From NCBI GenBank assembly GCA_949283535.1, contig CASDTC010000008.1, positions 2,717 to 66,716 of the forward strand: 64,000 nucleotides of DNA, in the 5' to 3' direction. The position numbers and the translations under genes are program-made. Within the stretch, counting starts at the first letter, position 1; each line of letters begins with the position of its first letter. The notes below the pieces were generated by a model. The model ran no database searches and was not told the origin of the DNA. It saw only the letters and a program-made list of their open reading frames with translations. The stretch comes from an uncultured Pseudomonadota bacterium (GTDB lineage Bacteria; Pseudomonadota; Alphaproteobacteria; Rs-D84). Positions 1 to 64,000 of this stretch are shown here, in pieces.

Positions 1-302
1 AAAAAGGTGGCGTCATTTTTCCGTGATGACGAGTTGGGCTGTTGCAAAATATGTGTATAATACAATGGAAATGTGGTATATGGCATAAATATTACGCATA
101 ACAGGTTGATTTACCTGTATCGAAAAAATTGGGCAAATGCCCCTTTTTAAACGCACGAATGGGCTATATATATTTCTGTCTTGATTTTGTAAGTATTCTA
201 ACGCGTATAAAATCAACACATTCCGGCATTTCTTTCCTTGTTATTCCCGCTTGATTCACCAATATAAATACCTTATGTCTTTGTGGGGATGCATCCAAAT
301 GT

Positions 303-328
303 AAAAAACGCCCAAATGGGCGTTTTTT
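303..328. terminator. Intrinsic terminator hairpin
   Basis: AAAAAACGCCCA-AA-TGGGCGTTTTTT directly after the stop of the minus-strand 331..1074 gene. Confidence 0.8.
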
Positions 329-330
329 TA

Positions 331-1074
331 CTATTTTTGTTGATTGTTTCGTTGTTGGTTTTGTTGTTCTTCTATTTTTGTCATGACAGCAATATTTAAA
401 GCATATGCACAATTATTTACTTTATCACGACTTGCTTTTAAATCCACACAATTTGCTGGTGCTGTATATACACCTTTTTCGCTTTTTACGCCAGTAACGC
501 CAAATGATTCTGCAAAACTTAAATCTTTTTGCAATTGACGATATGCTTCACCAATATTTCCTGCACTGACCGCCTGTAAAACAATACGAATATTGCTTTG
601 TATGCATGCCAGTCCAGCTGATGTACTGGTTTTTAACAGGCAATTTTCCGCACCAATTAATACAACATTTCTGTCGGTTGACATACTGCTGGCGGATCCA
701 GATGAATCAGATGATGATGCGCCGGCGGCTTCGAAATTAGTGGTTAATATTTCGCGGCGCAATTGCGTTTTCATACGGTTTAATGTTGCCTCTAAGAAAC
801 TGTATTGTTTATACATTTGCTGCATCATAACGGTTGTCTTTAATGCAACAACATCGCGCATCAATTGTTTATCAGAATCTGAAGTTGGATTTTCCGCTAA
901 ACCGATATTATATGTATGTGAACTGCACAATGCTAGTACTGGCGCAATACGATTATTATCATCATCACTGCAACCGTTATCTGCGGCATACACAGCTGGC
1001 ACAATAAACAGCATTGCAACCGCAGATATAATCGCAGTTTTTAATTTTATAAAATATTTATTCTTTTTTTTCAT
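331..1074 (-). CDS. Secreted hypothetical protein (247 aa)
   Basis: Basic N-terminus, hydrophobic stretch and VYA-A cleavage-like site; several Cys; Ser-rich linker; no recognised family. Confidence 0.8.
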   Translation of the reverse strand: MKKKNKYFIKLKTAIISAVAMLFIVPAVYAADNGCSDDDNNRIAPVLALCSSHTYNIGLAENPTSDSDKQLMRDVVALKTTVMMQQMYKQYSFLEATLNRMKTQLRREILTTNFEAAGASSSDSSGSASSMSTDRNVVLIGAENCLLKTSTSAGLACIQSNIRIVLQAVSAGNIGEAYRQLQKDLSFAESFGVTGVKSEKGVYTAPANCVDLKASRDKVNNCAYALNIAVMTKIEEQQNQQRNNQQK

Positions 1075-1108
1075 ATGCGCCGTATTCTGTTCTTTTGTTC
1101 AAAGCACT

Positions 1109-3214
1109 TTATTGCAAAAATGCTGGGGCATCAAAATCAAACTGCAAATTCGATAATGGTCCACCATTTGATATCCCCGAATTTAAATTTTGACTTGGCA
1201 ATGATATGCTTGATACAGATGAAACAGGTGCATTACTTGTTTCCTTGGCGGTCATTGTTTCACACGCTGTTCTTGCGACATCATCTGATACTGTACTGCA
1301 ATCACATGTTAATGTTGCCAACTGCCATATTCCACCATAATCCGAACAAAAATCTTTTCTGAATCCACCTTCATCAACATAGGTCAGGTATTTATAGTCA
1401 GCCTCCGTTGCGCCTTTATCGTCAGTACATGCTGCACGATCAATGTCCCAGTTTGTATATTTTGTTCCACTGCCAATACATTCACATTTACCTTCTCCTT
1501 GGGTGGCACCAGTTTCTTTTGATGGTACCCATTGTGCATTTCTGGACAAACTGTTTTCACATAAACATTTTTCATATTCATATCCATTAAATGATGAACA
1601 CTTATAGATAACACTAGATGCAGTTGATGATGCACCTTCGGCTATACGACCACCGTTTTGAAATATGCTTTCTAAATCTTTATCTGGAACACAAACCTTG
1701 TCTGGTAATTGTTTCAGGCTGGCGTATTGTTGTAAATCTTGGAAAGTATCTGATGTAACAGCACAATATTTCAATCCATCTGGGTCAACACTTTTATTTT
1801 GACCAAATCGATTACCGCCATATACCGCGGGTGCATCTTGCTCTATCATACGCTGTAATACATCTATATCGATATTTGCCTGTCTTTTTAAACCGCGGAA
1901 CAGAAATGAATTATCCAATGCTTCGGATGCGCAACCAACACGAACCTGGGCACCATCCAGACCTTCCTCATAATACAACCAGTTTCTTTGTACTTCTTCT
2001 TGGTTCGTTAACATTTTTATCAATTGACACCCACCGTCAGACATTGGAACAACCTGACCAACCTCGCATTCTGCGCCACCCATAACAGTACCTTCACCTG
2101 TACTGACGGCAACAGAACGACCGTTTTTACAATTTGCCGCCGTATAATGCATAACCTGTCCTTTGGTACACAGATACTGCCCCCATACATTACATGTACC
2201 ATTCAGCATCATATAAATATCGGTAATATCCACCCCAACGGATTGCGCCAATATTAACGCATCGTATAATTCATTCAGCACATCATTATACGGTTCAAAG
2301 AATTCCATTGCCTTTTGCTTAAACATACGAACACGTGCAGGTCCAGTACAATTATTTCCCGCAGAATCACAGCCCGCATATTCAAATGCGGTTTCCATTG
2401 CCGCCTTGGCAGACTTTAATGCAACCTCTGCATTTTCAATGCCGGTTAAAATTTCACCGGCGATTTGTTCACGCGCCAACAGGTTTGCATCAACCCCCGA
2501 CTGTGCCGCCAATGTTTGCGCGGCGGTTAAATCAATTGGACCCGCAGACAAACTGGCGGTTGTGTCATTTGTTGTGGTTGTGCCGGTTGCGGTTGCGCCG
2601 GTTGTGGCGGATGTTGTCGATTGACTTGATGCCGTGGCATTTGCAATTGCCGCGGTGGTTGCCGCCTGTTGCTGTTCCAGTGCCGCTTGAATTTGTGCGG
2701 CTGTATCGGCACTTTGTTGTTGCATTTGTTGTTGCATTTGCTGCATCTGTTGCTGCATTTGCTGTAATTGCTGGCTGCTTTGTGCCGCCGCAGCCTGGGC
2801 AGCCGTTGCCTGGGCATTTGCCGCCGCCGCAGATGCCGCATTTGCGTCAGACACCAATTGCGCCGCGATATAGTCAATTAAATCATTACCATACTGCTTG
2901 CACGACGCATTTGTTTCAACACATCCAACGACAATCGGACGCGCAACATCCATTGTTGCACAGCCCCCATTTGCACACTTTGGCTGGGCGCAACGAATTA
3001 TTGCCGCATTACAATTTCCAAAATCCGCTGTTGGTGCCGATGTATTCGCGCGCGGATTCATGTACGCGTTCCACATGGCATTATTTGTTGCGCCCGATGT
3101 TGGATTGTATGCGGTTAAATTACTGCCCACGGTTGTGGCAACCGGCGCCGCAGATGCAGTATTCGCACAAATCAACGATAATGCAAATAATAAAAATCTG
3201 GATATATGTTTCAT
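1109..3214 (-). CDS. Large secreted cysteine-rich protein with poly-Gln/Ala/Thr linker (~701 aa)
   Basis: Long ORF; likely start MKHISRF at 3214 with purine-rich upstream sequence; signal peptide ending ASA-A; many Cys; QQMQQQ repeat. Confidence 0.85.
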   Translation of the reverse strand: MKHISRFLLFALSLICANTASAAPVATTVGSNLTAYNPTSGATNNAMWNAYMNPRANTSAPTADFGNCNAAIIRCAQPKCANGGCATMDVARPIVVGCVETNASCKQYGNDLIDYIAAQLVSDANAASAAAANAQATAAQAAAAQSSQQLQQMQQQMQQMQQQMQQQSADTAAQIQAALEQQQAATTAAIANATASSQSTTSATTGATATGTTTTNDTTASLSAGPIDLTAAQTLAAQSGVDANLLAREQIAGEILTGIENAEVALKSAKAAMETAFEYAGCDSAGNNCTGPARVRMFKQKAMEFFEPYNDVLNELYDALILAQSVGVDITDIYMMLNGTCNVWGQYLCTKGQVMHYTAANCKNGRSVAVSTGEGTVMGGAECEVGQVVPMSDGGCQLIKMLTNQEEVQRNWLYYEEGLDGAQVRVGCASEALDNSFLFRGLKRQANIDIDVLQRMIEQDAPAVYGGNRFGQNKSVDPDGLKYCAVTSDTFQDLQQYASLKQLPDKVCVPDKDLESIFQNGGRIAEGASSTASSVIYKCSSFNGYEYEKCLCENSLSRNAQWVPSKETGATQGEGKCECIGSGTKYTNWDIDRAACTDDKGATEADYKYLTYVDEGGFRKDFCSDYGGIWQLATLTCDCSTVSDDVARTACETMTAKETSNAPVSSVSSISLPSQNLNSGISNGGPLSNLQFDFDAPAFLQ

Positions 3215-3314
3215 ATTCTCTCTTAGGATTAATTTTAACACAAAAATTCAACAGTGAAAAGACAAAAATTTGTTTTTCGTCGCGCAGCGACACAGTATTC
3301 TATACTCTGGTCCC

Positions 3315-3421
3315 TTGTCATTGCGAGCGTAGTGAAGCAATCCAGTAAATGATGCCCGCGCGTATGCGCGACTTTATTATAACTGGATCGCCACGGTCGC
3401 GTTGCTCCCTCGCGATGACAA
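3315..3421. repeat. REP/RPE-like palindromic dimer (GTCATTGCGAG...GCAATCC type)
   Basis: Left arm TTGTCATTGCGAG..GAAGCAATCCAGT (3315-3346); the right arm reverse-complemented reads TTGTCATCGCGAG..GTGGCGATCCAGT (3382-3421); central CGCGCGTATGCGCG hairpin. Confidence 0.75.
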
Positions 3422-3535
3422 AGTACAAATATTACATGTTTGTTGTAAAATTTCTTGCGATGATAAAAAGAGAATGTTGTTCGGCAATACAATTATAAAA
3501 TATTTTTATTTGTGATTTTTCATTTATTTTATAAT

Positions 3536-3562
3536 AAAAAACGGGGCGATGCCCCGTTTTTT
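3536..3562. terminator. Intrinsic terminator hairpin
   Basis: AAAAAACGGGGC-GAT-GCCCCGTTTTTT at the end of 3561..6719. Confidence 0.8.
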
Positions 3563-6500
3563 ATTCCATGCTGACGCTGATTATATCGCCATATTCGCCG
3601 GCTTCATCAGCACCGATATAACATTTCAGGTGTCTGCCGACATTGTTCATCCAGTCTTCATATATCTGTTTCTGTTCCGCAGACAGATTTGCATTCTGGA
3701 TATCGCGTGTTGCCAGCGTCAATATTGTTGCACCCGCCGCACCCGTTACAACCGCACCAACAGTTGGGGCAACCCATGAATTCTTGTTATCAGAATCGGA
3801 TGTGTTCTTTGCTGCATTAATAGCAATTTCCAAAGTAGACAGGTTTGCAAGCGCAAGATCTCCTGCTTCTTTCAAAGACGTTAACTCGGAATCGTCTGTT
3901 ACACCTACTATTGCATTTTGATTAATAACCGAAGAACCATATATTTTTATATATTCTGCATACCAATCTGACACAGACCCTTTTGCGTTATTTATAGTGC
4001 CACTATCCACATTTAATTTTGTTGCTTCATTTGCTATTGCGTTCATATAACCATTTATTGCCGCTACATCTGCAGTAACCCTTCCATTATTGCGGATAGT
4101 ATTTTCAACTTTATCTATATATTCTGATATAACCTTGCTGTTATCGGTTGATTTCTTTTTCCCGGTTAAGCCGCCCAAGGCAGACCCATCGGCAATACCC
4201 TTGCCCAGGTATGCACCACCAATCGCACTGGCAATACCACCCAATACACCAACCCATGTACGTGTACGGCGTTGGCTGGCGGCTTTGTCCGCGGTTTGTT
4301 CATCGGCAACAGTGTTTGCAATTGCCTCTAGCTCGTCAGATGGTATCCAGCTGCCACAGGTGAAAGTATCACCAACCGCAAAGTATGTTGTTGCCCAATC
4401 TGCCCCATTCATCGCATTTCTGATATCTGGATCATCGGACTGGATTGTAACCTTTACCGTGCAGAATGATCCATATAAATCATTGCTGGCGACAAAGTCA
4501 TTGCGTTCCAATCCCATGATTGTGTAATCATCTGGAACTTTTCTGTTATTTCTTAATTTTGACCACATGAATGTGCTGCCTGTATCGTTGCGTGCGATTA
4601 TGCCGCCCGCATTTGATGCCAAGCACATATTTTGCTCTTGGGTCAATTTACTGTTGTAAATCGCCTGGGCTTCTTTTTCAATGTCGTACACCAAACTGCG
4701 GAACATTGTTTCAGCCGCCTGACTTTGTGCATATGTTGTATATGAAACATATATTGGCGTATCATACATTACACCATTCGCAACAGTATTGCAAATACCC
4801 TGGGTTCCATCTGATGCGTAACACATCGGATTGCCATCAGCATCTGTTGCCTGGACATCACCTTCGACACCTTCTAACTTAGTTGCACTGCCTGCATCCA
4901 ACCAGCCAGAACGCACGCTGGTAATGTTGCCGGCGCCCCATGCAGATGTTTCACTTTCTTTCACTTTCATCTTGGCTGTTTCAATTGCCAGGTGTTCTTG
5001 GCATACGGATGCTGATTTAACAGTATCCAAACACAATCCCAGAACAATTGTATAATCCAAAACACCACCAACCTTGTTCATACTGTTATCAAATGACGAT
5101 GTACCTGTTTTGGTCAGTGTTGAATAAATATCGGTACGATTACGATAGCAATTTGTATATTCATCACCGCACATGGATTTTACACAACTTTTTGCAACAT
5201 TTTCGCATTGTGTGCGCATTTGTGCAATTGCAGCATCGCTGTAACTGGTTGCCAAAGCTGCATTCAATGATGCAATTACACCAATTGGATCCGTACCTTT
5301 ATCATCATATTCTGGGAATAATGTGGTAAATGCATCCGCCTGGTTATATGTATATGTGTATGTACCAGTACTGGTTGGGTTTTGTGCCGCATATTGGCAA
5401 TATGGATCGGTATTTACAATTGCCGAACAACCCGTTTTGATTTCATCATAAACAGCATCGCTATTAATGGATTCTTCGTCACTGCCGCGTACCAATGAAT
5501 AACATGCCGCGCCACTGCCGCCACCGCAAACACGCATTACGCATGATGATAATGTTTCAGAACATTTTTCCTTGGCATCGGTATCAAAATCTTCGATTAA
5601 ATCATTTAATCTGGCACGCATAGAATCATTCATGCGGGATGCATACGCTTCGGCAAAGACATCTTCTTGGTTATCGGCATCACTTAATTGTGATGATGTT
5701 GGCATTACGCCATTGCCCAAGAATGTTGCATAACAATACTTATTTCCGCCAATTGTATCCAGACACGAATTTCTGATATATGAACGAACAGATGAATTGC
5801 TGACCGTTTCGGAAACAGACATTAATACATTTGTTGTTGTATCTGCCAATACGCCCGCATTAATTGCATCGACCAATGCGACCGCCTGTTCCGATGAATC
5901 AGCAATACATTTATATGGGTTTGCCGCACATGCATTTAAAATACATTGATCGGCAACCTTGTAACATGTAGATACCGCATTAACCGCCGCCAATGCCGCA
6001 CCTTCGGAAATTAAAATACCAACACGACTGTCGGATGCCGGATTCGCAGTTGTTGATGTTGAACCAAACAGTTCAATTTTGCCATCGGACTGGCAACGCG
6101 CCAATGTCGAATCGCACAAAACCATTTGTTTTCTGAATTCTGTATTTGTTGTGCATAATTCAAATTCTGCACCACAAACATTATCACGTTGCAAGCATGA
6201 TGTATAACGGCGGATACAATCACTGGTGTCATACATATTTGAAATTGCTGCACCCGTTATCATTTGCCCCAGGACACTGCCGTCTGTCGGGTATGTATAG
6301 TCAGTAACCTCATCATACTGGTTTCTGGATGCAACATTTGACAGTGCGGTTGTTGATGATGTTCCAAACAATGCGTTTACACCAGACGCAGTGCATTGTG
6401 CCAAAGTACTTAAACACATTGGCATTTTTGCGTGGAACAAAACCTTGTTCGTGCATTCTTCGAAATTTGCACCACAAACATCGCCGCCCTTTAAGCACGA

Positions 6501-6719
6501 TGTATACGCATCGATACATTCAACATTATCTAATAAATTTGATGTAGATGACGATGATGTCGCACCAGATACGGCATTTATATATGCCGTCATTGTCGGC
6601 AGACGCGATGATGCCGTGCCAATAACACTGGGGCGCGCCGTTAACGCAAACGCCGCCGGTATTGCGCAGAAAACCGCCATAAATCCAACCGTTTTTTTCA
6701 GCAAATTCATTAGACTCAC
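3561..6719 (-). CDS. Very large secreted cysteine-rich repeat protein with C-terminal Gly/Ala-rich hydrophobic helices (1052 aa)
   Basis: GTG start with GGA upstream; signal peptide AFA-L; internal duplication CIDAYTSC..VCGANFEEC / CIRRYTSC..VCGAEFELC; two hydrophobic Gly-rich segments near the C-terminus. Confidence 0.85.
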   Translation of the reverse strand: MSLMNLLKKTVGFMAVFCAIPAAFALTARPSVIGTASSRLPTMTAYINAVSGATSSSSTSNLLDNVECIDAYTSCLKGGDVCGANFEECTNKVLFHAKMPMCLSTLAQCTASGVNALFGTSSTTALSNVASRNQYDEVTDYTYPTDGSVLGQMITGAAISNMYDTSDCIRRYTSCLQRDNVCGAEFELCTTNTEFRKQMVLCDSTLARCQSDGKIELFGSTSTTANPASDSRVGILISEGAALAAVNAVSTCYKVADQCILNACAANPYKCIADSSEQAVALVDAINAGVLADTTTNVLMSVSETVSNSSVRSYIRNSCLDTIGGNKYCYATFLGNGVMPTSSQLSDADNQEDVFAEAYASRMNDSMRARLNDLIEDFDTDAKEKCSETLSSCVMRVCGGGSGAACYSLVRGSDEESINSDAVYDEIKTGCSAIVNTDPYCQYAAQNPTSTGTYTYTYNQADAFTTLFPEYDDKGTDPIGVIASLNAALATSYSDAAIAQMRTQCENVAKSCVKSMCGDEYTNCYRNRTDIYSTLTKTGTSSFDNSMNKVGGVLDYTIVLGLCLDTVKSASVCQEHLAIETAKMKVKESETSAWGAGNITSVRSGWLDAGSATKLEGVEGDVQATDADGNPMCYASDGTQGICNTVANGVMYDTPIYVSYTTYAQSQAAETMFRSLVYDIEKEAQAIYNSKLTQEQNMCLASNAGGIIARNDTGSTFMWSKLRNNRKVPDDYTIMGLERNDFVASNDLYGSFCTVKVTIQSDDPDIRNAMNGADWATTYFAVGDTFTCGSWIPSDELEAIANTVADEQTADKAASQRRTRTWVGVLGGIASAIGGAYLGKGIADGSALGGLTGKKKSTDNSKVISEYIDKVENTIRNNGRVTADVAAINGYMNAIANEATKLNVDSGTINNAKGSVSDWYAEYIKIYGSSVINQNAIVGVTDDSELTSLKEAGDLALANLSTLEIAINAAKNTSDSDNKNSWVAPTVGAVVTGAAGATILTLATRDIQNANLSAEQKQIYEDWMNNVGRHLKCYIGADEAGEYGDIISVSME

Positions 6720-6830
6720 TCCATATTTATTGCTTTAAGTATAACATAAAATCATTATTTGATAAAGAAAAATATGCTAAATATACTTATTATTTTACAA
6801 AAAAAATCGGGTAATTTTTACCCGATGTTT

Positions 6831-7790
6831 TTATCCGATTTCATCTAGTATTGCACGCAATTCCAACATGTCAGACGGCATTTGCGCACGAAAATGCATT
6901 TTTTCACCACTGACCGGGTGCGTAAAATCCAGAATTTCCGCATGCAGCATTTGACCATCATGTGTTTTTATAAAATTCAGCAATTCTGGATTTTTCACAC
7001 TGCCCAGGCGCGCCGCACCACGACCGTATATTGGGTCGCACAATACTGGAAAACCATGTGCCGATAAATGTACACGAATTTGATGCGTGCGCCCTGTCAT
7101 TAATGTACACCGAAACATTGACACACCTGCGCGGGTCCATGCGTCTGCGACATTTACAATTGTATGCGCCGGTTTGCCACCTGTCTTTACCATTGTCATT
7201 TTTTTACGATTGCGTGATGAACGGGCAATGTTTCCAGTAATATCTGCGCCATCCCAATTTGGCACACCCCATACAAATGCAATATATTTACGCGTTAAAT
7301 CATGCGCAGAAAATATCTTTACCAGACCGCGAAATGCCACATCTGATTTTGCAAATACCATAACGCCACTGGTATCTTTGTCCAGACGATGAACAACACC
7401 CGGGCGCACATCCCCACCCAGCGCAGATAAATGTGTATGCGCCAGGATGTTTTGAACCAATGTACCCGTTTTATTTCCCGCTGATGGATACATCACAACA
7501 CCGCGCGGCTTATTTATAACGATTATATCGTCATCTTCGTATAAAATATCCAGTTCAAAATCAGACGATATATTTTCGGACGCAATATCTGTTTTCTTGG
7601 TCGGCATATCAACCAATATTTTATCGCCCGCACGTGTGTGATACGAAAATTTTGTATATGCATCATTTACTAAAACCGTGGCACGCTGAATTTCACTGCG
7701 TGAAAAATCTGGCATTTGTTCAGATAAAAATTTATCCAGACGCATGCCTGTATTTGTATCGGGTACAATAAATTCGTATTTCATCGTCAT
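6831..7790 (-). CDS. rluD: RluA/RluD-family 23S rRNA pseudouridine synthase
   Basis: N-terminal S4 domain (RLDKFL), INKPRG, VHRLDKDTSG and GRTHQIRVH motifs. Confidence 0.92.
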   Translation of the reverse strand: MTMKYEFIVPDTNTGMRLDKFLSEQMPDFSRSEIQRATVLVNDAYTKFSYHTRAGDKILVDMPTKKTDIASENISSDFELDILYEDDDIIVINKPRGVVMYPSAGNKTGTLVQNILAHTHLSALGGDVRPGVVHRLDKDTSGVMVFAKSDVAFRGLVKIFSAHDLTRKYIAFVWGVPNWDGADITGNIARSSRNRKKMTMVKTGGKPAHTIVNVADAWTRAGVSMFRCTLMTGRTHQIRVHLSAHGFPVLCDPIYGRGAARLGSVKNPELLNFIKTHDGQMLHAEILDFTHPVSGEKMHFRAQMPSDMLELRAILDEIG

Positions 7791-8269
7791 TATTTATATT
7801 CATCCCAATCTGGGCCCTTTTCACACTGGGATAATTCAATTGTTAAATCACGACCATCACTGTCAACCGGGCATGTTAAGATACCCGTACTTTGCGCCTG
7901 GTCCGCATCACGGGTGGCATTTCGCCATGTAAATTTAATTTCTGTTGGTGCATACAAACACGCAATTCGTAATTCGCCATCGTGTTTATTATTTGGACCA
8001 ATCCAAATGCGCACCCCTTCGCCCAGACCATAGCATGGGAATCCGTCCAGATAATACAACACTAATCCGCGTCCAATAATATTTGAACTGGGGATGAAAT
8101 TACCACGATATTCTGAATAGCGCAGACCGGTTAGAGCCTCCCAATCTGTGCTGGTGGAAAAAATACTGACTCGTGGCTGGGGCAATGGGGTATCCCCAGA
8201 CGGCGCATCTGCACAAAGTCCAGGCAATGTTATAAATATTGCAAAAAATGCGATTAATAAATTCTTCAT
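7790..8269 (-). CDS. Secreted hypothetical protein (159 aa)
   Basis: Signal-peptide-like N-terminus; stop/start overlap with rluD; no recognised family. Confidence 0.7.
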   Translation of the reverse strand: MKNLLIAFFAIFITLPGLCADAPSGDTPLPQPRVSIFSTSTDWEALTGLRYSEYRGNFIPSSNIIGRGLVLYYLDGFPCYGLGEGVRIWIGPNNKHDGELRIACLYAPTEIKFTWRNATRDADQAQSTGILTCPVDSDGRDLTIELSQCEKGPDWDEYK

Positions 8270-8271
8270 TT

Positions 8272-8793
8272 TTATTTCCCATTGTTTTCCAATTTCACAG
8301 ATATTGTTTCAACACCCGCCACAGGTACGGACAATACATGAGAAAAGTTCACAGACGCCCCCGCATCCAGCAATGTTGCAGATGGCATAAAATGTTGACG
8401 ATCAACAATATTTCCATCGCGTTCATATGATTCAACAACCAATCCAGGCACACCATAAATTTGATCAGATCGATTTACAACACGACCATTTACAACAAAA
8501 TGCACAATTCCATTTTCATCGGTTATTGTTGTAATTTCGCCAATTTCGGCAACCAATGGATTTTCACGAATTTCTGTTATTTTATTTTGCGCAATTACCG
8601 CAATTGCAAAAACAATTGCCGCCAATAATGCGCACAGTGCCGCAATAAAAACCAACCATGGTCGTGTACGCGGGGCGCGTGGAACAACCCATGTGTTACC
8701 ACATACCGCGCATTTGACCGGCATGTTCGGCACCGCATCAATTGTATATTCTGTTTTACAAAAATCACATACTGTTTTCATACGATGATTCAT
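8272..8793 (-). CDS. Zinc-ribbon (MJ0042-type) membrane protein with DUF3426-like periplasmic domain
   Basis: CxxC...VKCxxC..W N-terminus, one TM helix, Ig-like C-domain (VNGRVVN...P.L). Confidence 0.75.
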   Translation of the reverse strand: MNHRMKTVCDFCKTEYTIDAVPNMPVKCAVCGNTWVVPRAPRTRPWLVFIAALCALLAAIVFAIAVIAQNKITEIRENPLVAEIGEITTITDENGIVHFVVNGRVVNRSDQIYGVPGLVVESYERDGNIVDRQHFMPSATLLDAGASVNFSHVLSVPVAGVETISVKLENNGK

Positions 8794-8801
8794 AGCACAT
8801 T

Positions 8802-10118
8802 TTATTCCAAATTCAACCGTTGATATTTTTTGCGAACCGCATTCTGCATTTCTGTTATTGCATTCATGTAATCAGACGCCGTTGCATTTTTATTCGCAGA
8901 TACTGCATTAAATATGCGCCCAGTTTCTGTATCACCCGCCGGTTCAATATATGCAATATCTGTTGCCATACGATTAAGTTCCTGTAATGAAACATCTGAC
9001 ATATTTGCGATTCCATAACTCAGGTCCCAAAAATAGTTTGAATTTGTCGAATCTTCGATTCTGTCATAAACAACCAGACGCGGCGTAATAGAACCAGCAA
9101 AACCAACAGTTACATACATGGCATCAATGTTTCCGCCCGTCATATCAATTGATTTATTAACTGTTAATATTGCGGGGCCATCTAAATCAGAAGAAACGGA
9201 TAATCCACCCAGCGTCATATTTGATGCATATAAATCACCGGTGGTAAAACTGGTAAATTTTCCAGTATCTGCCAATGCGAAATTGCCAGAAACCTCCATG
9301 GTGCGAGAATCTGATGATAATATACCAGAAACAGTCGCATTTGTTGCTTCGAAAATATTATCCAGTGTCGTTCGATTTTGGAATATCAAACTGGATGCAA
9401 CCCCAACACCCAATGTTAATGTTTCGTCAAATTGCGCAGAATATGCATTAAAAAAAGACGCATTTGTTATATCGTGTCCGCCCAGATTTAATCCAGACAG
9501 CATCGTTGCATCAGATGCACTGTCGGATGGAACACGCCATAAATACAGCGCATTATCACGATTAACATCGGTTAATTCGACGATTCCGCCAGTGGTATTA
9601 ATCCCCATATCCAATGTATTTGCGTGCCATGCGCCAAATGTACCATATGCACGATTTCCTTCGATAAACCCCATGGAATCGCCGCCCAGCGCAACAATTT
9701 CACGCGTACGCATTGGACTGATTTCGTCAGATGAAAATACAACAATGCCTTGTAATGTGGCACGACCATTTAAATCATTAGATTTCAAAACACGCAATTG
9801 ATATTCATCACTGTCCACCAAATCAACAGACGCACCATATTCAACCAAATCAGACATACTAACACGAACAATATTTCGCCCCACCGTATTTAATAACTGT
9901 TCACGATTATCCAATATGTATCGTTCCAGCGCACTTTGAATATCTGTCATATTATCCGCAATTGCAATATTTTCTGCACGCGTAATTGCACTTTGCTGAT
10001 ACCGGAAAATAAATGGCATAATTATTGCCGCCAATGCAACTGTCATTAATAATTCAACCAGCATGCTGCCATGCTGTTCATTGTGTTGTGTGGAAAAAAT
10101 TCTGTGAATATGCGTCAT
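8802..10118 (-). CDS. PilV-like type IV minor pilin/adhesin (paralogue 3)
   Basis: Class III signal HG/SMLVE plus hydrophobic helix; GGDSMGFI; LYLWR...MLSGLNLGGHDI motif typical of shufflon-PilV N-domain proteins. Confidence 0.75.
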   Translation of the reverse strand: MTHIHRIFSTQHNEQHGSMLVELLMTVALAAIIMPFIFRYQQSAITRAENIAIADNMTDIQSALERYILDNREQLLNTVGRNIVRVSMSDLVEYGASVDLVDSDEYQLRVLKSNDLNGRATLQGIVVFSSDEISPMRTREIVALGGDSMGFIEGNRAYGTFGAWHANTLDMGINTTGGIVELTDVNRDNALYLWRVPSDSASDATMLSGLNLGGHDITNASFFNAYSAQFDETLTLGVGVASSLIFQNRTTLDNIFEATNATVSGILSSDSRTMEVSGNFALADTGKFTSFTTGDLYASNMTLGGLSVSSDLDGPAILTVNKSIDMTGGNIDAMYVTVGFAGSITPRLVVYDRIEDSTNSNYFWDLSYGIANMSDVSLQELNRMATDIAYIEPAGDTETGRIFNAVSANKNATASDYMNAITEMQNAVRKKYQRLNLE

Positions 10119-11329
10119 TGTAATACCTCAACAGGTTGTACAGTTTGCCAATCATCTGACATTATTGCACTGAATTCATTCGCCGATGGCGCCGATGGCA
10201 CAGTTGCACGGGACAAGTGTAATTCTGTAAATCGTGGTGGCGTTAATGATGGAAAAGTCCAGCTGCCAATCTTTACAGGCGATGTTGTCGACATTAATAA
10301 TTCACCAGATATTGTTAACCCAAAATTATCATAAAACACTATGTTTTCGGTGGATAAAAACGATGTTATTACAGAATGCGCAGTTACCCCAGTAAATGCA
10401 CTGATTGTGCGCGTTGCATCTGATTTTAATACCAAATCATTTGCAACATTTACAGAATTTACAACCGTTGCCCGGTCTGTTATTATGCGCCCATTTGTTG
10501 TATATGTTCGTCCATTCATTGTATCAGCATAAATATTGCGGAATCCAGATATATCACCTGTCACACGCATTGAACCAAATGCAGAATTTTCCCCATCCAG
10601 GTTTGCACCATTTGAAAAATAAATTGTGTTCGCCGATACATTTGGTGCCGAAAGAAATTGTGTATTTACATTTTTTATTTCTGCGGATTTTCCAATTATA
10701 CCACCAATGTCATAAACACGATTATTATTCATATTTAAATCACGCATCATTGTATTCAGGTTTTCTTCACCTGTTTCTGTGCGATGCAAATATTTTGATT
10801 TGTCTTCCCCTTCTAAATCACGGGAAATCCGATATATTAAATCGCCGGGTTTGAAATCAGGTGCCGCAACCGCCCACGAACCACCATACGCAACACCATC
10901 ATCGCCAACAACCGCGGCATCACCGCCAATATGCCGCGCAATCTGGGTTGTTCGCAGATCTGTTTCATCAATATCAAATGCCAAATAAACATCTGTAATT
11001 GTTGCCCCATTGACAACATATTTATCAATAAATCCAGCTGTTGGCATGTTTGATATTTCGTCCAATTCATCATCTGCCAATTTAATTTGTGCAACATCTG
11101 GCCAATCCGCCTGGTTTAAACGAACAAAATTTAATACAGTATCACGCAGTGAAATAATTTCATTCGCCGCCGCAATATCGCGCAGCGTATTGTTCGTGTC
11201 AGAAATTTGACTGTATAAAAATGGTGTTGCCATTGCAACGATTGCCATTGCCAGTAAAACTTCGGTCATACTGGCGCCACGCGAATTATCATTAAAAATA
11301 TTTGTTTTACATGCAATCACTGCGCCCAT
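10115..11329 (-). CDS. PilV-like type IV minor pilin/adhesin (paralogue 2)
   Basis: Class III signal RG/ASMTE; IARHIGGDAAVV; YLHR...NTMMRDLNMNNNRV motif. Confidence 0.75.
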   Translation of the reverse strand: MGAVIACKTNIFNDNSRGASMTEVLLAMAIVAMATPFLYSQISDTNNTLRDIAAANEIISLRDTVLNFVRLNQADWPDVAQIKLADDELDEISNMPTAGFIDKYVVNGATITDVYLAFDIDETDLRTTQIARHIGGDAAVVGDDGVAYGGSWAVAAPDFKPGDLIYRISRDLEGEDKSKYLHRTETGEENLNTMMRDLNMNNNRVYDIGGIIGKSAEIKNVNTQFLSAPNVSANTIYFSNGANLDGENSAFGSMRVTGDISGFRNIYADTMNGRTYTTNGRIITDRATVVNSVNVANDLVLKSDATRTISAFTGVTAHSVITSFLSTENIVFYDNFGLTISGELLMSTTSPVKIGSWTFPSLTPPRFTELHLSRATVPSAPSANEFSAIMSDDWQTVQPVEVLQ

Positions 11330-12662
11330 CCAACAAACATTGTTTTATATTAATTCTTTGTTCTAATCGATGCCAGAAAACATATTGGCATATAATATAT
11401 TGCGATAAAGATTTTTGATTATATCTGCCACCCAGGTCTGCAATTATCGCCCGACAATCATCTGTTTTGCTGTCATTTGCACTGGGCTTCGATATTATTT
11501 TAAATACACCATTATCGATTGTATCCAGTAATAAATCTGGCAACATTGATGTACCCGCCAATCGAATATCTAAAATAATCGCACCAGTTTCACCATTATT
11601 TAATGCGTCAGATGTTTGATCGCGCATGGTTATATTTGATGCAATAATTGAACCTGTTTCGATGCCACTGCGTGAACTGTATTCCAAATCATCTGGGTCA
11701 ATATAAACATCTTGACCGCGGGTTGTGTCAATATAAGAACTGATTTCTAAACGCTCCATACTGAAATTAATATTTTCACTGACAATATTACCATTAACAT
11801 TCCATTCCAGGGGCCCCGAAAAACTGGTTCGTCCCGCTGTCATTGCAAAATCGTATACGGACGCAACATTTGATGTAAAACTGCCCGTGTCGCCGAATTG
11901 TGATACGGTCTTTGCATTAACAGAACCAACATACAACGACCCACGCGTTAATGATAATGCAGATTCACCCAACGAACTTTGAAATATCGCACGATTTGCT
12001 ATTAAAACATCAATTGTATTACGAACCTTGCGTCCATCTTCTGTGCCAAAAATAGATAATGTATCAAATTCCCCAGTATCAAATTCGCCACGGCGCGCAA
12101 ATATATCACCACCGTTATCAAAAATAAAACCACCCATATCTAAATCTGTTAAAAACGCACTGTTATCTAAATCCGTTTCATTACGTCGAACAACATCGGA
12201 ATATGCCGCATCCAATGCCAATCCAACCAATATATCATCACCAGATATTGATGCATAAAAACCAATTCGGCGCGCCAGTTCCGCAGTTTGCACATCAGAT
12301 AAATTACCACCCGATAATTGCAAGTATGCATTTACCGCCATCGCTGTTTTGTTTATTACCAATGATATATCCTGGCCCAGTGCGGTATGTGGAATAAAGC
12401 CCAATGGCAATCCATACGGTTCCAATAAATCAGAAAACGCATCCCCAGATACAACAGTTGTATTATACGGCAAATCATTTGCGCGGCTGCGAATAAAAAT
12501 ACGCGCCGCAGTTTGTGCAACATCAACCTTTTGCGTGGTGGCATACATTTGCGAATCCATATCGCGCGCCGCCAAACGACCCGCAAAAAATGGAATAAAT
12601 GAAAATATCAGCGTCAATGCTAATAACGCCTGTAATAAAAAATTTCCACTTTGTCGCTGCAT
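11307..12662 (-). CDS. PilV-like type IV minor pilin/adhesin (paralogue 1; Gln at +5)
   Basis: MQRQSG/NFLLQ class III-like signal; LARRIG; VRR...FLTDLDMGG motif; RBS-like GGAGG upstream. Confidence 0.7.
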   Translation of the reverse strand: MQRQSGNFLLQALLALTLIFSFIPFFAGRLAARDMDSQMYATTQKVDVAQTAARIFIRSRANDLPYNTTVVSGDAFSDLLEPYGLPLGFIPHTALGQDISLVINKTAMAVNAYLQLSGGNLSDVQTAELARRIGFYASISGDDILVGLALDAAYSDVVRRNETDLDNSAFLTDLDMGGFIFDNGGDIFARRGEFDTGEFDTLSIFGTEDGRKVRNTIDVLIANRAIFQSSLGESALSLTRGSLYVGSVNAKTVSQFGDTGSFTSNVASVYDFAMTAGRTSFSGPLEWNVNGNIVSENINFSMERLEISSYIDTTRGQDVYIDPDDLEYSSRSGIETGSIIASNITMRDQTSDALNNGETGAIILDIRLAGTSMLPDLLLDTIDNGVFKIISKPSANDSKTDDCRAIIADLGGRYNQKSLSQYIICQYVFWHRLEQRINIKQCLLDGRSDCM

Positions 12663-12818
12663 GAACAGGCGTCCCTCCTACATACCATAAATGTTAGCAA
12701 TTGAAAAAAAATATTGCAATCAGTTTTAAGTTGATTTATTATCTTGCTGTGTTAAGTACAAATGCGAAGTATAAAAACGCATAAATGGATAAATTTCCTG
12801 ACAATAAAGAATTAAGTT

Positions 12819-13133
12819 ATGCCAAATAAAAAAAACCAATCGTCTGTCGGACTGATGATTCAACGCTGCCACAAGTGGCGTCAAAAAAGAAAACAATATA
12901 TGGACCAAGCGCGTCAAACAACAGATGAAATTGAACGCGAACGCCTGATGCAGGCGGCGGAACACTATGGTCGCATCGTTAATGCAGAACAGGGAAAAAT
13001 CGATTCAACCCGCGCCCCAGGGGACAAAGCAGTTCCCAGTGATGTGCCGGATGCAACAGACGCAACAGATATTGATGCAACATCTGATGACGATGAACCT
13101 GCGTTGCCAGATTTTATTACAGATATGAAATAA
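12819..13133 (+). CDS. DUF4167-like alphaproteobacterial protein
   Basis: Y..QAR.....ERERLMQAAEHYGRI motif followed by an acidic tail ending LPDFI. Confidence 0.65.
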   Translation: MPNKKNQSSVGLMIQRCHKWRQKRKQYMDQARQTTDEIERERLMQAAEHYGRIVNAEQGKIDSTRAPGDKAVPSDVPDATDATDIDATSDDDEPALPDFITDMK

Positions 13134-13209
13134 AATCGATTTTCATTTATACTTTAATGGTTGAAATTTGACTGTGTTTTGCTATCCTTTCCACAAAGGA
13201 AGTTTTAGC

Positions 13210-14754
13210 ATGGATAGTAATTATACTGTTTTAGCACGCAAATATCGCAGTCAAGATTTTAAATCACTGATTGGGCAAGATGTTTTAGTAAAAACACTGA
13301 CCACTGCAATTAACACGGGGCGCATCGCGCACGCATATATTTTCACCGGAATTCGCGGTACGGGAAAAACCAGTACGGCGCGTATTTTAGCAAAAGCTTT
13401 AAATTGTTTGTCATCAGATGGTCCAACGGCAAATCCATGTGGCGTTTGCGAAAATTGTCGTGCAATTACCGCTGGACAACACATTGATGTTATGGAAATT
13501 GACGCGGCATCACATACAGGCGTTGATAACATGCGCGATATATTGGACGCGGCACAATATCGCCCAACAAATGGTCGATACAAGGTCTATATTATTGACG
13601 AAGTACATATGTTATCAATTCCTGCATTTAATGCATTGTTAAAAACACTGGAAGAACCACCGGCACATGTTATTTTTATACTGGCAACCACAGAAATAAG
13701 AAAAGTGCCTGTTACAATTTTATCGCGCTGCCAGCGTTTTGATTTGGTTCGCGTACCAGTTGAAACACTGAAAAAACATTTTGCATGGATTGCAGGGCAA
13801 GAAAAAATTGAACTAACCGATGGCGCAAACGAATTGTTGGCGCGTGCCGCCGATGGTTCTGTACGCGATGGATTATCATTACTGGACCAGGCAATCGCAC
13901 AAACCGCGGGGCATGTCGATGAACAATCTGTATTGGATATGTTAAAACGCGCCGATCGTGGAATTGTTGTTAATTTTATGGAAACTGTGCTGTCTGGTGA
14001 TACGGCGGCGGCACTGGCAAAGGCAGATGAAATTTATAATAATGGCGCAGATTTATCAATGCTGTTGACAGATATGATGGAATGGACGCATTGGGCAACG
14101 CGTATGCACCCGGCACTACTACATGCGGGCGATATTACAAATTCCCCGTACACCGCCGATCAACGCGAACAAATCAGAAAAATCAACGCACGCATATCTT
14201 TAAACACCCTGTCCCGAATATGGCAGGTTATGGTTGCGGCAGTCCCAGAAATGCAGGCGGCGGGAAATCAAAAACAATGTTTTGATATGTTAATTGTGCG
14301 ACTGATGCATATTGCAAATATGCCGCCAGTATCAGAAATATTAAAACAACAAACCACAATAACATCGCGCGATACGCCGACACCCAATACCACCGCCCCA
14401 GATGCACAAAAAAATGCAAAACGCATAATTACAAATGCAGATGAATTGGCAAATGCATTGCAAGAAACCAAAGAAATTTTACTGTATTCATACTATACCA
14501 GTAATATAGAGGTTTCAGAAATATCAGACGGACATATTAAATATTTTGATCGCCGTGGTGATGCTGATTTCGCACACAAATTATCTGCATGGCTGAATGA
14601 CAAGACTGGTCATGCATGGATACTGGAACGAATAACAGAATCACCCCATGCACACACAATAACCGAACAAAAGCAAGAAGAATTAGAATCTGACCCATTG
14701 GTCGCCAGCGCAATGAGTTTATTTGAAAATGCAGAAATTGTCGGCGTAAAATAA
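13210..14754 (+). CDS. dnaX: DNA polymerase III subunit gamma/tau
   Basis: YTVLARKYR, GIRGTGKT, Zn-binding Cys, IIDEVHML, LLKTLEEPP, SRC motifs; start set at ATG 13210. Confidence 0.97.
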   Translation: MDSNYTVLARKYRSQDFKSLIGQDVLVKTLTTAINTGRIAHAYIFTGIRGTGKTSTARILAKALNCLSSDGPTANPCGVCENCRAITAGQHIDVMEIDAASHTGVDNMRDILDAAQYRPTNGRYKVYIIDEVHMLSIPAFNALLKTLEEPPAHVIFILATTEIRKVPVTILSRCQRFDLVRVPVETLKKHFAWIAGQEKIELTDGANELLARAADGSVRDGLSLLDQAIAQTAGHVDEQSVLDMLKRADRGIVVNFMETVLSGDTAAALAKADEIYNNGADLSMLLTDMMEWTHWATRMHPALLHAGDITNSPYTADQREQIRKINARISLNTLSRIWQVMVAAVPEMQAAGNQKQCFDMLIVRLMHIANMPPVSEILKQQTTITSRDTPTPNTTAPDAQKNAKRIITNADELANALQETKEILLYSYYTSNIEVSEISDGHIKYFDRRGDADFAHKLSAWLNDKTGHAWILERITESPHAHTITEQKQEELESDPLVASAMSLFENAEIVGVK

Positions 14755-14766
14755 AAAGGGAAAAAT

Positions 14767-15222
14767 ATGAAACAAGAATTTGGTGCATCATTAATAGAAA
14801 TTATCGGCGTGTTGGCAATTGCCGGTTTAATGGGTGGGGCGGCAATTGCAATGTATAATGTTATACGAAATAACCAAGTACGAAAAATTGCGTCCGTGGA
14901 ATTGGAACAAATTGCAAAAGACACCAATCTGTTAATGGGAATGCGTGGCGATTATAATGGTATTTCTGTTGAATATTTGGTTTCGGCGGGTGCGCTGGAT
15001 AATACACATGCGCCGATTGGTGGCGATTGGTCAATTACAGCAATTGACGATGGTGCCGGATTTTCAATTAATTTAACACAATTAAGCCAGGGCGAATGCC
15101 AATATTTCACAACAGCTATGCCAAAATGGGCAACATCTATTACAGTTAATGGTTTTGAAACAGATATTTCAGCAAATTGTTTTTCAACAGATACAAATCA
15201 AATTTCTTTTATTGTAAAATAA
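14767..15222 (+). CDS. Type IV major pilin (PilS-like)
   Basis: FG/ASLIE prepilin site, hydrophobic helix, C-terminal Cys pair, 151 aa. Confidence 0.8.
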   Translation: MKQEFGASLIEIIGVLAIAGLMGGAAIAMYNVIRNNQVRKIASVELEQIAKDTNLLMGMRGDYNGISVEYLVSAGALDNTHAPIGGDWSITAIDDGAGFSINLTQLSQGECQYFTTAMPKWATSITVNGFETDISANCFSTDTNQISFIVK

Positions 15223-15897
15223 ATGAAGATACATGGAAATATTTTTTTATTGTCTGTAATTTTTTTGGCGGGATGCACGCAATATCACAGTCCTGCACGC
15301 AGTACATGGTCAAATTACCTGCGCGGCGCCAGTTTTACAGACATGACCGAAATATCACGCATTGCAAAGCGTCCTGTATACCTGGGGGCGGGCGGAAAAC
15401 TGGTTACAAGCATTGACGCACCAGCAACACTGGATTATGGCGACAAGGTTGCAAATGACAACGCAATCAGTTTAAATTATATGTCCCGGCTGGAATATGA
15501 ATTATATGACGCATTGCGCAAACCTGGAATTTCTGTGCAACGCGCGGGAACCGATGTTGTTGTTATTCTGGTGCGGGACGCGATCATGGAATTAAATGTT
15601 GCCGACATTTCGCCAGATGGCGCAGACACACTGAAAACCATTGCAAAAATTTTGAAAAAATATGATGCAACATTCTTTGAAATTGCAGGATATACCGACG
15701 CGATGGCATCACGCCAGGCGGACGCATTGTCCATGGACATGGCGCAACGCGTCGGTGTGTTTTTATCCCAGCAAGATATAAATACTGCACGCATGTTTAT
15801 TGTCGGACGCGGCGCGGCGCGACCAATTGCCGCCCAGGATGATATTGGGCGTCTGACCAATCGGCGTGTTGAAATCAGAATCGTTCCCGCACGATGA
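15223..15897 (+). CDS. OmpA-family lipoprotein
   Basis: LAGC lipobox; IAGYTD...LS..A..V and NRRVEI motifs. Confidence 0.85.
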   Translation: MKIHGNIFLLSVIFLAGCTQYHSPARSTWSNYLRGASFTDMTEISRIAKRPVYLGAGGKLVTSIDAPATLDYGDKVANDNAISLNYMSRLEYELYDALRKPGISVQRAGTDVVVILVRDAIMELNVADISPDGADTLKTIAKILKKYDATFFEIAGYTDAMASRQADALSMDMAQRVGVFLSQQDINTARMFIVGRGAARPIAAQDDIGRLTNRRVEIRIVPAR

Positions 15898-15967
15898 AAT
15901 TTAAGAACAAGTTTCGCTTTCAATTTAAAATTTTTGTTGCTATACTGAATCCATAACATAAAAAAGG

Positions 15968-16645
15968 ATGGAAATTATGGCAAATAAAACACAGGCTGAT
16001 CCAGCTGTAAAAAAATATGTAAAGACTGGTATTATCGCGGCAATTGTCGTTGTTGTGGCGGCGTTGGGTATATGGGCAATCAGTGCAGTACGCGGTAATT
16101 CTGGTGGGGCAACTGTCGAAGAAGCAATGGAAGTTGTCAGCACAGATGCCGCAACAGGCGCAGAATTGCGCATGGCGGTAATTCGTATGGATGCAATACA
16201 AACCCAGGCGGATGTATTAAAAGATCTGACTGCACAGCGTCAGAAATATGAAAATGAACTGCGTGATGAATTGGAATCCAGACAAAAAGAATTGGAATCC
16301 GAAAAGGCAGAAATTGAAAAATCGCAAGATGTTTTATCACGCGATGCATTGCAACGCCGTATTGTTGATTATCAAAATCGCGTAAATGAACTGCAACGCG
16401 ATTTGACAGAACGCGCACAAAGCATCGAAATTTCATTCCAAAATGCGCTGAACAAAATTCAGAAAGAACATTTGGATCCTGTTATCGAAGGTATCATTGC
16501 AAAGAAAAATCTGTCATTGGTAATTGATGGTCGTTTTGCCCGTATCGGCAACAATGCAGAAAATCTGGATATAACCGAAGAAGTGATTTCGGCGTTGAAT
16601 AAAAAAGTATCTAATGTAAAAATGGATACACCACAAGGTTTTTAA
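15968..16645 (+). CDS. skp: OmpH/Skp periplasmic chaperone
   Basis: Coiled-coil body, LVID and DITEEVI..LN C-terminal motifs; upstream of lpxD-fabZ. Confidence 0.85.
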   Translation: MEIMANKTQADPAVKKYVKTGIIAAIVVVVAALGIWAISAVRGNSGGATVEEAMEVVSTDAATGAELRMAVIRMDAIQTQADVLKDLTAQRQKYENELRDELESRQKELESEKAEIEKSQDVLSRDALQRRIVDYQNRVNELQRDLTERAQSIEISFQNALNKIQKEHLDPVIEGIIAKKNLSLVIDGRFARIGNNAENLDITEEVISALNKKVSNVKMDTPQGF

Positions 16646-16660
16646 AAAACGAAAATATAC

Positions 16661-16692
16661 AAAATAGCCACTGTTTCTCAGTGGCTGTTTTT
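16661..16692 (+). terminator. Intrinsic terminator
   Basis: AGCCACTG-TTTCT-CAGTGGCT followed by GTTTTT. Confidence 0.75.
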
Positions 16693-16741
16693 ATATCTAA
16701 ATTATGCTTTTAATTTAAAAAAAATAGGGTATAATCCCAGC

Positions 16742-17785
16742 ATGTTAAATAAAATAAAATCTTTGATGGCACCAGCAGCGACACAGACAACTGCGGGGGC
16801 ATTAGCAGAAAAGTTTGGTCTGGAATTGCGTGGGAACCCAAAAACCCTGGTCCGCGGGGTCGCGCCGATCGCCGATGCAAAACCGGGGCAATTGGCATTT
16901 TATTCAACCGAACAAAACAGTGCGGCATTTAAAATACTGCCAATCGATGTATTAAAAAACACTCGCGCCAGTGTCATTCTGGTACAACCAGAACATGCCG
17001 CTGACGCACCAAGTGGTGCAACACTGTTAATAACAGACAGTCCGCGTGGCAATATTGTAAAAATACTGGGGGAAATTTATCGTGAACCGCCACGGCGTGG
17101 AATTAATAGACATGCAATAATTGAACGCGGCGTGTTTTTCAGAAATCGTGCCAGTGTATATGTCGGGCAATTTGCGACAATTGAACGCGGGGCAGTTATT
17201 GAACCAGATGTAAAAATATATCCCAATGCATATATTGGAAAAAATGTCACCATTGGTCGTGGCACAATCGTTCAAACAGGCGCGCATATTGAAAATGCCA
17301 CAATTGGTGCAGATTGTGTTATAAATGCCGGCGCAGTCATTGGCAAAGACGGATTTGGTTATACCCGTCAAAATGGTCATAATGTTTTTATTCCACATGT
17401 TGGTCGTGTTGTAATTGGTAATCGCGTTTCTGTCGGTGCAAATACATGTATTGACCGTGGCGCAATGACAGACACACAAATTGGCGACGGGACAAAAATT
17501 GATAACCTGTGCCAGATTGCACATGGGGTGATTATTGGGGCTGAATGCTTTTTGGCATCAGGCGTTGGATTGGCTGGTGGCGTTGTTGTTGGCGACCGCG
17601 CGCTGTTGGCGGGTCAGGTTGGCGTTGCGAACGGTGTACATATTGGTAATGATGCAGAGGTTGGCGCCCACAGTGGTGTATTCAGAAATATTGCAGATGG
17701 GGCGCGTTATATGGGATATCCGGCGGGTCCAGGCACAGAATTTATGCGCCACTATGCATGGTTGCGAAAGAATACGAAAAATTAA
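16742..17785 (+). CDS. lpxD: UDP-3-O-acylglucosamine N-acyltransferase
   Basis: Hexapeptide repeats; [27 protein letters not shown]. Confidence 0.95.
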
Positions 17786-17803
17786 AATACAGGAGTATTA
17801 TAT

Positions 17804-18256
17804 ATGATAGATGCAAAAGGTATTGAAAAAGTTATTCCACATCGTGGTGCAATGCGACTGGTCGATGAAATACGCGAATATAATGAAACCAGCGGCGTTG
17901 GTATAAAATATGTTCGTGATGACGAATTTTGGTGCAGCGGACATTTCCCAGACAATCCAATTATGCCAGGCGTATTAACAATCGAAGCATTGGCACAAAC
18001 AGCGTGCTTTATTGCATTAGCACGTCTGGGGGTAAACGATGGAAAAACTTTGGGATATTTTACAACCATGGAAAAAATTAAATTTTCGCATATGGTAAAA
18101 CCAGGGGATGTATTGGAATTGCATGTTGAGTTGATTATGTCAAAAATGCGTTTGTATAAATTCCACGGTATTGCAATGGTCAGTGGAAAAAAAGTATCAG
18201 AGGCAACATTTACCGCAATCATGGATTCGCAAAATCCAATGGAAAAACAAGTATAA
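17804..18256 (+). CDS. fabZ: 3-hydroxyacyl-ACP dehydratase
   Basis: IPHR..M.LVD; GHFP..PIMPGVL.IEALAQ. Confidence 0.96.
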   Translation: MIDAKGIEKVIPHRGAMRLVDEIREYNETSGVGIKYVRDDEFWCSGHFPDNPIMPGVLTIEALAQTACFIALARLGVNDGKTLGYFTTMEKIKFSHMVKPGDVLELHVELIMSKMRLYKFHGIAMVSGKKVSEATFTAIMDSQNPMEKQV

Positions 18257-18284
18257 AAAATCCCGCGAAAGCGGGATTTTTTTT
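18255..18284. terminator. Bidirectional intrinsic terminator
   Basis: AAAAAATCCCGC-GAAA-GCGGGATTTTTTTT between convergent genes. Confidence 0.85.
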
Positions 18285-18296
18285 ATTCTGTATATT

Positions 18297-19298
18297 TTAT
18301 TGTCCCTGCAAATTACTTAAAACGCCTTGAATTCTATCCATACTGTCGCTATCCAGTAATGCAGCTGCAATCGTGTATGCAGAATTTAAATCGCCCCGCG
18401 CCGCGTCAACATCACCCAACGCAATATTCAATGCCGCCGATTTTTCAAAATATGACATCGCTGCACTGGATTGACTTTCGCGTTGTGCCGCCGTTGTAGC
18501 ACCCTGGATTTGTTCAGAAACGACACGAATTGCTGTGGCATAGTCATTTATTGCATCGGCATAATTGCCAATTGCGGTATATGCTTCGGCACGTTCGGCA
18601 TAAACCGACGGATCAACAACGCCATCTGGGCGCGCCAATGAATTTGTATAATCAGCAATTGCCCCTTCCCAATTCTTTAACCACAGGTTCAGGCGCCCCC
18701 GCTTTGCATACAAATCGCGCATTTGTAAAACAGCACTGGGGTTTGCAGTTTGTGCCGCCAATGCATTATTTATATCATTTAATGCAGAATTATAATCTTC
18801 CAGTCGCATATTCAATAATGCACGGTCATAATATGCAACCGAATTAACCGGATCTTTTTCAATTGCCGTATTAAAATCAGCCAATGCGTCACGATAATTT
18901 GCCATTTGCATATACGCTTCGCCACGTAAAATATATGCATTTATATCTGCGTTTCCAGAATCAATCGATGTTGTCAAATCTGTAATCGCACCATTTACAT
19001 CACCAGACAATAATTTTGTTTTGCCATTTTCATAATAATCAGACGCCTGTAATAATGCTTCTTCGGTGATTTCAACATTATTGGTACTGGTGGTATTGTT
19101 TGAAATTCCATGGCTGCGTCCCAAAATATAAAATGTTGCCGCAATAAAAAATAATATTATAAACCAATAAATATATATTGATACAGACCATGGACTGGTC
19201 GAAGATTGTTTTTTATTCGATGTTGTTGCAACAGCTTTTGCTGTTGAAGTTATATTTTTTTTGGATACTGAATTTTTCTTGGCGATATTTTTTTTCAT
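18297..19298 (-). CDS. Membrane-anchored tetratricopeptide-repeat protein
   Basis: One TM helix followed by multiple AY..RG.AY......A..DF..AI TPR repeats. Confidence 0.85.
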   Translation of the reverse strand: MKKNIAKKNSVSKKNITSTAKAVATTSNKKQSSTSPWSVSIYIYWFIILFFIAATFYILGRSHGISNNTTSTNNVEITEEALLQASDYYENGKTKLLSGDVNGAITDLTTSIDSGNADINAYILRGEAYMQMANYRDALADFNTAIEKDPVNSVAYYDRALLNMRLEDYNSALNDINNALAAQTANPSAVLQMRDLYAKRGRLNLWLKNWEGAIADYTNSLARPDGVVDPSVYAERAEAYTAIGNYADAINDYATAIRVVSEQIQGATTAAQRESQSSAAMSYFEKSAALNIALGDVDAARGDLNSAYTIAAALLDSDSMDRIQGVLSNLQGQ

Positions 19299-19328
19299 GC
19301 AAAAACTCCCTTCCTTAATATTTGGATT

Positions 19329-20027
19329 TTAGAGAGTTTTTAACAACGCGTCAATTGTTTTCTGATTTAATTCGCGAATTTGTCCCACAGACAGATTTCC
19401 TAGCTTTACACATCCAAACGATATGCGGTGCAATTTGCGCACCGGGCACCCGCATGCACGCAGGACAATTCGAACCTCGTTCTTTTTGCCTTCGTCCACA
19501 CACACGCGCAATTCATTATCTGATAATATATCAATTTGCATTGGGCGATACGATATTCCATCAACAGTAATACCGTGGCGCGCACGGTCCAGCGCATGTG
19601 CATCTATTTTATTCACTGTTGCAATATATACCCGTGGTATATGCGATGATGGCAATGTTAATTTGCGCGCAAATTCCCCATCATTGGTCAGCAACAATAA
19701 TCCAGTTGTCTTATAATCCAGGCGACCAACATATTTCAAATTTCTGTATTCAGACGACAAACAGTCATAAATTGTTTTGCGCCCCGCCGGATCACGCGTG
19801 GTCGTCATCGTGTTTATTGGTTTATTAAAGGCGTACAGTTTTGTGTTCACCCGTGGTACAATTGGGATACCATTTATTTCAACAATATCTGATGTATCAA
19901 CAAAGAAAACAGGACTGTCTATCTTTGTGCCATTTACGGAAACAATTCCGCGTGATATCATATCTTCGGCACTGCGCCGCGATGCAACGCCAGAATCAGC
20001 AATAAATTTTGCAATGCGTGTTTTCAT
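19329..20027 (-). CDS. RsuA/RluB-family pseudouridine synthase
   Basis: RIAKFIA..G.ASRR.AE (S4), VGRLDYKTTGLLLLTNDG, EGKKNEVR. Confidence 0.92.
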   Translation of the reverse strand: MKTRIAKFIADSGVASRRSAEDMISRGIVSVNGTKIDSPVFFVDTSDIVEINGIPIVPRVNTKLYAFNKPINTMTTTRDPAGRKTIYDCLSSEYRNLKYVGRLDYKTTGLLLLTNDGEFARKLTLPSSHIPRVYIATVNKIDAHALDRARHGITVDGISYRPMQIDILSDNELRVCVDEGKKNEVRIVLRACGCPVRKLHRISFGCVKLGNLSVGQIRELNQKTIDALLKTL

Positions 20028-20680
20028 TCCGTTATTTTACTGATTGCAATTGCTGCCGCCAATTCGGCACGCAATATTGTTCTTCCTAAACTGATTCCAA
20101 TTGCCCCCGCCGCGTCCAATGCCGCAAATTCATTGTCGGAAAATCCACCTTCGGGACCAATCAATATTGATTTTGCATTATGTGCAGTTTTTGGCAATTT
20201 GACCCCATATGCCGCGCGTTCATCGGCGAATACAATATTTTTTAAATCCAATTCTGTAAATTTCTGTGGTGGCAAAATTTTTGGCACACTGTTGCGATTT
20301 GATTGCTCTGATGCCTCTATCACAATTTTTTCCATGCGCGACCAATTTATATGTTCGGCATTTGTTCGTTCTGTGATAACCGGCAAAAATGCCGCAACAC
20401 CCATTTGGGTTGCCATGTTCATTAAATCATCAGTCCGCTTAATTGGCGCAAACATTAATGTTATATTGCTTGATGGGTCGGTGTGTGCCGTTTGCGCGCC
20501 AATAATTATATTTTTATCATCATCAGACAATCTTGCCGTATATTCATACCCACCACCAAAAGCAATACAATCGCGACGGCGCATGACACGCGTTAAATAG
20601 TGTGATATATTCGCACCGACCGGAATAATGGCACCAGTTTTTATATTATCACCAACAAAAATACGCGGGATATTTTTCAT
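20024..20680 (-). CDS. rsmE: 16S rRNA m3U1498 methyltransferase
   Basis: HYLTRVMR, EASEQS.R, IGPEGGFS, LG.TILRAE. Confidence 0.93.
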   Translation of the reverse strand: MKNIPRIFVGDNIKTGAIIPVGANISHYLTRVMRRRDCIAFGGGYEYTARLSDDDKNIIIGAQTAHTDPSSNITLMFAPIKRTDDLMNMATQMGVAAFLPVITERTNAEHINWSRMEKIVIEASEQSNRNSVPKILPPQKFTELDLKNIVFADERAAYGVKLPKTAHNAKSILIGPEGGFSDNEFAALDAAGAIGISLGRTILRAELAAAIAISKITE

Positions 20681-20737
20681 ATGTTTTTTTTATTTCCCGT
20701 TTTATCATTGATTAATTTTCTGGTATAATATAACACA

Positions 20738-22960
20738 ATGGTTGAAAAGTTCAAGATTTTATCCGCCGGCGGAAAGTCCAAAGGCTTGAATATATTCAAG
20801 TCCAGCGCATATAAAGAAACAATGCGCGGACCAATGGCGTCAATATTCTGGTCAATGCGTTGGGCAATTGGAATATGGCTGGTTTGCGCATTGGCATTTG
20901 CGTTATCTTTTTGGATTGAACATATTTGGCGATATGGCTGGTCGCCAGCCACCGCGCATTGGACATCATTGTATTTTCAAAATATGTTAACCAGTGGTGG
21001 GATGTCAGTTATTGCAGAAATTCCGGCATGGTTTATGCGAACATTGCTGCGAACCGATTTGGCATGCATGACGCCACTGTTGCCAATTATTGCATATTTC
21101 TTTATGGCGGACAGCACGCTGGTCAAAGAATTTAACCCGTACAGCAGTGATAAACTGGATGACAAGTCTTCTAATAAAGCCACAAAAGAAGATATTGAAA
21201 AAATGGGGCTGTTAAAGGGTTTTATGATGGTATTGGGGTATTTTAAGAAAAAGCCGTTAATGATGAACGAATGTTTGTCGGCACTGTGCGTGGCGCCCCC
21301 GGGGACTGGTAAAACACAAGGCGTTGTTTTGCCAACAATTCTTGAATGCAATAATGTATCGATGATTATTAATGACCCAAAGCCAGAACTGTATCAAACT
21401 TCATCGGCATATCGGTCAACAATTGGTCCGGTATTCATTATGAATTGGGCGGGTCAGGATGATCCAGAACGCGGGATTTATTATCCATCGTGGAATCCAT
21501 TGTCCCCAGAACATGTACCATTTAACCAGGAACAGCGCGATCTGTATATTGATTCTATGTGTAAAGTATTAATTCCAGACAGGCAAGGATCATCAGCGGA
21601 TCCACACTGGACAATATCTGGTCGGTCGGCATTATCAGGACTAGTTCAATTTATTGTGTCAAAAATAGAACGCGCCAAGGCAGATGATTATTTCTGTGCC
21701 CGAATAACATCGGGGGCATTTGATGCCGAAGATGCCGCCGTATTGGGTGATTATTATCTGTCAATGATGAATGATGCAAATGCATATGCCGCATATGCAC
21801 TGTTGCAACGCGGCGAATTAAATGCAATGAATTATGTCCATATCGGGACATGGGAAAATATCCCAGATGCATGGCATGGACGCGAAGCATCTTTGTCCAT
21901 GATTCTGGATTGGTTGAACAGCAGTCAAATTGCCATGGCGCAACAAATTGAAGAACGTCGCCGCGCGGGTGATCAAATGGCGGCACTGGCGGACCCAATG
22001 TACGATTTGTTAACAAATGCTGTTAACGAGGCGCGTCAATATTCATATGCACACCGCGCTGTGCTGGAATTAACCCAATTGGCAAATACGCCAGATAAAG
22101 AACGCGGTTCTATTGTATCCACTGTTATGGAAGGTTTATCAATATTCCGTAATGCGGCGGTCAGGAACCGAACCAGTCATTCAGACTTTCATTTTGCTGA
22201 TTTGCGCGGAATGGTTGATCCACGCGATGGCAAGGTAAAGCCTGTGACCGTGTATCTGTCTATTAATATGGTTGATGCCCAGGCATTAAACCCAATTACC
22301 GGGATATTTATTGAATTAATGACGAATTTCTTGTTATCAAACCCGCCAGAGGTTGAACGCGATGGGCGTAAATTGGGGCCATATCCGGTGCTGTTCGTGT
22401 TGGACGAAATGCCAAAAATGCAAAAACTGGACGCGGTTATCCAGGGACCAGATCTGGGGCGTGGACAGAAAATATCATATTTAATCATTGGTCAAGATAT
22501 TCACCAGATTCAGGAAAAATACGGCGCAGATGCCGCCGCAACAATTATTTCCACAACCGCGGCAAAGGTTGTTATGCGTCAAAACGATCCAGATACCGCA
22601 CGCAGATTTTCTGATATGATGGGGTATAAAATGAAGATGAAAACTGTCAAGGGTCCAGACGGCAAGGACAAGGAAGAAAAAACCGAAGAATTATTATATA
22701 CACCAATGGATATCATGAAACTGGATGATAAAAAGCAACTGGTTATTTTCCAGGGATGGTATCATCGCCCGATAGAGGCAGACAAGCAATATGCATTCAG
22801 CGACCCGCGCCTGGCGGGATATATGGCGATGGGCGCATGCAGTCCGTTGCCTGAATTCTTGATTCCATCGCATCATGCGGCATTGGGCTATTCGGGGCGT
22901 CCGCGTATTTATATACCACAAACAAAAGAGATTAAGGAATTGGAACCGGTTGCGAAATAA
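20738..22960 (+). CDS. virD4: Type IV secretion coupling protein, VirD4/TraG family
   Basis: N-terminal TM helices; Walker A APPGTGKT..V.P; NDPKPEL; WNPL; Walker B VLDEMPKM; QD..Q....YG. Confidence 0.9.
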   Translation: MVEKFKILSAGGKSKGLNIFKSSAYKETMRGPMASIFWSMRWAIGIWLVCALAFALSFWIEHIWRYGWSPATAHWTSLYFQNMLTSGGMSVIAEIPAWFMRTLLRTDLACMTPLLPIIAYFFMADSTLVKEFNPYSSDKLDDKSSNKATKEDIEKMGLLKGFMMVLGYFKKKPLMMNECLSALCVAPPGTGKTQGVVLPTILECNNVSMIINDPKPELYQTSSAYRSTIGPVFIMNWAGQDDPERGIYYPSWNPLSPEHVPFNQEQRDLYIDSMCKVLIPDRQGSSADPHWTISGRSALSGLVQFIVSKIERAKADDYFCARITSGAFDAEDAAVLGDYYLSMMNDANAYAAYALLQRGELNAMNYVHIGTWENIPDAWHGREASLSMILDWLNSSQIAMAQQIEERRRAGDQMAALADPMYDLLTNAVNEARQYSYAHRAVLELTQLANTPDKERGSIVSTVMEGLSIFRNAAVRNRTSHSDFHFADLRGMVDPRDGKVKPVTVYLSINMVDAQALNPITGIFIELMTNFLLSNPPEVERDGRKLGPYPVLFVLDEMPKMQKLDAVIQGPDLGRGQKISYLIIGQDIHQIQEKYGADAAATIISTTAAKVVMRQNDPDTARRFSDMMGYKMKMKTVKGPDGKDKEEKTEELLYTPMDIMKLDDKKQLVIFQGWYHRPIEADKQYAFSDPRLAGYMAMGACSPLPEFLIPSHHAALGYSGRPRIYIPQTKEIKELEPVAK

Positions 22961-23055
22961 CCAGACGATGGGTTATTGATTTCAAAACATATAATCTGGT
23001 GGGAAAAAATCCAATTCAGGGTAAGTTATTTTCATCAGTATAACAACGGTAAAAC

Positions 23056-24096
23056 TTAGAATGTCAATCGTAGACCAGCGGATAAAAATGGTGTTTCGGT
23101 TGTCATACCCAGCGAAACCCAACAATCAACATTTTCACTGTATTTATATCGAAATGATGCGATTGCAGTGTGATCCATATAATCTTTGACATCGCGGTTC
23201 CAAATGCCGGTGTCCGAAAAGATATATGTTAATGACACGCTGTAATTTAAAATATCATAACTGACCCCGGTACCCAGCGCCAATCCATCTGATACGGGAC
23301 CAATTGGATCTTGGTCATAAATAACACGACCGGTCAGTCCAAACATCCAACTGTTATACTGCAAATTCATTCCACCAGAAATCTGGGCGCGCCAATCAGC
23401 ATTTACGCGCGGTGTATATGCATCAGTGCGATAATTATCAGGATGCGACATAAATGATGCACCAAATGAATATGCGGTTTTAACCTTGCCCGATGGGTGG
23501 CGTATTTTTATACCCGCATCAATTGCATAATCGTAATTATCTGTTATCCCCGATACAGACAATCCATATTGCGCCGCACCAACCGGCATTGTTGCCAGAT
23601 TTATACGCAATGCACTGCGTCCAGTGGTTAATGTTGTATCGGAAATAACCGGACCTGCCGGCGTAATTTTTTTATAAAACAGCGGTTTATCATTCACACG
23701 CAGACCGCCAACATCGGGCAATCCAACCCCCAGTTTACGCGCAATCGAATCTGTAAAACCGATTTCTGCACGACCATAATGACGATTTTGCCAGTATGCG
23801 AATCCTTCACGCATGTATTTATCTTCATCAACCGCGGCGGCATCGATTGCGTATACCAATCCCAATGTATTGGTATCTGTTGCACGCCAATCCATTTCAC
23901 CACGAACGCGCCAATCCCCAATAAAATCAGGCGTTTCAAAATCGGGTTCCAGGATTCCCGCCGTACCATATCCAGTCAATTTTAATCCAACCCGACCAAT
24001 ATCATAACGCAATGCATGCGCCGCACTGGGGATAATGGACACAGAACACATAAGTGCAGTCACACAAATTAAACGCGACAAATCTTTATAAATCAT
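23056..24096 (-). CDS. Outer-membrane porin
   Basis: Signal peptide, alternating beta-strand pattern, YGRAEIG motif, C-terminal GLRLTF. Confidence 0.75.
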   Translation of the reverse strand: MIYKDLSRLICVTALMCSVSIIPSAAHALRYDIGRVGLKLTGYGTAGILEPDFETPDFIGDWRVRGEMDWRATDTNTLGLVYAIDAAAVDEDKYMREGFAYWQNRHYGRAEIGFTDSIARKLGVGLPDVGGLRVNDKPLFYKKITPAGPVISDTTLTTGRSALRINLATMPVGAAQYGLSVSGITDNYDYAIDAGIKIRHPSGKVKTAYSFGASFMSHPDNYRTDAYTPRVNADWRAQISGGMNLQYNSWMFGLTGRVIYDQDPIGPVSDGLALGTGVSYDILNYSVSLTYIFSDTGIWNRDVKDYMDHTAIASFRYKYSENVDCWVSLGMTTETPFLSAGLRLTF

Positions 24097-25010
24097 TATT
24101 TTTGTCCTTGGGCTTCGGTTAAAATTGCATCGCGTAATTTTTTATATGCGCGTTCTTCGATTTGGCGAACGCGTTCACGCGATATACCGTATTTTTGTGA
24201 TAATGCCTCTAATGTCAATGCGGGGTCAGACAGGCGCCGTGCAACCAATATTTCACGATCACGCGGGCTTAATTCGTTTAAGTGCTTTTGCAATAATTCA
24301 TATCCCCGGCGGCGAAATTCCATTTGTTCCATACTGTCCTGGATACTGTTTTTTTCATCAGGCATATTTGATAATATATCCCGCGCGTCATCATCAGAAT
24401 GCGCCGGCGAATTCAATGAAACATCACGCGCAGACATACGGGTCGACATACGCCGCACATCATTTTCTGGGACATTCAGGTAATCGGCAATTTGTTTTGT
24501 CTGGTCATCAGACAAATTACCATCCATTATCCCCAGCGCACGCCGCGCACGCGCCAGGTTGAAAAACACCCGTTTCTGATTTGCGGATGTGCCAATCTTT
24601 ACAATTGACCAATTCTGTAAAATTGTTTCGTAAATTTCAGCCCGCACCCAGAACATTGCGTATGTCGAAAATCTGAATCCCTTTTCTGGGTCGAATTTTT
24701 GTAATGCCTGCATCAGCCCCATATTGCCACTGGCAATCAAATCGCCAAACGGTACGCCATAATTACGAAAATCATACGCAACCGATACAACCATGCGCAG
24801 ATGACTGGCCACCAATTTTTCCGCCGCCGCCGCATCATGGTCACGCACCCATTTGGTGGCATATTCATATTCTTCGGATGCCGACAAAATTGGAATTTTT
24901 TGCACATTTTGAATGTACTGGGTCAGGCTGGTTTCGTCATTAACACCACGCGCAGAAACCAGGCTTTGATTTTGTACAGTTGGTAAAGCGTTCTTGATTT
25001 GCTTTTTCAT
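24096..25010 (-). CDS. rpoH: RNA polymerase sigma-32 factor
   Basis: GLMQA..KFDPEKGFRFSTYAMFW; RpoH box QKRVFFNL; region 4 ISRERVRQIE. Confidence 0.92.
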   Translation of the reverse strand: MKKQIKNALPTVQNQSLVSARGVNDETSLTQYIQNVQKIPILSASEEYEYATKWVRDHDAAAAEKLVASHLRMVVSVAYDFRNYGVPFGDLIASGNMGLMQALQKFDPEKGFRFSTYAMFWVRAEIYETILQNWSIVKIGTSANQKRVFFNLARARRALGIMDGNLSDDQTKQIADYLNVPENDVRRMSTRMSARDVSLNSPAHSDDDARDILSNMPDEKNSIQDSMEQMEFRRRGYELLQKHLNELSPRDREILVARRLSDPALTLEALSQKYGISRERVRQIEERAYKKLRDAILTEAQGQK

Positions 25011-25076
25011 AACTTTTATAGTATAGCAATAAATTAAGATTTATCAAGGCACCATAATAAAACAGGAGATTTTTCC

Positions 25077-25727
25077 ATGGCATCGATTTTGGAAAGAAAC
25101 AAAAAAACTGCACAAAAGAAAAAAACACGCGAAGAATACGCCGAAGACGCCCTGTATCGCGAGGTTTGGGAAGAAGTAAACAACGAAAAAACAATGGCGT
25201 TCGTCAAGAAATATTCCCGATATATTATCGCGGTGGCATTGGGTATAATGATTATAGCAACGGCAATTCAAATTGGTGTACGCGCGTACCGGACAAATAA
25301 AATCGCAACCGCGGAAACATATGAAACCGCGATTAATAAAATGGATGTCAATATGCTGAACGCGGTTGCAGAAAACGCAAATGGCGCAACCGCAGATTTG
25401 GCACAATTCCAGGCATATATGTTAAGTGGTGATATCGAAACACTGGAAAAATTGGCGCAAAATGGCGATTCACGCGATTTTCGTGATTTGGCACGACTGC
25501 ATATTGTCGGATTGCGCGGTGATGATATGACCGCGGCGGCGGTCGAAGATTATCTGGCACCACTGGATACAAAAAAATCACCATATTATTACACCAGTCG
25601 TCTGATTGTCGCACAAAAGTATCTGGCAGATGGTAATCGTGATGCGGCAAATAAATGGCTGGATGTGATAATTAATGATGCGGACGCGCCAAATGTTATA
25701 TCGGCAACTGCACAGACATTACGATAA
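25077..25727 (+). CDS. YfgM-like ancillary SecYEG subunit / TPR-like protein
   Basis: LYREV.EEV, one TM helix, helical periplasmic domain; upstream of bamB-like gene and der. Confidence 0.7.
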   Translation: MASILERNKKTAQKKKTREEYAEDALYREVWEEVNNEKTMAFVKKYSRYIIAVALGIMIIATAIQIGVRAYRTNKIATAETYETAINKMDVNMLNAVAENANGATADLAQFQAYMLSGDIETLEKLAQNGDSRDFRDLARLHIVGLRGDDMTAAAVEDYLAPLDTKKSPYYYTSRLIVAQKYLADGNRDAANKWLDVIINDADAPNVISATAQTLR

Positions 25728-25744
25728 ACAAAGGATTTTATAAT

Positions 25745-26470
25745 ATGCGAAAATTTGCTGTCGCTGTGATATGTTTGGGGGTATTGGGGGCATGTTCAGA
25801 ACATGATCCAATATTGCCAGGTGTGCGTACGCCGATATTCGACACCACAGAAATTGATGTAATGAATATCAATATCCCAGATTTGCCAGACGCAATCGAT
25901 ATGAATGTGGCGAATTGCCCATATACACGCGATGAAAATAATATTATATGGGACGGCGACAGAAAAATTTTCAGCGGATTTCCAACAAATAATTCTGTGG
26001 CAGGGAACCAGGCGCCTGTTTGTGACGGTGGATATGTGTATGCAGGGCTGACGACGGGTGAACTGGTCAAGGTTGCACCCAAATCACGCAAAATCATGTG
26101 GATTGCCGATATTTTTCGTCCCAGTAATATGACTGGTGGCGCATCGATTCTGGATATTGTCGCACCGGTTGTTGTTCATGGAAATGCGGTTTATGCCGGC
26201 GGATTGGGTGATGCATTTTGTCGCATAAACAATGCGTCTGGGTCAAAAAAATGGTGTTTGGAAATTGGTACCGCATATCCATTTATTATAACTGGCAATG
26301 CCGCATTTGTTATGGCAACAGATAACAACCTGTATGCAGTGCGAACATCTGATGGTGCGGTATATTGGCGCACGAAAATTGATGCCCAGGCGGCGCCAAA
26401 ATATGAAAACAAAATAATAACCGTTGGCAAACAAAAAATAGATGCCGAATCAGGAAAACAGATTGAATAA
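25745..26470 (+). CDS. Short BamB-like PQQ beta-propeller lipoprotein
   Basis: LGAC lipobox, ILPG.R, repeated P.V.G..VY....G....W blades; only 241 aa. Confidence 0.75.
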   Translation: MRKFAVAVICLGVLGACSEHDPILPGVRTPIFDTTEIDVMNINIPDLPDAIDMNVANCPYTRDENNIIWDGDRKIFSGFPTNNSVAGNQAPVCDGGYVYAGLTTGELVKVAPKSRKIMWIADIFRPSNMTGGASILDIVAPVVVHGNAVYAGGLGDAFCRINNASGSKKWCLEIGTAYPFIITGNAAFVMATDNNLYAVRTSDGAVYWRTKIDAQAAPKYENKIITVGKQKIDAESGKQIE

Positions 26471-26497
26471 AAAAATCCCGCGTTTGCGGGATTTTTT
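26469..26497. terminator. Bidirectional intrinsic terminator
   Basis: AAAAAATCCCGC-GTTT-GCGGGATTTTTT. Confidence 0.85.
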
Positions 26498-26510
26498 ATA
26501 AACAATATTA

Positions 26511-27107
26511 TTATAACAAGCATGCCAATGTTGCACTGGTATTTTTCAGCATGAACCAGCCAATACGATAATCTGTGGCGTATACTGTTGCCAAGAATAA
26601 TGCCAATATTCCAATTACAACGATAACATTCGCGCGTTTGCCACGCATGCAATATACCGCAATATTATAAAACAGGAACAGTATATATACATCAACCAGT
26701 AAACTGATAATCCACATTGATGTACAATTAAATGCCAATGCATTTAAAACCAATACAACGGGATATATAAAAAACACAGATGCCAATCCCTTGACCGCGA
26801 TTTCCCAATCGCGTTCGCCACCGGTAATTTCAGACACCAACATCATCAGTCCACCCATAACAAACAATAATGCGACCGCCAATACCGGAACAATAATTAT
26901 TGCGGTAAATACCGAACCAATCGTTATTGTTGCCCCACCGATTAAGCGCAATAATAATACCAAGCATCCGCCAATCAGACCGTATATAAACGCCTTTAAC
27001 ATGGATTCTTCCATATTTCCATCGGCAACAATTTTCGTAAAATATCGCTTTGGATTAATCAGGATGTCTTTTACATGTTTCAGACCGTTTTTGATTTTTT
27101 TCATCAT
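26511..27107 (-). CDS. YIP1-family multi-pass membrane protein
   Basis: IL.NP..YF N-terminus and about 5 TM helices. Confidence 0.65.
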   Translation of the reverse strand: MMKKIKNGLKHVKDILINPKRYFTKIVADGNMEESMLKAFIYGLIGGCLVLLLRLIGGATITIGSVFTAIIIVPVLAVALLFVMGGLMMLVSEITGGERDWEIAVKGLASVFFIYPVVLVLNALAFNCTSMWIISLLVDVYILFLFYNIAVYCMRGKRANVIVVIGILALFLATVYATDYRIGWFMLKNTSATLACLL

Positions 27108-27160
27108 TTCACACCCCCATTTGATTATTTATATTTTTGCTTTATAATTAAAAAAAATCA

Positions 27161-28504
27161 ATGGAAAAAGTAATGTTTAAGATAACTATCGCTGGGCGCC
27201 CAAATACGGGCAAATCAACACTATTTAATGCATTGACGGGAACGCGCGATGCATTGGTTCATGACAGACCCGGGGTCACGCGCGACACAATTGGTGGTAC
27301 GGTACGAAACCGTCCATGGGAAATTTTTGATACAGCCGGACTGGAAAGCACGCGTGGCGAACTGGAAAAAAATTCCACCGATATGGCATTGGATGCAATT
27401 GCATCGTCTGATGCGGTTTTATTTGTTGTTGACGGGCGGGTTGGATTAACGCATGCCGATACAGAATGGGCGCGAATGGTACGCCGCAAAACGCGGGCGC
27501 CAGTATTATTATTGGTTAACAAATCAGAATCTGGGCGCCGTATGGCGGACACACATGAATTTTATAAATTGGGTTTTGGTGAACCAATAATGATTTCCGC
27601 AGAACATAAATCAGGATTTGATGCAATATACGAATTTATGGATAAAATTGCAGGCGATACAGAAAATAATATCGATACAAATACAAATGAAAAAAAATTA
27701 AAAATTGCCATTTTGGGTCAACCGAATGTTGGTAAATCAACACTGGTAAATCGTGTATTGGGGCAAACGCGCCAGATTGTTATGGACGCCCCCGGTATTA
27801 CACGCGACACAGTAAAAATACCAACAAATTTTTATGGGCGCGATATTATATTAATGGATACCGCCGGACTGCGCCGCAAGGCGGGTGTGCGTGATGATGT
27901 TGAAACATTATCGGCGCTGAAATCATTGGACGCGATTGAAAAATCAGATGTTGTTATTCTGGTTGTTGATGCGACACGAAATATTGAAAACCAGGCGTTG
28001 GGAATCGCATCGCGCGTTTATGACGCAGGTAAAATATTATGTGTTGCATTAAATAAATGGGATTTGGTTGCCCCAGAAATTCGCGATGAAAAATTGTTAA
28101 AATTAAAACACCAATTTACAAATTCTTTTCACCAGATTATAAAGCCAATGATTTTAGCAATATCAGCAGAAACAGGAACGGGTGTTCGCAATATGTTTCG
28201 CCGAATATACGAACAATGGGATATATCAAACACAGACGCCCCAACCAGTTTAATTAATCGTATTGTTGAAAAATTAATTGATGCGCGCCAGCCGCCAATG
28301 TCGCGATTAAAGCGACCAATGAAAATAAAATTTGCGCGCCAGACCGGGCGTCACCCAATGAAAATAACAATAAATGTTGGGGGGGCATCTGATATTCCAG
28401 AATCATACACGCGTTATCTGCGCCGTGGATTGGCGGATGCATTACATTGGGAACATTTACCTGTTGTAATTGAATATAAAAAAGATGATAATCCATTTGA
28501 TTGA
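27161..28504 (+). CDS. der: Ribosome biogenesis GTPase Der
   Basis: Two G domains: GRPNTGKSTLFN, GQPNVGKSTL, PG.TRD, DTAG, NK motifs. Confidence 0.96.
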   Translation: MEKVMFKITIAGRPNTGKSTLFNALTGTRDALVHDRPGVTRDTIGGTVRNRPWEIFDTAGLESTRGELEKNSTDMALDAIASSDAVLFVVDGRVGLTHADTEWARMVRRKTRAPVLLLVNKSESGRRMADTHEFYKLGFGEPIMISAEHKSGFDAIYEFMDKIAGDTENNIDTNTNEKKLKIAILGQPNVGKSTLVNRVLGQTRQIVMDAPGITRDTVKIPTNFYGRDIILMDTAGLRRKAGVRDDVETLSALKSLDAIEKSDVVILVVDATRNIENQALGIASRVYDAGKILCVALNKWDLVAPEIRDEKLLKLKHQFTNSFHQIIKPMILAISAETGTGVRNMFRRIYEQWDISNTDAPTSLINRIVEKLIDARQPPMSRLKRPMKIKFARQTGRHPMKITINVGGASDIPESYTRYLRRGLADALHWEHLPVVIEYKKDDNPFD

Positions 28505-28586
28505 TACGCCAATATCAATCCATGGTCTAAGAAAAAATCCCGACATGCTTCAAACCATATCGGGATTTTTATTTATTTGTTATGAA

Positions 28587-30986
28587 TTACAATTTTGCAC
28601 GAACTTCTTGCACTTCATAGCATTCGACACGGTCGCCTTCTTTCAGGTCATTATATTTATCAAATGACATACCGAATTCGACACCGGCGCCAGATACTTC
28701 TTTGACTTCATTCTTTTCGCGGCGCAGTTCACCAATTTTGCCGTCATAAATAACGATATTATTACGCAACAGGCGAACAAATGCGTCTTTCTTTATAACA
28801 CCTTCGGATACACGACAACCAGCAACACGAATACCCTTGCCCACGGTGAACAATGCGATAACATCGGCATATCCGATAAAGTTTTCTTTTCTTTCTGGTG
28901 CCAATTTGCCAGCCAGGATTTCTTTGATTTCATCCGTAATGCGATATACAACACTGTGATAACGAATATCAACACCATTTGCACGCGCCATATCACGAAC
29001 CGCCGCATCCGCGCGAACATTAAACGCAATAATAACCGCACCCGATGCAGATGCCAAGCGAATATCACCTTCGGTAATCTGACCAACGCCGGCAGATAAA
29101 ACATCAACACCAACCTTGTCCGTGTTTATACCACGCAACATATCGGTTATTGCCTCTACACTGCCCTGGACATCCGCGCGCAACACAATTGGTAATACTA
29201 ACTTTTTATTTTCATCGCGGCGGGCAAATAATTCTTCCAATGATGAACGTTTAACCGCATTTGCCTTATCTTTCATCTTTTGAACGCGATATGCGGCAAC
29301 TTCACGCGCCTGGGCTTCTGTTTCCATGACGCGTAATTCATCGCCCGCATTTGGAACGGAATCCAACCCCAGCACAACAACTGGTTGACCCGGTTTTACA
29401 GATTTAACACGTTCGCCAGATGAATTTATCAGACCGCGCACGCGACCGAATGTTTCACCAACAACAAATACATCGCCAATTTTTAATGTACCTTGGCGAA
29501 TTAATATCGTGGCAGTTGCACCCAGACCGCGTTCCATTTTTGCCTCTACCACATATGCGGCGGCGGGCATATCAGGATCTGCACGCAGGTCCATAACTTC
29601 TGCCTGTAATAAAATTGCTTCTTCTAATTTTTCCAGACCAATATGCTTGGTTGCAGATATTTCAACACATTGAACATCACCACCCATGTCTTCGACCTGA
29701 ACTTCCTGTTGCAACAGGTCTGTTTTGACACGCATTGGATCAGCCTCTGGCAAGTCAATTTTATTAATCGCAACAATGAATGGAACATGCGCTGCACGAA
29801 TATGGTTAATTGCTTCGATTGTCTGGGGCATGATTGAATCATTTGCCGCAACAACCAATACAACAATATCTGCCATTTGGGCGCCACGCGCACGCATTGC
29901 GGTAAATGTTTCATGTCCCGGCGTATCCAGGAATGTTATCATTGCACCAGATTTCGTCTTGACTTCGTACGCGGAAACATGCTGGGTAATGCCACCTGCT
30001 TCGCGTGCGGCAACATTTGCATGGCGGAATGCATCCAACAATGATGTTTTACCATGGTCAACATGTCCAACGACTGTGACCACTGGTGGGCGCGGCTGCA
30101 TATTTTCTGGATTTGGTTCGCGTTCTAATTGATCGGCATATGGCTTTACATCAACACGTTTTACCTTGGCCCCAAATTCACCAGCAATTAATTCAGCGGT
30201 ATCGGCATCAATCGATTGATTTTGTGATGCCATCATACCCATTTCCATTAATTTTTTAATAACATTGCCAACCTTTTCCGCCATGGCAGCCGCCAAATCT
30301 TTGACAGTGATTGTATCCCCCAATGTGACGACATGTTCAACCTTTTGCGGGGCGGTAAATATTGCACGAGCCTTTTCACGGAAACGTTTCAAAGACGCTT
30401 CGGACCGGCGACGATTTGCGCCACGCAATTCAATTTCATCATCGTCATCATCACCACCAATTACAATATCATGCAATGATATTTTTCCCGCCCGTTTAAA
30501 ATCTTTCTTTGAACCGGAATTTTTTGATGGGCGTATGTCTTCATCGTCATTGTTCATTTGACGCGCGCGCGATGCAGAATTAGAAAAGTTTTTCTTTGGT
30601 GCAGGGGCTGGTTTATCTGTGGCGACAGGTACAGGTTCAGCCGTTGATGATGTCGCACTGTTATTTTCACGCGCCGCCAATTGTTCTTTGACCTGTTCAT
30701 ATTCGCGATTTTCGCGTGCAATTTCTGCTTCGCGTGCGGCACGCTGTGCTTCTTCTTCGGCGGCGCGTTTTTTGCGTTCTTCTTCACGCGCGCGGGCAGC
30801 TGCCAAAACCGCGCGCAGTTTTTCGTCCGCCGCGTTATGATGTACCGCGGGCGCGACTGGTTCTTCGCGCAATTCTTTGCTGCCGGGGGCAACCACACGG
30901 CGGCGGCGTTCAACAAACACCGCATCGCCCTTTTTGCTTGCCACCTGATCAATTGTTACAGATTTTCCAAGTGTTAATGTCGCCAT
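28587..30986 (-). CDS. infB: Translation initiation factor IF-2
   Basis: [34 protein letters not shown]. Confidence 0.98.
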
Positions 30987-31028
30987 ATTTCAACCCTAAA
31001 TTCAACCTTTACTGTTTCTGTTGTTTTA

Positions 31029-32567
31029 TTAATCTTCGCCCTGGGTTATACCGTATGCCAATTCACGCGCCTTCATGATAACGCGACCAGCAAGACGCGG
31101 ACTCATCGTATCTTCGCCCAAGATCTCAATTAATTCGTCTGTTGACAGGTCTGCCAAATCATCCAGTGATTTTATACCAGCATTACCCAACTGCATTATA
31201 ATCGGGCGTTTGATAAAATCAAAGTTTAATAAGTCATCTGACATTCCTAATTTATGTCCCGTGTCTTTATATTCTTGTTCTTGTTGTTCCAAATACTTGC
31301 GGGCGCGATTTTGCAATTCTGTTGCCAGTTCTGCATTAAAGCCTTCGATACTTTCCAGTTCACTGATGTCAACAAATGCAATTTCTTCGATTGTACGAAA
31401 TCCTTCGGTAATTAACAAGTGTGCCAACATTTCATCAACATCCAGACCACGGATAAATAATTCTGTCTTTTCTTTGACTTCTTTGGCACGGCGTTCTTGT
31501 TCTTCGGATTCATTCATAACATCAATATTCCAGCCTGTTAATTGTGATGCCAAACGCACATTTTGACCGCGGCGCCCAATTGCCAATGATTGTTGATCTT
31601 CATTAACAACAACCGCCGCACGGCGTGCATCTTCATCAACAATTATTTTTGCAACCTTGGCAGGCTGCATCGCATTAACGATAAATACCGCCGGGTCATC
31701 AGAATACAAAATTACATCAATTTTTTCACCGTGGCATTCATTAATAACTGGCTGAATACGCGTTCCTTTGATACCAACGGTCATACCAACCGCATCGATT
31801 GATGGATCCTGGGTTTCGACGGCAATTTTTGCATGACTGCCGGGGGCGCGTGCAACGGATTTAATTTTGATAACACCTTCGTAAATTTCTGGCACTTCTT
31901 GGACAAACAATTTTTCCATAAACATTGGATGTGTTCGGGTCAAGAAAATCTGGGGTCCAGAATTGGAACGCGTAACATCCATAATCAATGCGCGTACACG
32001 ATCGCCAACCGCCAAACGTTCGCCTGGAATTAATTCAGTACCCTTGATATATCCTTCGGCTTTACCATTAATATCGACAAAAACATTACCGAATTCAATA
32101 CGCTTTACAACACCACTGACGATATCACCGATGTTATCTTTGAATTCTTCGTATTGGCGTCCCTTTTCAGCATCACGAACACGTGCAGTCATTATTTGTT
32201 TTGCAGTTTGGAATGCCATACGACCAAATTCTGGTTCTGGCAATGGGTCTTCGACCATATCGCCAACCTGTGGATTTTTAGCATATTTTTTTGCCTGGGA
32301 TACAGTTAACATCGTATTTGCATCATATTCATCACCCTTTGATTCAGGGGAATCAATAACCTCGAACAATCGTTTAACATGAATAGATCCGTTTTTACGG
32401 TCGATTTCAGCGGTGATATTAAATTCTTCGCCATATTTATGTTTTGCGATTTTTGCGATTGCTGCCTCTAATGATTCAATAACAATTTCGCGATCAATTT
32501 GTTTTTCCTGTGCCAATGAATCTATTGCCAGCAGCAAATCTTGGCGGGGCATTGATACAAAAGACAT
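31029..32567 (-). CDS. nusA: Transcription factor NusA
   Basis: FGR..FQTAKQ, S1/KH domains, AIGRRGQNVRLAS, C-terminal repeats. Confidence 0.97.
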   Translation of the reverse strand: MSFVSMPRQDLLLAIDSLAQEKQIDREIVIESLEAAIAKIAKHKYGEEFNITAEIDRKNGSIHVKRLFEVIDSPESKGDEYDANTMLTVSQAKKYAKNPQVGDMVEDPLPEPEFGRMAFQTAKQIMTARVRDAEKGRQYEEFKDNIGDIVSGVVKRIEFGNVFVDINGKAEGYIKGTELIPGERLAVGDRVRALIMDVTRSNSGPQIFLTRTHPMFMEKLFVQEVPEIYEGVIKIKSVARAPGSHAKIAVETQDPSIDAVGMTVGIKGTRIQPVINECHGEKIDVILYSDDPAVFIVNAMQPAKVAKIIVDEDARRAAVVVNEDQQSLAIGRRGQNVRLASQLTGWNIDVMNESEEQERRAKEVKEKTELFIRGLDVDEMLAHLLITEGFRTIEEIAFVDISELESIEGFNAELATELQNRARKYLEQQEQEYKDTGHKLGMSDDLLNFDFIKRPIIMQLGNAGIKSLDDLADLSTDELIEILGEDTMSPRLAGRVIMKARELAYGITQGED

Positions 32568-32598
32568 TATAATTTCTCCTTTGATTTATAGTATGTAC

Positions 32599-32695
32599 GC
32601 CGTCTTTTACTGAAAAGGCGGGGTTTTGCAACCCCGCCCTTAAAAAACTTTTTTAAGAACATTTTGTATTATAACTGCGAATCGGATAAATGCAA
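32599..32695 (-). promoter_or_regulatory. nusA promoter and leader terminator/attenuator (rimP-leader-like)
   Basis: Minus strand TTGCAT-N16-TATAAT (32695-32668), then GGCGGGGTT-GCAA-AACCCCGCC-TTTT (32638-32613) before the nusA start. Confidence 0.65.
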
Positions 32696-32781
32696 GGAAA
32701 TTCTGAAATTTTTGCCAATATTCATGGTTTTTATGTTAAATATATTTGACGGTTTATGTTTTGGGCTTTATACTGCAAAAT

Positions 32782-33840
32782 ATGAAAATATTGAACAGGT
32801 ATTTTTCGCGTCAACTGGTCGCGATTTTTATAATGCTGTTGTTGGTACTGACGGGATTGGCATGGATGCTGCAAATCATGTCAATGATGAAGTTGTTATT
32901 AAATTACGGCATTGAATTGACCAGTTTCTTGGGGCTGACCGTGTTAATGGTGCCGTTTATTATATCTATTATTATCCCATTTGTTACATTTATTGCAATT
33001 ATATTTGTGTATAATAAACTGATTTCTGATAATGAAATAACTGTTATGGCGGCGTCTGGATTGGCACCAGGACAAATTGCACGACCGGCATTAATATTGG
33101 CAACCATACTGACAATCGTACATCTGGCATTAAATATATGGATTGTGCCAGAATCACAATCGCGATTTTACAGTACGCAATGGAATTTACGATATGGTTT
33201 GGCGCATATGAAATTGCAAGAATCCGCATTCACACAACTGACCGATGGTCTGGTGGTATATGTGGACAAGGTGTCTGGACATGACCTGTCCCAGGTTATG
33301 TTATCTGATATGCGTGATAAAGACGCACCAATTACAATATTTGCAGAAAAAGGGAAACTGGTTTCAACACCACGCGGGTTGTCAATCGTTATGACAAATG
33401 GTTCTTTGCAAGCCAGTGGCGATACAATGACAACCGGGACATTTGACAGTTTTGATATGGATTTAAATGTCGCAGATAAAGAAAGTGAATCTTCATTCCG
33501 TGTACGGCGTGTACCAACATTGACACTGGTGAAATCTGTGCTGGATGCGCCATCTGAAAAACAGCATAAAATGGTTTTATCAGAACTATCCACCAGATTC
33601 TTGGGGCCCATTATGAATCTGATATTGGCGGCATTATGTACAGTTATCTTATTAAGAACATCTTTACTGCGGCGGCGTACCAGCTTTGCCCCGGCAATGG
33701 CGGTGGCGGCAATGGCGATTGCGATGTCCGCATTTATGTCATTATCGAATATGATTAACAGTTTAACTGATTTCATACTGTTGGCATTTGGAATTATTAT
33801 CGCATTAATTGGAATATTGTTTGTGTTATTTAAAAAATGA
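32782..33840 (+). CDS. lptF: LPS export ABC permease LptF/LptG family
   Basis: MKILNRY, L..DNE..VM.ASG.....I.RP; 3 TM + periplasmic domain + 3 TM; upstream of lptD. Confidence 0.88.
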   Translation: MKILNRYFSRQLVAIFIMLLLVLTGLAWMLQIMSMMKLLLNYGIELTSFLGLTVLMVPFIISIIIPFVTFIAIIFVYNKLISDNEITVMAASGLAPGQIARPALILATILTIVHLALNIWIVPESQSRFYSTQWNLRYGLAHMKLQESAFTQLTDGLVVYVDKVSGHDLSQVMLSDMRDKDAPITIFAEKGKLVSTPRGLSIVMTNGSLQASGDTMTTGTFDSFDMDLNVADKESESSFRVRRVPTLTLVKSVLDAPSEKQHKMVLSELSTRFLGPIMNLILAALCTVILLRTSLLRRRTSFAPAMAVAAMAIAMSAFMSLSNMINSLTDFILLAFGIIIALIGILFVLFKK

Positions 33841-35849
33841 AGAAACCCAGCGCATTTTTATTGTACTGCATTTTGCCGGCGACCGCTGGGGCGGCATCTA
33901 TTGATATGGAAACGCCAAAAACAATAACTGCCGATAAAATCGAATATGATGTGAACACAGAAACAATAAAAACATCTGGGAATACAGAAATTGTAAATGC
34001 ATCGGGTCAGCGTATGACGCTGACAGATTCCTATCTATCCAAAAATGGTGAAAATCTGTCGGGCGATGATATAAAATTATGGCTGGGCGATCATGTGTAT
34101 ATTGAATCCGACAATATAACCCGCGATGGTATTGAAACAATTGCATATAACGCAACATTTACCGCATGTGATAATTGTGATGCATTTGGCGATGCATGGA
34201 AAATAACAACACAAAAGATTGTTCATGATATGGACAGTCGTATGTTGCGTTTTTATAACCCGGTGTTGCGAACATACGATATTCCCGTTTTTTGGTTGCC
34301 GTTCTTTGAAATGCCAGACCCGGGCATTCGACACAAAACGGGATTTTTAATGCCTGATTTTGGTTCAACAAATAATATGGGAACCCAGATAAACATCCCA
34401 CTGTATATCGCGTTTTCAGACACGCATGATATGACATTTACAACATCGTATCTGACCCAAGAAAATCCATTATTTCAACTGGAACACCGATTAAATCTGG
34501 ATCATTCAGAATACAGAACAGATGCGGCATTTACCCATAACCGCGATGGTGAAAATCGCTGGTATATATTTAATAATGATATTATTGAATTGGGTGAATA
34601 TGCGCGCGCAACAATTTTCTTGGAACGCGCATCTGATAAAACATTCTTGCAAAAGTATGGATTCTATGATGACCAGCCATATTTGGATTCGGGCGCAAAA
34701 CTGGAATTATTCGGTCAATCAGGGTATGTTGTTGCCGATGCACATATATTCCAAGAACTGCGCAGTACAACGGGAAATTATTCAACCCCATCGGGCAATA
34801 TTTTACCAAATATCCGGGCAACATATCAAACCGCACCGTTATTCAAAGAAACATATTTAACATTTGATGGTGATATATTGGGTATATCTGGTGATGGCAC
34901 CATGTCCCAGCGTTTAATCGGTGATGCACGAATTGTGTCACCATGGACACTGTGGGGCGGGAATCGAATAACAGCCAGTTTATCTGCGCGTTATGATGTA
35001 TATAATTTTCATTATACGGAAATGATAGATACGGCGGACTTTTCGGGTGTACGCGACAGATTCTTACCCAGCGGATATTTAGAATGGTCGTTGCCATTAT
35101 TCAGACCAACTGACACATGGACCCAGGTTATTGAACCCAAGGCGCGTTTAACCGTTATGCGACATACGGGCGAAGATCAATTTACATTAAATAATGATTC
35201 CGCAGGTGCATTATTATCAGATGCAACACTGTTTTCGGACAATCGTTTTTCTGGATTGGATTTATGGGAAAATGGAACATATGCAGATTATGGTGTTCGA
35301 TATGCCGCATTTAATCAAGACGGTCATATGTTTGAATTATTCTTTGGTCAAACATATGATTTTAATGACCGCGCCGATACAGACCCACGCAGTGGATTCC
35401 ACAATGGCGCATCTGATTATGTGGGGCGGCTGGAATATAACAATATGAAGTGGCTTGATTTATCAACACGGTTCAGATTATCCCAAGAAGATTTATCAAT
35501 GCGCCATATCGAAACATCGGCAATAATTGGCACATCCAGAAACTATATAGATATTGGACATATATGGTCGCAACAATTTATTGATGCGTATACGGCGGGT
35601 GATGATATAAATGAATTAACTGCGGGGATTGGTATCCAATTGACGAACCGGTGGTCGGTACGCTTTAATGCAATATACAACATGACATATGGTCAATTCC
35701 AGCGGCATTCTGGTGGAATATTCTATACCCATCCATGTTATTATTTATCGGTGGAATATCGTCATGATAATGCAATTAAAGAAGACTATGTTGGAACAAC
35801 ATCGTATCAATTCAGATTTGGTATGAGTATAAATGGTCAACGATATTAA
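33837..35849 (+). CDS. lptD: LPS assembly outer-membrane protein
   Basis: FTAC..C....W, PVFWLP, GFLMP, IEP motif, large beta-barrel. Confidence 0.92.
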   Translation: MKKPSAFLLYCILPATAGAASIDMETPKTITADKIEYDVNTETIKTSGNTEIVNASGQRMTLTDSYLSKNGENLSGDDIKLWLGDHVYIESDNITRDGIETIAYNATFTACDNCDAFGDAWKITTQKIVHDMDSRMLRFYNPVLRTYDIPVFWLPFFEMPDPGIRHKTGFLMPDFGSTNNMGTQINIPLYIAFSDTHDMTFTTSYLTQENPLFQLEHRLNLDHSEYRTDAAFTHNRDGENRWYIFNNDIIELGEYARATIFLERASDKTFLQKYGFYDDQPYLDSGAKLELFGQSGYVVADAHIFQELRSTTGNYSTPSGNILPNIRATYQTAPLFKETYLTFDGDILGISGDGTMSQRLIGDARIVSPWTLWGGNRITASLSARYDVYNFHYTEMIDTADFSGVRDRFLPSGYLEWSLPLFRPTDTWTQVIEPKARLTVMRHTGEDQFTLNNDSAGALLSDATLFSDNRFSGLDLWENGTYADYGVRYAAFNQDGHMFELFFGQTYDFNDRADTDPRSGFHNGASDYVGRLEYNNMKWLDLSTRFRLSQEDLSMRHIETSAIIGTSRNYIDIGHIWSQQFIDAYTAGDDINELTAGIGIQLTNRWSVRFNAIYNMTYGQFQRHSGGIFYTHPCYYLSVEYRHDNAIKEDYVGTTSYQFRFGMSINGQRY

Positions 35850-35870
35850 GCAAGGAAGGAAATAATACAA

Positions 35871-36695
35871 ATGAAAAAAATTGGACTGTTCGTTATATTT
35901 TCATTTATTATGGCGGCACCTGCATTTGGTGCCAGTGTTGTTGCGTCGGTCAATGGCGAACCAATCACAGACGCCGATATTACCGCACGCGTAACACTGA
36001 TGAACAAACAGGGAAAAACATCAACTGATAATCGGCGCCAGGCATTACAAAATATAATTGATGACAGTGTAAAATTAGCATATGCATCAAACTTTAATGC
36101 GGTACCAGATGACAAGGTTGTCGAAGACGAACTGAAAAAAATGAATCTGGGGGAATTATCTGCAACAGAACGCGCAATGGCGTTAAATGCAATGCGTGCA
36201 GAAATTGCATGGCAAATCGTTGTTGCGCGAACAATATTACCAACCGTTGATATAACAGATGCAGATATTGCCGCAGAACGAAATTCAATTGCCCGTGAAC
36301 AGGGGTTGCCAATTGAAATGACCATTATTCGTTTAATCGATATCCCCGCCGATATCGCAGCAAAATTAACCAAGCCCAGCAGTTGTGATGACGCCATGCA
36401 AATGGCGCGTGATTTAGGTGGCGCACCACAAAAATTTACCGCACTGCAATATGAACTGGCCCAAGATATTCGTGCGCGCGTGGTAAATTTACCGCGACTG
36501 ACATGGTCGCCGGTGGTTGATCGTTCTGTATTATTGGTATGTGATACAAAAAGGACCAAAGAATATGGAAAGCTGGACGATATCATTGAACAAAATGCAT
36601 CATTTAAGCAGGCAATGTTTATCGCAGACCAACAATTAAAACAACTGCGCCGAAATGCGGTTGTCGTGATTAATGATGACAGGTATAAGTTATGA
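35871..36695 (+). CDS. SurA-like periplasmic chaperone (reduced)
   Basis: VASVNGEPIT..DI..R; L.QLRR.A.V C-terminus; follows lptD. Confidence 0.8.
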   Translation: MKKIGLFVIFSFIMAAPAFGASVVASVNGEPITDADITARVTLMNKQGKTSTDNRRQALQNIIDDSVKLAYASNFNAVPDDKVVEDELKKMNLGELSATERAMALNAMRAEIAWQIVVARTILPTVDITDADIAAERNSIAREQGLPIEMTIIRLIDIPADIAAKLTKPSSCDDAMQMARDLGGAPQKFTALQYELAQDIRARVVNLPRLTWSPVVDRSVLLVCDTKRTKEYGKLDDIIEQNASFKQAMFIADQQLKQLRRNAVVVINDDRYKL

Positions 36696-37789
36696 AAACG
36701 ATTCTGTTTAATTTAAACGATGCAGAACTGGTGCAATTTGTTGAAAATATTGGTCAGCCCAGATTTCGTGCAAAACAAATTCGTGAATGGTTAAATCGTG
36801 GCGCACCTGATTTTTCTGTTATGAAAAATTTACCAGAATCCCTGCGTAATGATTTAAATAATGTCGCACAGACATTGCCGGTACGCGTTGTAAAAAAACT
36901 GGAATCATCAGATGGTCAGACAACAAAATTCTTGCTGGAATTGGGGGACACAGAACAAATTGAATGCGTGCTGATGCGCACCAGTTATGGCAACAGCGTT
37001 TGCGTCAGTTCCCAGGCAGGATGTGCAATGGGATGCAAATTTTGTGCCAGTACCCTGTTGGGGTTAAAACGCAATTTAACTGTTAATGAAATCTATTCAC
37101 AAATTCTGGTTGCGCAATGGGAATTGCGTAATGATAAATTTTCTGATAAACCAATCCGACCAAATGGCGACGCCAATAACGGTGATGTATCGCATATCGT
37201 TGTTATGGGTACGGGCGAGCCACTGCAAAATGTCGAAAATGTTATCGGATTTATTGAACGCGCAAATTCAGACATGGGTATCGGATGGCGCAAGATTACA
37301 GTATCGACATGCGGAATTGTGCCGGGGATTCGCGAACTGACCCGGTGGGGGCGACCAATCAACCTGGCGATTTCGTTGCATGCGCCAACAGATGCGCTGC
37401 GCAGTCAAATTATGCCGATAAATAATAAATATAAAATAAATGAAGTACTGGATGCGGCGTTCGAATTTTCTGGGCAGCATAACCGACAACTGATGATTGA
37501 ATATATATTGTTAGCGGTGCGGGGCGAAAATGGCGAACCAGAATTATTAAACTGTACGCCCGAACATGCCGAAAAATTATCTGAACTGTTGCGTGGTAAA
37601 AATTGCATGGTGAATTTGATTCCATGGAATGCGGTGGACGAACGCGATTTTATATCGCCATCTGGCAATGCAGTACATCGGTTCCAGGATATTTTGATTA
37701 AAAACGGTGTGCATACACGAATACGGCGCGAACGCGGCAACGATATCGGCAGTGCGTGTGGACAATTGCGTCTGAAACACAAAAAATAA
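36692..37789 (+). CDS. rlmN: Radical-SAM rRNA/tRNA methyltransferase
   Basis: CVSSQAGCAMGCKFC, MG.GEP, ISLHAP, ACGQL. Confidence 0.96.
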   Translation: MKTILFNLNDAELVQFVENIGQPRFRAKQIREWLNRGAPDFSVMKNLPESLRNDLNNVAQTLPVRVVKKLESSDGQTTKFLLELGDTEQIECVLMRTSYGNSVCVSSQAGCAMGCKFCASTLLGLKRNLTVNEIYSQILVAQWELRNDKFSDKPIRPNGDANNGDVSHIVVMGTGEPLQNVENVIGFIERANSDMGIGWRKITVSTCGIVPGIRELTRWGRPINLAISLHAPTDALRSQIMPINNKYKINEVLDAAFEFSGQHNRQLMIEYILLAVRGENGEPELLNCTPEHAEKLSELLRGKNCMVNLIPWNAVDERDFISPSGNAVHRFQDILIKNGVHTRIRRERGNDIGSACGQLRLKHKK

Positions 37790-37809
37790 AACCCGCGATT
37801 GCGGGTTTT
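37788..37809. terminator. Bidirectional intrinsic terminator
   Basis: AAAACCCGC-GATT-GCGGGTTTT between convergent genes. Confidence 0.8.
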
Positions 37810-37812
37810 GTT

Positions 37813-38460
37813 TTATTTATTCGGAATAATCTTGATTTCCACACGGCGATTTTGTTGACGACCGGCGGCGGTTGAATTATCCGCAATCGGATTAGACGCG
37901 CCCATAGATAAAATCTCAAAACGCGTGGCGGCAACGCCCTGACCTTGCAGATATGCGGCAACCGCGTTTGCACGATTCTGTGCCAGTGTTTGATTATATT
38001 GCGCACTGCCCGTGCTGTCTGTGAATCCCATAACCATAACGGTTGAATTATCATATTTATTTAAAACCTTGGCCACGGAATTTAATGTCGAATAAAATCC
38101 GGCGTTTATGTCCGCAGAATCTGTTTTGAATGTGATATTGCCCGGCATAACCAGACGAATATTATCGCCATCGCGAATAACACTGACCCCGGTTGACGCC
38201 AATTCTGCGCGCAGTTCTGCTTCTTGGGTATCCATATAATACCCGACACCACCACCCAGTGCCGCACCAGCCAAACCACCAACCAATGCGCCTTTACCAC
38301 TGTTACCAGCGACCAAGGCACCTGTTGCAGCGCCTGTTGCAGCACCAATTGCGGTGCCCCATACGGCCTTGGATGTTTGGGATTGCCCCGTGTATGGATT
38401 AACTGTTGTGCATGCCGCCAACAGCGACACAGATGCTGCAAAAACAATAAATTTTTTCAT
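37813..38460 (-). CDS. OmpA-family lipoprotein with glycine zipper (YiaD-like)
   Basis: True start MKKF at 38460; LAAC lipobox, NPYTG, Gly zipper, YYMD.QE..LR, NRRVEI. Confidence 0.9.
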   Translation of the reverse strand: MKKFIVFAASVSLLAACTTVNPYTGQSQTSKAVWGTAIGAATGAATGALVAGNSGKGALVGGLAGAALGGGVGYYMDTQEAELRAELASTGVSVIRDGDNIRLVMPGNITFKTDSADINAGFYSTLNSVAKVLNKYDNSTVMVMGFTDSTGSAQYNQTLAQNRANAVAAYLQGQGVAATRFEILSMGASNPIADNSTAAGRQQNRRVEIKIIPNK

Positions 38461-38626
38461 ATTCGTATTTCCTTTTCTTGATAACCCTGTGCAAGGATTA
38501 TATATAAAAAATTTAAAAAGCACAAAATAAAATCGCCCGTTGGGCGATAAAAAAGCCACACTTCGCACAAGGCTTCGTGTGGCACTAAAATTTCTTAAAC
38601 TCACTGCGTTCGTTAACGAAATTTTG

Positions 38627-38709
38627 TGGTGGATGTTGAGGGACTCAAACCCCCGACCCTCTCGGTCTCGGTGTAAACGAGATGCTCTAATCAACTGAGC
38701 TAAACATCC
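38627..38709 (-). tRNA. tRNA-Val(UAC), atypical: 6-nt duplication after the anticodon stem
   Basis: GGATGTT/AACATCC acceptor stem + ACCA; D arm GCTC/GAGC; TCTCG-TTTACAC-CGAGA; extra CCGAGA; T loop TTTGAGT. Confidence 0.88.
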
Positions 38710-38757
38710 GAAACAGCGGGCATATAATAAAATATTTTTTCCCACTTGTCCAGTTTT

Positions 38758-39057
38758 TTATTGCCCAATTGGCAATCCCGCGGTTGCATCGCCCATAACG
38801 CGATCAATTGTGGCATCTGCCTTGGACTTTGCATCATTGTATGCGGCGGCAACCAATTGTGCCACAGCGTCTGCCCCACGCGATAGTGCGTCTTCACGAA
38901 TTGTTATATTTGCCAAATCATATTTACATGTCATATCAATTATACATGCCCCAGAATCAGCAATACCCTTTACATGGGTTTTACCCAATTTGTCTTGGGC
39001 GGCGGCAACCTTGTCTTGTAAAACACTGGCCTGTGTCATTAATGCGTCCATATCCAT
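38758..39057 (-). CDS. YbaB/EbfC nucleoid-associated protein
   Basis: M..LM.QA..LQ.K....Q..L....V.G; LVAAAYNDA. Confidence 0.85.
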   Translation of the reverse strand: MDMDALMTQASVLQDKVAAAQDKLGKTHVKGIADSGACIIDMTCKYDLANITIREDALSRGADAVAQLVAAAYNDAKSKADATIDRVMGDATAGLPIGQ

Positions 39058-39119
39058 TTTTATTTTTCCCCCCATTGGTTTAAAATGCGCGCCCAATTGG
39101 ACGCGCAATATTTTGTTTT

Positions 39120-41300
39120 TTATTTTTTGATTTCTGCGCCAGTTTTCTGGTCGATGCCAACCATGGACATACGCGTTTTGCCGCGTTTATCTGCACCCAG
39201 ATAACGAACGAAAACTTTATCGCCTTCTTTGAACCCGGCATCTTCGATTTTAGCAATGCGTTCACCCGTGATTTCAGAAATATGAACCATTGATTCAAAA
39301 CCATTCAAGATTTTTACGAATAATCCAAAATCTTTGATTCCAGATACAACGCCTGGATAAATTACGCCAACCTCTGGTTCGGCAATAATATCTTTGATAC
39401 GCGCAATTGCAGCATCGGCATCATCCTTTGATGTTGCCATGATTTTCACAGTACCGTCATCTTCCAGATCAATTTGCGTATTTGTTTCACGAACCAACGC
39501 CTGGATAACAGAGCCACCCTTGCCAATAACATCACGAACCTTGTCCGGGTTAATTTTCATTGTGTATAACTGTGGTGCATATTCAGACACATGATCGCGT
39601 GGCGATTTAATTGCCTTTTCAATTTTGCCCAAAATATGCATACGGCCATCTTTTGCCTGTTCTAATGCATGTTTCATGATTTCAAATGTAATGGATGTAA
39701 TTTTTATATCCATTTGCAATGCGGTTATACCCTGGGATGTACCGGTAACCTTGAAATCCATGTCGCCCAAGTGATCTTCATCGCCCAATATGTCGGTCAG
39801 AATGGCGTAATCATCGCCCTCTTTTATCAATCCCATGGCGATGCCAGCGACCGGGCGTTTTAATGGAACGCCACCATCCATCATTGCCAATGTTGCACCG
39901 CATGTCGTTGCCATTGATGATGATCCATTTGATTCCAGAATGTCAGACACAACACGGATTACATAATCAAATTCACTGCGTGATGGTATCATTGGATGCA
40001 ATGCACGCCATGCCAGGTTTCCATGTCCAATTTCACGGCGTCCCGGGGATTTTAATCCCTTGCATTCACCAACAGAATATCCCGGGAAATTATAGTTCAA
40101 TATAAAATCGCGTTCTTCGGCACCATCCAGGTTTTCAATTGGCAATGCATCTTTGCCGCCACCCAATGTTAATGAAACCAATGCCTGGGTTTCACCGCGG
40201 GTGAACAATGCCGAACCATGTGCGCGTGGTAAAACACCCAATTCAATTTCAATTGGACGCACTGTTTTATTATCACGCCCATCAATACGGGGATGCCCCG
40301 CCAAAATATTGCCACGCATAATACGCGCCGTCAGATTTTCCACAATTTCATCCGCCCATGATTCCAATGTGGATGCCGCAGTTTCTGTTTCTGGGAACAG
40401 TTCTGGTATGCGTGCCTTGGCAGATGCATGAATTTGTGCCAATGTGTCCAGACGAACCAATTTTTCTTTTATCTGTAATGCAGATTCAATTTCGCCCGCA
40501 AAAGATTCAAAATCTTTTTCCATTGCGATATATTCGTCTGATTTTTCTGGCGTTGCCCAGCGTGGTTTGCCCGCTTTTTCAGTTAATTCATTAATTGCAC
40601 GGATAACCGCCTGTTGTGCGTCAAAGCCAAATTTCACCGCGCCCAGGACAGTTGCTTCGTCCAATTCACCAATTTCAGATTCAACCATTAACACACCGTC
40701 TTTGGTTGCGGCAACGACCAAATCCATTTCAGAATCTTCAACAAATTTTTTTGATGGATTTAATACATATTTACCATCAGCATAGCTGACGCGTGCCGCG
40801 CCAATTGGACCCGCAAATGGAACACCCGACAATGCCAATGCCGCAGACGATGCAATCATCGCCAAGATATCTGGCTGGTTCTTTTTATCATATGAAAATA
40901 CTTGGGCGACAATTTGTACCTTGTTTTTAAATGTTTCTGGGAACAATGGACGAATTGGACGATCAATCAAGCGTGCGATTAATGTTTCGCCGGTTGATGC
41001 CTTGCCTTCGCGGCGATCGCGTGAACCCGGTATACGACCAGCAGACGCAAATTTTTCCTGGTAATCAACAGTTAATGGGAAAAAGTCTTGCCCTTCGACC
41101 GCATCTTTTTCTGCACAGACCGTTGCCAGAACCATTGTTTCGCCCATTGTTGCCAAAACAGCGCCATTTGCCTGTTTTGCCATGCGACCAGTTTCCAGGT
41201 GCAATACGGTGTCGCCGTATGGAACCTCTACCACAATGGGATTATTTAAATGTGTTTTTTCATCTTTGTTAAATAAACCAAATAACATATTTTTCTCCAT
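39120..41300 (-). CDS. pnp: Polyribonucleotide nucleotidyltransferase
   Basis: DFFPLTVDY, HGSALFTRGETQ, ESNGSSSMA, DHLGDMDFKV, KH and S1 domains. Confidence 0.98.
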   Translation of the reverse strand: MEKNMLFGLFNKDEKTHLNNPIVVEVPYGDTVLHLETGRMAKQANGAVLATMGETMVLATVCAEKDAVEGQDFFPLTVDYQEKFASAGRIPGSRDRREGKASTGETLIARLIDRPIRPLFPETFKNKVQIVAQVFSYDKKNQPDILAMIASSAALALSGVPFAGPIGAARVSYADGKYVLNPSKKFVEDSEMDLVVAATKDGVLMVESEIGELDEATVLGAVKFGFDAQQAVIRAINELTEKAGKPRWATPEKSDEYIAMEKDFESFAGEIESALQIKEKLVRLDTLAQIHASAKARIPELFPETETAASTLESWADEIVENLTARIMRGNILAGHPRIDGRDNKTVRPIEIELGVLPRAHGSALFTRGETQALVSLTLGGGKDALPIENLDGAEERDFILNYNFPGYSVGECKGLKSPGRREIGHGNLAWRALHPMIPSRSEFDYVIRVVSDILESNGSSSMATTCGATLAMMDGGVPLKRPVAGIAMGLIKEGDDYAILTDILGDEDHLGDMDFKVTGTSQGITALQMDIKITSITFEIMKHALEQAKDGRMHILGKIEKAIKSPRDHVSEYAPQLYTMKINPDKVRDVIGKGGSVIQALVRETNTQIDLEDDGTVKIMATSKDDADAAIARIKDIIAEPEVGVIYPGVVSGIKDFGLFVKILNGFESMVHISEITGERIAKIEDAGFKEGDKVFVRYLGADKRGKTRMSMVGIDQKTGAEIKK

Positions 41301-41454
41301 ATTCTTAATTCAGTTTCAATGCGAAGAAAAATCATTCGTTTTTGCATTCTGGGATAAATGCAAGAATGAACAATTTCTTCCCCGCATTAATTGATTATAA
41401 ATAATATTTGCGTATATGCAAACTTTTTTCATTATGTGAAAAAATCACAATGAT

Positions 41455-41642
41455 TTGATTTTTCTGTTATCTGTGATAAAATGCTTAATGCATTGGATGA
41501 TTACCAATGCGGGGTGTAAGAACCTCTTACTAGTACAAACTCCAACCACGGTTGGAGGGTTGCGAATATATCGAATAAGCACACTATTGCTAGTAATAGT
41601 TCTTAACCTCCAACCGCCATTCATCACGGCGGTGTTTTTATT
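41455..41642 (+). promoter_or_regulatory. Promoter plus C4/CI-like structured RNA leader with switchable terminator (copy A)
   Basis: TTGATT..TGnTAAAAT promoter; hairpins; complementary pairs TAAGAAC/GTTCTTA, TTACTAGTA/TGCTAGTAA, CGGTTGGAGG/CCTCCAACCG; terminator ACCGCC..GGCGGT-GTTTTT. Confidence 0.7.
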
Positions 41643-41673
41643 AACCAACAATAAAAAACAGTGGAGAGAAAAA

Positions 41674-41922
41674 ATGATACTGGTCGATAATTCATATATT
41701 GGGCGCCGAATAAGCAGTGCGCGTAAAACCGCAAACATAAAACGAAACGATGCGGCAAGAATGCTGCGCATAACCCCAAAGAAATTATTAAGATACGAAA
41801 GCGGCAAAGAATTAATCCCCGAATTCGTACTGGAACGATTGTTTTACAGTGCATGGGCAATGATGGCGGTGCGAAATGCCCCGTATCGTGAAACGCCCCG
41901 CCGCCCACAATGGGGAAAATAA
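41674..41922 (+). CDS. XRE-family HTH protein (82 aa)
   Basis: GGAG RBS; IG.RI..AR......R..AA..L.I....L.RYESG. Confidence 0.82.
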   Translation: MILVDNSYIGRRISSARKTANIKRNDAARMLRITPKKLLRYESGKELIPEFVLERLFYSAWAMMAVRNAPYRETPRRPQWGK

Positions 41923-41990
41923 AACACAATATCTATATTCACATTTTGTCATCGCGGATTATCACAGATGGCATGGCAATCCATTTAATA

Positions 41991-42017
41991 AAAAAATCGC
42001 CCAAACGGGCGATTTTT
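41991..42017. terminator. Bidirectional intrinsic terminator
   Basis: AAAAAATCGCCC-AAAC-GGGCGATTTTT. Confidence 0.8.
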
Positions 42018-42288
42018 ATTTACGCAGACCCAGTTTTTTAATCAGGTCTTCGTATTCAGAAACACTGTTCTTTTTGATGTATGCCAATAATTTTTTACGG
42101 CGGTTAACCATCAGCAATAAACCACGTCTGGAATGTTTATCCTTGTGATTATTTTTCATGTGTTCTGTCAAATTGCGAATGCGTTCCGTTAAAACAGCAA
42201 CCTGGGATGCAGCAGAACCACCATTATCCCGTTCTGTTGTTTTAAATGCCTGAATCAATTCACTCTTTTTTTCTTTTGTAACGGACAT
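42016..42288 (-). CDS. rpsO: 30S ribosomal protein S15
   Basis: [14 protein letters not shown]....KD.HSRRGLL.MV..R.KLL.Y; start at ATG 42288. Confidence 0.97.
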
Positions 42289-42311
42289 TGTTTGTTTCCT
42301 TTTATTATTTT

Positions 42312-43184
42312 TTATATTGTTCGTGTCGGACGCAATATTCCACATGCAACCGTACCAATTCCAATAAATTCAGAATTACTGTATACGCGCCACATGCCGT
42401 CATATGCATCTGTTTCAATAAATCCGCCATTTTTGTATAATTTCACAGATTTATCGTCCAGATTCAGAACCGGAATGTCCCCCAGTCCAAAATCTGTTGG
42501 TTCCAAGAATCTCTTGAAATCTGCACCATTATTAACCAGATTTTCCAAAAAATCAAGTTGTACAGCATTTTTTATCTGAAATCCGATACTTTCTGTGCGT
42601 CGTATCATATCAACCGTGGCATATGCACCACACAAATATGCAATATCCCGCGCCAGCGCACGCACATATGTCCCACGCCCGCAACGCGTACGAAAGTGCC
42701 AAATATTCTCATTTACATCGATTAATTCCAGGCATTCAATATGTACGCGGCGTGCTGGGATTTCTATATCCGTGCCACGGCGTGCCAGTTCATATGCACG
42801 GCGCCCGGAAACATGCACGGCGCTGTATGCCGGTGGCGTTTGATTAATATCGCCAATTAATTGTGGCAATACCGATAAAACCATATCGCGCGATGGAATG
42901 ACATCACTGTTTCGTATTGTTGTGCCGGTTATATCCAGTGTGTCTGTTTCAAAGCCAAACTGTAATGAAAATTCATATTCTTTGATATTTGAACGCACAT
43001 CTTCGACAAACGGAATCATTTTTGTTGCCGCACCCAATGCAATTGGCAGTATGCCCGATGCCATTGGGTCCAGTGTGCCAATATGTCCAAATGTTTTTGC
43101 GTTAAATATACGCGCCACGCGCGCGCCGGCGGCGCGGCTGGATATACCGGACGGTTTGTCTAAAATAATCCAACCAGATGACAA
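42312..43184 (-). CDS. truB: tRNA pseudouridine(55) synthase
   Basis: [37 protein letters not shown]. Confidence 0.95.
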
Positions 43185-43185
43185 T

Positions 43186-43677
43186 TTAACGCCTTTTGAT
43201 TTGATATTTTTCCCGCGCGATGGTTGATAAAAATTTATTTAATTCTGAACGGTTTTCTTCACAAACCGGAAACAATTGACGCAAGTTATGCATATTAATG
43301 ACCGCATCTGTTATGCCACGATGTAATAAAATTTCACGATATTCACGGTTAACAATCCCACCACCATTTCTGGAATGCGAATCCATCGGAACATCGGCAT
43401 ATACGCGACCAGACGCATTATCAATACGAACACTGCGCGCCGCAATAAATCGCGGTCCCCAACGGATATCAGATTCACAATAATATCCATCCATGACAAA
43501 TTCCAGTTTCGCCCCCAATTGAAATTCTGGCAATCCGGTTGATAAATTACTGACCGTGTGGGGTGCCATAAAATTAAATTCGGTCAAGAATTCTTTTAAA
43601 TGCGCAATATTATAAAATTCTTGATATCGCGGTTCATAAAACGGTGTTCTGAAAACAAAAACTGGTTTTAAATTCAT
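43186..43677 (-). CDS. Hypothetical protein (163 aa)
   Basis: ORF with GGGG RBS-like sequence filling the gap between mutS and truB; no recognised family. Confidence 0.7.
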   Translation of the reverse strand: MNLKPVFVFRTPFYEPRYQEFYNIAHLKEFLTEFNFMAPHTVSNLSTGLPEFQLGAKLEFVMDGYYCESDIRWGPRFIAARSVRIDNASGRVYADVPMDSHSRNGGGIVNREYREILLHRGITDAVINMHNLRQLFPVCEENRSELNKFLSTIAREKYQIKRR

Positions 43678-43692
43678 AAATTACCCCCCTGG

Positions 43693-46254
43693 TCATCCAA
43701 ACAGGTTTAATTGTACCCGCCCCGCTGGTTGTGCGACACAATTTGGTTTTGTATTGTCTGGGGTTTTGGTATTGTTTTTTTCACATTGCATGTTTTCTGG
43801 CATTGTATCGTGCGCAATTTCATCACCACGCATTTCCAGTGTTGCCAATACATCTTCGGCACGGGTAACGACTGATTCTGGCATGCCCGCCATTTTGGCA
43901 ACCTGAATCCCATATGAACGATTTGCAACACCAGGCACAATTTTATGCATGAATATTATTTCATTATTATGCTCACGAACATCAATTGTCAGGCACGATA
44001 CATTATTTAATTGCCCAGCGCCATCGCCAACCAATGCGGTTAATTCATGATAATGGGTTGCAAACAATGTACGCGGACACATTTCGTTTAAAAATTCTAA
44101 GACCGCCTGGGCAATTGCCATGCCATCATATGTTGCCGTACCGCGTCCAATTTCATCAAAGATAATAAAAGACTGTTTTGTCGCACGGCGCAGGATGTTT
44201 GCAGTTTCACTCATTTCCACCATGAATGTGGATTGACCCGCCGCCAAATTATCAGACGCGCCAACACGACTGAATAATTGGTCGCAAATGCCAATTGTTG
44301 CGCGGGTGGCGGGCACAAATGACCCCATATGTGCCAATACAACCAGTAATGCATTTTGACGCAGGTATGTTGATTTACCCGCCATGTTTGGTCCGGTCAA
44401 TAATGCAATCGGGCGCGCATTTAAATTGCAATCATTTTTGACAAAGTTATCCCCGCGGCTGCGCAAGACAAAATCAATTACAGGATGACGCCCGCCAACA
44501 ACATCAAATGCATTATCATCTGTGATTGTTGGGCGCGTCCAAGAATAACGATCGGCAACAATTGCCAATGAATACCATGCGTCTAAATCCGCCAATGTAT
44601 CCGCCGCCGCCAACAGGTCATCGGATGCCGCGCGGATATGGTCAATCAAGCGCGAAATAATTTCAGCCTCTATCGCCGCCGATTTTTCCGCCGCAGATCG
44701 CACATCATTATCCAAATCAATCAGGCGCGCAGTTGTAAATCGCATGTTGCCCGCCATCGTTTGACGATGAATAAATCCAGATTCAGGCTTCATTAATATA
44801 TCGGCGCGGGTGGATGGAACCTCTATAAAATACCCCAGGATATTATTATATTTTATTTTTAAGTTATGTATACCAGTGTCGGCGGCATATTGTGCCTGTA
44901 AACTGGCAATTGTTTCTTTGGCGCCATGTGCCAATGAACGCATATTATCCAGCGATACATCAAATCCAGCCCGAATTACATTACCATCACGGAAAAATGT
45001 CGGCAATTCATCTGATAATGCCGAACGCAATTCCAACGCCAAATCATCATGTGTATGAATTTCAGAAAATTTTGCCGCAAATCCAGAATCCAGTTTTGTC
45101 CCCAAAACCCGCGCATTTGGCAGTTCAATTAAAAAATCTGTTATATGACGCATATCACGCGGTGTGCCACGACCAGATAACAGGCGCGACAAACTGCGCC
45201 CGACATCCGGCAATCCATCCAGCGCATTTGATACCGCGCCCATAACATCAGGATTTAATATTAAATGTCCAATATGTTCCTGGCGTTTGCGAATTTCATC
45301 AATGTCCCCAGATAATGTGCGCAAATATGCACGCAATTTACGCGCACCGGCGGCGGTCTTGGTATTATCCAGAACATCAACCAGGCACACCCCGCCATCA
45401 TTTATTGGCGCGTCAATTTCCAAGCTTTTCCATGTTGCAGAATCAATTAATAATTGACGCCCAGATTTATAAACATATGGCGCACGAAATGTTATCGCGG
45501 CACCGCGTTGGGTATTAAATAAATATCCCGCCAATAATGCAATTGCATTATCGCAATTTGTTGCACCATCCACAGGCGCATTAACCACGCCGCCAAATAC
45601 GCGCGATACAATCTGGTCAATATCTGTGCGATGATACAGTTTTTCATATACGGGCGTTGTTTTAAATACATCGCGCAAATGCAAAATATTTTTATCTTCG
45701 GCACAGGATTCTGGATAAATAACCTCTGCCGGGTTTATACGAACCAGGTCATCCAATACATCGCCTGTTTTGCCAACAAAAAATTCACCCGTTGAAATAT
45801 CGCATCCCGCAATATCAAATCGCCCATCGGGCATTGGTGCAACCGCAATTAAAAAATTAGAATTCTTTGGCGTTAATAAATTTTCATCGGTCAATGTCCC
45901 CGGTGTTAAAACACGGATTATTTTTCGTTCAATAAATTTATGCCCGCGCGCCTTGGCTTCCGCAGGGGTTTCCATTTGTTCAACCAATGCAACACGAAAA
46001 CCCGCCCGAACCAGGCGACCAAAATAGTTATCAGCGGCATGCCATGGAATTCCGCACATTGGTATATTTTCACCATCGCCATCGGTACCACGCTGGGTTA
46101 ATACCAGCCCCAGGTTTGTACTGATGGTTTTGGCGTCTTCAAAAAAAGCCTCGTAAAAATCGCCCAGGCGAAACATCAGCAATGCATCGGGATTTTCCGA
46201 TTTCATATCAACATATTGCTGCATAACAGGGGTTAATTTATTCTTATCCGCCAC
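43693..46254 (-). CDS. mutS: DNA mismatch repair protein MutS
   Basis: TP.MQQY, FRLGDFYE, TGPNMAGKSTYLRQ, STFMVEM, DEIGRGT, C-terminal clamp motif QLNLF. Confidence 0.98.
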   Translation of the reverse strand: MADKNKLTPVMQQYVDMKSENPDALLMFRLGDFYEAFFEDAKTISTNLGLVLTQRGTDGDGENIPMCGIPWHAADNYFGRLVRAGFRVALVEQMETPAEAKARGHKFIERKIIRVLTPGTLTDENLLTPKNSNFLIAVAPMPDGRFDIAGCDISTGEFFVGKTGDVLDDLVRINPAEVIYPESCAEDKNILHLRDVFKTTPVYEKLYHRTDIDQIVSRVFGGVVNAPVDGATNCDNAIALLAGYLFNTQRGAAITFRAPYVYKSGRQLLIDSATWKSLEIDAPINDGGVCLVDVLDNTKTAAGARKLRAYLRTLSGDIDEIRKRQEHIGHLILNPDVMGAVSNALDGLPDVGRSLSRLLSGRGTPRDMRHITDFLIELPNARVLGTKLDSGFAAKFSEIHTHDDLALELRSALSDELPTFFRDGNVIRAGFDVSLDNMRSLAHGAKETIASLQAQYAADTGIHNLKIKYNNILGYFIEVPSTRADILMKPESGFIHRQTMAGNMRFTTARLIDLDNDVRSAAEKSAAIEAEIISRLIDHIRAASDDLLAAADTLADLDAWYSLAIVADRYSWTRPTITDDNAFDVVGGRHPVIDFVLRSRGDNFVKNDCNLNARPIALLTGPNMAGKSTYLRQNALLVVLAHMGSFVPATRATIGICDQLFSRVGASDNLAAGQSTFMVEMSETANILRRATKQSFIIFDEIGRGTATYDGMAIAQAVLEFLNEMCPRTLFATHYHELTALVGDGAGQLNNVSCLTIDVREHNNEIIFMHKIVPGVANRSYGIQVAKMAGMPESVVTRAEDVLATLEMRGDEIAHDTMPENMQCEKNNTKTPDNTKPNCVAQPAGRVQLNLFG

Positions 46255-46265
46255 GATGAATCCAT

Positions 46266-46469
46266 TTATGCTTGTACTGGGTCAACCTTTAATGTTTCGA
46301 TTTTCAGTTCGGCTTCCTTTAACAATTGTTCGCAATATGCCTTTAATTTTATTCCCTGTTCATATGCGGCAACAGATTCCGCCAATGGCAAATCCCCAGA
46401 TTCCATTTTCTTTACCAGTTCTGTTAATTGCTTGTACGCATCTTCGAATGATAACTTTTTTTCGTCCAT
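46266..46469 (-). CDS. xseB: Exodeoxyribonuclease VII small subunit
   Basis: SFE.A...L...V..ME.G.L.L.ES...YE.G..L...C...L..AE. Confidence 0.93.
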   Translation of the reverse strand: MDEKKLSFEDAYKQLTELVKKMESGDLPLAESVAAYEQGIKLKAYCEQLLKEAELKIETLKVDPVQA

Positions 46470-46595
46470 TTTTATTCCTTGATTTATTTATGCAAACAAT
46501 ACACAACGAAACGCAAAAACGCAATTAAAATAAACTATTTTTAAATGAATTTTTATCACTGTTGTGATATAATACCCGCTGAAAATCAAGAGAGA

Positions 46596-47345
46596 ATGCA
46601 TATGAAAAATAAACCAGAAAAAAACCGCCCAACAAATATTATTTCGATGAATAAAATCTGTAAAAGTTTCCCGCTGGAAATGGGTGGCGAACAACAGGTT
46701 TTATTTGATATCACATTTGATGTTAACCAGGGCGAATTTGTTTCAATTATGGGACCATCGGGCAGCGGAAAATCCACATGTATGAATATTATCGGCGCCC
46801 TGGATACACCAACCAGTGGGACATATAAACTGTATGGAAATGATGTTGCAAACCTGTCTGATGATGAATTGGCGATAATCAGAAATGAATATATCGGATT
46901 TGTGTTCCAGCAATTTAACCTGTTATCAAAACGCAGTGTATTGGACAATGTTATGTTGCCATTGATGTATCGTGGATTGCCCATGGATGAACGCGTGCGT
47001 CGCGCGCGGGAAATGTTAAAACGCGTTGGATTGGAAAAATTCGAAACATATTTACCAAACCAATTATCCGGCGGTATGAAACAGCGTGTGGCAATCGCAC
47101 GCGCACTGGCGGGCGATCCAAAATTAATTCTGGCGGATGAACCAACCGGCGCGCTGGACAGTAAAATGGGAAATGATATTTTAACATTCTTGAAACAATT
47201 AAATAAAGATATGGGTATTACAATCGTTATGATTACCCACGAATTTGAAATTGCACAATATTCTGACCGTCTGATTCATATATACGATGGACGCATAACA
47301 TATGATGGACGCGTGCCACGCGATGAACGGGTTTTACAAAAATAA
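46596..47345 (+). CDS. MacB/LolD-type ABC transporter ATP-binding protein
   Basis: GPSGSGKST, GFVFQQFNLL, LSGGMKQRVAIARAL, LADEPTGALD; start 46596 or 46602. Confidence 0.93.
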   Translation: MHMKNKPEKNRPTNIISMNKICKSFPLEMGGEQQVLFDITFDVNQGEFVSIMGPSGSGKSTCMNIIGALDTPTSGTYKLYGNDVANLSDDELAIIRNEYIGFVFQQFNLLSKRSVLDNVMLPLMYRGLPMDERVRRAREMLKRVGLEKFETYLPNQLSGGMKQRVAIARALAGDPKLILADEPTGALDSKMGNDILTFLKQLNKDMGITIVMITHEFEIAQYSDRLIHIYDGRITYDGRVPRDERVLQK

Positions 47346-47373
47346 ATATTATAAATAATAGCAGGCAAAAAAT

Positions 47374-48591
47374 ATGACATTTAACGATATTTTAAAAGAA
47401 TCTTGGCTGTCAATCAGTGGAAATAAAGTTCGATCGTTTTTAACCGTTTTGGGCATCATTATTGGTGTTATGGCGGTGGTGATTATGGTTGCGGTTGGCG
47501 AAACAGTATCTAAACAGGTCAGCGACCAGTTTTCATCACTGGGGACGAATACCATAACCATACGCGCCGGCGCGGCACAAAGCGCGGGTGTACGCACAGG
47601 AAACAGACAAACACTGACCATCGATGATGCCGAATTTATCGGTCAATTGCCCGATGTTGCGGCATACAGCCCTATACAAAACGCATCTGCCCAGGTTATT
47701 TATGGCAACCAAAACTGGGCAACATCAATGGTGGGCGCGTATCCCGGATATGAACAGGTGCAAAATCTGGAAATGGAATACGGAACTTTCTTTAACCAGG
47801 CGGCGGTACGAAATGGGTCAACATACGCAATTATTGGTCCCCAAACCGCCGAAGAACTGCAAATGCCTGAAAACCCGGTTGGTGAAATTATTCGTGTACA
47901 AAATATGCCGTTTACCATTATTGGCATGACGCGCGAACGCGGTGATTCTGGGATGTTCAGCCAAGACGACATGATTATAATTCCAATCACCACATTGAAA
48001 AAGCGTCTGCAAGGCAGCCGGTTTCCAAATTCGGTCAGTACCGTGACATTGAAATTAAATGAAAATGCAGATAACGCGTTGGTAATTGAACAAATAACCG
48101 CCCTGTTGCGCGATCGGCATAAATTGGCAGATGACGAAGCTGATGATTTCCAAATCATGGATATGAAACAAATGATGGAGGCGATGGATACCGTCACCGG
48201 ATACATGACAATGTTGTTAATCGCAATCGCGGCGGTATCGCTGTTGGTGGGATCAATCGGAATTATGAACATGATGTTGGTATCAGTTGCAGAACGCACA
48301 CGCGAAATCGGCATACGCAAAGCCATTGGCGCGCGCGAACGGCATATCGTTATTCAATTCTTGTCCGAAGCACTGTTGATATCTTTCATTGGTTCCATGG
48401 TCGGGTTGATATTCGGGGTTGGTCTGTCCCAGGGGATTGGGCGTTTTGTTATGGGATATGATGTGCCGTTCAGTATATGGCCGGTGGTGGTATCGGTATC
48501 TGTGGCGGTTGTTGTGGGTCTGGCGTCGGGGGTTATGCCCGCGATGAAGGCGGCAAAACTGAACCCAATTGACAGTCTGCGTTATGAATAA
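47374..48591 (+). CDS. MacB-family ABC permease
   Basis: RSFLTVLGIIIGV, IGIMN.MLVSV.ERTREIGIRKAIGA, A.LNPI..LRYE. Confidence 0.93.
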   Translation: MTFNDILKESWLSISGNKVRSFLTVLGIIIGVMAVVIMVAVGETVSKQVSDQFSSLGTNTITIRAGAAQSAGVRTGNRQTLTIDDAEFIGQLPDVAAYSPIQNASAQVIYGNQNWATSMVGAYPGYEQVQNLEMEYGTFFNQAAVRNGSTYAIIGPQTAEELQMPENPVGEIIRVQNMPFTIIGMTRERGDSGMFSQDDMIIIPITTLKKRLQGSRFPNSVSTVTLKLNENADNALVIEQITALLRDRHKLADDEADDFQIMDMKQMMEAMDTVTGYMTMLLIAIAAVSLLVGSIGIMNMMLVSVAERTREIGIRKAIGARERHIVIQFLSEALLISFIGSMVGLIFGVGLSQGIGRFVMGYDVPFSIWPVVVSVSVAVVVGLASGVMPAMKAAKLNPIDSLRYE

Positions 48592-48617
48592 AAAAAACGC
48601 CCCGTGGGGCGTTTTTT
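48591..48617 (+). terminator. Intrinsic terminator
   Basis: AAAAAAACGCCCC-GT-GGGGCGTTTTTT. Confidence 0.8.
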
Positions 48618-48674
48618 ATTGTCTGTATGTGGCATAAATACACCAAAACACTGGCATTTATAAAATTATTAGTA

Positions 48675-48902
48675 TATAATACGCGGTGAACCTGATTTAG
48701 AAGGTTCGGGGCATTAAACAGCCTCCTCTAGTCGGTGCAGATTGCACCATAACGTAATTTGCGGTGCATATTTGCATCGCGGTTCCCCGAATATGGTCGG
48801 GGTGCTGGTGGTTATACAACAGGATTTTCCAAAAGCCACCAGGTCGACTAGAGCGATTGTTTAACACCCCGACCATCAAGTTTTTTGATGGTCTTTGTTT
48901 TT
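48675..48902 (+). promoter_or_regulatory. Promoter plus C4/CI-like structured RNA leader with switchable terminator (copy B)
   Basis: TATAAT at 48675; complementary pairs TTAAACA/TGTTTAA, CTCTAGTCG/CGACTAGAG, ATGGTCGGGGTG/CACCCCGACCAT; terminator GACCATCAA..TTGATGGTC-TTTGTTTTT. Confidence 0.72.
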
Positions 48903-48920
48903 AATTACACGGGGACTGAA

Positions 48921-49271
48921 ATGGCGGGGAAAAAGTTTGTACCATCACAAATGGATATTTGCATTGGTGAAATGATTAATTTAATGCGCAATAAATTTGG
49001 CATGTCGCAAAATGATTTAGCCGCACATCTGGGGGTATCTTTTCAACAAGTGCAAAAATATGAATCCGCGGGAAATCGTATATCGGCATCGCGGTTGCAT
49101 CAAATTGCCGATGTTTTCCAGATTCCAGTTGCGCGATTCTTTAATGAAATTGATAATGGTCTGTTGATTGATGATGCAGTGCGAAAAATGTTAAAACAAT
49201 TTTTGGCACTGGGGACAGATGACCGGCGATATATTTTAAAACTGATTCAACGATTGGCGCACAGCGCATAA
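48921..49271 (+). CDS. XRE-family HTH transcriptional regulator (116 aa)
   Basis: GGGGA RBS; D..IG..I...R...GMSQ..LA..LGVSFQQVQKYE...NRISASRL. Confidence 0.9.
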   Translation: MAGKKFVPSQMDICIGEMINLMRNKFGMSQNDLAAHLGVSFQQVQKYESAGNRISASRLHQIADVFQIPVARFFNEIDNGLLIDDAVRKMLKQFLALGTDDRRYILKLIQRLAHSA

Positions 49272-49290
49272 AACCGGACATCATTAATTA

Positions 49291-49317
49291 AAAAATCCCG
49301 CGATACGCGGGACTTTT
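49291..49317. terminator. Bidirectional intrinsic terminator
   Basis: AAAAATCCCGCG-ATA-CGCGGGACTTTT. Confidence 0.75.
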
Positions 49318-49336
49318 ATTTGCGTTGCATTTCTAT

Positions 49337-50203
49337 TTATGCCAAACCCATTTTCTGGCGCATTTGGGTTAATACCGGAACCGCAATCCCCATTTCTGTG
49401 GCACGGTTTATTAATCCATTCAGGGCAAATATCCCCTCGACCGTGCCGGCGGGCTGTTCACCACGCGCAATTGCCATGCCACCGGCAAAATTGCGACTGG
49501 TTGCCGATGTCGCAGACAGGAACAAGTCCCCTATTCCGCATAAATCTAAAAACGAACGCATTTTTGCCCCGCATGCCAGCCCCAGATTCATCACTTCGTT
49601 CCAGGCGCGTGTAAATATCATTGCGCGTTCGTTTTCGCCGGACGCCGCAATTGAATTATATCCGCATATTAATGCAACCGCGTTTTTACCAACCCCGCAC
49701 ATTTCCGTTCCGATTACATCATCACTGGGGTTTAAATACAGTAATCTTAAAATCTGGGAACCAATTTCAATCGCGCGTGGCGATCCCGCCAATGTAGATC
49801 CGGTGGGGACGCCGCGGGCAACCTCTGCCGCGAATTGGGGACCAGATAACACACCATAATCGGATACATCCGGTAATTCAGACGCAATTATTTCCGACAT
49901 AAAATCACCCGTTGCGGGTTCCGCGCCCTTGGTACATACAATTATTGGCTGATTGTTATAATATTCCCGCGCCATACGCACTGTTTCACGAAAATATGCC
50001 GCCGGGGTCACAATTAACCATGCATCACAATCACCCATACGCGACATATCATGCGTTATTTGAATGTTTTTCGGCATTTCAACATCGTCAAATTCTTTAT
50101 ATTTTCCATCATACGACCATAATATAACATCCGTGCCACCGCGCGCGGTTATAATCGACAGCGCCGTACCCCATGCGCCGGCACCAATAACACCAACAAT
50201 CAT
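49337..50203 (-). CDS. gpsA: NAD(P)H-dependent glycerol-3-phosphate dehydrogenase
   Basis: GAGAWGTAL, CTKG, LSGP.FA.EV, KN, G.GDL......SRN. Confidence 0.93.
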   Translation of the reverse strand: MIVGVIGAGAWGTALSIITARGGTDVILWSYDGKYKEFDDVEMPKNIQITHDMSRMGDCDAWLIVTPAAYFRETVRMAREYYNNQPIIVCTKGAEPATGDFMSEIIASELPDVSDYGVLSGPQFAAEVARGVPTGSTLAGSPRAIEIGSQILRLLYLNPSDDVIGTEMCGVGKNAVALICGYNSIAASGENERAMIFTRAWNEVMNLGLACGAKMRSFLDLCGIGDLFLSATSATSRNFAGGMAIARGEQPAGTVEGIFALNGLINRATEMGIAVPVLTQMRQKMGLA

Positions 50204-51816
50204 TTTAATTTCCTTAATTTCTTTTGTAATTCTGGGACGATTACCAATCCATCATCAGATAAATCAATCGCGCGCAGATACGCATCACGCGCCAATCTGT
50301 CGTCCCCCAGCGCAACATATAAATCACCCAAGTGTTCAAATAATGATGAACACGATGCCGCAACATCAGCAACACGCGCAATTACATCCAATGCTGGTTC
50401 TGCACCTTCGCGAACAGTTATAACAACACCCAATGTATCCCATGCCATTATGTCGGTTGGATCCTGGCGTATTAATGTCATGGCGTAATCATATGCATCT
50501 TCGATATTACGACCACGCGCCGCCCATATTTTTGCCTGTAATGCCAATATTTCACCATCCAGTGGCAAAACAGTTGACGCATCATGTAAATCAGACTGGG
50601 CATCGTCATAATCGCCAAACATGTAATAAATGTGCGCCCTGCTCTTTAAGAAAAATGCACGCCCAAGCTCATTCAAGTTTTCATCATCCAACGCCATATT
50701 AACAGTCCGCAATGCCGCACGGCGATTGCCATGCTGAATATTATACGCAATCAGTTTATTGACCGCCGGTACAAACAGCGGATTATTTTTAACAACATCG
50801 CGGACGGCATCAATATCATTATTCTTTTCCGCCATACGCAATGCCGCAAATGAATAAAATGGACTGTCCGAACTGATTTGACCAAAATACAGGGCATAAT
50901 CACCGGTATTGTTATAAAAAAACTGTCCCAGGTAATAATTTACCGCATCAGAATCATTGCCAAAATTTGGTCCGGTTAATTCAGCAAATCGTAACAATAA
51001 TATCGATAAATCAGAATACATCATTATCTGGGTATGCGATACAGTTTGAACCAAACTGAACGCTAATTCATTCTTTAACCCAGAATACACCGACCAATCA
51101 GGAATATTTTCAAATTCCAACATAAACATCCCGCCCGGTCGCGCAGTGAATTCATCATGTAATTTTTCGGCATTTTCTGTCATATCGTGCGCACGATAAA
51201 ACGACATTAAATACAAATAATCATTTATATTTAAAAAATCAATTCCAACATCTGCGAATGATTCCGCCGCCTGGTCGATATCACCGGTTTCTGCATAAAT
51301 TTGACCGCTGATAAAATTTTGCCACGACGCGTTTGTCGGTAAAGTTTTAATGAATTTTAATGCGTCTTTTGTGCGATCTGTTGCAACAGATGCCCATATG
51401 CGCAACGGCGCCGCCAACGCAGATTCATCTTTCTTGTGTCGTTTATATAATTCATCCCATTTGTCATTCTGAACCAAATATGCATCATATATTAATCGCG
51501 GTGCCGCGGTCTTTTCTTCTTCCAGAATAAAAACCTGGTCTGGCATGCGACCACTTAAAAAATCAGATAAAAATTTGGTCGTTTGAACGGTTGAATAATC
51601 AGTGTCTGTTAATTGCGCCGCAAATTTTGACGCATTGTCAAAATCATTAACATATATCGCATGCTGTGCCGCCAAGAATGCACCAAATTGACTGGTGGGA
51701 TATTGATAACTTTGCGTTGCATAATTCCTGTGACAGGCATACCAAATCGCACCGCCCGTCACAATTATGACGGCAATTAACGCGGCGCCAATAAATAAAG
51801 TTTCTGTTTTTCTCAT
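50200..51816 (-). CDS. TPR-repeat protein with N-terminal membrane anchor
   Basis: G.FLAA..A N-domain; C-terminal DTLG....EHLGD.Y...G...A...Y.RA TPRs. Confidence 0.8.
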   Translation of the reverse strand: MRKTETLFIGAALIAVIIVTGGAIWYACHRNYATQSYQYPTSQFGAFLAAQHAIYVNDFDNASKFAAQLTDTDYSTVQTTKFLSDFLSGRMPDQVFILEEEKTAAPRLIYDAYLVQNDKWDELYKRHKKDESALAAPLRIWASVATDRTKDALKFIKTLPTNASWQNFISGQIYAETGDIDQAAESFADVGIDFLNINDYLYLMSFYRAHDMTENAEKLHDEFTARPGGMFMLEFENIPDWSVYSGLKNELAFSLVQTVSHTQIMMYSDLSILLLRFAELTGPNFGNDSDAVNYYLGQFFYNNTGDYALYFGQISSDSPFYSFAALRMAEKNNDIDAVRDVVKNNPLFVPAVNKLIAYNIQHGNRRAALRTVNMALDDENLNELGRAFFLKSRAHIYYMFGDYDDAQSDLHDASTVLPLDGEILALQAKIWAARGRNIEDAYDYAMTLIRQDPTDIMAWDTLGVVITVREGAEPALDVIARVADVAASCSSLFEHLGDLYVALGDDRLARDAYLRAIDLSDDGLVIVPELQKKLRKLK

Positions 51817-51842
51817 GTGAAAGTTATGCTACAATAATCTTT

Positions 51843-52403
51843 ATGAATAATAAAGCGAAATTTGATTTATATGCGCAAATGTTGCGTCAATGGTCTGAAA
51901 AAATGAATCTGGTCGCCCCCAGCACACTGGATGATATTTATACGCGACACTTTGCCGATTCCGCACAACTGGCAGATATACTGCCAAAAAATGCAACTGT
52001 TATTGACATGGGAACAGGTGCGGGATTCCCGGGCGTAGTGTTGGCAATAATGGGATGGAATGTTATCGCAATCGAATCAATTGGCAAGAAAGTCGCATTT
52101 CTAAATGCGGTCAAAGAAAAATTAAAACTGGATAATTTGACAATATATCATGGGCGACTGGAAAATTTTGTTGCCACCCTGCCCCGTGATAAAACAGATA
52201 TTGTATTTACTGCACGCGCATTTGCGCCGTTGATTAAAATAATGGATTATGTCGCAAAAACAAAATGTCAATTATTTTTACTAAAAGGCCGGGAAATACC
52301 GGCAGAAATTGAAACAGCAAAAAAGAAATATAAATTTAAATATAAACTAATCCCATCACAGACCGGCGATGGTTTTATAACAATCATTAAAAACGACCGG
52401 TAA
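51843..52403 (+). CDS. rsmG: 16S rRNA m7G527 methyltransferase
   Basis: W...MNLV, RHFADS, DMGTGAGFPG, TARAFA. Confidence 0.94.
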   Translation: MNNKAKFDLYAQMLRQWSEKMNLVAPSTLDDIYTRHFADSAQLADILPKNATVIDMGTGAGFPGVVLAIMGWNVIAIESIGKKVAFLNAVKEKLKLDNLTIYHGRLENFVATLPRDKTDIVFTARAFAPLIKIMDYVAKTKCQLFLLKGREIPAEIETAKKKYKFKYKLIPSQTGDGFITIIKNDR

Positions 52404-52417
52404 TTTCATATGAAACA
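52402..52417. promoter_or_regulatory. Degenerate parS-like palindrome
   Basis: AATTTCATATGAAACA, 12/16 match to TGTTTCACGTGAAACA with a perfect 12-bp palindromic core. Confidence 0.4.
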
Positions 52418-52435
52418 AAAGTTATTATTTTGTTT

Positions 52436-53371
52436 TTAGTGCATTTTTGTGTTTACAAAAAAATATGCTTTTTTACCGGTAATTTTTTGCACAATCGAAT
52501 CAACCGATCTTAATAATTGTTGTTTTTGGGCAATTGATGCCGCATTCCAAATATTAACATCGCCACGCAATGATTTAAATTGCCACAACGGCGCCCACAT
52601 ACCAATTTCTGGATGAAACATTATTGGCGCACAATCATCGCACATATTGTTTGTTATATAAACATCTTTTTTGTTGTTTAATTCCACTGCACGCGATAAT
52701 GTTTTTTTATATAAACCACGATTTATTTCACTGAAAAATCTGAATGCAGCATATTTCATAACAATATCTGCAATTTGTGGATTATTAAAATCCAACGGCC
52801 ACGATAAATTTTGACGCATTGCTAAATCCGTTATTTCACGGTCTGCATACAAAATAAAACTTTTATTTGTTGGATATGGATGACCCGTTTCATAATGGTA
52901 ATCCAATGCCTCTATTATTTCAGATGCTGGCGCCATGATTTCATTTTGTGCCGCAATCGCTGCACGAACAGTTGGTGAAAAATGCACAGTATTTTTTGTT
53001 AAATTTGCCTTGCGTACATGTTCCAGCTCGTGCCGCCGAACTAACCTGATTTGGTCATTTGATTGACTGCAAAATCGTTGTGTTATTGGACGCCGACTGT
53101 CTGTTTTAAAATAAGATATATGTACACGACCACTGTATGGCATAAAAACACCCGCAGACATAACTTTAAAGTTATCAATCATGTCGTCCGTTACATATAC
53201 AGTATCATATTGTAATGCGATATTTGGGCATATAACTTTGCCGGTTTTTTCCGGCTTTTTTTCATCTTTTTTTATATTATTTTCCGCCGGCGCATCAGAA
53301 AATAAAATACCACCGATGACAATTCCGGCAACAAAAGAAGCGGTTAATCGATAAATTTTACTAAACTTCAT
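52436..53371 (-). CDS. Membrane-anchored or exported hypothetical protein with HEXXH motif
   Basis: N-terminal hydrophobic helix; RHELEH followed about 20 aa later by NE. Confidence 0.7.
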   Translation of the reverse strand: MKFSKIYRLTASFVAGIVIGGILFSDAPAENNIKKDEKKPEKTGKVICPNIALQYDTVYVTDDMIDNFKVMSAGVFMPYSGRVHISYFKTDSRRPITQRFCSQSNDQIRLVRRHELEHVRKANLTKNTVHFSPTVRAAIAAQNEIMAPASEIIEALDYHYETGHPYPTNKSFILYADREITDLAMRQNLSWPLDFNNPQIADIVMKYAAFRFFSEINRGLYKKTLSRAVELNNKKDVYITNNMCDDCAPIMFHPEIGMWAPLWQFKSLRGDVNIWNAASIAQKQQLLRSVDSIVQKITGKKAYFFVNTKMH

Positions 53372-53418
53372 AACTTATTTAGTATTGTCTAAAAATAGAT
53401 TTTTGTCAACATAAAAAT

Positions 53419-53434
53419 TATTTCACATGAAACA
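53419..53434. promoter_or_regulatory. parS site
   Basis: TATTTCACATGAAACA, 14/16 match to the consensus, 110 bp upstream of parA. Confidence 0.65.
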
Positions 53435-53543
53435 AATTTTAATTCATTGTTATTAGCGTGTTTTTTAATATAAAAAATATATTATCTTGACCGAATCGAT
53501 GGCTTTATTGTAATCTATTTTCAATAAAAGGAATGTATGAAAG

Positions 53544-54317
53544 ATGGTTGAAATTATCGCATTTGCAAATCAAAAGGGCGGTGTTGGAAAAACAACAACT
53601 GCAATTAATTTGGGCGCGTCATTGGCGGCAATAAAAAAACGGGTATTATTAATAGACCTGGATTCCCAGGGAAATGCCGGAACAGGATTAGGATTTATTC
53701 GTTCGTCACACCCACAAAGTGTTTATGGCGTATTAATGGGTCAGGCGGGTGCCGCAGAAAATATACTAACAACCGCGGTGCCAGGGTTGCATTTAATGCC
53801 ATCGTCCCAGGCATTAGCGGGCGCAGAAAATTATTTGCTGGACGATGAAAGCGGTGTTCATTTATTGCGAAATGCATTAATGCCAATATATGATCATTAT
53901 GATTATATATTGTTGGATTGTCCACCTGCAATGGGGGCATTGACACTGAACGCATTAACCACCGCAAATAATGTGATAATCCCATTACAGCCAGAATTTT
54001 TTGCATTAGAGGGTATAACACACCTGGTAAACAATATACGCAGTATAAAAGAAAAATGGAATCCAGAACTGGAAATACTGGGCGTATTATTAACAATGTA
54101 TGATCGACGCTATGGTCAAACACGTGAAGTCGAAGATCAGGTGCGTAAAACATTTGGTGATGCCGTTTTTAAAACAGTTATTCCACGAAATGTTCGCGTA
54201 TCAGAGGCACCCAGTCATGGCAAGCCGGCATTATTTTATGATTTTAATTCACCGGGCGCCCAGGCGTATCTGCGCGTCGCAACAGAGGTTGTTGAAAAAC
54301 TGCAACAGGGGGAATAA
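53544..54317 (+). CDS. parA: Chromosome partitioning ATPase ParA/Soj
   Basis: NQKGGVGKTTT, DLD.QGNA, DCPP, IPRNVRVSEAPSHG. Confidence 0.96.
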   Translation: MVEIIAFANQKGGVGKTTTAINLGASLAAIKKRVLLIDLDSQGNAGTGLGFIRSSHPQSVYGVLMGQAGAAENILTTAVPGLHLMPSSQALAGAENYLLDDESGVHLLRNALMPIYDHYDYILLDCPPAMGALTLNALTTANNVIIPLQPEFFALEGITHLVNNIRSIKEKWNPELEILGVLLTMYDRRYGQTREVEDQVRKTFGDAVFKTVIPRNVRVSEAPSHGKPALFYDFNSPGAQAYLRVATEVVEKLQQGE

Positions 54318-54319
54318 TT

Positions 54320-55207
54320 ATGTCAACAAAATTTGGTTTAGGTCGTGGTCTGGCAGAACTGCAACAGGGAATGGGAAATATCCCAGACATATCAACATTA
54401 ACCGGCGCCGGGCGCGTTGTTGTAAAACAAATACCATTAATACAAATTGGCGCAAATCCAGATCAGCCGCGTAAAACTTTTTCTGATGCGGAACTGGATG
54501 AATTAGCGGCATCAATAAAGGAAAAAGGTGTTTTGCAACCAATATTGTTGCGTGCGGTATCTGGGCGTCCATATATGTATGAAATTGTTGCCGGTGAACG
54601 CAGATATCGTGCCAGTAAGCTGGCTGGACTATCTGAAATTCCGGCATTAATAAAAACATTGACGCCAGAAAGCGCAATGGAAATTGCACTGATTGAAAAT
54701 GTCCAGCGTGAAAATTTAAACGCCATCGAAGAATCGGACGCATATAAAAATATAATGGAAAAATGTGGATATGAATTGTCTGATGTTGCACGATTAATTG
54801 GAAAATCGGAAAGTTATATCAGAAATATTATGCGATTGGATTCTTTGCCGAACGATGTCAAAGAAATGGTAAAACGCGGCGAATTATCTGCGTCACATGC
54901 GCGTGCAATTTCTGTTGCCGCAGACCCAACAAAATTAGCACACGAGATAATCAATAACAATATGTCTGTTGCCGATACGGAAAAAATGGTCAAGGGTTCT
55001 GGGCGGCGCGCGTCCAGTCGTGCATATGTATCGAAAACAATCGATTCGAATACAGTTCATGAAATAGAATCACGCATTTCAACCGTATTATCCGTACCGG
55101 TTAAATTGCAAGAAAAACGGGGCGGGGCAGGGCAGATTATATTGTCGTTTGCAACCCGTATGCAAATGTATGATTTGGTTGAAAAAATAACCGGGCAAAA
55201 AGTATAA
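54320..55207 (+). CDS. parB: Chromosome partitioning protein ParB
   Basis: GLGRGL, QPRK.F, IVAGERRYRA, ALIENVQRENLN. Confidence 0.96.
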   Translation: MSTKFGLGRGLAELQQGMGNIPDISTLTGAGRVVVKQIPLIQIGANPDQPRKTFSDAELDELAASIKEKGVLQPILLRAVSGRPYMYEIVAGERRYRASKLAGLSEIPALIKTLTPESAMEIALIENVQRENLNAIEESDAYKNIMEKCGYELSDVARLIGKSESYIRNIMRLDSLPNDVKEMVKRGELSASHARAISVAADPTKLAHEIINNNMSVADTEKMVKGSGRRASSRAYVSKTIDSNTVHEIESRISTVLSVPVKLQEKRGGAGQIILSFATRMQMYDLVEKITGQKV

Positions 55208-55233
55208 AAAAGCCGGCAAATGCCGGCTTTTTT
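55206..55233. terminator. Bidirectional intrinsic terminator
   Basis: AAAAAAGCCGGCA-AA-TGCCGGCTTTTTT. Confidence 0.85.
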
Positions 55234-55243
55234 TATTACAAAA

Positions 55244-55708
55244 TTATTTGTTTTTATTACGACGAAATTCGTCCAGTGATACAACACGACCAGAATCAGG
55301 AATAATTTCCGATTTGTCATCCAGTGGTAATTCCATATCATTATCTGCCGCGGGTCCACCCTGGGGATGAAAAGATAGCATAAAATCAACAGACGGATCC
55401 TTGAATTCAATTAATGCAGAAAATGGAACGCGTATGAAAAACGGACGCCCGTCAAATGTTAACTGTACACCAAATTCTTTATCCGATACATGCAAATTAT
55501 TATATGAATATTGTAAAACAATTGTCATTATATCAGGATATCGTATACGCAAAAAATCTGGCAAAACAACCCCGGGGGCACGCGTTTTAAATGTTATAAA
55601 AAAATGTGTGCCATCCCCCAATCCATTAAACTGTGCATGAATCAGTGCGTCTTTGACCACAGACTTTAATGCGTTATCCAATAATGTTTGATAATCAATC
55701 TTGCTCAT
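55244..55708 (-). CDS. sspB: ClpXP adaptor SspB (alphaproteobacterial type)
   Basis: HFFITF.T..PGV......YP..MTIVLQ; C-terminal VVSLDEFRR. Confidence 0.92.
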   Translation of the reverse strand: MSKIDYQTLLDNALKSVVKDALIHAQFNGLGDGTHFFITFKTRAPGVVLPDFLRIRYPDIMTIVLQYSYNNLHVSDKEFGVQLTFDGRPFFIRVPFSALIEFKDPSVDFMLSFHPQGGPAADNDMELPLDDKSEIIPDSGRVVSLDEFRRNKNK

Positions 55709-56789
55709 TTTTATTCCCTGGGACCAGTATATTATTTATATCACCATTCATGCAAGCAACAAATACAGCGTCTGGCACATCTGCAAAAACATTTGCATCC
55801 AGACCCGTTGCCCAAACCTGGGCATCTGTCATCCCCAAATCATTAAACAATCGCGCGCGCGCATTCGAATCCAGGTGGGCGGCGGCTTCATCCAATAAAA
55901 TCAATGGACGGCGATGTGTTTTTGTATGTATTAATTTTGCATGCGCCAATATTAAATCCAGCAGTGTTGTTTTTTGTTGTCCAGTACTGGTTAATGATGA
56001 TGGTAAATTCAATCGATGATTAAACACACCAAAATCTGACCGGTGCGGACCATCCAAAATCATTTTATCGCCCACCAATTCACGCACAGAATGTAAATAA
56101 TCTAAATATTGTCGTTCAGCAGATGCGGCATTTTCATCAATCAGCATTTGTTCAACCATACCAGATACAGTTATTGCACAATCGGATAAAAAATAATTTA
56201 ATTCACCCGCATATTGAATTCGCGCCGCCGCAATTGCCACCGCAATCCCCGCAATCTGGATATCCAGTGCATCAATCCATTTTTCATCACGACCATTTTT
56301 TAATGCAAACGCGCGTTCTGATAATAATTTAGACAATCGACCAACACGTCCGGCATGTGCGGCATCAAAACTGGATGCCAATCTGTCAAAAAACGCGCGG
56401 CGTTCAGATGCACCATCAACGAATAATCTGTCTTCACGTGGGGTCAGCCACACCATGCGCATACGCGCAGATAAATCCGACAGTGTTGCCGTGTTGCCAT
56501 CAATACGCGCACGGCGATTGGAATCCCCCATATTGTAATAAACAGAAACCTGGGTTTCATCGTCCAATTCTGCAAAAACAGAAAAATTGCCATCGCCATT
56601 AAAACATGCAATGTCTGTCATTGATGCGCCACGCATACCGCGATCCCCCGACAGCATTGATACCGCTTCTAAGACAGCAGTTTTACCCGCCCCATTCGGA
56701 CCAGTTATAATAACATTATGTCGTCCGAATGTTTTTATTCGGCACATTTTATGATTACGAAAATTTGTTAATGTTATTGTTTCAATCAT
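55695..56789 (-). CDS. recF: DNA replication/repair protein RecF
   Basis: NFRN, GPNGAGKT..LEAVS, RR.F.DR, GPHRSD, STGQQK, LLDE..AHLD; start at ATG 56789. Confidence 0.94.
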   Translation of the reverse strand: MIETITLTNFRNHKMCRIKTFGRHNVIITGPNGAGKTAVLEAVSMLSGDRGMRGASMTDIACFNGDGNFSVFAELDDETQVSVYYNMGDSNRRARIDGNTATLSDLSARMRMVWLTPREDRLFVDGASERRAFFDRLASSFDAAHAGRVGRLSKLLSERAFALKNGRDEKWIDALDIQIAGIAVAIAAARIQYAGELNYFLSDCAITVSGMVEQMLIDENAASAERQYLDYLHSVRELVGDKMILDGPHRSDFGVFNHRLNLPSSLTSTGQQKTTLLDLILAHAKLIHTKTHRRPLILLDEAAAHLDSNARARLFNDLGMTDAQVWATGLDANVFADVPDAVFVACMNGDINNILVPGNKNEQD

Positions 56790-56930
56790 GCCACGATAAT
56801 ATACACCGATAATCAATAAAAAACAAGGGCAGAGCAGGGCATAAAAAAAATAAAAAGATTGCGAACCGATGCCGGTTCGATGGCACCAATTTTCCAAAAT
56901 TAAACACCCGCATTCGCGGGCGTTAAATTT

Positions 56931-56992
56931 TGGAGGCCTGGGTCGGAATCGAACCGGCATACAAGGATGCATAACCACTCTGCCACCAGGCC
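56931..56992 (-). pseudogene. tRNA-Cys-like gene lacking the 5' anticodon strand and anticodon loop (62 nt)
   Basis: GGCCTGG/CCAGGCC-T-CCA acceptor (U73), D arm GCA-GAGTGGTTA-TGC, T arm GCCGG-TTCGATT-CCGAC; only ATCCTTGTAT between the D and T arms. Confidence 0.82.
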
Positions 56993-57094
56993 AATCTTTT
57001 TAATTGTGCAACTATACTAAGCAAAAAAAAATTGTAATTCAACTGAAAAATTGTAATATTTATGATATAATTTTGGAAATACGAGAGAATGTAA

Positions 57095-58429
57095 ATGAAA
57101 AAGTTTTTAATTGCATTGTGCATGGTGCCAACAACTGTTTTAGCGGCATCAGATGACAATTGCAGAACAATGACATCCGTACCAGATGGTGAATTAACAT
57201 TACAACAGGTTATTGAACTGGGGCTGTGTCGCAATCCTGAAACAGCATCGGCATATTTATCACTGGAATCCGCGCGTTTTAATAAAAATGCCGGATATGG
57301 TCAATATTTACCCAGTATCAGTGCATCTGCATCGGCATCATTGCCATACAGAAACAGCGAATGGGACGATTGGTCATATGGTGCGTCTTTATCAGCATCT
57401 TATTTAATATTTGATTTTGGCAAGCGTTTGTCTGATGTAAATCAATTAATCGATACATGGCGTGCAACCGGTTTTGATTACAGTGAATCTGTGCAAAACT
57501 ATGTATACAGTGTTATTGGTGCGTATTACGCACTGTTAAACGCAGATGCAGATGTTATTACGGCAAATGCAGTTATGCAGGTTTCAAAAACAGCCAAAGA
57601 AACTGCGGATAAAAAATTTAATGCCGGTGCGGTTGCCAAGGCAGATGTTTTAAAAGCAGATGTTACATTGGCCAGCAGTGTATTAGATTTGGAACGCGCC
57701 AAAAATAATCGTGAAATTGCCAAGGGTAATTTATTGGCGAAATTGTCTTTTCCCGCCGACCAAGAAATAAAAATTGCAGATATGTCATCTGAATTCGGAT
57801 CGGAATCAGAAAATAAAAACATAGATGAACTGATTGAAATTGCACGGGAAAAACGGCCAGATTTACTGCGCGCGACCGCAAATAAAGATGCGGCATGGCA
57901 CCGCAGAAACAGCGCATTTTTATCAAATCTGCCGTCAATTTCTGCCAGTGGCAGTTTATCGTGGAACAATATCCCGTCTGATGTATTTAATGCCGGTCAA
58001 GATGAATGGAGTGGCAGCATCGGTATTCGTGCATCAATGCCAATATTTGCGGGATTTTCAAATATGTACAATGTTCGTGCCGCCCAGGCAAATTATGAAC
58101 GCGCAAAAGAACAAGAAAGGCTGACAGTCGATAACGCAATGCTGGATGTATTTACCGCATATCAAAACTATAAAACAGCGCAAACTGTATTAAATCAAAC
58201 GGAAACATTATTGAAATCTGCCAAAGAAACAGAAAATGTGACGGCCGGTATGTACAAGGTTGGCAAGGCAACAATGTTGGATTGGCAACAGGCATTGGCA
58301 GATTTAGCCGATGCACATAAGCAAAATAATGCGGCAAAATATGATTTATTTACAAAACGCGCCGCGTTGGCATTGGCAATCGGCGATATAAAAGAAGGTT
58401 TGATAGAGGAGGGAGTCGTAAATGAATAA
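57095..58429 (+). CDS. TolC-family outer-membrane efflux protein
   Basis: Signal peptide; two OEP repeats (L..NP, LPSIS, AYY.LL, RPDL, Y.VG.AT..D). Confidence 0.9.
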   Translation: MKKFLIALCMVPTTVLAASDDNCRTMTSVPDGELTLQQVIELGLCRNPETASAYLSLESARFNKNAGYGQYLPSISASASASLPYRNSEWDDWSYGASLSASYLIFDFGKRLSDVNQLIDTWRATGFDYSESVQNYVYSVIGAYYALLNADADVITANAVMQVSKTAKETADKKFNAGAVAKADVLKADVTLASSVLDLERAKNNREIAKGNLLAKLSFPADQEIKIADMSSEFGSESENKNIDELIEIAREKRPDLLRATANKDAAWHRRNSAFLSNLPSISASGSLSWNNIPSDVFNAGQDEWSGSIGIRASMPIFAGFSNMYNVRAAQANYERAKEQERLTVDNAMLDVFTAYQNYKTAQTVLNQTETLLKSAKETENVTAGMYKVGKATMLDWQQALADLADAHKQNNAAKYDLFTKRAALALAIGDIKEGLIEEGVVNE

Positions 58430-59603
58430 AGATAAAAAGCCAAAAAAATTATGGGGCTGGGTTAAACGCCGCAAATGGTGGATTTTGTTATTCATTGTCG
58501 TTGCAGGCGTTGCGGTATATTTCATGAGTGGTAATTCAGGAAATCAAGGGACAGGATTTGCAACCGCATCAATTACACGCGGTGATTTGCGCCAGGTTGT
58601 AACCGCAACTGGTGAAATACAACCACTGAATACAATTAATGTCGGTTCCCAGGTCAGTGGCACGATAGAGGCAATATATGTCGACTATAATTCCAAAGTG
58701 AAAAAGGGTGATGTTTTATTGGAAATTGAACCATCTGTATTACAGGCATCTGTGGACGAAGCATATGCATCACTGGTCAGTGCAGAATCCCAGCGCAATT
58801 ATGCAAAAAGTGAATATGAAAGAAATAAAACATTATATGAATCAAATTTTATTTCACGGGCTGAACTGGAACAATCCCAGACAACATATGAACAGGCGGA
58901 ACAATCAGTTAATCGGATGAAATCGCAATATGATCGCGCGGTAACAAATCTGGGATACGCAACAATTACATCACCGGTGGATGGGACTGTTATTTCACGC
59001 CAGGTTGATGTTGGTCAAACTGTTGCGGCATCGTTCCAAACGCCTGATTTGTTTGAAATCGCCGAAGACCTGTCAAAAATGCAAATTGAAACCGCAGTAT
59101 CAGAGGCAGACATTGGCATGATAGAAGAAGGTCAATCAGTTACATTTACTGTTGACGCATATCCAACCCAGACTTTCGATGGGACAGTTCGCCAGGTTCG
59201 CCTGTCGCCAACAATTACATCAAATGTTGTTGTGTATACCGTTGTAATTGATGTTGATAACAGTGATTTAAAATTGAAACCAGGTATGACCGCGTTTGTT
59301 ACAATTTTAATTTCTGAAAAATTTGATGTTTGGAAAGTTCAAAATTCTGCATTAATACTGCGCAGTTTTGACGGAATCGTTGAAAATCCAGGTGATGCAA
59401 CAACATCTGATCATTTGGCAATACAACGGGTAATTGATGGCGAGGCAACTGTTATATTGGTGCCATATCAAAAAGGATTGGTGACCGCCACAGAAACAGA
59501 AATTATATCTGACGAAATTCAAGAAGGCGATAGAATTATATTTGGGCGATATGGCATGACATCGGCGGGCTCATCAAATATGCGAATGGGACCACCAATG
59601 TAA
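58422..59603 (+). CDS. MacA-type efflux periplasmic adaptor
   Basis: VGSQVSG.I, I.SPVDG.V, GQTVAASFQTP.LF, VSEADIG, LKPGMTA. Confidence 0.92.
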   Translation: MNKDKKPKKLWGWVKRRKWWILLFIVVAGVAVYFMSGNSGNQGTGFATASITRGDLRQVVTATGEIQPLNTINVGSQVSGTIEAIYVDYNSKVKKGDVLLEIEPSVLQASVDEAYASLVSAESQRNYAKSEYERNKTLYESNFISRAELEQSQTTYEQAEQSVNRMKSQYDRAVTNLGYATITSPVDGTVISRQVDVGQTVAASFQTPDLFEIAEDLSKMQIETAVSEADIGMIEEGQSVTFTVDAYPTQTFDGTVRQVRLSPTITSNVVVYTVVIDVDNSDLKLKPGMTAFVTILISEKFDVWKVQNSALILRSFDGIVENPGDATTSDHLAIQRVIDGEATVILVPYQKGLVTATETEIISDEIQEGDRIIFGRYGMTSAGSSNMRMGPPM

Positions 59604-59635
59604 AAAAAAACACCGGCAAATGCCGGTGTTTTTTT
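59602..59635. terminator. Bidirectional intrinsic terminator
   Basis: A9-CACCGGCA-AA-TGCCGGTG-T7. Confidence 0.85.
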
Positions 59636-60182
59636 ATTTTGTTGGCGCAATCACCATCGATTTTGTTCGTTCATCTGGTTTTGACCGTGATGCAACAGTG
59701 CCACGATCCCCGATAATTTCAATAATACGCGCAAATAATTCTGGAACCGCGTCTTTACCACGCGCCAATACTTTCTTTGAACCACGGGTCATGACAGCAA
59801 TTTTAACCTTGTTACCTTCGTCCAAGAATTCAAAAACTTTTTTCATTTTTATGTTCAGGTCATTTTCTTCGATGAATGGTTTAACCCAAACTTCTTTCAT
59901 TTCAATTGTTTTTTGGTTTTTTCGTGCCTCGGCTGCGCGTTTTTTCTGTTCATATTTATATTTACCAAAATCCATTATTTTGGTTATTGGTGTGTTTCCA
60001 TTTGAACTGATTTCAACTAAATCCAGCCCTTCGTCCACAGCCATCTGCAACGCTTGCGCTGTTGGCATTATGCCCATATTTTGACCATTTGAACTGATTA
60101 CCTGGACCGATTTTGCAAAAATTCGATTATTTATACGCGGGCCCGTATCCCGGCGATTATCACGGTTAAAAGACGGTTTAAT
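59634..60182 (-). CDS. infC: Translation initiation factor IF-3 (AUU start)
   Basis: GLDLVEIS....P..KIMDFGKYKYE; frame open upstream through PRIN..I to ATT at 60182, preceded by AAGGAG at 6 nt. Confidence 0.93.
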   Translation of the reverse strand: MKPSFNRDNRRDTGPRINNRIFAKSVQVISSNGQNMGIMPTAQALQMAVDEGLDLVEISSNGNTPITKIMDFGKYKYEQKKRAAEARKNQKTIEMKEVWVKPFIEENDLNIKMKKVFEFLDEGNKVKIAVMTRGSKKVLARGKDAVPELFARIIEIIGDRGTVASRSKPDERTKSMVIAPTK

Positions 60183-60225
60183 GGTATGCTCCTTTTAATT
60201 AAACTATGCCAATTATTATCTATTT

Positions 60226-61005
60226 TTACGCCGTTTTCAACAATTTTTCAACTGTTTGCAATGCGTTCCATGCATCACGCTTTGCCGCCGGTTTTAACAG
60301 CAAATAATTTGGATGAAATATTGGCATCATCTGTGTACCATCTGGCAATTCATTTATTACACCATGCCCGCGTGGTAATGAAACACCGCCAATTTCAGAC
60401 GCCGACAATGTTCCCAGTGTTAAGATTAACCGTGGTTTTAATAATTCTAGGGCACGATTTACAAATGGACGCGCCAAATCCAGTTCATCGCGCGATGGTG
60501 CGCGTCCACCCGGGGTGCGCCAAAATATCAATGGAACAATAGATACACTGTCGCGCGACATTTTTATTGCCGCCAACATTTTATCCAGCAATTCACCTGC
60601 CGCCCCCGATAAAATTTTCCCCGATGCATCGTCATCACCACTGGGGACATCTGTTATTATAACCATACCATTTGGATTTGGTGCAGCATGTGGTAATACA
60701 ACCTTTGTTGCACCACTGCGCAATGGATGATTAAATTCTGCAATCATACGATTTAATGAATCCATGTCAATTGGACGCGCCGCCATTGCATTTGCCGTTG
60801 CAACGGACATTGATTGTGTTGGTGCAATCGGCGGAACAATAGATGTCTGGGTACGCGTGCGTATGTCAGAATGTATATTTATATTATTATCTGGTGTGGG
60901 TACATTTGTATTATTTGAACTGGATACAGACAATATAAATGGCACATCAGTCAATTCCCATTGTACGCCTGCCAATGTTAAATCACGCAAATCATATTCA
61001 TTCAT
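60226..61005 (-). CDS. Uracil-DNA glycosylase family 4-like protein (degenerate active site)
   Basis: G.AG.LLDKML.AI, WR.PG.R.P, PF..R.L.L..P, FHP.YLL..P..KR.AW. Confidence 0.8.
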   Translation of the reverse strand: MNEYDLRDLTLAGVQWELTDVPFILSVSSSNNTNVPTPDNNINIHSDIRTRTQTSIVPPIAPTQSMSVATANAMAARPIDMDSLNRMIAEFNHPLRSGATKVVLPHAAPNPNGMVIITDVPSGDDDASGKILSGAAGELLDKMLAAIKMSRDSVSIVPLIFWRTPGGRAPSRDELDLARPFVNRALELLKPRLILTLGTLSASEIGGVSLPRGHGVINELPDGTQMMPIFHPNYLLLKPAAKRDAWNALQTVEKLLKTA

Positions 61006-61084
61006 TTTTTTGTTTTTCCTTGATTTTTCATACCTTTTATTATAGACTAGAACACGAGCAACAGAAACTCAAGGGAGTATTTTC

Positions 61085-61501
61085 ATGAAAATAAAAAACT
61101 TTGCTGTATTGGCTGGTGTTGCAGGTATGTTGGCTGCGTGTGGCGGATCAACAATTGTTGAACCAGCTGATTTGAATGATCAACGCGTATTCTTTGCGTT
61201 TAATTCATCTGAAATTTCTGATGAAGCGCGCGATAACCTGTTAGGACAGGCATTATATATGAAGAATCACGAAGATACAAAAATCCAAATTGCTGGTAAT
61301 TGCGACGAACGCGGTTCAACAGAATACAATTTGGCACTGGGTGCGCGTCGTGCAAATGCCGCCAAAGAAGTTTTGGTCAATGACGGCATCGATGCATCAC
61401 GCATTTCCACAATTTCATATGGTAAAGAACGTCCATTGGTTCAGGGTACCGGTGAAGAAGTATGGAAATGGAACCGTAATGCAACAACCACAGTTAAATA
61501 A
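61085..61501 (+). CDS. pal: Peptidoglycan-associated lipoprotein
   Basis: LAAC lipobox; G.CDERGS.EYN.ALG.RRA, ISYGKERP. Confidence 0.92.
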   Translation: MKIKNFAVLAGVAGMLAACGGSTIVEPADLNDQRVFFAFNSSEISDEARDNLLGQALYMKNHEDTKIQIAGNCDERGSTEYNLALGARRANAAKEVLVNDGIDASRISTISYGKERPLVQGTGEEVWKWNRNATTTVK

Positions 61502-61516
61502 TTGTGATTTGTTTGT

Positions 61517-61552
61517 AAAAAAAAATACCGGCATTTGCCGGTATTTTTTTTT
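61517..61552. terminator. Bidirectional intrinsic terminator
   Basis: A9-TACCGGCA-TT-TGCCGGTA-T9. Confidence 0.85.
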
Positions 61553-61564
61553 AGTTTTTTATTT

Positions 61565-62968
61565 TTATTCTGACACCTGTTCTTCTTTATCCGATTTTTT
61601 CTGTTTGGATTCAGATTTTTCATGTTCGGACTTTAAGAATGATTCCAGCCAATGATTATCAAAATTCAATGTTTTTACATCACGATTCCTTAACAATTTT
61701 TGTTGTAATGGAATCGTTGTTTTTACACCTTCGATAACGAATTCGTCCAATGCGCGACCCGCACGCATAATACATGCCGGTCTGTTTTGCGCATGAACAA
61801 TTAATTTTGCAATCATCGAATCATATGTCGGTGGGATTGTGTATCCAGTGTACACCGCACTGTCAACACGCACACCCAAACCGCCAGATGGCGCATACAG
61901 TGTGATTTTTCCCGGATTTGGGGTAAAGTTTTCTGGATCTTCGGCGTTAATGCGAAATTCAATTGCATGCCCGTGCGGAATAACATTTGACTGGGTATAA
62001 CCCAATTTTTCGCCCGCTGCAATGCGAATTTGTTCACGAACCAAATCAACACCATATACCATTTCGGTCACAGGGTGTTCCACCTGCAGGCGCGTATTCA
62101 TTTCCAAAAAATAGAATTTGCCATCTTCGAACATGAATTCAAATGTACCAGCATTAACATATCCCATTTTCTTGGCGGCATTCTTGCATATTTCAATCAT
62201 GTCATCGCGTTGCTTTTGGGTTAAAATTGCCGCGGGACATTCTTCCATAACCTTTTGATTTTTACGCTGTAATGAACAGTCGCGTTCACCAAAAATAACA
62301 ACATTGCCATGTTTATCACCCAACACCTGGAATTCAATATGGCGCGGATGCATTAATAATTTTTCCATATATAATGTATCATCGCCGAATCCAGATTTTG
62401 CCTCGTTCTTGGTCATCTGGAACGCTTCTGCCATTTGGTCAGCCGACATCACCGGGCGAATACCACGACCACCACCACCGGCGGCCGCCTTTAACATAAC
62501 AGGATATCCGATTTTTTCTGCCCAGCTAAGCGCATCTTCCAGTGTTTCGACCGCACCATCCGATCCCGGCACAACGGGCAGCCCACATTTTATCGCGGTT
62601 TGTTTGGCGTTAACCTTGTCCCCCATTTTTTCAATCATGGCAGCCGATGGTCCAATCCAAATTAAACCATGTTGTTCAACTTTTTGTGCGAAATCAGCAC
62701 GTTCGGATAAAAATCCATATCCTGGATGAATCGCATCAGCATTTGTTAATAATGCCGCTGTTAAAATCGCAGATTCGTTTAAATATGAATCCTTGGACGG
62801 TCCGGGACCAATACATACAGATTCATCCGCCAATTGCACATGCATTGCATTTTTATCAACGGTTGAATAAACCGCAACCGTACGGATTCCCATATCGCGG
62901 CATGCACGAATTATTCGCAATGCAATTTCGCCGCGGTTGGCAATTAATACTTTCTTTATCTGTGACAT
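61565..62968 (-). CDS. accC: Acetyl-CoA carboxylase biotin carboxylase
   Basis: LIANRGEIA, IHPGYGFLSE, KA.AGGGGRG, EMNTRLQVEHPVTE. Confidence 0.97.
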   Translation of the reverse strand: MSQIKKVLIANRGEIALRIIRACRDMGIRTVAVYSTVDKNAMHVQLADESVCIGPGPSKDSYLNESAILTAALLTNADAIHPGYGFLSERADFAQKVEQHGLIWIGPSAAMIEKMGDKVNAKQTAIKCGLPVVPGSDGAVETLEDALSWAEKIGYPVMLKAAAGGGGRGIRPVMSADQMAEAFQMTKNEAKSGFGDDTLYMEKLLMHPRHIEFQVLGDKHGNVVIFGERDCSLQRKNQKVMEECPAAILTQKQRDDMIEICKNAAKKMGYVNAGTFEFMFEDGKFYFLEMNTRLQVEHPVTEMVYGVDLVREQIRIAAGEKLGYTQSNVIPHGHAIEFRINAEDPENFTPNPGKITLYAPSGGLGVRVDSAVYTGYTIPPTYDSMIAKLIVHAQNRPACIMRAGRALDEFVIEGVKTTIPLQQKLLRNRDVKTLNFDNHWLESFLKSEHEKSESKQKKSDKEEQVSE

Positions 62969-62977
62969 GTCTGCAGC

Positions 62978-63436
62978 TTACTCAATAACAATAATCGGTT
63001 GATCAAATTCAACAGCCTGACCATCAGAAACTAATATTTCTTTGACCACGCCGTCTTTATCAGATTTTATCGGGTTAAAAGTTTTCATTGCTTCTATTAA
63101 TGCAACAGTATCACCCGCCTTTATCTGGGCGCCAACAGATGTAAATGGTTTTGCACCTGGTTCTGGTGCCAAGTATGCAACACCAACCATTGGTGATTTT
63201 AATGCATATCCACTGACCTTTGGATTTTCGGCATCCGCAGGTTCACTGTTTGTATTTTTTGCATCCGCAGATACCGGGAAATTTGGCATTGCAACAGCAG
63301 ATGCAACCTGTTGTTTTGATAAATGAATATGTTTACGATAAACACCAAACAAGAACTGGCGTTCCAATTCTAGTTCAGTAATTCCCATTTCATCCATAAT
63401 TTTTGACATGGATTCTACGGTTGCACGAAATGACAT
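62978..63436 (-). CDS. accB: Biotin carboxyl carrier protein
   Basis: SPMVG..Y.AP, EAMK biotinylation motif, VEFDQP. Confidence 0.94.
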   Translation of the reverse strand: MSFRATVESMSKIMDEMGITELELERQFLFGVYRKHIHLSKQQVASAVAMPNFPVSADAKNTNSEPADAENPKVSGYALKSPMVGVAYLAPEPGAKPFTSVGAQIKAGDTVALIEAMKTFNPIKSDKDGVVKEILVSDGQAVEFDQPIIVIE

Positions 63437-63514
63437 CTTTTTATCCTTTTTATAATATAAAACTTGTTATAAATTTCATTAGTGCCTGGAATTTTACCAC
63501 AATCAACGCGTATG

Positions 63515-63763
63515 TCAAGGGACGGGGTCATAACCAAACCCGCCACCGGGTCTGCATCGTGATATCCGCCGTATCCCCATGATTGCACCCCGAAATACGC
63601 CGTATTTTTCAATCGCCTGGGCGGTGTATTCACTGCACGATGGGGTAAATCGGCATGCCGCACGGGCACCAATAAATGGCGATATACATGATTGATACAT
63701 ACGAACAAAACCAATTGCTGTGCGGCGAAAAAAACTGTTATTCTTTGTTTGATTTTTTTTCAT
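63515..63763 (-). CDS. yidD: Membrane protein insertion efficiency factor
   Basis: YQ..ISP....CRF.PSCSEY...AI.KYG...RI.RC.P...GYDPVP. Confidence 0.94.
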   Translation of the reverse strand: MKKNQTKNNSFFRRTAIGFVRMYQSCISPFIGARAACRFTPSCSEYTAQAIEKYGVFRGAIMGIRRISRCRPGGGFGYDPVP

Positions 63764-64000
63764 GTTGTTTTTTTATGTAATGTAATGCCTTGCGCATGGC
63801 AACGCGTCCATCTGTACGCGATGCCGCCAAAATTCTGTGTCGCGCCAAAAAGATATAATCCATATCTGCACACATATGTTTTTCATTATGTCGAATCCAG
63901 TCGCGCAGTAATCGCTTTGCCCGATTGCGATCAACCGCCAATTTAAATGTGCGTTTTGTCGCCATAATACCATAACGCGCGTCATCGGGGTACTTTGCCG
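63738..64000 (-). CDS. rnpA: Ribonuclease P protein component (5' end outside window)
   Basis: Frame open to the window edge: ARYGIMATKR..K.AV.RNRAKRLLR (RNR motif); upstream of yidD. Confidence 0.88.
   Translation of the reverse strand, partial: AKYPDDARYGIMATKRTFKLAVDRNRAKRLLRDWIRHNEKHMCADMDYIFLARHRILAASRTDGRVAMRKALHYIKKQHEKKSNKE

Follow-up and report, generated by a model that had tools for sequence, protein, structure and literature searches.

Putative address-locked terminator/antiterminator leaders, related to c4 and sRNA-Xcc1, in a tiny gut symbiont

Two structured leaders inserted between housekeeping genes

The 0.83-Mb genome of a tiny gut symbiont contains, in the 64,000-nucleotide stretch analysed here (the window), two small regulator genes, each with a folded RNA leader in front of it: leader A (41490-41639) and leader B (48688-48902). 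The gene that follows leader A starts 34 nt past the terminator, has a GGAGAG ribosome-binding site and has paralogues at C4, C14 (frameshifted) and C19. All the parts named by an earlier reading of the sequence alone (the sequence-only reading) were found, in the order and at the positions that it had given; they are among the features in Table 1. When compared to shuffled sequences, the folding energies of leaders A and B gave z-scores of -4.38 and -6.74, respectively, with 0 of 200 shuffles equalling either leader, and in both the minimum-energy fold is a closed fold in which segments a1 and a' are paired. Judging from the promoter-like site of cassette A, transcription would start near position 41490, and an extended -10 box is present 7-9 nt upstream of hairpin H1 in 12 of 12 aligned copies. 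(Note that a simple terminator scan missed the terminator of leader A because the loop limit of the scan was 8 nt.)

Cassettes A and B are insertions between housekeeping genes, and they lie outside any prophage, as the sequence-only reading had held. Empty sites, for which it had proposed a search, are present in relatives: the rpsO-pnp spacer that houses cassette A is 715 nt long here and 153-154 nt long in genomes G008 and G036. Both insertion sites are spacers bearing terminators. The hairpin that closes cassette A on its 3' side is common to cassette copies and now terminates rpsO too; the rpsO terminator of the empty-site relatives differs from this hairpin.

Table 1. Features of cassettes A and B, by position in the window
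Feature	Position	Strand	Remarks
Cassette A insertion	41434..42010	+	approximate extent; rpsO-pnp spacer
A promoter-like site	41455..41482	+	TTGATT-16-TAAAAT with TG extension
A 5' hairpin H1	41490..41510	+	compensatory changes at 7/7 pairs (42 sequences)
A hairpin H2	41511..41526	+	GGGG/CCTC stem; loop displays address a1 (41516-41523)
A linear address b1	41527..41535	+	TTACTAGTA; complement of b'
A segment X	41540..41547	+	CTCCAACC; pairs with Y, same sequence as Z core
A segment Y	41550..41558	+	GGTTGGAGG; 5' arm of c4/sRNA-Xcc1-like core
A core hairpin hp1	41559..41584	+	stem covaries
A core hairpin hp2	41584..41599	+	CUAU/AUAG stem; loop holds address b' (41588-41596)
A single-stranded address a'	41599..41605	+	GTTCTTA; complement of a1
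A segment Z	41607..41615	+	CCTCCAACC; core 3' arm; last 3 nt are first 3 of terminator stem
A intrinsic terminator	41613..41639	+	ACCGCC, 9-nt loop, GGCGGT, then GTTTTT; stem pairs covary
A HTH gene	41674..41922	+	82 aa; HTH_31, E 3.1e-6
A 3'-end bidirectional terminator hairpin	41990..42017		read from sequence
B promoter-like site	48651..48680	+	CTGGCA-18-TATAAT
B 5' hairpin H1	48688..48707	+
B hairpin H2	48708..48726	+	displays address a1 TTAAACA (48714-48720)
B linear address b1	48726..48734	+	CTCTAGTCG
B two additional hairpins	48734..48781	+	48734-48748 and 48760-48781; b1-X interval
B segment X	48785..48790	+	CCCCGA; partner of Y
B c4/sRNA-Xcc1-like core	48795..48882	+	RF02221 44.7 bits, E 1.4e-6, cut-off 53
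B segment Y	48795-48803	+	core part
B hairpin hp1	48805-48842	+	core part
B address b'	48845-48853	+	core part
B address a'	48858-48864	+	core part
B segment Z	48866-48874	+	core part
B intrinsic terminator	48871..48902	+	5' arm shares 4 nt with Z
B XRE-family HTH gene	48921..49271	+	116 aa; HTH_3, E 8.2e-12
B gene terminator	49296-49312		read 3' of XRE gene

A dispersed family with a c4-like architecture

Leaders A and B belong to a family of about 19 copies in this genome. Within the genus, the A-type model has matches in 34 of 36 genomes (at most 45 in a single genome), and elsewhere in the order it finds matches in 16 of the 24 genomes that represent other families; the further homologues expected by the sequence-only reading therefore exist, in tens per genome in relatives. 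That reading's description of the leaders as controlling stand-alone XRE regulators is apt for A and B in that an HTH gene follows each, but it does not extend to the family: small HTH genes make up only about half of those downstream, genes for secreted (signal-peptide) or surface proteins make up about half, and one gene encodes a glycosyltransferase-like protein. Among the 39 copies (42 examined) for which a downstream open reading frame was picked, the start codon lies 13-34 nt past the T-run in 35, which leaves no space for a separate promoter, and a Shine-Dalgarno-like motif is present in 34. A CTAG in the linker, which the sequence-only reading had listed, is confined to A and B; other copies have, for example, TCCAAG or TTCAAAC.

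The Rfam models C4 and c4-a1b1 did not match the leaders even at an E-value of 10, and the sRNA-Xcc1 model did not match leader A. The core of leader B aligns with the full sRNA-Xcc1 model and its consensus structure, at a score below the cut-off. Matches to this model at E ≤ 0.001 occur in 24 of the 36 genomes of the genus and are all below the cut-off in 23 of these; one copy exceeds it, at 57.8 bits. Both leaders thus score below the gathering thresholds, so that they are not already covered by Rfam, a prospect that the sequence-only reading had raised against itself.

Among known systems, one of the nearest to these leaders is the immI leader of phages P1 and P7 (a1-b1, c4 antisense RNA, a2-b2 and icd-ant; RF03163 and RF01695, clan CL00128). 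The order annotated in the phage P1 record is a1, b1, c4, a2, b2; the c4-a1b1 and C4 consensus structures of Rfam together consist of two hairpins, the second of which has a1 in its loop, followed by a linear b1 and the core, in which one antisense segment occupies a hairpin loop and the other is single-stranded. Both match the layout of the leaders. Like immI, the leaders have a promoter, a hairpin, an a1-loop hairpin, a linear b1, a core and then a gene, their cores comprise an outer stem closed around a hairpin, a b'-loop hairpin and a single-stranded a', and their address pairs are 7-9 nt long. Several points separate them from P1 immI: the 3' arm of their core runs into an intrinsic terminator, and the 5' arm is contested by an upstream segment (X); the setting is non-prophage, with no antirepressor; copies number in the tens per genome, every one with an address of its own; and the ribosome-binding site of the next gene has no a2 or b2. 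In particular, pairing energies with the downstream ribosome-binding site were -5.57 (cognate) and -4.86 (non-cognate) for b', and -4.12 and -3.97, respectively, for a'. With no a2- or b2-like target at this site, translational repression in the manner of c4 does not apply.

The sRNA-Xcc1 family itself is c4-type. A bona fide member in E. coli EDL933 (69.1 bits) is located 40 nt ahead of the antirepressor gene of a prophage, and its loop CUUAUUU complements AAAUAAG both upstream and at the ribosome-binding site of ant, which is the basis for this assignment. The leaders described here differ from sRNA-Xcc1 in that they have no target at the ribosome-binding site and in that, in the A-type, the distal part of hp1 is replaced by a nearly invariant 15-nt loop (GAAUAUAUYGAAUAA; 41564-41578 in leader A). 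The passages of the literature found to name sRNA-Xcc1 give no mechanism for a leader-plus-terminator form.

Copy-specific address pairs

In an alignment of 42 copies from 31 genomes, the covariation proposed as a check by the sequence-only reading gives a strong signal. In the closed fold, 96.4% of cells are paired and 21 pairs have double changes, a result reached by 0 of 500 shuffles, whereas slid controls had 40-48% of cells paired. Within it, a1:a' is 96% paired and there are compensatory changes at each of the seven inner pairs (0 of 500 shuffles as high); at pair 32:164 of the A-type, for example, AU occurs 20 times, CG 15, GC 4 and UA once. The a1:a' closure also emerges unprompted from RNAalifold with 12 copies from this genome. 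Moreover, the local stems H2 and hp2 covary as well: the A-type H2 stem has compensatory changes at 25:40 and 26:39, where the long-range alternative breaks, and pair 139:156 of hp2 is UA in 32 sequences and AU in 10. The B-type layout of H2 recurs in 20 B-type copies within the genus.

Each seed (a1) and linker (b1) was claimed to co-vary with its own target, and this claim stands. Across 16 copies in this genome, the mean energy of the cognate duplex is -21.9 kcal/mol, compared to -12.05 for non-cognate duplexes. Taken singly, a1:a' has an energy of -8.08 (cognate) as opposed to -2.48 (non-cognate) and b1:b' an energy of -7.38 as opposed to -3.00. Among B-type copies the cognate energy is -20.4 and the non-cognate energy -13.7. 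The cognate partner ranks first in 11 of the 16 rows, and in the rows of leader A and of C5:36403, the 5' module of the latter having been mis-extracted, only the B-type module C1:621 exceeds it. In three of the 16 copies (C1:71250, C7:16440 and C2:65018) cognate address pairing is clearly mismatched, and these copies count against the address-locked reading set out below.

Among 18 pairs of copies with a backbone identity of at least 0.90, the addresses have an identity of 0.69, whereas the remaining variable stems reach 0.89 and the H1 loop 0.90, the pairs having been picked by a backbone identity that includes the comparison stems. Leader A and its C14 paralogue, for instance, share 0.50 of the address and 0.99 of the backbone. 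As judged from these comparisons, the addresses outpace the rest of the leader in divergence among recent paralogues, and recombination between cassettes instead of selection could account for this.

A possible attenuator and its alternatives

Segments X, Y and Z covary three ways across variants: CTCCAACC/GGTTGGAG/CTCCAACC, CCCCGA/TCGGGG/CCCCGA, CTCCTGC/GCAGGAG/CTCCTGC, CTCCAGCC/GGCTGGAG/CTCCAGCC and CCAGC/GCTGG/CCAGC; because the three segments are invariant inside the A-type, this covariation rests on comparison between subtypes. The terminator overlaps Z by 3 nt in A and by 4 nt in B; in the G059 copies the overlap takes in 4 of the 5 stem pairs. At the decision point the two alternative folds differ by no more than 1.7 kcal/mol in A and by 4.6 kcal/mol in B, and when a1 and b1 were blocked in silico, Y:Z became the minimum-energy fold at this point in both. 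These folds suggest that cis pairing of the addresses favours the terminator and that blocking them favours the antiterminator, with X as the predicted anti-antiterminator arm. For full-length A with a1 and b1 blocked, the terminator fold was still the minimum-energy fold; given this, and an overlap of only 3 nt, the switch in A would have to be kinetic.

We favour, at a probability of roughly 55%, the idea that A and B are address-locked terminator/antiterminator leaders descended from phage immunity RNAs of the c4/sRNA-Xcc1 class and expanded in this lineage as self-contained cassettes, each with its own promoter, a structured RNA of about 150-215 nt, an intrinsic terminator and the gene behind it. 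The leader would act as a four-segment transcription attenuator. In the OFF state Y would pair with X, leaving Z free and allowing the terminator hairpin to form; in the ON state Y would pair with Z to form the c4-like core, which would tie up the 3-4 nt that begin the terminator stem and permit read-through into the gene. The OFF state would be locked by two copy-specific long-range helices (loop a1 with single-stranded a', and linear b1 with loop b') that could not nest with Y:Z, so that any occupant of one address would tip the nascent RNA toward the antiterminator. The cases of c4 and CI suggest that a processed RNA with the same address would be the likeliest occupant, and since each copy has a private address pair, such signalling would be gene-specific. 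The data establish the parts and their covariation, the alternative helices, the overlap with the terminator, the size of the family and the insertions; regulation at the level of termination, a default state of OFF and any action in trans are inferences from them.

In the trp and pyrBI attenuators, too, four segments form pairings (1:2, 2:3 and 3:4) that exclude one another. The counterparts in these leaders are X:Y, Y:Z and Z with the terminator arm; the leaders differ from those attenuators in having no leader peptide and no known ligand, and in that two copy-specific long-range helices set the balance. P4 CI is a processed leader RNA whose short segments (seqA, seqB and seqC) pair with complements in its own leader, thereby controlling premature transcription termination. 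The leaders would resemble it in these respects, and they differ from it in that the P4 RNA has a complement on either side and acts as a repressor.

It is unlikely, in our view, that the leaders instead mediate negative feedback of the c4/P4-CI type, the model of the sequence-only reading, in which the excised core would pair in trans with the nascent cognate a1 and b1 and enforce termination, the gene being on only if the cognate RNA were absent or degraded. Such feedback would fit the identical layout of P1 immI, where c4 represses icd/ant (as passages of PMC8546580 describe), the status of c4 and P4 CI as RNase P substrates (stated in part of PMC5499578), the display of both address pairs as a loop opposite a linear partner, which is typical of fast bimolecular antisense pairing, and the RCC(A)-like tail after Z in many copies. 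Against it stand the lack of an a2/b2 target at the ribosome-binding site and the predicted folding, in which the cis default is already OFF and blocking a1 and b1 favours the antiterminator, so that a trans RNA would activate rather than repress. (RNase P RNA and Hfq were not found in the assembly, which is 93% complete; both absences count against the favoured reading, and the former is also a weak argument against the feedback model because the genome is incomplete.)

Still more doubtful is the notion that the addresses are ordinary structural helices of a stable cis leader or small RNA, with neither an address function nor a switch, their variety reflecting drift and compensation and the terminator ending a small RNA or constitutively damping expression. 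That H1 and the hp1 stem vary and covary too, that the closed fold is the minimum-energy fold and that this genome has no additional targets (46 composite sites outside the leaders, compared to 66.8 in shuffled controls) would be in keeping with it. However, the addresses of recent paralogues diverge about three times as fast as either the remaining variable stems or a loop free of constraint, X covaries with both Y and Z even though X:Y and Y:Z are mutually exclusive, and compensation preserves the local hairpins in which a1 and b' are displayed.

Very improbable, finally, is that the inverted repeats act as DNA, as attC- or MITE-like sites at which a mobile cassette recombines or inserts: the insertion of A and B at terminator-bearing spacers, the dispersed copies, the conserved AAC/GTT at the inner end of a1:a' and the occurrence of Xanthomonas sRNA-Xcc1 in integron cassettes, upstream of symE (according to portions of bioRxiv 10.1101/2025.06.18.660453), would suit it, but the genome has a single tyrosine recombinase gene, no terminal repeats or target duplications were seen at the cassettes, the extended -10 box, the sense-only T-run and the ribosome-binding site at a fixed distance are strand-specific, and many pairs are G-U, which would be C-A mismatches on the opposite strand. 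Across the 42 copies, pair 27:169 is GU in all 42 and pair 1:24 is GU in 26.

Two leader cassettes among housekeeping genes

The assembly that contains the window comprises 830,597 bp in 23 contigs, is 93% complete and has a G+C content of ~41%. The spacer between rpsO and pnp holds leader A, which is oriented away from pnp and precedes a gene for an 82-aa HTH protein; leader B comes 3' of an ABC-transporter permease gene, and behind it are a 116-aa XRE gene and the convergent gpsA gene. All of the parts listed in the sequence-only reading were found in both leaders where that reading had placed them. These include a hairpin (H1), a second hairpin (H2) with the seed address segment a1, the linker address segment b1, a core with their complements a' and b', and a terminator. 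The claim that A and B lie outside any prophage also held, since the surroundings are housekeeping genes (pnp, rpsO, truB, an ABC transporter and gpsA). Examination of the neighbours and of the downstream genes, which encode small HTH proteins, revealed no P1-type prophage immunity setting with a downstream antirepressor at A or B. Both leaders fold far more stably than shuffled sequence does (z -4.38 for A and -6.74 for B). Note that contigs from RNA libraries of related strains span parts of both cassettes but that these, like the uncovered parts, are uninformative on transcription, ends and levels; the contig joints within leader A, where the intervening sequence is unspecified, may reflect jumps of the assembly from one repeat copy to another.

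Relatives were expected to carry empty sites, and short spacers were indeed found at both loci. The rpsO-pnp spacer is 715 nt here vs 153-154 nt in two related genomes (G008 and G036), and the alignment shows a conserved pnp leader followed by a clean ~570-bp insertion; at 29 other rpsO loci, a leader was found within 1.5 kb in only three cases. Similarly, the permease-gpsA spacer is 751 nt here vs 28-72 nt in six relatives, and an XRE homologue was found at this spacer in 1 of 29.

Beside cassette A, the 5' leader of pnp contains a long hairpin that is probably the pnp autoregulatory stem; matches of microRNA models to this hairpin were dismissed as chance.

Features of the two cassettes and of related loci (positions are those of the window unless a contig, C, of the same genome or another record is named)
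Feature	Location	Strand	Remark
Leader A	41490-41639
HTH ORF of cassette A	41674-41922
Leader B	48688-48902
XRE ORF of cassette B	48921-49271
Promoter-like site, A and B	ends 7-8 nt 5' of first hairpin
Hairpin and T-run, A and B	after structured leader
Ribosome-binding site and start codon, A and B	18-34 nt past T-run
Hairpin in pnp leader	41315-41391	minus	unchanged in three relatives
Promoter-like site	41422-41394		belongs with pnp-leader hairpin
tRNA gene	38630-38709	minus	long variable arm
RNA-library contigs	41594-41956; 48489-48939		related strains
Contig joints in leader A	41515-41528 to 41594-41595
Exchanged stretch at leader B	48682-48854		179 other letters in a related strain's contig
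Palindromic units	~3325-3411; C1:71719-72062; C2:23177-23314; C4:6837-7011; C7:16924-17068
Palindromic half-motif	41946-41956
Copy before glycosyltransferase-like gene	C3:39697-39872	minus
Copy with decayed HTH gene	C14:10724-11047
Copy lacking X through T-run	C19:5024-5361	minus
Copy in related genome G029	G029:C7:80229-80314		L202
Terminator-like hairpin and T-run, P1	L292 120-175		between a1b1 module and core
Terminator-like hairpin and T-run, EDL933	L201 1440-1480	minus	between a1b1 module and core

Address pairing and the terminator

Seed and linker had been proposed to co-vary with their own complements, and the alignments bear this out. With 12 copies from this genome, RNAalifold predicted the long-range a1:a' closure unaided. 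In an alignment of 42 copies, drawn from 31 genomes, to the covariance model (such an alignment leans toward its model), 96.4% of alignment cells were paired in the closed fold vs 80.7% after shuffling and 40-48% with partners slid, and 213 cells had double changes; none of 500 shuffles reached any of these measures. Compensatory changes occur in all of the inner seven pairs of a1:a' and in none of the outer four, in which GGGG faces the invariant CCUC of Z (the 3' arm of the core). Where GGGG is changed, its partner in the local stem of H2 compensates and the long-range partner breaks. Covariation extends to the stem of hp2, the hairpin with b' (UA in 32 sequences, AU in 10).

Because b1 is out of register in the alignment, b1:b' was scored by duplex energy, which was -7.38 kcal/mol for cognate and -3.00 (sd 2.13) for non-cognate combinations; the 5th percentile of non-cognates is surpassed by 33 of the 42 cognates for b1:b' and by 39 for a1:a'. 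Within this genome the best partner is the own partner in 11 of 16 copies. For leader A and for C5:36403 (5' module mis-extracted) only one B-type module outscores the own partner, and clearly mismatched or chimeric addresses are present in three copies (C1:71250, C7:16440 and C2:65018). Among B-type leaders at 20 loci of the genus, cognate energies were -20.4 kcal/mol vs -13.7 for non-cognates, the cognate ranking first in 11 of the 20 rows and in 16 of the 20 columns.

Judged from copies with closely similar backbones, the addresses evolve fast relative to the rest of the leader. In 18 copy pairs with backbones at least 90% identical, identity was 69% in the address columns, 89% in other covarying stems and 90% in the H1 loop, the comparison stems being part of the backbone set by which the pairs were selected. 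Moreover, leader A shows 99% backbone identity and 50% address identity to its contig-14 paralogue, and the HTH genes of the two are near-identical. An a1 is common to five copies of this genome that differ in b. In the leaders at C1:71192 and C7:16382, a' fits their own a1, which is common with that of leader A, and b' (TTCTTGGA) fits b1 of the contig-14 copy and not their own; these chimeric addresses suggest cassette recombination or cross-talk.

The 5' arm of the core, Y (GGTTGGAGG), is complementary both to Z downstream and to a competing segment just upstream, X, which equals the core of Z. X, Y and Z are invariant within A-type leaders (those resembling A), and all three change together between subtypes; X:Y and Y:Z are mutually exclusive, and both therefore appear to be kept.

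Segments X, Y and Z in leader subtypes
Leaders	X	Y	Z
A-type	CTCCAACC	GGTTGGAG	CTCCAACC
B-type	CCCCGA	TCGGGG	CCCCGA
Two other copies of this genome	CTCCTGC	GCAGGAG	CTCCTGC
Related genome G059	CTCCAGCC	GGCTGGAG	CTCCAGCC
Related genome G042	CCAGC	GCTGG	CCAGC

Z and the terminator stem have 3 nt in common in A, 4 nt in B and 4 of 5 pairs in the G059 copies, and the a1:a' and b1:b' helices enclose X:Y and cross Y:Z, the antiterminator fold. In constrained folding, which yields thermodynamic predictions, the full-length closed fold with terminator had energies of -54.6 (A) and -95.4 kcal/mol (B) vs -47.6 and -79.7 with Y:Z forced; just before the 3' arm of the terminator the closed and Y:Z folds had energies of -44.3 vs -42.6 (A) and -82.8 vs -78.2 (B). 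With a1 and b1 made unavailable, Y:Z became the predicted minimum-energy fold at this point in both leaders, and with a' and b' made unavailable full-length B was predicted to lack the terminator. The leaders have the helices of an intrinsic-terminator attenuator, mutually exclusive and one of them a terminator hairpin with a U-run. The best-supported mechanism for the A/B family would be an address-locked terminator/antiterminator leader.

A more far-reaching reading is that the leaders are orthogonal RNA-addressed bistable switches, in which read-through would release the core RNA, the core would mask a1 and b1 on subsequent transcripts with the same address and on no others, and the gene would stay ON, so that each gene would have its own heritable ON or OFF state without any change of DNA. 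We consider this improbable. If true, it would mean that in a gut symbiont with a minimal genome at least ~2% of the genes, those for small regulators and for surface proteins, are subject to phase variation, and that a domesticated phage immunity RNA does the work of protein regulators.

The C19 copy keeps H1, H2 with a1, and b1, and its a1 is identical to that of leader A; since it lacks X through the terminator T-run and precedes an intact paralogue of the HTH gene of cassette A, it is a natural terminator-less variant.

Comparison with P1 c4 and sRNA-Xcc1

The sole Rfam match at gathering score within the window is the tRNA gene. The C4 model (RF01695, cut-off 45 bits), which gives 68.8 bits on P1, had no match in the whole genome at E <= 1 or in the two regions at E <= 10, and the P1 c4-a1b1 model (RF03163) had none in either region at E <= 10. 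With the sRNA-Xcc1 model (RF02221, cut-off 53 bits), B scored 44.7 bits, aligning to positions 1-87 of 87 with all helices, and A gave no match; none of six matches in this genome exceeded the cut-off, and among 37 genomes of the genus only one has a copy above it (57.8 bits).

The annotation of P1 lists two c4 promoters, a1, b1, c4, a2, b2 and icd, and the Rfam models mark on P1 a hairpin, a hairpin with a looped a1, b1 next to it, and a core in which a hairpin loop presents b' and a' is single-stranded. Like C4, the cores of A and B consist of an outer stem closing around a hairpin, a hairpin with a looped antisense segment and a single-stranded segment; like P1 c4-a1b1, their upstream modules present a1 in a hairpin loop and b1 as a linear segment, complementary to a' and b'. 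In P1-type immI, RNase P frees the core as an RNA of ~77 nt. Unlike P1 immI, the A/B family has no a2/b2 target at the downstream ribosome-binding site; it carries the X segment and a terminator that overlaps the core, lies among housekeeping genes, precedes diverse genes and has been amplified with distinct addresses. The earlier c4-like reading stands for the architecture, which has the layout of P1, but was wrong or unproven as to mechanism and scope.

Composite a+b sites outside leaders numbered 46 in this genome vs 66.8 in shuffled controls, with no excess, and cognate addresses were no more complementary than non-cognate ones to the downstream ribosome-binding region, where an a2/b2 target would lie. 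Possible exceptions are C3:39697, C11:5238 and the copy in G029. In the first, the b' loop CGCAUAC complements GUAUGCG, which spans the start codon of the gene for the glycosyltransferase-like protein; chance alone would give ~0.5 such 7-nt matches in the set. In the G029 copy, which alone in the genus exceeds the cut-off of the sRNA-Xcc1 model, the b' loop is perfectly matched over 8 nt by a complement just 5' of the downstream start codon, the canonical c4-type arrangement. Neither Hfq nor RNase P RNA was found in the 93%-complete assembly, the genome being incomplete.

In E. coli EDL933, sRNA-Xcc1 lies 40 nt 5' of a prophage antirepressor gene, ant, and its loop is complementary to an upstream site and to the ant ribosome-binding site; going by this arrangement, sRNA-Xcc1 is the same kind of RNA as P1 c4. 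The terminator-like hairpin of P1 overlaps a sub-threshold IsrK match (35.1 bits).

Family size, cargo and mobility

Further copies were predicted, and searches by pattern and with a covariance model found them. A simple two-arm pattern matched 16 loci in this genome. An A-type model built from 12 of its copies gave 14 strong sense-strand matches and one partial match, which with four B-type copies makes ~19. Matches to the A-type model occurred in 51 of the 61 genomes searched, namely in this one, in 34 of 36 of the genus and in 16 of 24 from five other families of the order; these genomes measure 0.5-1.1 Mb and have up to 45 matches each, matches not being exact copy numbers. An exact-pattern scan with one genome per species matched at least 118 stretches, and among the matches listed were animal-gut metagenome-assembled genomes titled Candidatus Enterousia, Alphaproteobacteria or Rickettsiales, and one Muribaculaceae. 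The order Rs-D84 is described as reduced-genome, probably partner-dependent gut bacteria, and the available text of that genomic paper does not mention RNA elements (PMC12306168). RNA regulation is also absent from the titles of the literature found under the name Enterousia.

The proposed family of orthogonal switches controlling XRE/HTH regulators was upheld in its many copies with distinct addresses but proved too narrow in scope. In this genome small HTH genes of three paralogue groups follow ~10 of 19 copies, but others precede genes for Cys-rich surface, glycosyltransferase-like, small secreted, autotransporter-like, lipoprotein and outer-membrane beta-barrel-like proteins, and two have no clear downstream gene. 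Among 34 downstream ORFs of the genus, nine have Pfam HTH_31; by eye, ~17 are small HTH-like and ~15 have an N-terminal signal peptide. Through this family, the poorly understood sRNA-Xcc1 and the classical c4 RNA of P1 become connected with a leader that has been domesticated by its host and massively amplified. The lineage is one of uncultured gut bacteria with reduced genomes (order Rs-D84, with related contigs labelled Candidatus Enterousia), in which leaders that front small regulators and envelope proteins point to RNA-level control of surface proteins. To our knowledge, natural sets of dozens of RNA addresses, all different from one another and borne by a single conserved scaffold, are rare. 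Such address sets would allow direct tests of RNA-RNA specificity and attenuation and would supply ready-made orthogonal parts.

Homology between cassettes spans the -10 box to the 3' terminator, and no terminal repeats were seen in the copies compared. In a contig of a related strain, positions 48682-48854 at leader B are exchanged between conserved flanks. Cores are present on five viral contigs, and on one of them a full leader precedes a gene for a secreted protein, with a tail gene (phrog_52, E 1.8e-109) 2.5 kb away; when A and B were compared by blastn with 50,697 phage records, nothing matched. With regard to integron attC sites or other mobile DNA repeats, the genome has only one tyrosine recombinase gene, of unassigned type, and the frequent G-U pairs and sense-strand signals would favour an RNA over a DNA-level repeat.

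A second repeat family consists of short palindromic units (ACTGGATYGC ... YGCRATGACAAR; 61 and 46 motif matches genome-wide) that often lie directly 3' of HTH cassettes. Behind the intact leader of the C14 copy, the paralogue of the HTH gene of cassette A is frameshifted and has lost 8 nt, with 46 aa left, and a palindromic-repeat insertion lies 5' of its terminator. Another palindromic unit splits the terminator of the leader at C2:64960.
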